From a virus (taxonomy: Duplodnaviria; Caudoviricetes), in IMG/VR virus record IMGVR_UViG_3300020045_017512, positions 1 to 38,538 of that record: a stretch of DNA of 38,538 bases, one strand, 5' to 3'. Shown one piece after another: positions 1 through 38,538 of this stretch (within the stretch, counting starts at the first letter, position 1; every line of letters begins with the position of its first letter). The notes beneath the pieces are model-generated. The model was not told the DNA's origin. It saw only the letters and a list, made by a program, of their open reading frames with translations, and searched no databases. The translations under genes were made by a program, and so were the position numbers.

Positions 1-121
1 TATTTTAACTCTTTTCTTTTTCTTATAATATCTTTACTTAAATCTATTATAGCATCTTGTAAATCTTCTTTAGAAATATTACTATTATTAAAAGTATTCA
101 TAATACTCTCTCAGATCATCA
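1..121. repeat. Terminal overlap identical to 38418-38538 (circular assembly junction)
   Basis: The first 121 nt match the last 121 nt, and an ORF reads in frame across the join. Confidence 0.97.
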
Positions 122-224
122 GTTTAATCTTTTGTTTTCTATCTCTAGATACTAACTTTCATAAGTTTATTATACTTTGAAATCATTCTGAATAATCTTC
201 AAAGTATTCTTCTTTCTTTAACAT
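1..224 (-). CDS. Hypothetical protein, 5' part (continues across the junction to 38210; 143 aa)
   Basis: ATG at 224, MLKKEEYFEDYSEGFQS..., open in code 25 through the junction to TAA at 38210. Confidence 0.8.
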
Positions 225-284
225 CTTTATTTAAATTAAAATATAAAAAGTGACTTTTTAGAGAGAAGTCTAACTCTTTTATAT

Positions 285-575
285 TTAATCTTCTATATAA
301 CTATTTTTTTTAATATGTTCACAAAGAGAGTTCATTGGAATATTAAGACGAAAATTAAGTTTAGATTTTTTTATATCTTTTATAAGATCTACACTTAGAG
401 TATGTAATTTAAAATTAAAAAGAATTTGAAAAAATAATTGAATCTCTTGAAAATAATGATCTCTATAAATTTCTTTAATAATTGTTTTTCAATTTTTTTT
501 AATATCTTTTTCGATCTTTTCAAATTGTCTAATAACATATTGTAATGTTCAATAGTCTTTAGGTAATTTTAACAT
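285..575 (-). CDS. Hypothetical protein (96 aa)
   Basis: Code-25 ORF MLKLPKDYGTLQYV..., preceded by the recurrent leader and class-1 promoter motif. Confidence 0.7.
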
Positions 576-693
576 AATATAATTAGCTCTTTCAGCTATA
601 TTCGATTAAAATATAAAGTATAAGAAAACTAATCGTTTAAATTTTTCTTATATAATAATTTTATTTAATTATTTCTTTTTTTAGGTTTCAGTA

Positions 694-1476
694 TTATTTA
701 TAAAGAATTCTACATATTGTAGAAATAAAAGTACTAAGTGAATGAGGTCATTCTTTAATTATAATCTCTCATTTACAAGTTCATCAACTTCAGTATACTT
801 CTTTTAAATACTCATATATATTTTCTTTTGGAGTAAGTTTATCATCTTCATTACTTAAGAATATATATTCTTTATCTTTCATACTACTATTAAGATGATT
901 ACGATTAGTTTCAAAGTACTTATTATCTTCAAAGTATCTTTGTAATCTATTATCTTGTGTATTAGTTTTGAAGAATTTATGATCTTCTTTCTTTACTCAC
1001 ATTAAAGTTAAATCTCTTGTTAATAAATCGATAGTTTCTCAATTCTCGTTAGCTTTATCTTGATACTCTTGATATACGTTATCTAATTGTTTATAAGTAT
1101 ATAGAAAACCACCTAAAACTAATTGATCTACAAAGGGTAAATAAGAATTAGCTAATTGTATAGTCAAATAAGATCAAAATGAAAATCAAATGATTTTACT
1201 AGTTTTTACTTGTTCATAAGATAGAAGATTAACGATTCATTCTAGAAGATAATGAGTAGTAAATCATTTCGTTAAATCGTAACTATATTCAATTAAGATA
1301 TAATTCTGATCTGAATTTTCTTCTATAAACTTTTCAATATATTTCTTATTATTCGTATGAGGACCTCATCAAAGTATTAAAGTGAAATCATTAGTATAAT
1401 TTCATTGATATAAGTGATATTCAAATATATCGTGTTGTTTAGTAATTAACTTACTAGTTGGTATTCTTTCTTGCAT
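694..1476 (-). CDS. Alpha/beta-fold hydrolase (esterase/lipase/peptidase-like), 260 aa
   Basis: LILGGGP oxyanion-like motif, nucleophile elbow IIGFSFGS (both Gly are TGA), acid motif NEDDKLTP and C-terminal EGPH, giving a full Ser-Asp-His triad. Confidence 0.85.
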
Positions 1477-1485
1477 AATGTTAGT

Positions 1486-1644
1486 TTAGTTATTAAGTAG
1501 TATAATTTCTGATTTAGGAATATCATTTAAACTAGATACTTTAAATCGATTTATAATAATCTTACTCTTTCTCTTATTATGTTTTATATTCATTAGAGAA
1601 GTATCAATTATAAAATTAGGTTCTTCGAAAAAACTTTTTCACAT
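1486..1644 (-). CDS. Small hypothetical protein (52 aa)
   Basis: Code-25 ORF directly downstream of the 1645-1840 expression cassette. Confidence 0.55.
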
Positions 1645-1839
1645 AATCTTTTTTAAATTAAAATATAAAGTTTTAAGTAATTATAGAGAAGTTATTATCG
1701 AATAATTTATTACTTATATTATTGTATTAACTTTCTATAATATAATTTTATTTAATTATTTCTTTTTTTAGATCTTATAGTAAAATATGAATTTATAATA
1801 AAAAAGATCACATTTTAAGTGATCTTTAATATTTATTTT
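1645..1839 (-). promoter_or_regulatory. Duplicated intergenic cassette (terminator + class-1 promoter + leader hairpin); second copy at about 37767-37962
   Basis: About 195 nt near-identical between the two loci, containing the AAAGATCAC/GTGATCTTT hairpin, the AAAAAAAGAAATAATTAAATAAAATTATA motif and the TTTATATTTTAATTTAAA leader. Confidence 0.85.
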
Positions 1840-2087
1840 CAGAAATCTTCTTGAAATTTTAATCAACATTTAGGACAATATTTAGGTATCTGTCTATTAT
1901 TATAAACTGGTGTAGTATATATACTAAAATATGTATCACAGTTATCACATATATAAAGTATATTCTCTCATATAAATTGATCTTTTTCTCATAAATATAA
2001 TAATGTTTCTTTTTTAACTATATTATTATTTTTGTCTTCATAAAGACCATATTTGTCTAATTCTTCTTTTGTTATTTGATATTTCAT
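1833..2087 (-). CDS. Zinc-ribbon protein (84 aa)
   Basis: CDNC...CPKCG (terminal G = TGA). Confidence 0.75.
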
Positions 2088-2145
2088 ATTATTTTAAATT
2101 AAAATATAAATTGACTTTTTTGAAGAGAAGTCTAACTCTTAATAA

Positions 2146-3288
2146 CTAATCTGTAATTCTAAAACTAATTTGAGGAAATCAATTAAAGAATTCAATTACT
2201 GTATATCCATTATTTCAATATAATCATTTTTTATCATCATAATCTCAACCTCAAGCAAATCATATTCAAATTACTTTAGCAGTATTAAAATAATATTCTA
2301 TTTTACCTTCGTGCCGATGTCAAGTTAAGAAGATCATATATTTTTCTTTCATTTCTTTATATTTTACTCTAAGATCTTTTGCTTTAACTCAGTTTTCTCA
2401 GTTTTCTCAATGTGAACAAGATAAATCTACTTCTTTTAACTCTCTATAAACTACTCTATTAGAATATGGATCAAATATAATCTTTATATTAGTTTCATTT
2501 CTATAATATGCTTTTAAATATTCTGAAAGTTCATAAACTGGAATTCAAAGAAGATCATCATCTTTATTCTTTGTAACTACATCATGATTTCAACGTAGTA
2601 AAATAATTGTAATTTTCTTTTTTCTTTTTCTTACTTCTTCTAGTAGTCAAATAAGCCAATTCTTAGTAAACTCTTGATTTTGAACATATGTTTGAAGTTC
2701 TAAAGTTAATCTCATTCAAGAATGTTTTTCAACTTGTGACATCAATTCATTTAGATCTCCTGTAATTGCTAATACTATATTATTTTCTTTACAAGTTAAG
2801 ATATCATTTGCTAAAATATTTAATCTATCTTGAATTGTTAATATTTCACCTTCTTGAAGTATAGTTGTTCATTTCTTTCAAATATGTATATCAGTAAGTT
2901 GAAATACTTTACTTCAACTTTCTTTAACTTTATAAGGAGTTACTTTAATTGGTTTAACTTCTTTACTTATTGATTCTTTAACTAATTCATATATATCTTC
3001 TTTCTTAATATCTTCTTTTAAAATTTCTCTATTTATCTTTCTTTGAAAATTACTTTCTTCTCTACTTCTAATTAAAGACTTTTCTGTAGATACTATTTTT
3101 CTATCTGAATAGTTTAATTGTGAAACTTTCTCATTATGATTTCAAACTACATTCTGTACAATATCAAATGTAATATTATATCATAATTGATTCATTATAG
3201 GAATGATTTCTTTTAATTTATATCAACTAATATAGAATTCTATTATTTTAGAATTTCTTTCTTGAATCAATGTATTTTTAACTTTCAT
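2146..3288 (-). CDS. Calcineurin-like metallophosphoesterase with N-terminal helical/HTH-like region (380 aa)
   Basis: All five family motifs are present: TDIHIG, TGDLNE, RGNHD, SHG and TGHxH, with most Gly encoded by TGA. Confidence 0.9.
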
Positions 3289-3370
3289 ATATAGATTAAA
3301 TTTAAAATATAAATTAACTTTTTAGTAGAGAAGTTTAACTCTATTATAATTTTATTTAATTATTTCTTTT

Positions 3371-3586
3371 TTAATCTACTATCAATTTATTTACTAAAAA
3401 TCTAACTCCTTCTTTTGTTTTTTCTATTTTTCTTCTTGAGTTTCTTATATCATCTAATTCTTCTTCTGTAAGAGATTCCATAAACTTATAATAATCAGCT
3501 TCATCTCTTTGTTTATATGTTCTGTATTCACTAAATGCTTTAATTCTCATTCATTCAGGTAGTTCACCTTGTTCATTTTTATACAT
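3371..3586 (-). CDS. Hypothetical protein (71 aa)
   Basis: Code-25 ORF with the conserved AT-rich leader. Confidence 0.65.
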
Positions 3587-3612
3587 AATACTTTTTTAAA
3601 TTAAAATATAAA

Positions 3613-3867
3613 TTATTTAGAGTAAATTTCATTTTGTAATCTTATTTCATTATATTCAAGTTCTTCTAACTTTAAATATTCTTCTTGTCTTCTTGATTTT
3701 AAAGTTATATAAACGTTTTCAAGAATTAAACTTTCTTTTAAAGTAGAAATTAGATCAATTTTAACTTTTTTAAGAACTTTATCAAAGAGATCTATTTCTT
3801 GTTTTAATATTTTAATGTCATTCTGAATAAAAAGTAATTGAACTTCTTTTTCTACTGCTTTATACAT
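3613..3867 (-). CDS. Hypothetical coiled-coil protein (84 aa)
   Basis: Present in the ORF track and downstream of a class-1 promoter at about 3969-3997. Confidence 0.65.
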   Translation of the reverse strand: MYKAVEKEVQLLFIQNDIKILKQEIDLFDKVLKKVKIDLISTLKESLILENVYITLKSRRQEEYLKLEELEYNEIRLQNEIYSK

Positions 3868-3978
3868 AAGTTGTTAATAGTTAAAGTATAATATTTATTT
3901 TATATCAATTTATGTTAATATCGAACTAATTTATAAATTTATATTAGATGTATTAACTTATTGATAATATAATTTTAT

Positions 3979-4308
3979 TTAATTATTTCTTTTTTTTCAT
4001 TCTACTAATAAATTTAGTATTTCTTTTTTAGTAATTGGTTGTTTAATTCATTTCTTATTTTTAGATTCATATAATTCTAAATTAACTTTTCATACTACTT
4101 GTTTAATATGAGATATAAAATCATATTCAAATCATCAAACATCAATAAATCAATGTCTTAAACTTTTTAATTTAATTCTCTCTTTAGTTGTATCATAATA
4201 AATTTCAATATATGGAAAACAAATTCATTTACTTTCAAGACCAACTTGAATACTGTTTCACTTTTTGATCATAAATCAATGAAACATTGTAATTACATTT
4301 TCTAACAT
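3979..4308 (-). CDS. Hypothetical protein (109 aa)
   Basis: Open in code 25 and tightly packed behind the sigma-like gene. Confidence 0.65.
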
Positions 4309-4325
4309 ATATTTTTATATAATTA

Positions 4326-5006
4326 TTAAATAAACTTCTCTTTATTTTCTTCTAGAAATTTCTTTATAATAGTTAACTTCTCTCTTACATAATCTGGAGT
4401 AATTCAAAGATTTCTTCAAATTTCTTTATTTGTATATCATTTAGTTAATTGATCAAAAATATCTCTTTTCTTTTTTCAAAGTTCTTTTTCAATATATCTT
4501 AATAAAAAGTAGATATCGAGTTTATTAAATTGATAATTATCTTTATTTATATCTAAAAAGTCTTGATCTTGAGATAAATTTTCAATTAAATCTATTTCTC
4601 ATTCATCAGTTACTACTTTAGAGTTAATCTGTTGTATCCAAATATAATCTTTTTTTATTCTTCAAGTTTTAGTATAAACTAGATTTCAATGTTCATCTTT
4701 AACTTCTAATTCACTTACTATATTTCAATTCTTTTTATTTTTTCGTATAAAAGTATCAAACTTATATTCTAAAGTTTTTAAAATCTGATCTTGAGAAGAA
4801 CTTGATCTATGATTCTTTTTATTATAATTTTGTAATGAAATAATAGTACTAAATATAATATCTTCTTGATCTTCTCTATTATTAACTCAATATTTAGATC
4901 TAACTAAAGATTTTAGTGAATCAAAAAACTTATAAAAGTTCTTTTCATTCTCAAATGTAATATAATTCATAAATAATCATTTTTTAGATTTTGTATTTGA
5001 TTTCAT
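4326..5006 (-). CDS. Sigma-70/ECF-like RNA polymerase sigma factor (226 aa)
   Basis: Region-2-like REDQEDIIFSTIISLQNY...FIRK and region-4 HTH KRDIFDQLTKGYTNKEIGRNLGITPDYVREKLTII. Confidence 0.75.
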
Positions 5007-5101
5007 ATATAAATAGTTAGTAAATAAATCTTAATACAATATAATTTTATATAAAAGTTTCTTTTTTTGTAACTCTTAGTAAAATATAAAAATTGAACAA
5101 T

Positions 5102-5128
5102 AAAAAAAGATCATATTTCTATGATCTT
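5102..5128 (-). terminator. Intrinsic terminator ending the tail operon
   Basis: AAGATCAT/ATGATCTT stem followed by a T-run on the minus strand. Confidence 0.7.
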
Positions 5129-5231
5129 AAAACTTAAAATTCTTTGATTTAACAAGTTTTTATTCTTTAGATGATATAATATAGTCAAAAAGTATTAACT
5201 ATTGAATATCAATTAAAAGAAGTATGTTCTA

Positions 5232-5939
5232 TTATACTATAGTAATTTTTCAACTAAATGATTCTGAGAAAGTAACAATTACATCATGATCATCTTGAAT
5301 TTCAATTTGAGCATCTACAACTATATTATCAGTTCATTTAATTTGTACTACTGGAGAAGTAATTCAATGAGTAGCAGCACTAATAGTTACAGTAGTTTGA
5401 GAAACTACTGTTTCAACATATTTAACTGTAGCTCAAGCTGTTCACCCTACTGCAGTAATAGATCAACTAGTACCATTATATTTAAAAATATATAGATTAC
5501 TAGAATCGTGTGCTGGATATATAAAATTTCATTGTGAAGCAGCATCAAAAGTTCTAATTAAAGTAAGAAGATGTGTAGTTGTACTCATAGCATAAAATCC
5601 ATTTTCAGATGTAGTAGTTTGATTTGCTACATATACTACTTGTCAATCTGCTACAGCAACTCATCTAATAGTTCATCAAGCTGATGTAAAAGTAGATAAA
5701 TCTAAATTTCAATCTGTAATATGTGTTACAGGTCAAAGAAATCATCTATCTAAAGAAGTAACTAATTCATCAACAGCAAAGTTTTCATTAGCTAAAACTA
5801 AACCAGGATGAAATGTAGCTCAATTTCAAACAAGAGATCAAACTGCAGCAGAACCAGGTCCAGCAAATCAATCTAGAATAAGATTTTTAATCTTAACTCA
5901 ACCTTGAAAGACGATTCAAGTAAAAAACTTTTTTAACAT
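5232..5939 (-). CDS. Tail fibre/structural protein (235 aa)
   Basis: Last gene of the tail module; contains VYVANQTTTSENGFY (similar to the VLVKNQT.ASENGIY fibre motif); shares a domain with the 22600-24705 gene. Confidence 0.7.
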
Positions 5940-5997
5940 AAGTTTTAAAAGTTAATAAAATAAATAGTTTAATCTCGTTACGGAGAGTAGATTAAGT

Positions 5998-7821
5998 TTA
6001 ATAGTAAGTAACTGTAAATCAAGTAATATCAATTCAAAATTTAAAGTATAATACTAAATTAGAAGAAGTTTGTTCTATTTTTGTTTCAATTTCTCAATTT
6101 ATATTATCTAAAAGTGTAACTAATAAAGTTCTTCACTTAGTATTTATTATCGTATATTTATTATATACTACTATTTCAGTTCAATAAGTATATCAGTGTA
6201 TACTATAATCATATGTACTTATAGGTTCAGATATATATTCTAGTGTAGGAGTTATAGTCGATAATAAAAATGAAACTATTCAATCTCATCATACTAAACT
6301 ATCTAATTTAGATTTATCAGCATCAGAGAAGTTATTTTCTGATAATCACATTCAATCTACTTTATCTACCTTTTCAGCTAATAATTCACAAGGTGATTTA
6401 GTTCAAGATAAATTTCATATTCTTTTAACTATTCTAAGAGATGAATACTCTGTGTAAGCTATTATACTATTTTGTGTAACTCATTCTGTTAGAAAAGCTA
6501 TTCTATTATTAGTAGTTCATATAGCATAATCAGTAATATGAGTTTTATCTCAAAATCATTTAGTAATTCAAGAACTAGATGTATTTATTATATTTTCTCA
6601 TAACTGAAATCAAGTTAGATCTTCTCATCTATATAGAAGAATTTGTTGTGTTTCACTATATTTTCTTAATTCTAATTGTGAAAAACTAAAACTAGTATAA
6701 TTACTATAATCTAAAGATCATACTGCTATAGATGTTAATTCATTAGTAGAAGAGTTAATACTATATACTTTATATCATAATTGATCTCAATTTACTAATC
6801 GTCAATAAAACACAGCTCAATTATACCATCAAAGTACTCATAAATAATCTGTAGTTCATTCTCTATATGAAAATGTTCTTCAAAATCATACATTAGTATC
6901 AGTATTTTCAGTATATAGAGTAATTATATCTCAACTTGTTGTTAATATTCTACTTCTATTTGATTCACTAGATGTATATCATAATCAACTTGAAAGAGAT
7001 AAAACTATTCAAATCTTATTATCCTCAATTTTTTGTAATCTATATCAATTTAGATACATTCAATAATCATAAAATGTTGGAATATTATAAAAAATTGATT
7101 TTTCTTCAGAATAATCACTAACTGTAATAGTAGTTCAAAAAATATTTATTACTCTTCAAAGTAAAGCTGGATTTGATAAGGAATCATATCATAAATATGT
7201 AACTAAATATCTTCAAGTACTTAATTCAATACTTTTAGGTTCAGGTGTATATCAAGAAATGAAATATTCAGATGAAAAAGTAATAGTAGTTCAACTAATA
7301 GTTCCAATTACTGCATTTAAATAACTTTGATAAGTTCAAGGTACTCAATCAATTTCTTTTCTTCATTTATAAATATAAAGAAATTTATTATCTTCAAGTT
7401 TTTTTACATCTTGAGAAAATCAAGTATTTCAAAATGTCCAATAAGGAAAGTTAACTGATGAATCAACTACTAGTGTAGATTTATTTGTTAATTGAAATTT
7501 AGGAATAGATGATGGAGTTGTTTGAGAATTATATGATATACTATTACTATGAATAGTTAAATAATGAGTCGAGTTAATATCTAGTGTATCTATCATATGA
7601 GCAGTTCATACTCAAGTTAAATATTCACTATTAGATAAACTATAACTATCAATTCAACAACTTACTCAATTTCATCAAATTTTAAAATATGTTCAATCTC
7701 ATTTTGATACAAAAACTTCTTCACTAGAAGTACTAGTAAAGTGTTTTCACTTAGTTCAAGTACACTGTTCTACTGTTGGAGTAGTTTGTGGTGTAGGTGT
7801 TATATCTATTTCAACTGACAT
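5998..7821 (-). CDS. Tail spike / receptor-binding protein (607 aa)
   Basis: Ser/Thr/Gly-rich, with IGTISGTTITF-type repeats and the fibre motif KVDKVDGMGLSENNFSDADKSKLD; located after the hub gene. Confidence 0.75.
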
Positions 7822-7830
7822 AGTTTATTG

Positions 7831-8967
7831 TTAATTTAATAATTGTGGTTTAGCTTGATTTGTAGTTTTTAAATCTTTTTGTGTATTTATTCATCACTTT
7901 AATTCTTGTAGTTGTTGTATTAGATTTGGAATCTTTTGTAATATAGTTCCTCAAAATTTATAAGTAATATTTTCAGCTCAATTTATTAGATCTATATTTT
8001 TTCAAATAATATATCAATCTCAAATAAAATCTAAATATGGTCAACAATTTTCAATACTAACTGACACTTTATCACCAAGTTCTAATAATATTGTTAAATT
8101 CTGTATAATAGATAAGTCTAGTATTCTAACTTCTTGTTTATATGTATCTAATAGTAATCATATTTGTGCTTGACCAACTGGAATAGGAGATCATTCAATA
8201 TATCAATTCTCATACATAAAATATAGTCAGATACTTTCAAATGATGGAGTATCATCCATTAACGCATATCTATCATTTTCAACAACTTTATTTTGTCAAA
8301 TTATAATATTATATTTATCAGTACTAGTAGAAGTAGGATTTGTAATATTATTACTTAATTTATCTTCTTTATTATAAACGAATCTAACAAAATCTGAATT
8401 ATTTTGTGTTCTATCAGTTCAAGCTAATTGTGAAATTACTACTATAGATCAAAATGTCATAGTAAATACAAAAGATAAACTTAATTTTGATAATCTATCT
8501 AATACACTATAAATACTCTCTCAATTTTTTACTTCTATTGTTACAACATAATCTAAAGGTAAATCTACTACATCTAATCAAATAGATCAAAATGTATTAG
8601 AATTCCAAGTAAATAATAAATCTTGTATAATAGCTTCTGGAGTTTGTAAAGTATAAATCTTATCTTCTAATACTAACTTATATTGTAATAGTTCTCTCAA
8701 TCACTTTCAGTCTATAACTAAAGTTCAAATAGTAGCTGTAATATTTTCTACATATCATTCAAAAAGAATAATATCTTGTCAATTACTAGGTTTAATCAAT
8801 TGGAATCTATCAAATTTTTGGATTGTAAATCAAAGATTATCAGATAGAGTTATTTTACAAGTACTTTGTGCATTAAGTAAATTAGAACTTTCAAATTCAA
8901 CTATTTGTGTAGTATAATCTGTATATGTAAATGGATTATAAAATTTTATAATATAGTTTTTTCACAT
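7831..8967 (-). CDS. Baseplate hub / Tal-like minor tail protein (378 aa)
   Basis: Synteny after Dit and an N-terminal LFEGYVE motif typical of hub proteins. Confidence 0.7.
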
Positions 8968-8986
8968 TTATATCTTTTTTATTATA

Positions 8987-9835
8987 TTAAATAAAGTAAG
9001 AATTATATTCAATAGTCATACTACAAGTTCACATGTCACTATCAGTAGTAATTTCAAAATCATTATCTCAATTTATTAAGTATAATGAAGTAGATCAACT
9101 TGCTCTATAGAATTTTAGAACAGCTCCAGATGTAATATAGATTAAAGGATCTCAGTTTGGAATAAAATTAACTACTAGTTCACTTCATCCAAGTATAGTA
9201 TAGTTTAACTTATAATAATTTCAAGTTACTAAATTTTTAATTTTAGGATTAACTAATCAAACTGATGTAGTAAGTTTAATACTTACGGGAGTTAATCAAG
9301 TTCAATCAGTAGTAGCTGTAAATCAACGAGAAGTAGTAGATCAAGTTAATTCTAGAGTAAAAGATTGTGGATCATTTAAAGCATATTCAAATCTATCAGA
9401 TACTAAATCAAATTCAAAGTTAATTATTAACTGTTCATCTGTTTTAGTAAAATTAGGAAGTTTATAAGGTTGTACATAAGTAAAGTATTCTAAATTATCA
9501 TCAAGTGTAAATAGAAGTTTTAAATTATATCAATCTTGTAGATCAACTCAAGGTGCTAAAGCTCTTTTAAGATTTTCTTGTCAAATCTTTAACTTTTCTT
9601 GAGTTCATCAAAATACTTGTCATCTAAAAGTAAATAATCTAGGAGATCAAAATGAATTTCAAACTATTCATCAATTTTTAACATTATTATTTTTAATATC
9701 AGTTCTTAAATCTCCAGTAAATTCAGCTTGGTTTATTACAACTTGTGTAGTTAAAGCATTATCATCAGAGAAATCATAAATTACTTCATTATCTTGATCG
9801 GGAAATCTAACTAATTTAATTTTACGAATAATCAT
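8987..9835 (-). CDS. Distal tail protein (Dit-like, 282 aa)
   Basis: Directly after the tape measure gene; KNGGIVGNSFGSPRLFTFRGQV is typical of Dit N-termini. Confidence 0.75.
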
Positions 9836-9895
9836 TTGTTTTATACTTATAATTTAAATATTGTTCTATTACTATATTATATACAGTAAATTTTA

Positions 9896-12433
9896 CTACA
9901 TCAATCAAACTCAAATAGTTCTATTTAATTTTGTTACAGCAGTATTATCAGTTACATTAACTACTCAGATATTAACTCAATTTCAAGATGTACTTTGTAA
10001 GTCTGTAGTATTTAATCATTTTCAAGAACTTAAAGCTGATCTGTATGCAGAAAAAGCTTGACCTCAAAGAAAGTCTCTTCAAAAATCTCTAGAGACTTGT
10101 ACCTTTTCTGAAAATCTAGCTTGCATTTTTTCAAGTTTATCATATTCATCTTGTTTCTCTTTTAAAGTTTGTTCTTTTTGTTTTCTTTGAATATCTAAAA
10201 GAACTGTACTATGTTCTTCAGCTAAATATTGTTGTTCTTTTAACTGTTGAATTTGAGCTTTTAAACTTTGAGCTCTTAGATCTTGTACTTTACTTTCTGT
10301 TTTATTTCCAGCATTTTCTTCAATTTTAGATTTTTGTTCAGCTATTGATTTAGCATCTTCTAATTCTTTAATTTTAATATCATAATTATTTTTACTAGTA
10401 TTTTTTTGAATATTGATTTCTGATTCTTTTAGTACTTTAAGATCGTTGATAATCTTAATTTGTGTATCTATATTATTTTGTTGTTCCTTAGTAGTAGATT
10501 TTAATCTTTGATCTTGTAAATCTTTAACTTGATTACTATAATCTTCGTATTCAAGTTGTAAATCTATTAAATTAGAACGTATTCTATCATTATTTTGTAA
10601 TTGATCTATTGTATAGTCATTACTATTTTTCTTTAATTCTTGTAAAGCTTTAATTCTTTTATCAATAGCAGCTTGATCTTTTGGTAATAATATATCTTCT
10701 TCTAAAGAAGTATTAGTAGCTCAAATAGTTCAATCTACTATTCAATATTGTATTTTTTGTCAAGAAATTAACTTTTGTTTTTGTAAATCAGCTATTTTTT
10801 GTGATATCTCTTTATCTAAAGAATTAGTATCAACTCATAAATCACTTAATATCTTTGATTTAGAATTTGCATAGTTTTTCTCTTGTTGAATTAGTGTATC
10901 AAAATAATCATTACTCTGTTTTAATTTATCTTGTAGTATTCTTTCTTGATCAATTTTCATTTGTTCTTCAGCTGTTTTAGCTATTTCAATTTTTCAATCA
11001 TATACTTTTCAAAACTCTGTAACTGAATTCTTAAAATCTGTAATTCATTGTGCTAAATTATTTTTTATAGCTCTATTTTCTTCTGCTACAGCATTAGATA
11101 TATTATCTAATTCATCCTGAAATTCACTAAATGAACTTTGTTTAGTAAGATATCTTCAAGTTTCATATAATCAAAGTAAAATTCAACTTAATCTATTCAT
11201 TTGTTGATCTGCAACATTAACTGTAACAAGAAATGCATTTCATAAAACTTGTAATCAACTTATCGTAATTTCTATTGCTTTTGCAAATTTTGGTCCAGCA
11301 ATTAAATCTAAGAATTTATTTACTAAAGGTAACATTTTTGTTCCTAATTCATCTTGAAATTTAGCAAAAGCATTCTTTGCTAATTGTATTTTAGATGCAG
11401 TAGTTTCCCATAGTGTATTTGATTCTTTTACATGAGCATTATTTTCAGCATAAGCTTTATTTCAAGCATCAGTATTTTTAGTAATTTGATCTGTTATTTT
11501 AGCTGCTTGTAAAAAAGTTTGATTTCTTAATTTATTTTTTCACTCTAAAGCATCAAAAATTCATAAACTATTTTCTCATTGAGCATTTATTTTTTTTAGA
11601 ATTGTTAATGTAGTATTCATTGTATCTGTTTTCCAGGCTTCTTTAAATTGATCTGCAGATAATCAAGCTAGTTGAGCAAATGTATTTAATTCATTTCATC
11701 ATTTAGCTACTGCTGATACAATAGATCAAGCAAATGCAGAAAATGCTGTTGCTCATCTTTCTGCTGGTATTCAAACAGATGCAAGAGAAGCTCATAGTCA
11801 AAGTATATCTCAAGCTGAAAAATTAGCAATACTACTTAAAGCAGCTAATCTTTTTCAATATTCTAAAATATTTGTTTCTTGTGTAGCTGTTGTATTTCAA
11901 AGATATGTAACAGATGCTGCTATATTTGATATTTTATCTTCAGATAATCACATAGCATTTTGCATCTGAGTTAATCATAATGCAGCTTCTTCTCAAGCTA
12001 AATTTGCTGCTACTCAGAATTCTGCAACTGTTGTAGTAGCTTGTTTTAATCATTTATCAGATATTCAAGTTTGTGATAATATTTCTTCTAATTTAGCTAT
12101 TTCTTCAATTGGTAGAGGAATAGTTTTAGATAAATCTAAGATTCATTGTTTAACTACTCAAAATGTAGATGGATCTACTAATGTTTTCTTTACTTTTTGA
12201 AATGCTTGTTCTAAATCTATTGCTTTTTGTACTGCTCAAGTTGTTACTGATTGTAATCATTCGAGACCTAGACTAATTGCTTTATATCAAAGAAATCATT
12301 TAAATAGATTTCAAAGTATTCATCAAGATGAACTTCTTTTAACTAATGTATCTAACTTTCAATTAACATCTGCAAATCATTTATCAAAATCACTTGTATC
12401 TGCTTTGAATTTAAATCCAAGATCTTCTATCAT
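9896..12433 (-). CDS. Tail tape measure protein, TP901 family (845 aa)
   Basis: AIDLEQAFQKVKKT...LGNTTATQETNILEYGKRLAA...ASLASVGIPAERGATAFS, followed by long coiled-coil. Confidence 0.93.
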
Positions 12434-12443
12434 AATATATTTT

Positions 12444-13055
12444 TTATTTATTAAGGTTATTATCTTCTTTTAAATTATTTATCATCTTTTCTTCATTTTT
12501 CTTTAAAATTTCTAAATCTGTATCTAAATCATTTTCAAATTTATATTCTTCTTGTTTTCTTAAATTATCTTTATCATTTCTTTTTTTACCTTCTTCAGTT
12601 AATTCATTATTTATATAATAAATTCAAGATTGATATTCAGTCAGTTGTTCAGGTGTATATTTTTTTAGTATTTCAGTTGGATCTAGATGAAATCTTTCTG
12701 AAAATCATATAATCCATCAACTCCAAGGTATTTTTCTATCTAGTTTTTCTTTTGCTTTTTCATCAAATGATTTTTCTTTCTTTTGTTTATAAAAATATCA
12801 TTTAAAAGCGGAATCTACTAATACTTCCCAAAGTTTAACTAAATCCAATTTAAAAAAAGACTCTTTATTTAGTTTTCAATTACTATATTTATTTAATAAT
12901 TGATACATTCATTCTTTGATCTTTTCTGAATCTCAGTCTGTTTCGATATCAAATTCTAAACACTCATAGTAAGAAAGTTGAGGGTAAGTAATAATATTTC
13001 ATTCAATTTCAATTTGAAATTCTTTTTTAATTAACTTTTTTAATTCTTCTTTCAT
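12444..13055 (-). CDS. Tail assembly chaperone (single ORF, 203 aa)
   Basis: Immediately upstream of the tape measure gene; C-terminal half resembles gpT (LDPTEILKKYTPEQL). Confidence 0.65.
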
Positions 13056-13076
13056 ATTTTATATTATATACTATAA

Positions 13077-13850
13077 TTAACTTAATTTCTCAAGAATGTA
13101 ACTTTTAAAGTTACTTGAGATCTTAGAATCGTATTTAATTATTTGAACTAATTTATTTTTTAAAAGTTCTTCTTCTTTTGTTATTCTATAATTTATTGCT
13201 ACTCTTCTTTTTCATTCTATTTTACTTCATTTATTAAACTGTTCATCTTGTTTTCTTCGTAAATGAATATTTTTTTTCATTATATTATTATATAATATAA
13301 GAATTTCTTGATTTGATCAACTATAACTTTTAATTAAATCAATTAAATACTTATTCTCTTCATTAGTAAAAGTATCTTCAATATAACTATTATCTGATGG
13401 AAGAATATCATAATAATTAGTATCTTCTCATTCAGAATTTGATGTAGTATTATCCAGTGAATAAACTTGATATTTTTCAGCTTGATTTCTTTTATGTTCT
13501 AATTGTTTTGCATATTTAGCAACTTGTAAATATATATGTGTAGATGTAATTTGTTTTAATACAGAAGTTCTTTTATTTTCTAACTTGGTTTTCTTAACAT
13601 TTTTAGGAGGTACTGTTAATAAAAAGTAACATTCTTGTAAAATATGTATAATATCATCTGTTAAATATTCTAATTTATCTTTTCTACTTGTAATATAATC
13701 TGGAATACTAATTGTTTTATATGAAATAAATAGATTAGCTATATAAGTAAATAGATCTAAATATTTACTTTCAAAGTTCTCTAAAGTAATAATCATATTA
13801 GTATTTAATTCTCAAGATTTAGAGTTTTTTATAATTTTCTTAGTAACCAT
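13077..13850 (-). CDS. Second sigma-factor-like protein (257 aa)
   Basis: Extends track ORF 13428-13796 in code 25; DDIIHILQECY (region-2-like) and YSLDNTTSNSEGEDTNYCDILP (region-3.2-like SLD...GED...D.L). Confidence 0.55.
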
Positions 13851-13920
13851 ATCAAATTTAAGTTTAAAATATAAAGTAATATAAATAGTATATACAATCT
13901 TTTTAATAGTGTTAAAACTA

Positions 13921-13953
13921 AAAAATAGATGTATATTTCTATACATCTATTTT
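13921..13953 (-). terminator. Intrinsic terminator after the major tail gene
   Basis: AAAAATAGATGTA/TACATCTATTTTT stem-loop. Confidence 0.75.
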
Positions 13954-13973
13954 TATATTGATTAGCTCTCTAA

Positions 13974-14750
13974 TTAAGAAAGAATTTCGTTATTAACAAG
14001 TGTTTGAGAACCAACATTAGATTCGAAAGTTATTGTAGCTCATTTTAAATCTCCAGCTTGAAATACATCTAAGAAAGACATATTATAAGGTGACATGAAT
14101 TTAGCATTAGTTACTCTAACTGTAATTTCTCTTCAAGTTGAATCTGGTGCAACTATTTTAACATCAAAGTTCTTAACTTCAGTAGATTTATTTTCAATTA
14201 CAAAATTTTCAGAAGTAGCAGGAGTATAATCATAAGTAATTGTAATTGTTTGATTAGTTGTAGTTACAGTAGTACTATCTTTAATAACTATTGAACTAAC
14301 TCAATTTACAATAACAACTTCATAATCATCTTCTACAACTAAAGGTCAATCAACACTTCCTATTACAGAAGATACTGAAATAAGTGCATTATTAGCATTT
14401 TGATTTTGAATTTCATAAGCTGTACTATAAGCAAATCCTGCTCAAATTGATTGTACTGCTCAAGTTACTGGAGTTCAAGCTACATTAGTAGAAGTTCAAC
14501 TAAAAAGAAAAGCAAGAGTATCTCTACCCATATTTTCTAATAATTCACACTCTATTGTAGTTATTGGTCTAGTAACATTTAATACAACTCAATTATCATC
14601 AGTAATTACTTCAGCAATCTTACTTGCATCTATAGTAGAAACTAATCATCTAATAGATGAAAGTCTTTTATATACATCAGTAGAACCTGCTGGTCTAGCA
14701 TATAGAAATCCAATATATTTAGCTAATGTTTCTGGTTTAATAGCAGACAT
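13974..14750 (-). CDS. Major tail (tube) protein (258 aa)
   Basis: Position after the tail terminator; beta-rich, TITITYDYTPA; followed by its own terminator. Confidence 0.8.
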
Positions 14751-14868
14751 AGATATTTATTAGATTAGTAAATAATATATTTATCTCTTATGTGGAGTTT
14801 TAGAGACATTTTGTTATAATCTTTAAGTAATTATATTGAAGATACTAAATATCTAACTAATTGATTTT

Positions 14869-15084
14869 CTATAATAGAATTATATCTCACTTTTTAACAA
14901 AATATCAATCTTTTAAACTATTATATATTTCTTTTGAAACATTACTAATTCAAAAATATTTAGTATTTCAAATTATTGTATCAATTTTAAAGTTAATAGT
15001 ATATATTTTTTCTTTTTTTTCAATAATAGTAGATTCTACTTTACTATCTTTAATTTTACTCTTCTTAGTATTCATTCAAATCAT
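14869..15084 (-). CDS. Small hypothetical protein (71 aa)
   Basis: Code-25 ORF overlapping the stop of the upstream gene. Confidence 0.55.
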
Positions 15085-15454
15085 AGTTAAATATAAAATC
15101 TCTACTAATTGTTTTTCTATTTAAATTATTAACTCAATCAATTCATCAATTTGTACTAATTGTATGATATTTAAAATTTCATATTACATTAGTTTTCATT
15201 AACTTTTCTGTAATTAACTTATCAATAGTATTAAGAATTGTATACTGTTTAGAATTAACTAAAAGAATTTGAATTCTTGATTTTTTTTCAACTATACTTA
15301 CATCATTAACAGAAATAATTCTAAATATACAATATACTGTTCATTCAGTTGGAATATCATCAGGAGCCCCTATACTATATCATCAAGGTATTAAAGTATT
15401 TATACTTGAATCAAGTTTTAGAACTTTAATTATTTCTTGTATATTTTCTATCAT
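15065..15454 (-). CDS. Tail terminator / tail completion protein (129 aa)
   Basis: Size, synteny and the APDDIP...YCIFRII...SRIQI pattern. Confidence 0.65.
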
Positions 15455-15493
15455 TTTTCTATTTATTATTATATACTATAGTAGTAAAGTTAG

Positions 15494-15829
15494 TTAATTT
15501 ATCATTCAAACAGTAATTTCTTTTCATAATTTTCAGTTTAATTCATCATAAACTTGTCTAATCATTCAAGCACCTTCTCAAGTATAAATTTCATTTTCTA
15601 AATGATAATTATATTCTTTTCATTTAACTCAATATTCAACAAAACTAGCATATTCTTTTTTATCAAAAGTTAAATCAATTTCAAAATCTGATATTTTCTT
15701 TTGAGTTAAACTTTTCTTTAAATCTCAAGTATCAATAGGTGTTTTATCTTTAACTAACTGTTCAGCATGATTTACTATTCTTTGTAGATTTCTAGCTACT
15801 ATTTCTTTATATTGATCATTTAGAGACAT
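15494..15829 (-). CDS. HK97 gp10-family neck protein (111 aa)
   Basis: TPIDTGDLKKS and YASFVEYG motifs (G = TGA). Confidence 0.85.
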
Positions 15830-16173
15830 TATATATTTTTTAATACTAATGTAATACAATCAATTTGTCAAGAAATATAGTTTTCTTTAGGAGCTATATC
15901 AATAATAAATTTTCATATTACTCAAAATGCTGTAGAAACTTCTACTGTTTGTCCTTGTCTTACATTTAATTTATCTGCTTGTATTGTTAATTTAGTCTTT
16001 GTATTATCAGTATTTAATCAAATTTGAGTTTTTTGATATCCTCATCAAATAGAATATAAATGACAAGGTATATTAGAGTAAACAGTACTTTGTGTAGTAT
16101 ATGCATCTCAATTATCATTTACTTTTACATCTTGTGTAATAGTACAAGTATGAGTTAAGAAATCAATTAACAT
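15829..16173 (-). CDS. Head closure (stopper) protein (114 aa)
   Basis: LTHTCTI...VYSNIPC; TAATG overlap with the next gene; synteny. Confidence 0.7.
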
Positions 16174-16188
16174 TCTATTTAGATTAAA

Positions 16189-16635
16189 TTATATTTCTTG
16201 AGAAAGAAAGATTTGTTTATATTGTTTTAAGATATTTATTGCAATATCTGGAATTACAGTAGTTATATTATTAGAAGTGTTACTTACTTTATAACTAATT
16301 GATCTATCACCATCACTTTCGGAAGTAATAATTCAAGGTAAAGTATTATTAACACTTATTCATTTTTTTTGTAAACTTTCTGTAATATACATTACAGACT
16401 GTTTAATATCTAATTGATCTAATTCACTTAAAATACATAGACTTCTTTCATCTAAATATGGAAAATAGGTAAAACTATATCATAGATATTTATCTACTTC
16501 TGATTCAGCTTTAACTATTAGAATTTGTATTTCTGTATCTGTTAATGCTAAAAGAGTAGTACTCTTACTACTAGCTTTTAATTCTGCTACAGATAAGTAT
16601 CTTGGTGTAAGTAAAAATATACTAGAAGTAGTCAT
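16189..16635 (-). CDS. Head-tail adaptor (SPP1 gp15-like, 148 aa)
   Basis: YLSVAELK...KAESEVDKYLG...DIKQSV...SESDGDRSISY...ILKQY. Confidence 0.8.
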
Positions 16636-16665
16636 CTTTAAAGAAATTATTTATTTAAATTTTCT

Positions 16666-16741
16666 TGGTCAAAGTAGAAAGAGTTGCACTTTCGTTCTCC
16701 AATTCCCAAAATTGGCGGGTTAACTACTACCCTATACTCTG
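16666..16741 (-). tRNA. tRNA-Pro(UGG)
   Basis: Cloverleaf CAGAGTA...CCAAT-TT-TGG-GA-ATTGG...TACTTTG-A-CCA; atypical T-loop TGCAACT. Confidence 0.85.
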
Positions 16742-16742
16742 T

Positions 16743-16817
16743 TGGTCCTTACAAAAAGAATTGAACTTTCGCTACTAGAGTGACAGTCTAGCGTACTAAC
16801 CACTATACGATGTAAGG
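16743..16817 (-). tRNA. tRNA-Asp(GUC)
   Basis: CTAGA-CT-GTC-AC-TCTAG anticodon arm, TTCAATT T-loop, encoded CCA. Confidence 0.88.
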
Positions 16818-16820
16818 AAA

Positions 16821-16894
16821 TGGTTGCAGATGTGAGAGTCGAACTCACTACTCAAGCTTATGAGGCTTATATGTTACCGTTACACTAATCTGCG
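16821..16894 (-). tRNA. tRNA-Met(CAU), initiator-like
   Basis: TAAGC-CT-CAT-AA-GCTTG anticodon arm, C1:A72 mismatch, encoded CCA. Confidence 0.88.
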
Positions 16895-17008
16895 ATATTA
16901 GATATTCTAAAAAAGAATATCTTTACTGTTTTACTATTTCAAATAAAACTTCTCTTGTTCTATAAGATAAAACTTATAGAATCTCAGCTAATTCTAAGTT
17001 TAGCAACT

Positions 17009-17084
17009 TGGAGCTATCTTTCAGAATCGAACTGAAAACCTTCTGTTTACAAGACAGATGCTCTGCCAATTGAGCTAAGATAGC
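17009..17084 (-). tRNA. tRNA-Thr(UGU)
   Basis: Canonical cloverleaf GCTATCT...TCTGT-CT-TGT-AA-ACAGA...AGATAGC-T-CCA. Confidence 0.93.
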
Positions 17085-17432
17085 ATATTATTTAGAATGG
17101 ATTCGGTAACATTCTAAATAATAACTAATTTCGACTATGAAACGAAATATATTTGAAATTCTTCTAACCATAGTATCTCTAAAATACTCAGAATCGAACT
17201 GAAAAGAACTTATTTTAATTAGCAATTTTACATATCTCAGATACAACTAATTTATTATAAGAGAATTATTCAAGAAAAGTCTTTTTTCATTAAGCGAAGT
17301 AACTTTTCTTACTATCATCTTATCATATATTTATTATATACTATTTTTTTAGATTATCTTAGTAGTATCAAATAAGATTTCAATAGTATTTTTATCAATA
17401 TCTTTAACTTTAATAAAATTACTAATTATCTT

Positions 17433-17693
17433 TTACTCTTCAAATATTTGATTATCATTAGTTATTTCGTATACTATTGCTTTTAATTCTAATAATAATG
17501 AATTTTGTTTCATTTCTTCTATTCTTATTTTAATATTTGTTAATTCTAAATTTAATATTTCTATAAATTCAGATGCATAACTTGTTCAGTTTTTTTCTTT
17601 ATTATCAAATTCATTAAGAATTTTTTCAATTCTTAATTGATAATCAATTAGTTCTAAAAACTCTGTATATCTATTTAATCTATGATTGTGCAT
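17433..17693 (-). CDS. Hypothetical protein (86 aa)
   Basis: Code-25 ORF in a run of small accessory genes (17433-18963). Confidence 0.55.
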
Positions 17694-18036
17694 ATAGTTA
17701 TTTTTTATTATTGTTAAAATTATTTTTTATTTTATTATATTTTCGAATACGAATATAGGGATAAAATAGAGGAAGTATAGTAAATATCCAAAGTGTTAAT
17801 TGAACATCTTTATTATTATAAGCAAGTATTATTAAATCTTTCATATTACTAGTTGTTAATTTTTCTTAATGTTCATTTAACTGTTTCTCTAAATAGTTCC
17901 TGTAAATCTAAATTTTTATATCTAAGTTCTCTAATTTGTTCTTCTAGTTTTGTAATTAAATCAATATTTTTAAAATATTCTTGATTTATATATAATTGTG
18001 TTTTAGTTATCATAATTTTGTTAATTAGTAAATAAA

Positions 18037-18237
18037 TTATTTTTTTCTTTGTTTTTTCTGCATTTCTTTCGTTAATTTTTTTCTTTTCTTATCTTTATCC
18101 TTTCTTTTTTTATATTTTAACTCTCTTGTAATAGTAGTTCTAAGAATTTTCTCCCAAATTTCTTTTAAAGTTTGATTAGGATATACTTCTTGTAATTTTT
18201 TATCTATTTCATTAAGTTCTTCTACATATGGAGTCAT
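18037..18237 (-). CDS. Small basic hypothetical protein (66 aa)
   Basis: Present in the ORF track; on the coding strand. Confidence 0.6.
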   Translation of the reverse strand: MTPYVEELNEIDKKLQEVYPNQTLKEIWEKILRTTITRELKYKKRKDKDKKRKKLTKEMQKKQRKK

Positions 18238-19252
18238 ATTCTTTTTTTAATTAAATATTATACTTTCAATACTTCTTATCTAATCTCTTGTTTATACTTC
18301 TTGATATCATTTCAGATAATATACATTCTAAATCAAAATTAGTTAGTCAAAGTTTTCAAGCTTCTCTTATAATTTCGTATTTTAATTTATGACTCTTTCC
18401 ATCAAAATCTATTCTTTTATCATTTATCATAGTTCTATTTTTTATTAGTTAATTTTTTCTTAAGTTTTTCTTTTTTTCTTCTATCAATAAACTTCTTATC
18501 TCTTTCTAATCATCTTTGATAAACTAATCTCATTATTTCAATATCTAGTTTTCTTGGATGTTTTCTTTTATAATCATTAAAGACTTCTATCATTGATTTA
18601 ATTAAATTTCTCATAGTAGATTAAGTTAAATAAATAGTAGTTAATTAGTTTTAATCATTCACATAGTCTATCATAAGAATGCCTTCTTCAGAGATTTCAT
18701 TATTTTCTCAAATATAAGAAATTTCTATATTATCTATATTTAAATATTGGTCTAAATACGAACTTTTTAGATTGATTATTTAATTTTATCAATTATAATA
18801 TATCTTCTTTTCATTCTATATCTAGTAATCTCTTAATTCTAGATAAATCTTTCTTTCACCAGAATAGATTAACTTCATTAACTAATAATCAATTTTCTTT
18901 CTGTTTAATCAGTCAAACTATATAATTATATTGATTTTTAAGATAAGTTAAATCTTGATTCATTTTATTATTGTTAATTATAAGATAAATATATTTTATA
19001 CAATTATCTAAAAACTTATTTAAATTAGTTATATCAATTGATAAATCTTTCTCTTATAGATTATACCAATTTATATAAATCTCTTTGAGATCAATTAGTT
19101 TTAATACTGATTCTATAATTTTAATTACTATATAGATATTAAAAATATATCTTTCTATTCTTATCTTAGTTACAATTATTATTTTTACTGATAATATAGA
19201 AAATAATAATTATAACTACTTTCTTAATAAATAGTAATCTATATCAATAAGA

Positions 19253-19480
19253 TTAAAATATGAAAATCTAAATGAAACTTTTTAATTTAAAAGAATAATT
19301 ACTATTAAAGAAGAAAATAAATAAATCATATATATGATTATAAAAAGATTTAAAAAAAATGAAAGATTATATTTTTCTATTATAATTTATATATATTGAA
19401 AAACGAGACAAAACACGAACTAAATCTTTTATTTTAAATTGATAAATAAGATATTTAATTTATAATATAATCAAAATTCT
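19253..19480. repeat. Dispersed non-coding repeat of about 230 nt; second copy at about 33298-33520
   Basis: Shared blocks TTTAATTTAAAAGAATAATTACTATTAAAGAAGAAAATAAATAAA, TATATTTTTCTATTATAATTTATATATATTGAAAA and AAACACGAAC. Confidence 0.9.
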
Positions 19481-19632
19481 ATTGGTAAAATAGATTTAGA
19501 CTAAAAAATCTAAAAAAAGATCTATATTTTACTATAAATCTTTTTATATACTTAAAATGTATTGAAATTATGTTTATATACTTCTAATTCATAGAAATAT
19601 TGTTTATATACGTAAAATTCATATAATATTAT

Positions 19633-20187
19633 TTATACTTTTCTTTGTTCAAGATCTCATTTAGTATCAATATATCTTGAAATTCAAATCTCAATTAAAT
19701 CTTTTATATCTCAAGCAGTAATTGTTTTAGTATAATCAGAATCAACTGTATTAAATATTTTTACTCTTTTTACTTTAATATATTCTTTCATAGTTTTGTT
19801 AATTATAGAAATAAGATCTTCTTTTTTAATATAAATAGTTCAATCATCCTCAAAATGAGCAGTTTCTTTAGGTTTAAGATTTCTAATTCAATATTTTTTA
19901 GCAATTTCTATTAAAGAATCATAATCTCAATTCCAAGAAGGAGTTCATTTACTATCTTTAAATACTATATCTACTGCATTACCAGTTAAATGATTACTTA
20001 ATAAAGTCCAAGTTACTTTATTTCAAGGTTTAGATCTACCTTGTGCATATAGAGAAGCTTGTCTAGCTTTACTTCTTAATCATTCAAAGATTATAATATC
20101 AAATCATTTATCTTTAGCTTCTTGTAAAAAATCAATTACTTTTAACTTAAAATTAGATTGTAAGCGATTTATATCTTTATCTATCAT
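19633..20187 (-). CDS. Endolysin, M15-family L-Ala-D-Glu peptidase (Ply500-like, 184 aa)
   Basis: FEGLRSKARQASLYAQGRSKPGNKVTW...SNHLTGNAVD...ETAHFE. Confidence 0.92.
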
Positions 20188-20331
20188 CTTATATTTAATT
20201 AGGTATAAAAGTTTTTATAGTTTCTCTCCATCTTCTTTTAAATTCTTTTCGTTCTTCTTTTGTCCAAGGTTTTTCACTATGAAATATTTCACTAAAGTCT
20301 TTTTTTTTAATATCTTCTTTTAATTCTTTAG

Positions 20332-20721
20332 TTATTTTCATTTTAATTGTTTTATTACTTCATTATAAAAGTATTCTTGTAAATATGCAAAAACTTCATC
20401 ATTTTCTAGATCAGTATCTAAATTTATAAGATTAAGTATATTAAAAACTAAATGAGCTAATTCATGAACTAGAGGACCTAAATTTGTAATATCTTTAACC
20501 CAAATAAAATTTCTATTATAACCTTCTTGATAAATATATTTTCAACCTAAACAATCTCCTAATTCTTCATTTCGTCTATTAGTAATATTCCACTTATTAT
20601 TAAACATACTAAATCTATCTAATGCTTCTTGAAATGTACAATTATAATATAATTCAAGATTAGTTTTAAAAACTGGTTCAAATATTTTTAATTGTACTAA
20701 AGTATCTATTTTTTTCTTCAT
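20332..20721 (-). CDS. HEXXH zinc-metallopeptidase-like phage protein (129 aa)
   Basis: LVHELAH...NDEVFAYL. Confidence 0.75.
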
Positions 20722-20757
20722 TTATAAAAAATTAAATGTTAATATTTAAAATATATA

Positions 20758-21207
20758 CTAATTACTTAATTCTTCTATTTTTATATTAGTAGCTCACATT
20801 TCAATCATCTTATTAACAGAAATATATCAAGCTACTATATTCTGTTTAATTCGTATTGTATAAATTCAATCAGTAGTTTTAACTTGTTTATTTATACTAT
20901 CAACTTCAGTAATAATAGCAAGATGTCAATATTTATATCACATTGTTCATTTTCATTGAAAGTTTTTAGTATATCTATTGATTACTACTATCTCTCAAAC
21001 TTCTGGATTTTCTCGTTTATCGATATGACTAGTATATGTATATGCATCTCATCTATGATTTAATCAGATTGCTTTTACTACATTACTAGCACAGTAATTT
21101 TTTTTGGCTTTAGACCAGTTTAGATTTGTTAAATCGTATCAGTATATAGTATTAACAAAAGAATTAAAGAGTAATATTGTTAATACTATTTTCGATAGAT
21201 ATTTCAT
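20758..21207 (-). CDS. CHAP-domain amidase/peptidase with N-terminal signal/TM segment (149 aa)
   Basis: Hydrophobic N-terminus, then YCASNV...GDA...PEVGEIVV...YGHLAII.EVD...GYI. Confidence 0.8.
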
Positions 21208-21801
21208 TTAGTTAAATTATGAATAAAGTACAAAATCGTGTCTTAATGATTTGACTTTGTATTACTCAATACTTCTAAAATATTTTCGTTATATATAGAT
21301 GTTAATGAGTATTTTATCTCTTAATGATTTTATTTTAGATTACTTAAATCAATATCATTAAATGATGTATCGATTCTATCTGATAAATCTAAAAGTTTAT
21401 CTTGAGTACTTTGAGTTAACAAAGAGTTTGGTGATTGAATGATTCAATATATCACACTTCAGAATAAAATCAAGAGAATAAGCAGTTTTACGTATTTTTT
21501 CATTGATTATCAATGTTATGTATTAAAGGTATTGAACTAATTATAAGATCTTGTAATAAAACTTCAACTTTTTCATTAGTTCATTTAATAAGACAAAGTA
21601 AAGGATATGATAAAGTCATTCATTCTCTTTGTAATATTTTTAAAGATAAGTTATTTGTATTAACTACATCAACTTCTTTTCATCTGTAATAAGTATAAGT
21701 AGATTCCATAATAGAATTAGTTATAAATTAAATTATCTATATTTTTCGTTATATTATAATTTTATTTAAAAAATATATTATTTTAAGATTGTATACAAAA
21801 T

Positions 21802-22503
21802 TTAAAATTTAGATTCAATTTGTTTTACTAGTCAGTTTACAATTTCACTCATTATTGCAGATATGTCATCTAGTTTTTGGTTGATAACTGCAGTTTTATC
21901 TAGATCTTTACTATATTCTTTTGAAAAGAATACTTCATAAACATCTTCTAAAAATTTATTCCAATCTTTAGTACTTTTCATTACTCACAATAAAACTTCT
22001 CAAATATTTCAAGCAGGAGTAGCAAATCAAGATAATATTGATGCTTCTTGTTGAGTTATCTTCTCAAATTCAGCTTTAATTTGTAATTTTAAACTATCTT
22101 TTCTTGTTTGAATTCAATTTATCTCTAATTTATTCTTTAAAAAGAGAATCTTAGCTCTGATATGTTTATCTAATACAGCTCTAAATATTACTAGTGTTTG
22201 TTCTTGTGATAGAGTTGTTTTTCAAAAATTTTGTTGTAATTCTTTAAATTGTTCTTTATCATCAGCTTCGTGTTTTATAAATCTTGTAACTAAATCTTTT
22301 TGTAATGTTCTTTCTTCAATTTCATGTTTATTAAATGTAGAAATAAAAGTTTCTCATAACGTAGAAAGTGAAACTACAGTATCTTTTTTTAATGTTTTTA
22401 AAGAAGAGTTTAATGTTCTTGTTTGATACACAATTACTCAAATTAGAATAATTGATGTAAACATATCTTTATTTGCTAATGCTAAATTAAGAAATTCAAT
22501 CAT
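21802..22503 (-). CDS. Putative holin (one N-terminal TM helix plus soluble domain, 233 aa)
   Basis: TM segment MFTSIILIGVIVY; lies between the fibre gene and the lysins. The function is inferred from position only. Confidence 0.5.
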
Positions 22504-22599
22504 ATTTGTTTTTATTTATAAGATATTTAAACTAGGTTTTATAGTAAGAAGAGACGAAAACTATTAGATTTTCATCTCTTTATTTACTATTATTTTATG

Positions 22600-24705
22600 T
22601 TAAAGTTGAGTTATAGTTGAAGCTCAATCATCTAGAATAACATTATAACTTATTGTAAACTCTGTAGTAGATGAAAAAGAAGTATTTGAATTCATATTTA
22701 ATTGAATACTTGATCACGTATTTGTAATACTAAAATTATCACTTAATGTTCAAGCTGTTACTATTGTTGTTTCAGCTGTACTTACTTCATTACTTGCAGA
22801 AGTTACAGTTCAAGCTTTATTTATAGCACTAAATTTATATAATCATGTATGAGCTTGAAAATCTGTTCAATCAGTACATTTAATTGTATAATCAATAGAT
22901 CATCCTAACATAGTTGATACTGGAACAGTTATATCTAAGAATCAAGTAACTGTATTATCTACTAAAGTTTTCTTTCAAGAGATTCTCTTAGTTTCAAAGA
23001 AATTAGAATTTCGACTTCTTACCCAAGAATTAGTAGCAATACAAGTATATGTATGATTTCAATCTACTATAATAGTTCATTTAATTCAAGTTGAAGTAGG
23101 TGTAGCAGGAGCAGTTCATACTAATCAATTTAAAGTAATAGAAGTATTAGATGTATTTCAAAGTATAATTTCATTATCTCAAGTTACTACAGCTCAATCT
23201 CAGATTGCAATACTATTTGAAAAATTTCAAGTAGCTCAAGCATTATTTCAAATAAATGTATTATTATGACCTGACCAAACTAAATTTCAAGCGTAAGCTC
23301 AAATTAAAGTATTTCAATATCAAGTTGTAAGATATTGTGCAACAGATGTTCAAATTAAAGTATTATAAGTACCTGTAGAAATATCATCTCAAAGAGTATC
23401 TCAAAGTAATATATTTCAAATTCTACTATTTTTTCATCTTCCGATTCTAACTGTATTAAAGTATCAATCTAATGAAAAAGTTTTAATTCCTCAAATAGTT
23501 TGATTTGTATCTGTTGTTACCATATTAACTGGAGCTCAACCTCATACTATAGATAGATTTCAAATTGTTCAAGTATATTTAAATATATATAATGTAGATG
23601 AATCATGTGCTGGATAAACAAACGTTCACATTCAAGCAGCATCAAATCATCTTATAAATGTTAATAAATGAGTAGTTGGAGACATAACATAAAATCCATT
23701 TTCAGATGTAGTAGTTTGATTTGCTACATATACTAAAGCATAATCAGAAACAGCAATTCATCTAATAGTTTGTCAAGTTCAAAATGTAGCTAAATTTAAA
23801 TTAGTATCTGTTATATGAGGAATTCATACAAATCATTTATCTAAAATAGTAACTACTTCATCTACAGGAAAATTAGGATTAGCTAAAACTACTGCAGGTT
23901 TATTTTCAGGTCATACTCATACTAAAGATCATACATTAGCAGATCCAGGTCATTGAAATTGTGTTAAAGTAAAATTTTCTGTTGATGTAGGAACAACTGA
24001 TACTGGAACAGGAATTAAAGTTCTAACTGGATTAGCTCCTCAAAACTGAAATTCATATACTGGAAAGATAGCTCAAGTTCAAAGTACATTAGCATAATAT
24101 TTAATTACTAATCTATCTGTAGATAAAAAAGTTCAATCATTTACCATACAAGATGCAAGAAATTGTTCATATCAAGTACTTTCAACTTGTGGTGTTACAC
24201 TTGAAGTACAAATTAACGTTTCAGTTCAAATATTATCTCTTTTATATATTTCAAAATAGAATTCAGCAAATCTTCAAGGAGATCAACTTATTTTTTTAAT
24301 ATTTCATAAAGTAGTTAGTGTAACAATTCAAGGATTTCAAATAAGTATATTTGAATCACTAATTAAAGATCAAACTAGTTGATTACTTCATATAATTTCT
24401 CCAGTTGAAACATCAACAGGAATAGTATTATAATCAATACTATCAATATCTGTAACTAATTTAGTATATCAGAAATCTCAACTACTTGTAGTTGAATATA
24501 AAACTATATTAGAAGACATACTAGAAATATCTACTTTTTCATCTAATAAAATATTAGTTTCATCTTTTGTATAAGTAGTATCTTGATTAGCTTTTCAAGA
24601 AAGAATAGTATCTAAACTTACTCCTTCATCATTTGTAATCTCTACTGTTTTATTATTTACTTCATCTAAATTATTAGATAAAGGATTAAATTTAAATTTA
24701 GACAT
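22600..24705 (-). CDS. Multi-domain fibre protein in the head module (701 aa)
   Basis: Fully translated: FNPLSNNLD, KANQDTTYTKDET, VANQTTTSENGFY, TNQTIGGIKTFS, NTLIG/NSIAIG beta-roll repeats and PATPTSTGIKG...YTCIATNSWVR. Confidence 0.8.
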
Positions 24706-24713
24706 TTTTCTTT

Positions 24714-25046
24714 TTAATTATAAGTTAAACTTTTTACTGTAGTTTCATCTCATAAATTTGTAAAAGTTCCTCAAGATGCCCAAGTTTTACTAATAAAATT
24801 TCAAGCTTTATCCTCAGTTACTAAGAAACATCTCCATTTAGATTCAGTTACTAGTGTTCATACATCTGCTTCAGCAAAATATGAAAAGTTATATGTAAGA
24901 TCAGTAGTATCATAGTAAGCTAACATTGTATATGGTGTACTAGTAGCACTTCAACCTCAGATTTTACTTCCATCTGGATTTAAAACACTTAAACCATATC
25001 TAATAGTAGATACTCATTTCTCCTGAACAATCAATTCATTAAACAT
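24714..25046 (-). CDS. Small virion structural protein (110 aa)
   Basis: YFAEADVG...SKWRCF...KTWASG...SLTYN, a pattern seen in small genes preceding fibre genes. Confidence 0.6.
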
Positions 25047-25051
25047 AATGA

Positions 25052-25399
25052 TTATTTGTTAGATTTTAAAATTTTTTTTACTTCTTTAGTAGATTTAACT
25101 ACTGGTTTAGTAACTTTATTTACAACTTCTTTAGATTTAATTTCTAAAATAGGTTGTTCTACTATTTCTTTAACTTCTTCTACTTTATTAGTAGATTCTT
25201 CTAAAATTATAGTATCCTCTTTTACTTCTTCTTGTTTATCTTCTTTATCTACTATTTCTTTATTTAATCAAAGAAATTTTAAAGTAGATTCTCATAAAGT
25301 AGAAATATCAAGATCTAAGTATCATAAACGATTAAATTTTATAAAAGAATTAGTTTCCTTTATAAAAATCTCATTTCATGGTTGTCACTTAATTCTCAT
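25052..25399 (-). CDS. Hypothetical protein with Glu/Lys-rich low-complexity tail (115 aa)
   Basis: Code-25 ORF after the capsid gene, with its own class-2 promoter at 25456-25465. Confidence 0.7.
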
Positions 25400-25472
25400 A
25401 ATATAAATAAATTAGTTATAAATTAAAGTATAATTTACATTTACTTTATAGTTTTTATTATATACAAAAAAA

Positions 25473-25500
25473 AGATTAAAGAACATATATTCTTTAATCT
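25473..25500 (-). terminator. Terminator after the major capsid gene
   Basis: AGATTAAAGAA/TTCTTTAATCT stem with a minus-strand T-run. Confidence 0.7.
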
Positions 25501-25531
25501 CTTCTTGTTTTTTAATCTCTTTGTTTTACTA

Positions 25532-26662
25532 TTATATAGCAAGATCAGTTATCATTACAGCAGTTTCAGCATTTTTAAACTCAAGAGTTTTTTCTCAAAT
25601 AATTCTTCTTGCGTAATAATCTCAACCTGGAAGAGTAGCATCTTCATCTGTAAAAGGTCTAAGATCCTTAATTGAAAGTTTAGAACTATCAATTATAATA
25701 ACCTTATCTTTTGGAAAGTTTCTATCAGATACAAGAGTTAATAGATTTCCAAGATCACCTCTATATTCAGATATAAATACTCATCTTGTTCTCTCTGATT
25801 GTGAAGCATTTACTTCAGCAACTGAAAACCCAGTTCAAGCAACTTTTCTTAATTGATCAGGATGTCCAATAACCATATCTAGATTAGTAGCACCATTTGC
25901 ATTTGCAGTAGATAATGCAGTATTTAAAAATGATCAACTAATTGCATTTCAAGTAGCAGAAAGTTTATTTCAAGTAGCTTTATTTAAAAAGTATAGAATT
26001 CAACCAAATGTTCCATTTTCTGTAGCACTTCTTGCAACTCTCTTACCATATATTAAAGCTCTTACCATTTCGTATGCGATTTCAAGTAAACCATTCTTAA
26101 CTTGGTATCCAATAGCATCATTTAATCCATATATTTTAATAGCCTGTGCAGTTTTAGAAACTTTAGCAGTATAATCAAATATTTGTGTATAGTTAAAGTT
26201 CATACTAGGTTCTCTTCCATCAGAAGCAGAAGCATCAGTACCTTCCTTTTTAGGTGAACTTACTAATTTTACTAGTGAAGCAGTAGCTAAGTTTTCATCA
26301 ACTGAATCATCTCAATATACACTTACAGTTATATCTGTTCCATCAACTATACTTAAAACTTTTACAGTTAAAGTAGAAGAAGCACCAGTAGGTTTATCAA
26401 ATGTAAGGATTGTATTTACAGTTAATCCTGCAGTACTTACTAGAGTCATTACTCCAGAAGCAGCAACATAATCAGCATCAAGTGTCCATGATTTTGGAGA
26501 AACAATATCTTCCATCCATTCATGTTTAGTAGCAGTAGCTCTTGTTCCATCAACTTTAATTAGTTTACTAAGTACAGGAGAACTTTTTGTAACAGTTGTA
26601 AATATTTCATTTACATCTCTTACTTGATTTTGATAATCATAACTCATTTCTTTATCGTTCAT
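25532..26662 (-). CDS. Major capsid protein, DUF5309/SU10-like (376 aa)
   Basis: Joins two track ORFs through TGA; ATATKHEWMED, NYTQIFDYTAKVSKTAQAI, GDYYARRIIGEKTLEFKN. Confidence 0.92.
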
Positions 26663-26696
26663 AATTTGTGTTATTTTTAATAATAAATTTTTTAGA

Positions 26697-27281
26697 TTAT
26701 TTTATTCTAGGAGCATACTTTAACATTCAATCAATATCTCAAGCAGCTTTAGCTTTTTCATAATCTGATACATTTAGTTTTCTTCCTTCTTCCGTTGGAT
26801 TATTACTAAAGTCTGGTTTTTTTAGAGTCTCACCTAGTGTTTTATAGAAGTTAACTTTCTTTTCTAATGATAAATCACTTAATATTGATTCATATTTAGA
26901 TTTTATATCTGCTGATATAGTAGATTCAAGTTGTTCTAATTCACTTTTTAGACTATTTTCTTTTTGTATTTCATAAGCATCATATAAATCAGCTTTAACT
27001 TTAAGTTGAGTAATTAAATCTTCTTTTGACTTGATAACATCTAAATGTTGTCATTTCTCAAGTTTCTTTTTTTCCTCAATAGCTAATTCAGCAGCTTCAT
27101 ACTTTGCTATTTTATCATTTAATTCTTTAGTTCTTTGTCTTTCTTGAGTTAAAGCAATACTTAAATCACCTTTCTTTTTAGCTTCATCAGAAATTTTACT
27201 TTCATCTGTTACGATAGTAGTATCTCAAGCAACTTGTGTTTCCTTTACAGGATCTACAATGACATTTTCTTTTTCATCCAT
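26697..27281 (-). CDS. Capsid scaffolding protein (194 aa)
   Basis: Charged coiled-coil directly upstream of the capsid gene; ends YEKAKAAGDIDGMLKYAP. Confidence 0.82.
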
Positions 27282-27408
27282 TTTAACGTAAATGTTACGA
27301 AGTAAATAATTTTTACCATTATAAGTTAACGAGCTATAACGATCTCGAATTTAATATTTTTATTTCTTTATCAATCCCTCCACGGCTTTTAATAAATAGT
27401 GACAAATA

Positions 27409-27582
27409 TTAAATAACTCAAAATAATTTTAATATTCAACAAGTTCAAGCTAAAGTATAAAGTAAAATATTACTATATACAAAAAGTTTTACATATCATG
27501 AAGAATCTAATCTATCATAAGTATTAACTACTCATCATTTAATATTTTCATACATTTTTGTAATACTAATTTCTCTTGCCAT
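27409..27582 (-). CDS. Small membrane protein (57 aa)
   Basis: Hydrophobic C-terminus; class-2 promoter at 27642-27651. Confidence 0.55.
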
Positions 27583-27682
27583 TTAGTTGTAATTAAAAGA
27601 TTTAGAGATGTTAAATATATTACTATATTTCTACATATTTTTATTATATACAATAAGTAGAAATATAGTAATTTTTCTTACT

Positions 27683-29263
27683 TTAACTAACTATATCTGA
27701 ATAATTCATACTTTCTGACATATTATATTCTCAAGTTGTCATTGATCATAAAGTTCACTCTATATTCATTTCTTCTTGATCTATTACTGGAAGATTTTTT
27801 TTAATATTATCTTTAGCAATTTCTAATTCAATATCATCATCAGTTTTTTCACTATCTACTTTTATTTGTGCTTCAGCTTTAGCATTTGCTTTAGCTAATT
27901 CACTTTTTCGTAATTGTTCTAAATCTTTTTGTTTATCTAATTCAATTTGTAACTCTTCTTCAACTAATTCTTCATCAGATAGTTTTAAATATCTTTTTAA
28001 TGCTGTTTTTCTTGAGATCAATCTCATTTTTCAATATGTCATAAATACTTCTTCAGCTAATACTTTATCAGATTTAACTATAATATCCTCCCAAACATAT
28101 AATTTATTGATACTTCAGTTTTCATTTTCTATTATATCTAAAAGTTGTTCTAATACTTCGTCAAATAATTCTCTTATTCAAGTTATTGTTTTTACAAAAT
28201 TTCAATGTAACATAGCTCTTGAATCCTCTCATATAGATCATACTCTTTCATTTCAAGCAAGAAAATCTAATGGAATTCAAGTGATTGAACTAATTTCTTC
28301 TAATTGATGTAATCTTTGACTAACTGCATCTATTATTAAAGGATTAACATTATTTATAAATTCAATACTTGATTGATCATTACCTGTAATTATTCTTCAA
28401 ATTGAACTTAATGATATTTTCTCTCATTCTTCTTTTATTTTTAGTAATTTTAATGGAAGATCAATATTTTTTAATAATAGTAAAGATTCAATATGTTGTA
28501 AAAACTGTGTTTCAAACATTACTTCTTTTCTATCAATTGAATATACTAAATCTTTAATTTTTTCAATTAAAGATCTTTCAGGATATAACTTACTTTCTCT
28601 TATAATAAAGAATGTTTGAGATAATCAAGTATCTACTATAGGTTGTAATCAATCAGTTTGTACTAAAGTATTTAATGGAACTTCAGTAGCATTTTCTAAA
28701 GCATTAAATTCTCACATATTTCTTCAAATATGTTTAGATTGAATTTCAACTCTAAATAGTTTATTCTCAATTATTGATCATTTATATGATCTTTGTAAAA
28801 AATATTCTTCAATTCATCCATTTTCATCAAATCTTTCATAAAAACTTAATACATTATACTTTCAATCTCTTTCATAAAAATTATGAGCTGGAAGATAATT
28901 TACTTTAATTTTTCAATTGATTCTTTCAAGATCAAATATAGCAAATCATAATGTTATATAATCTCTTACTAACTTCTTAGTTGGAAAGTATGTATCTATT
29001 CAAGGATCTCATACATACTTTGCTATTGTTTCTGATACCATTGTAAATACTCAACTTCATACATTTAAAAGTTGTGCTTTAGTAAATGTATCACTTTCAT
29101 ATCTATCATTTCAAGGTATTATATCAAGTCAATCTTCCTTAAAAAATTTATTTCTTATATACAAAAAATTAGAATTCTTTGTATCATGTAAGTATTCTCA
29201 AGTTATTAGTTCATTCAATCTTGTTTGATATGCTACTTTAGCTTGATCTTCTCTTAATATCAT
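27683..29263 (-). CDS. Portal protein, SPP1/A118-like (526 aa)
   Basis: Downstream of TerL; TGIPLDFL and LISRKTALKRY; includes track ORF 27755-28027 in frame. Confidence 0.88.
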
Positions 29264-29315
29264 ATTTTATTTAATTTAATACTAAATATATATCTTTATT
29301 ATATACAGATTTTAT

Positions 29316-30959
29316 TTAACAGTTAAAAGATCTTGACTGTTTATTCATATATAAACAAATAGCTTCTGCTATTACTAAATCATCAAATTTTCCAGATAAA
29401 GCATTAGTTGATCCACTATCATCATAATAATAATTTACAAAATCATCTTTTTCTCTTTTATCTAGAATATCAAATTTATTTTCTCTAATAGCTTTTTCTA
29501 AATTTCAAATAATTAACTGTTTACTTTTTCAAGTTGTTGAAAATCAATATTTTCTTTTTGTTTTATTTGTAATTGTATCAACTTCTTTTTCTTTATATAG
29601 TAATCAATGCCAATACATTGTTTTAGCTACATCAATTGTTGAAATTCAAGTATTATTACTTTCTATTCATATTAAAATCTTTTCATATCATAGTTTATCG
29701 ACTATATAGTCAATTACTAATGCTAAAGTATCTGGTGGTATTCTACTTTGATAACATAAACATAATCTATCTTGATCATCTCTTACTACTATTGTTGAAA
29801 AATCTCATTTAGGTCATCATTTAGCAGTATCAACTCACATTGAATAATAATCTTTTCTATTTCAAGGTCTATAGATTCTCATATCTTTATATCTTGAATC
29901 AATTATATATTTTCATTCTGAAAATATCTTTTTTCAATCTATTTCTTGAATTTCTTTACTTGAAGCTTCTTCAACTTCTTTATAAGTTAAAATTTGATTA
30001 GAATCAAATACTGGATTTCAACTTCTAATATTTGGAATTAACATATAGTTTGATAAATATCAATCTTCTTCTTCCTCTCTTTTAATACTTTCTAATGATA
30101 TTTTAGTTATTCACTTTTCTTTATATTCTTTTTCTTCTTGATCTGTTAATACGTATCTATTCCAAGTTATTTTTCAATTTTCAATTACAGGTATTCTAGA
30201 ATAATACCACTTAGGATTAAATTTAACTTGTGCTTCTTGTCTAGGTACTAGTCAATCATTTCAAATTATATTTCATAAAAATATAACTTGAGCATTAGCA
30301 GTTAAAGCTCAAAATATTTCTTTTTTTAAGATATCAAAATTTCAATCAATTACATCTTTATTTCTAACTGAAGTTGTTACATCAACATCATCTAATACTA
30401 AAAAATCTGGTCTAAAAGATCATTCTTGATTCGAATAGTTAGCTCATCTTAAAGATCCTGTAATTCATAAAGATTTAACTTTAATTTTATTAGTTGTAAT
30501 AAATTCTCATAATCATTTCTGTACTATATCTTCATCTTCTAATTTTTTTCAGGTTGGAAAAAGTTTTCAAAAGTCTTCTATTAAACGTTTATTTGTTTTT
30601 AATTGTGATACAACATCTCATAATCTTTCTCTTGCTTTCGTTTCTGTAAAAGCAAAAATAATTAAATGATGTCTCTTTTTATAAACAATAGACCATATTA
30701 TAAGCATCATAGTATAATTCCGTTTTCAACTTCATCTATGACCAATAATCATACTTTTCTTTCATTTTCTCATATTTTCACACCATTCTTTATGATACGA
30801 TGAGACTTCGTCAGTTAAAATAATATTAAAATAGTATTTACAAAATGAAAAGAAAGCTTCTGAAAAATATTGCTTTCTAAATTTCTGATCTTCTACTATT
30901 CTTTTAGCTACTTCTTTCTTTTTTAAAGGATCTATAATTTGATATACTTCTCTAAACAT
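29316..30959 (-). CDS. terL: Terminase large subunit (547 aa)
   Basis: Walker A GHRGSGK, Walker B RPDFLVLDD, FLGN, nuclease MGVDTAKGG..GDFS, IESNNTG and GKFDDLVIA. Confidence 0.95.
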
Positions 30960-31669
30960 GTGTTAATTATTACGTAATAAATTTAGCGTGTTTTACGATA
31001 CACGATTAACATTTTGTTTTGTTATTTTATATTATATACGATTTTATATAAGATTGAGAAGAGAAATAGAAGAGATCTTTAATTTAAGAAATAGAAGAAT
31101 AAAACAAGAAAAATATAGAAGTATTTAAAGAAGATATTTTAAAGAAAAGAGAAAGAAATAGTAAAGTACCTTGTAGATAAGTAATAGAGTAGTAAAGAAA
31201 GAGTAATTTGACTTTTAAAAATTCTATACTTTGTTCAAGTGGATCTGAGAAATTTCTACAAAAAACTCAGTATGAACTCAAATTAACTTTTCATTTTCTT
31301 CTTATCTCATCTACTCGTCTCACTAACGTTCGACTCGAATCTCAAACTATATCTTTATAGTATATCTCTTCTTTTTCTTTGATCTTTCTTTTATATCTTT
31401 ATAGTAATCGAAGAAGTTCGAACGAAACGAAGTGTAGTGAGAACTGTATAATAGTATAAGTTTAGAAATTGTCTAGATAAAGTGTAGACTATTTACTCTT
31501 GATTAAAGTCTTAAATATGTTTTAATTTACTTTAGAATAAAAGTCTAGTGTTTATGTTATCTTTTTATTTTCTTAGTTTTCTTATAGATCTAAAAAAAAG
31601 AAATGTTTAAATAAAATTGTAATATAAAGATAATAATCTTTATAATTTATATAATAATTTATACATACT

Positions 31670-32248
31670 ATGACAAATAAAGAAAAAGAAGTAATTGATA
31701 ACTTATCTATACTTAGAGAAGAAGCTAAGAATGGTTTACTTAGAGATAAGATAGTTAAAGAAGTTAAGAATGATAATTTTATACGTGAAATTGAACCTAT
31801 TACTGAAGTTAAAAATTGAGTTGAAGTTTTATCTACTATAGATCAGAATCTTATTTCTACTGAAATAGTAGAAATTGATTGAGTTTTTTATCCAGTTTTA
31901 TTTTATAATTGAATTGTAGCTTCTACAATTAGACTTCTTGATTGAACACTATATACAAAAGAATATATTACTAAAATAGTAGAAAAACAAAAAGAATTTA
32001 AAGAAAGGTTAAAAGAAGAAATAAAAGAGTTTGAAAAAAGTTTTACTTGAGAAGCAAGAGAATATAAGAATAGATTAAATTTAGAAGTTGAATTGATTAG
32101 TAAATTATGATACTCTCAGTTTTCTGATTTAAAAAGAGATTGAGTTTTAGAAAAATATGAAGAACTTTGTAATTTTTGAGATGAATCTTTCGATGAAATT
32201 GATTCTGCTATTAACTTTATTGAAATAAATAATTTAGTTATAGTTTAA
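31670..32248 (+). CDS. Hypothetical protein (192 aa), the only plus-strand gene found
   Basis: Open in code 25, with a class-1 promoter on the plus strand at 31591-31620 and a terminator at 32268-32293. Confidence 0.85.
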
Positions 32249-32267
32249 GAAATAAAAGAGTACCTTG

Positions 32268-32293
32268 AGAGTATACAGTAATATGTATACTCT
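32268..32293 (+). terminator. Terminator of the plus-strand gene
   Basis: AGAGTATACA/TGTATACTCT stem followed by a T-run. Confidence 0.7.
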
Positions 32294-32294
32294 T

Positions 32295-32346
32295 TTTAGT
32301 AATCAAATGACAGTTATAGACATATAATTGTCATTTGATTACTAAA
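32295..32346. repeat. 52-bp near-perfect palindrome
   Basis: TTTAGTAATCAAATGACAGTTATA-GACA-TATAATTGTCATTTGATTACTAAA: 24-bp arms with one mismatch. Confidence 0.95.
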
Positions 32347-33009
32347 CGTATTCTCTATACTGTAACACAAAGTGTTTTAGTAATCTTAATAGTCTTTTAG
32401 TTTGAGATCTTTCTCTTAACATATGAAGAGAGATTTTGATCTCTTATTTCTTTCATCATTTTTCTATTTGAGACATGTGTAAAAAAATTGAGAATATAGT
32501 GATAGACTTATTTCTTCTTTTTTCTATCATTCAGTTCTCACTTCACTAACGCTTCATTCGAACTTTTTTTTTCATTCTTTCATCATTTCTTTCCTTTTTC
32601 TTCGATCTTTCTTTGATGAACTTTGTGAATCTTTTCTTCTTTCGAACATAGTGAGCAACTCGAGAGAACTTTGTGATCGAGAGTTGTTTCTTCTTTTAAT
32701 TTTTTATTCATCTTTCTTTTCTCTTTCTCTTTTTCAGAGTTTACAGTAGATAAACAAGAGATTCTTTCGGAGAACTTGAGTTCGACACCTTGAAATTTTC
32801 TTTTTTCTAGAGATGAGACAGTACTTTTAAGAGTAAGTTGATTAAATAAAAAGATATACTTTAATATATCTTTTTTTACAAGGTACTTTCCTATTTTTCT
32901 CTCTTTTTTCTTAGATTAGAAAAACTTATTTAAATGAGTTTTAACAATAGATAGTATATTTACTTATAACTAATATTAGAATAAATCAATCTCTTTAGAA
33001 TCAATTGAT

Positions 33010-33231
33010 TTATATACTTAGATCTTGTTTATAAAGAGATATACTATCTAAATACTTTTTAGATTTATAATCTGGAACATTATAATATTTTAACCAGTTA
33101 TCACTAGATACTTCATCAGCTTCTTTACGAGTTTTATAATAGTAACATTTCTTAGTTAGATTACATCGTATTTTATATAATGTACAATATTTTAATTTTA
33201 AAGTAACAGTATTAAAATCATGATTTTTCAT
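33010..33231 (-). CDS. Hypothetical protein (73 aa)
   Basis: Present in the ORF track; downstream of the 33298-33520 repeat. Confidence 0.55.
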   Translation of the reverse strand: MKNHDFNTVTLKLKYCTLYKIRCNLTKKCYYYKTRKEADEVSSDNWLKYYNVPDYKSKKYLDSISLYKQDLSI

Positions 33232-33529
33232 AATTAGTATTTATAAAATATTTAAAATTAGTAATTTATATTTAAAAGATAAATCTTAATCCATCTATTA
33301 AAATATGAAATTTAAAATGAAACTTTTAATTTAAAAGAATAATTACTATTAAAGAAGAAAATAAATAAAGTAGATATATGAATTAAATAAAATGAAAGAA
33401 AGATGAAAAATATATTTTTCTATTATAATTTATATATATTGAAAACTGAAGCGAAACACGAACAAAATCTTTTACTTTAGATTGATTATTTTAGAATTTA
33501 TTGTATAATTAGACAAAATAAAACGCTAA

Positions 33530-33820
33530 AAAAGTATAACTTGTCTTACTATTCAGTAGTTACAGAGGTTATACTTTTAGATTTTTATTCAGAATCTAGC
33601 AAAACTGATTACTCTACATAGAAAATTTACTTACGATCTCAAGAGATACATACTTAGTGAAATTAGCAAAACTATAGTGAAAGATTTTTTTAACTTAGAT
33701 AAAACCAGTAAAACTGTTGTAGAGGATTATGTTCATCAGTACAATAATCAAAACTATCAACTCGAGTGTTGTAAACAGGATGTCATCTTAGACTTGTATA
33801 CATTACTACCTGTTACATTT
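33530..33820 (-). ncRNA. Candidate structured non-coding RNA (about 290 nt)
   Basis: Lies between a class-2 promoter (33824-33833) and a terminator hairpin (33530-33578); several stems, five GTTTT linkers and no convincing ORF. Confidence 0.5.
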
Positions 33821-33948
33821 ATTTATTATATACAATAAATAGATCTAGTTCAAACAAAAAAAGAATTATACGTAATATATAATTCTTTTTAAATACTTAA
33901 CTATATAAATATAGAATAATTAAATGTGGTATTTTATATTATATACGA

Positions 33949-34221
33949 TTATTTAATCTTATACGTATCTTTTAATGTACTATATATTAGATTAAAATTA
34001 TCTTGATATTCTTTTAAAAATTGATCTTCTAGTTCTTCTAATGTACCTAATTGAAATTTTTCATTAAATTGTCTTAATCTTTCAAATTGTACCATTTTAA
34101 ATCTAAGAAACTTTTCATTAAGTTCTTCTTCTGATAAATTATTCTGTAAACAATCTTTAGCTCTTTCTGTAGCAAATAAGATTATTTTATTTAGAATTTT
34201 TACATTCTGTTTATCTGTCAT
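33949..34221 (-). CDS. Hypothetical protein (90 aa)
   Basis: Present in the ORF track; directly after terS. Confidence 0.7.
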   Translation of the reverse strand: MTDKQNVKILNKIILFATERAKDCLQNNLSEEELNEKFLRFKMVQFERLRQFNEKFQLGTLEELEDQFLKEYQDNFNLIYSTLKDTYKIK

Positions 34222-34244
34222 ATTATAATAGTTAAAAATATATA

Positions 34245-34949
34245 TTAGTCATTTAAGAGACTATCAAGTAAACTATCCTGTTCTTCTGAAGTAGTTTCTA
34301 CAATAGGAATAAGATTAGTTTGAATAGTTTGTTTAGGAGCATATCTTCAAGGTTCTGTTCTTTCAAGATATTTTAGAGCTAAACTACCATCTGGATCTTT
34401 TTCTATTCTAGCGGCTAAAGTCTTTTTAGCAACTAATCAAAGAGCTGATTGAGCAATTTCTAATCGTTCAGCAAATTCGGGATTATTTTTAAGTATCTTA
34501 TAATAAGTAGGTCTTGAAATTCTAGCTGCTAAACAAATTTGTTCTGTATTAGCACCAAGTATAACAGCTGCTTCTATTTTAGCTTGTACAAAGAGATCAT
34601 CTTGTTTATGACAAGGCATATCACCTTGTTTTCTTCAGATTCATCTTCTATTGCCAGATTTATTTAATCTAATTGATTTTTCATTTCATTCATTAAGTTT
34701 AGATTCATCAACAGTAACAATATTATTTATATATACATCAATAGCAGGATTTACCGTATCATAACTAATATCGATTCAATTAGTAATATCTGAGTTATCT
34801 TCAATAATAAGTTCTCATTGTATACTTTGTACCTCTCAAGATAGAACTCATTGAGATCAATCAGAAATTATAGTAGAATCTTGTATATCATCATTTTCAA
34901 AATTAAACTCTTCTACTTCTTTATCTATTTCTTCATTATTATTTATCAT
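34245..34949 (-). CDS. terS: Terminase small subunit with long acidic N-terminal extension (234 aa)
   Basis: KIEAAVILGA...ICLAARISRPTYY...NPEFAERLE...ALKYLER HTH pattern; extends track ORF 34437-34619 in both directions. Confidence 0.8.
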
Positions 34950-34966
34950 TTCTTTTTTATTTATAA

Positions 34967-35182
34967 TTAAATAAGATCTAAAATTGATTCTAGATTATTT
35001 ACTATATCTTGATGTCAACTTAAACTATCTTCTAAAGTGGTATAGTTTTTACAATATATATCTTCATCATTTAAAAGACTATTAAATATTCTAGTTTCAT
35101 AAATAAATCAATCTTTACTTTGAAATCAAGCTGTTGAAATAAGATATTCTCAATCTCTATCTTGTTTTATAATATTTTGCAT
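34967..35182 (-). CDS. Conserved-looking small phage protein (71 aa)
   Basis: YLISTA...YETRIF...YC..YTTLEDS..GH pattern. Confidence 0.65.
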
Positions 35183-35305
35183 ACTTATTAGAATTAGTAT
35201 TACTTATATCTATAATTATATACGATCAAAGTAAGTAAGAGAAAGAAAATAAAAAACAAGGTGTATTAGACCTTGTTTAGTATAGTAGATTAAAGTAAAG
35301 ATATT

Positions 35306-35794
35306 TTATTGTCTAATAAAAAGGTTATCAATAAATTTTTTACTTTGTTCTATTGTATTACTGTTAATAGAATCATATAATATTCAGAAATTAACAGATA
35401 GTAACTTATCATCATTCATTTGTAATTGTAAAGAAGGAATAGAGTTAAGAATATATACTGTTAATAAAGATATTTCTCATTTATTAGTACTCAAATCAAA
35501 ACTATGTAGAATAATTCAATTTATAATAATATATTGATTTTCTCATTTTAATTTAAATCTAATAGTAGATTTAAGATAGTTATCATATCTAGATCAAAGT
35601 ATATCTTTACTTATTTGTAAACTATATGATTTATTAACTAATTTTCTTATATATCAAAATAAGCATAGATTAGAAAAGTGAATTTTTTTACTAAGAAAAG
35701 AAAATCAGAAATCTAAACTAATAAATATTATGAAGAGAGAAAAAATAAAAGTTAAACTAAATCAAATACTAGGTGCTTGTGTTAAATTAAACAT
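35306..35794 (-). CDS. Membrane-anchored hypothetical protein (162 aa)
   Basis: N-terminal hydrophobic helix; open in code 25. Confidence 0.6.
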
Positions 35795-36026
35795 AATGTT
35801 ATAAATTAGTAATAAAGTTAAAGTAATAAATATATTTTATACAGTTATAAAGAATCTTACAATAATGTTTCAATATTCATCTGTATGTTGTACTATTTCT
35901 GAAATATTGTAAGTAGTAGAAAGAATATTTTCATGTGATATAATTCTTTCTTTAAGTAGAGTTTCATCATAAAACTCTTGTAGTTCAGATCGTAGAACTA
36001 TTTTAGATATTTCTTTTATCATAATG

Positions 36027-36503
36027 TTAATTATTAGTAAGTAAAGAAGTTATTAAATCTTTAATTTTATTATCAAAATCATAAATATGATAACAAAATA
36101 ATCTTTTTCAATCTATTGAGATTACTATAAAGTTTAATTTATTATTTAATTTATCATATCAGTATTCTAAAGATATTCTATTAGTATTTAAAATTCTAGA
36201 TTCATCAATTTCAATACATTTTTTAATAAATCTAAAAAGTACCTCATCTTTTTTAATACTTAATTTTTGAATATTATAATTATATCTAGAAATTTTATCA
36301 TCATAGTTTATTACTCTTCAAATTATTTGATTTCGGTCTCTATTCTTGTTAAATCACTTAATAAATCTTCTTTTTTGTTTATTTAAGTCTTTTATTTTTA
36401 ATCTTATTTCTTCAAGTCTAAAAAATCTTTGTCGTAATGATTGAATTAAATTTTTATGATATAAACAAAAATTATTTATAAGATCAATATCAAATTTTTT
36501 CAT
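36027..36503 (-). CDS. Hypothetical protein (158 aa)
   Basis: Open in code 25. Confidence 0.6.
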
Positions 36504-36514
36504 ATATAGTTAAA

Positions 36515-37159
36515 TTAGTAAATAAATTCTCACATTGGAATTATATGATTAAATTGTATTTCAATCGTTTCATCAGTAAATGGTGGGTTTTCATCTCTAG
36601 GATAAAACTTCTGTTTAATATTATCTCAAATAAGATCTTTATTCATTATAAAACAAGCTCTATCATTTTCATAATCTAGATAACAGAATGTATAGAAAAT
36701 ATTCTCTTTACATTGATCAGCTAATAAATAAGTTTTATTATACTTACTAGCTTTAATTTTAGATAGTGTAGAATATTTTGTAGCTTTAGTTTTAACATCG
36801 AAAGGAACATAATTAACACTAACATCAAATTCAGCATATACTTGAGTTGAGATTATTCATTTCATACAATAAGCAAATAATAACTCTCATATGATTCAAT
36901 CTCTAATACTCTTATCAGTTTGTTTCTTTAATCTATCAGTTTTTCAAGTTCTTTTAATATATTCTTTACTTTCTTGAAATCTACTTTCTATAAAATCTTT
37001 ATATTTAGTAGTTAATCAAGAAACTCATTTAATTTCAAAGTTTCTAAATTTATCTTGTAATAAATAGAACATTTGTTTAGATCTTAGATCTTCATCTGTA
37101 TATTTATTATACGTATAGTTTTCTGCAGTAAATTTAAATGATTCTTTATAGTTACTCAT
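36515..37159 (-). CDS. PD-(D/E)XK-superfamily nuclease (214 aa)
   Basis: GIIGELLF...EFDV......FDVKT catalytic pattern. Confidence 0.7.
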
Positions 37160-37358
37160 AATATATTATTCGTTAATTAAATTAGAATTCTCTTCAAATA
37201 TTCTTGCTCTAGCTAAGATTCTAGCATCATCTCTTGATATACATATATCATTTATCATATACTCTAAAATTATTTCATCTGTAGTAGTTTCAAGTAGAGT
37301 ATTTTCTTTATTAGTATTATTCATATAGATTTAAATTAAGATATAAAGTTTTAAGTAA

Positions 37359-37766
37359 TTACTTCTTCTGTCTAGATAAATACGTTTTTTTTTCTTCAGA
37401 TAATTTTTTAATTGTAAGATCTAATCTAACAATATCTTTTCTAAGAAATTCACAAAGTTTTAAATAATCTTTTAATAATACTTCTTGATCTCTTTTAACT
37501 ATTATACATTGTTTTAATTTATAAGATTGTGTATTTTTTCGAATTTTATGATTTTCTACTTTATGTTGTATCTTAGAATCAATATTTATATACTTCTTAT
37601 CTAACCATAGTTTAAAATCTCATCTTCTGTATCTTTGTAAAATAGTGTTAATATATGCTATATCTTTATTATATTTTGCTCCTACGATTCAAGTAGTATG
37701 TCATAGTTCAATTTGATCTAGGATATCTATAATAAATTTTCTGTATTCTTCTTTATTTACTTTCAT
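37359..37766 (-). CDS. Hypothetical protein (135 aa)
   Basis: First gene after the second copy of the expression cassette. Confidence 0.65.
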
Positions 37767-37960
37767 AATCTTTTTTTAAATTAAAATATAAAGTTTTAAG
37801 TAATTATAGAGAAGTTAGTATCGAATAATTTATTATTTATATTATTATATTAACTTTCTATAATATAATTTTATTTATTTATTCTTTTTTTTAGAAGTAT
37901 TAGTAAAATATGAATTAAGAATAAAAAAGATCACATTTTAAGTGATCTTTAATATTTATT

Positions 37961-38143
37961 TTATTTAATTATTTCTAATTCTTCTATTTTTATTCAACTA
38001 ATATCTATCATTTCAATTCAAGTATCTGTATAAATAATTCATTTAACTCTATATAGTAGAGAATCTTTATCGAATTCTATAACTGATCAAGTTAATCATT
38101 CATAGAATCAACTTATAATTTTTACTCTATTTCAATATTTCAT
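37961..38143 (-). CDS. Stand-alone KOW-motif protein (60 aa)
   Basis: MKYGNRVKIISGFYEGLTGSVIEFD; all four KOW glycines are TGA. Confidence 0.75.
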
Positions 38144-38209
38144 AGTCTTTATTTAAATTAAAATATAAAAGTGACTTTTTAGAGAGAAGTCTAACTCAAG
38201 ATAGTCTTT

Positions 38210-38538
38210 TTATTCTTCTATTTTTCTTTTAATATACTCTCTAGTAGATTTATTCATCTCTTTTTCTGAACTGTTATAAAGATTAAATATTCTATTTATA
38301 TTTTTTAATAAAAAATCTTCATAATCATCTCTATTCATTTTAGTTAAATCCTTTCATCATTCTTTTACAATTTTTTTCATTTTTTTATAACTTCACTTAA
38401 TTACTTCTTCTATCTCATATTTTAACTCTTTTCTTTTTCTTATAATATCTTTACTTAAATCTATTATAGCATCTTGTAAATCTTCTTTAGAAATATTACT
38501 ATTATTAAAAGTATTCATAATACTCTCTCAGATCATCA
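38210..38538 (-). CDS. 3' part of the junction-spanning hypothetical protein starting at 224
   Basis: In-frame continuation ending in TAA at 38210. Confidence 0.8.

What the first reader, a model, noticed from the sequence alone, without database searches (positions are those of the whole stretch)
27317..31004. Sequence-unrelated pseudoknots of the same architecture before terL, the scaffold/capsid operon and gene 285-575
Seen on the minus strand: terL leader (30973-31004) CGUGU-AU-CGUAA-A-ACACG-CUAAAUUUA-UUACG, 13 nt before the ATG; scaffold leader (27317-27347) CGAG-AU-CGUUAUA-G-CUCG-UUAACU-UAUAAUG; and 603-652, where loop CGAUUA pairs with a downstream UAAUCG. The rare CG dinucleotides fall precisely in the pairing arms. 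With the four early copies this makes at least seven pseudoknotted leaders, in a genome where I saw no Shine-Dalgarno motifs before start codons. Inference: a structure-based, SD-independent translation initiation or regulation system, conserved in shape rather than sequence.
Basis: partly seen in the sequence, partly recalled or inferred. Interest (0 to 1): 0.8.

Follow-up and report, generated by a model that had tools for sequence, protein, structure and literature searches.

The report
Phage leader pseudoknots masking start signals
This phage has no Shine-Dalgarno motifs, and a conserved, Rfam-unmatched sequence predicted to fold into a small RNA knot sits in front of its terminase and scaffold genes, where it likely covers the U-rich signal that these phages appear to use for ribosome loading and so would limit or gate how much of those assembly proteins is made.

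Summary
The window is a circular 22.8% GC phage read in code 25 (TGA=Gly), so its host is probably Gracilibacteria or Absconditabacteria. All three stated pseudoknot pairings are present. The terL and scaffold copies are one family, not unrelated. The same knot sits at the scaffold leader in 16 of 19 SD-less relatives and in 0 of 19 other relatives. Stem 1 is 98.6% paired with 19 double changes, and stem 2 also covaries. Carriers form one capsid clade, so this is a single contrast. It is not a general SD replacement: only 11 of 54 window leaders score p<=0.1, and capsid and major-tail leaders lack it. The general start signal appears to be a UUUAU motif near -22 followed by an A-rich stretch. 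In terL and in the relatives' scaffold leaders, that motif lies inside the knot. Relatives carry further knot families at portal, tail-fibre and head-tail-adaptor leaders at about the same distance from AUG. Best reading (about 0.5): a gene-specific translational gate like T4 gene 32 or rpsO. Rival (about 0.25): a structure that itself recruits ribosomes lacking an anti-SD. Function is untested, and the host was not identified directly.

The parts
30973..31004 (-). terL leader H-type pseudoknot, CG-closed family: stem 1 5 bp, loop 1 2 nt, stem 2 5 bp, loop 3 9 nt; ends 13 nt before AUG; the UUUAU motif at -22 (30981-30977) lies at its loop 3/stem 2 junction
31031..31039 (-). GTATATAAT promoter-like motif upstream of terL (12 copies, all on the minus strand, several before late genes); promoter role inferred
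29316..30959 (-). terminase large subunit (547 aa, code 25)
   Evidence: phrog_38, E 1e-34
27317..27347 (-). scaffold leader H-type pseudoknot, same family: stem 1 4 bp, loop 1 2 nt, stem 2 7 bp, loop 3 6 nt; ends 35 nt before AUG, an outlier against 11-15 nt in code-25 relatives
27282..27316 (-). scaffold spacer with UUUAC at -25 and two possible weak A/U hairpins; resembles a second copy of the family's 3' half
   Evidence: sequence; the duplication is inferred
26697..27281 (-). putative scaffolding protein (194 aa); named from its position before the capsid gene and BLAST similarity to relatives' pre-capsid genes; no Pfam or PHROG match
26663..26696 (-). capsid leader: short, A/U-rich, UUUAU at -25, no pseudoknot
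25532..26662 (-). major capsid protein, SU10/DUF5309 type (PF17236)
603..654 (-). long hairpin whose loop can pair with downstream UUAAUCG; begins 7 nt after the early AAATAAAATTAT repeat; ends 27 nt before the ATG at 575; different architecture, no homologous leader available
   Evidence: p=0.002-0.003
285..575 (-). 96-aa gene of unknown function
252..277 (-). early AGAG-type pseudoknot copy 1, immediately 5' of a free UUUAUAUUUUAA motif
2113..2140 (-). early AGAG-type copy 2 (stem 1 extended by an A-U pair)
3316..3343 (-). early AGAG-type copy 3 (stem 1 extended by U-A; stem 2 G-C changed to A-U on both sides)
38173..38198 (-). early AGAG-type copy 4, stem 1 reduced to 3 bp (degenerate)

Best explanation
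The terL and scaffold elements are two copies of one conserved RNA pseudoknot family, shown by covariation, that likely acts as a gene-specific translational gate by pairing up the U-rich element these SD-less phages appear to use for ribosome loading. Shown: leaders of this clade lack SD and carry a UUUAU motif at -27..-17 followed by an A-rich, G-poor run. In terL and in the relatives' scaffold leaders, that motif lies in register at the loop 3/stem 2 junction, and the knot ends 11-15 nt before AUG. Inferred: the U-rich motif is the bS1/30S landing site. When folded, the knot would hide it, so initiation would need bS1-driven unfolding, as for E. coli rpsO. Inferred, weakest step: a late phage protein, most plausibly unassembled scaffold protein, stabilises the knot and makes it an operator; otherwise it is a fixed attenuator. 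The window's terL lies 3.3 kb from terS and has its own promoter-like motif. It likely gained a copy of the scaffold element, which would keep terminase low or tie it to prohead assembly. The early AGAG knots and the 603-654 element are separate; the early ones lie 5' of a free U-rich motif and more likely protect or preload the mRNA.
For: Family and structure: 16 of 19 SD-less scaffold leaders match the descriptor (1-12% of shuffles per leader) against 0 of 19 others. Stem 1: 98.6% of 74 cells paired, 19 double changes, covariation 0.664 vs 0.129, 0 of 500 shuffles. Stem 2 lower part: 85.7% paired, 3 of 5 pairs with double changes, 0.268 vs 0.132, 1 of 500. Cognate loop-to-downstream pairing beats permuted pairing, p=5e-5 for 19 rows and for 10 thinned rows. 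Four U-G pairs in stem 1 fit the mRNA strand. L261 was found with a pattern that left the loop free; its new loop sequence still pairs, 13 nt before AUG. Start signal: UUUAU starts at -27..-17 in 60 of 130 non-scaffold leaders (4 of 130 in a control window) and in 22 of 54 window leaders (2 of 54). UUUA(U/C) is at -20..-25 in 14 of 14 scaffold leaders and at -22 in terL. A model built from relatives' scaffold leaders has ordinary window leaders as its top hits, matched through its 3' half. Capsid and major-tail leaders lack the knot. Two more families occupy the same zone: portal/tail fibre (11 rows, p=5e-5) and head-tail adaptor (9 rows, p=0.03). Precedent: bS1 unfolds the rpsO knot and S15 traps it (PMC3858243); structure in the start region tunes initiation in SD-less Flavobacterium (PMC6847099).
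Against: No expression, probing or binding data. That UUUAU is an enhancer is inferred from position alone. The window's own scaffold knot ends 35 nt upstream and does not cover the UUUAC at -25. Scaffold proteins are usually abundant (recalled), which fits a fixed attenuator poorly. In the portal/tail-fibre family the paired strand is not U-rich, so it replaces the motif rather than masking it. The upper part of stem 2 has pyrimidine mismatches in 9 of 13 code-25 relatives. Model R1 scores the window's copies weakly (scaffold E=0.11, terL E=3). Nested folding gives similar openness of -26..-13 for capsid (0.51) and scaffold (0.45) leaders, although it cannot model knots. A first pair count on an alignment with stem 1 out of register gave only 70% paired, 13 of 500 shuffles. 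Knot carriers are one clade (18 of 19 rows), so the anticorrelation with SD is a single event. No homologous terL leader has the knot. No candidate binding protein was tested.
Confidence: 0.5

Rival explanations
1. Positive element: the knot itself docks on the 30S platform or on bS1 and stands in for the SD/anti-SD helix at selected genes, on ribosomes that lack a usable anti-SD.
For: The knot ends a tight 11-15 nt before AUG in 13 code-25 relatives, L261 and terL. Three sequence-distinct families end in about the same zone. The portal family has no U-rich motif, so something else must recruit ribosomes there. Two Absconditabacteria and Peribacter lack the CCUCC core (PMC10783764), and these lineages often lack bS21 (PMC9297842). 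A knot is required for S1/30S binding in tisB (PMC7708055 abstract).
Against: Capsid and major-tail genes, expected to be the most translated, lack it. Most leaders lack any knot. The window's scaffold copy is at 35 nt and code-11 copies are at 5-10 nt, so spacing is not strict. The scaffold family keeps the ordinary UUUAU motif in register inside the knot.
Confidence: 0.25
2. mRNA-stability element: a roadblock to 5'-to-3' exonuclease or a processing mark that stabilises downstream sub-messages such as scaffold-capsid.
For: Knots sit at the heads of gene blocks (scaffold-capsid, adaptor block, portal, tail fibre). The 3343 and 654 elements begin 7 nt after a repeated promoter-like motif, at a likely transcript 5' end. 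The early copies leave the U-rich motif free. Exonuclease-resistant pseudoknots exist (recalled).
Against: A roadblock need not include the start motif, yet the CG family pairs it in register. Host RNase J was not checked. This reading fits the early copies better than terL or scaffold.
Confidence: 0.15
3. Small-molecule riboswitch of preQ1-I-like size.
For: Compact H-type fold with invariant CG/CG and a conserved closing C-G next to pyrimidine mismatches, which could form a pocket.
Against: No Rfam match at E<=1 in the window apart from tRNAs and one antisense tRNA-overlap hit, and none in 7 relatives. The downstream genes are structural, not metabolic. Mismatch identities vary, and stem 2 is fully paired in 4 relatives and in both window copies.
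Confidence: 0.05
4. DNA-level palindromic operators or chance pairing in A/T-rich DNA.
For: Loose knots are common by chance (92 on the minus strand, 105 on the plus strand). Arms are short, and the CG/CG base is itself palindromic.
Against: Two separate helices covary. G-U pairs occur on the sense strand. Arm sequences differ freely between phages, which a DNA-binding site would not tolerate. This rival stays open for the 603-654 element and early copy 4, which have no outside homologues.
Confidence: 0.05

Closest known systems
T4/T2 gene 32 mRNA leader pseudoknot (autogenous translational operator; PMC3014915, passages read)
   Same: Phage mRNA leader, compact H-type knot with two stacked stems, upstream of an A/U-rich start region.
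   Different: No sequence match. The gene 32 knot lies well upstream of an SD-containing site and nucleates binding of an ssDNA-binding protein. Here the knot overlaps the putative U-rich start motif, there is no SD, the genes are morphogenetic, and no ligand is known.
E. coli rpsO (S15) operator pseudoknot (PMC3858243, abstract and one results section read)
   Same: A knot abutting the start region that must be unfolded for initiation, and that a protein could trap.
   Different: rpsO is an SD-led host ribosomal-protein leader (recalled) with a known repressor. There is no Rfam match here, and bS1 dependence is untested.
tisB standby pseudoknot (PMC7708055, abstract read)
   Same: A leader knot with a role in 30S/S1 loading; the model for the positive rival and perhaps for the early copies.
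   Different: The tisB standby site acts about 100 nt upstream of a sequestered site. Here the knot ends 11-15 nt from AUG.
P22 scaffolding-protein (gene 8) autoregulation (only the title of Wyckoff and Casjens 1985 seen in a reference list; mechanism recalled)
   Same: Control located at the scaffold gene, plausibly by unassembled scaffold protein.
   Different: No pseudoknot is known to me for P22. The proteins show no tested homology, and binding is untested here.
SD-independent initiation in Bacteroidota (PMC6847099, passages read)
   Same: No SD; adenines at -3 and -12/-13; low structure near the start favours translation.
   Different: These phages add a UUUAU peak near -22, and the reported relatives of the likely hosts have lost the anti-SD core, whereas most Bacteroidota keep it.

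Membership tests
T4/T2 gene 32 operator | H-type pseudoknot in a phage mRNA leader | tested here: met
   covariation in both stems
T4/T2 gene 32 operator | precedes an ssDNA-binding protein gene | tested here: not met
   precedes terL and the pre-capsid gene
T4/T2 gene 32 operator | the gene product binds the knot and represses translation | not testable with these tools
   needs binding and reporter assays
rpsO/S15 leader and other Rfam leaders | match to an Rfam model | tested here: not met
   no match at these sites in the window or in 7 relatives at E<=1
rpsO/S15 leader and other Rfam leaders | the knot overlaps the initiation region | tested here: met
   covers about -44..-14 including UUUAU at -22 in terL and in relatives' scaffold leaders; not met for the window's scaffold copy
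rpsO/S15 leader and other Rfam leaders | bS1-dependent unfolding on the 30S | not testable with these tools
   needs toeprinting
tisB-type standby pseudoknot | knot far upstream of a sequestered start site | tested here: not met
   ends 11-15 nt before AUG
tisB-type standby pseudoknot | knot required for S1/30S binding | not testable with these tools
   needs binding assays
preQ1-I riboswitch | Rfam match and a queuosine-pathway gene downstream | tested here: not met
genome-wide structural replacement of SD | present at most leaders, above all highly expressed genes | tested here: not met
   11 of 54 window leaders at p<=0.1; absent from capsid and major-tail leaders
genome-wide structural replacement of SD | host 16S lacks the anti-SD | tested here: inconclusive
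   no host genome reachable; published loss in two Absconditabacteria and Peribacter; Gracilibacteria did not occur in the searched files of that paper
exonuclease-resistant RNA (xrRNA) | blocks a 5'-to-3' exonuclease | not testable with these tools
   needs an in vitro decay assay or 5'-end mapping

The most novel reading that the evidence does not exclude
In phages of bacteria whose ribosomes have lost the anti-SD and bS21, several unrelated small pseudoknots have converged on one position 11-15 nt before AUG, and each docks on the open 30S platform in place of the SD/anti-SD helix: a natural, structure-based bacterial ribosome-binding site.
Probability: 0.2. Interest if true: 0.9.

Novelty: new variant of a known kind. 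Interest (0 to 1): 0.62.

Why it matters
Protein-trapped leader pseudoknots are known from few cases; a 2010 review said T4 gene 32 might be the only viral autoregulatory example (PMC3014915). Here two or three uncatalogued families sit on morphogenesis genes of one phage clade whose likely hosts lack SD-led initiation. How such bacteria choose and tune start sites is open. This work gives a candidate start motif (UUUAU near -22) and natural 30-nt elements that pair with it, so a handful of point mutants can tell masking from recruiting. If the knots recruit ribosomes, they would be a natural structure-based ribosome-binding site in bacteria.

Tried and rejected
Genome-wide SD replacement: rejected. 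'Sequence-unrelated' for terL vs scaffold: rejected. AUG-UAA start-stop reading of the stem 2 end: only 4 relatives have AUG there and others have UUG, UCG or ACG, so it was rejected. An outer helix enclosing the knot (7 bp possible in terL): permutation p=0.12 for all rows and 0.027 for code-25 rows, not adopted. Conservation at homologous terL leaders: none of the descriptor hits precedes a terL, including 0 of 5 full terL leaders in the clade (L050, L132, L045, L201, L202). Early AGAG motif outside the window: 0 matches in viral contigs; three distant phosphoesterase loci show no such leader by eye. Single-protein locus searches found 0 loci for terL and 1 for capsid. The portal alignment gave no new phages. 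The scaffold protein had no homologue except itself. Host anti-SD: no host genome could be reached, and the 16S cells in the PMC9297842 supplement were cut before the 3' end. No RNA holder was listed. Nested folding z-scores were unremarkable, -0.19 to -0.72. The sigma-70 scan found 57 sites against 62 expected. Rfam: nothing at these sites. Literature: pseudoknot + Gracilibacteria gave 0 papers; searches listed no description of these elements by title or abstract start. Three motif strings and two taxon names were absent from 6 searched supplement files of PMC10690425, but files 1, 2 and 4 could not be searched, so an unnamed candidate there is not excluded. The P22 paper was not held.
Full report
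Setting. The window is one circular phage record with a 121-nt terminal repeat and about 23% GC. Under table 11 no long ORFs exist; under table 25 they tile the minus strand (coding density 0.04 vs 0.73). Code 25 is the code of Gracilibacteria and Absconditabacteria (PMC6851277 and PMC9297842, passages), so the host is inferred, not shown. TGA could formally be another residue; homologues are stored with W at these positions, and this does not affect the leaders. Gene names: terL, portal, terS, head-tail adaptor and major tail by PHROGs; capsid by PF17236; 'scaffold' by position and by similarity to relatives' pre-capsid genes only.

Observation. The three stated pairings are in the sequence. 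Within the window alone they are suggestive only. A loose H-type scan finds 92 non-overlapping knots on the minus strand and 105 on the plus strand; terL ranks 2nd and scaffold 21st on the minus strand. Local shuffles give p=0.012 (terL), 0.047 (scaffold), 0.002 (603-652), and 0.13, 0.025, 0.08, 0.55 for the early copies. Over 54 leaders, 11 reach p<=0.1 and 6 reach p<=0.05, against about 5.4 and 2.7 expected.

Relatives. Alignments of terL and capsid homologues brought in loci from viral, metagenome and genome collections. I took 38 distinct pre-capsid leaders. I dropped near-duplicates (L046, L123-L125, L139, L128, L134, L135, L052, L156, L157, L143, L159, L205, L208), fragments without a leader, and rows with a doubtful pre-capsid gene call. 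A descriptor (CG-opened, CG-closed stem 1; loop pairing downstream) matches 16 of 19 leaders from SD-less loci and 0 of 19 others, 14 of which show an SD. I had seen these leaders before writing the descriptor and grouping them, so this test is not blind. The misses are L122 (a mismatch in stem 1), L132 and L026. On a quick capsid tree the carriers form one clade (SH-aLRT 99; 18 of 19 rows, including the window), so the contrast with SD-led phages is one evolutionary event. The clade includes four code-11 loci, two of them binned in Bacteroidota MAGs.

Covariation. On a MAFFT alignment of 19 rows, stem 1 has 98.6% of 74 cells paired, 19 double changes and a score of 0.664 vs 0.129, with 0 of 500 shuffles as high and slid controls at or below 0.076. 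Pair 3 shows four Watson-Crick types and pair 4 includes four U-G. The lower five pairs of stem 2 on 14 rows are 85.7% paired, score 0.268 vs 0.132, 1 of 500. A first count of both stems on that 14-row alignment gave only 70% and 13 of 500, because stem 1 was out of register in 9 rows. Cognate loops pair better than permuted ones (p=5e-5 for 19 rows and for 10 thinned rows). These shuffles do not correct for relatedness. The best independent check is L261: a pattern that fixed stem 1 and the 3' strand but not the loop found it, and its different loop still forms five pairs, 13 nt before AUG and ahead of a capsid gene. Of the 37 pattern hits, 4 were scaffold leaders (3 already known); the rest were unrelated contexts. 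Against: the top of stem 2 holds pyrimidine mismatches in 9 of 13 code-25 relatives, and a covariance model from 12 relatives scores the window's copies weakly (E=0.11 and 3). By shared features (CG/CG base, AU loop 1, C-G closure of stem 2, following UAA in terL; terL's stem 1 and loop 3 nearly match L045) the two window copies belong to this family.

The general start signal. 0 of 54 window leaders, 5 of 144 near-clade leaders and 0 of 63 code-11 clade leaders have an SD, against 88 of 179 in the outgroup. Instead there is a U peak at about -26..-17 and an A-rich, G-poor run to AUG. UUUAU begins at -27..-17 in 60 of 130 non-scaffold leaders (4 of 130 in a control window) and in 22 of 54 window leaders (2 of 54). 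In 14 of 14 scaffold leaders examined UUUA(U/C) is at -20..-25. In the 13 of these with the knot it lies at the loop 3/stem 2 junction, as it does in terL at -22. The model's best window hits are ordinary leaders matched through this 3' half. Published data show that two Absconditabacteria (2% and 7% SD genes) and Peribacter lack the CCUCC core (PMC10783764, section 21 and supplement rows); Gracilibacteria did not occur in the files searched.

Distribution. In the close code-25 relatives the strict motif sits at a leader only before the scaffold gene; across all 38 code-25 loci sense and antisense counts are equal (48 vs 47), so the background is chance. No terL leader of a relative has it. 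In five code-25 loci terL overlaps the preceding gene by 26-37 nt, whereas in the window terL lies 3.3 kb from terS behind a GTATATAAT motif. Capsid leaders and 8 of 8 major-tail leaders lack it. Relatives carry two more families that are absent from the window. A GGUUG/CAACC knot precedes portal and a tail-fibre gene (11 rows, cognate pairing p=5e-5). A CGCUAC...CG element precedes the head-tail adaptor and shares the 3' half of the scaffold motif (9 rows, p=0.03). This supports 'shape rather than sequence' at the level of the clade.

Mechanism. Shown: the fold by covariation, its position, the absence of SD, the UUUAU peak and its overlap with the knot. Inferred: UUUAU is the loading signal, the folded knot hides it, and bS1 unfolds it as for rpsO (PMC3858243, abstract and section 9). 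Most weakly inferred: a late protein traps it, with scaffold the first candidate by analogy to P22 (title only; mechanism recalled). I put masking or gating at 0.5, about half of that for a protein-controlled operator. Recruitment gets 0.25 because of the tight 11-15 nt spacing and because the portal family has no U-rich motif to mask (tisB precedent, abstract only). Stability gets 0.15, a riboswitch 0.05 and DNA/chance 0.05. The window's scaffold copy at 35 nt is an outlier for both main models; the spacer holds a second UUUAC at -25 and may be a duplicated 3' half (inference).

Other copies. The four early copies are repeats of one element. They show a G-C to A-U double change in stem 2 and an A-U/U-A swap extending stem 1, while copy 4 has lost a pair. 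They end 25-29 nt before AUG, just 5' of a free UUUAUAUUUUAA, so they do not mask it. The 654-603 element has a different geometry and begins 7 nt after the repeat AAATAAAATTAT, as does copy 3. No homologous leaders were found for either, so they remain plausible but unproven.

Novelty. No Rfam family matches. Paper searches (listings and abstract starts) showed no description. Passages of PMC5737381 and 6 of 9 supplement files of PMC10690425 gave nothing; the unread files may bear on this. It works most like the T4 gene 32 and rpsO operators but is a member of neither: a new variant of a known kind. An earlier AI note on another phage reports knots about 12 nt before SD-less starts; it is a lead, not evidence.

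Noticed in passing
L043:7455-7510, L044:2463-2516, L041:1882-1934, L050:3773-3828; second copies L043:19378-19432, L050:15590-15652: GGUUG/CAACC pseudoknot family before portal and a tail-fibre gene in relatives, with strong loop-to-downstream covariation; absent from the window; no Rfam match in the loci scanned.
   Followed up: partly
L137:3670-3727, L042:6860-6911, L049:4530-4581, L123:9880-9928: CGCUAC...CG element before the head-tail adaptor gene, sharing the scaffold motif's 3' half; its stem looks non-canonical.
   Followed up: partly
L041:3345-3400, L043:8905-8960, L044:3910-3965, L049:1935-1957, L137:540-597: One or two conserved hairpins upstream of the scaffold knot in relatives, one with a GUAGCG(A/G) loop; absent from the window.
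   Followed up: no
window 31039, 29306, 27651, 25465, 17341, 15476, 13071, 9884 and four more (minus strand): GTATATAAT occurs 12 times, all on the minus strand, several just upstream of late genes; likely a promoter motif.
   Followed up: partly
window 666, 1753, 3357, 3980, 21767, 37876 (minus strand): Repeated AAATAAAATTAT motif, most copies preceded by an A-tract, before early genes; long hairpins start about 7 nt after it in several leaders (1644, 3867, 37766, 575).
   Followed up: partly
window 25407-25448 and about 22535-22573 (minus strand): Two further leaders with knot-like pairing (p=0.047 and 0.002 in local shuffles); the second may be only a strong hairpin.
   Followed up: no
window 31300-33900: Region between terS and terL with CpG-rich inverted repeats (about 31316-31337, 31409-31429, 32270-32345), low coding density, a GC-skew turn and one 192-aa plus-strand gene; possible replication origin.
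   Followed up: no
window 16666-17084 (minus strand): Four tRNA genes (Pro-TGG, Asp, Met, Thr) upstream of the head-tail adaptor gene; CC and GG dinucleotides are strongly depleted genome-wide (0.35, 0.64).
   Followed up: no
window 1649-1839 and 37772-37962; 19264-19466 and 33308-33509; 5429-5887 and 23526-23978: Long duplicated segments (94%, about 80%, about 73% identity): two intergenic promoter/leader blocks and a repeated tail-protein domain.
   Followed up: no
L246:3001-3028, L248:1414-1441, L252:3001-3028 (minus strand); L267:3001-3029: Unrelated code-11 phages carry a similar CGGN-loop-NCCG stem plus U-rich tail 24-26 nt before an ATG; chance or a wider family, not resolved.
   Followed up: no
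L201, L202: Code-11, SD-less phage contigs with 43-45% capsid identity to this code-25 phage are binned in Bacteroidota MAGs; either a host jump between SD-less phyla or mis-binning.
   Followed up: no
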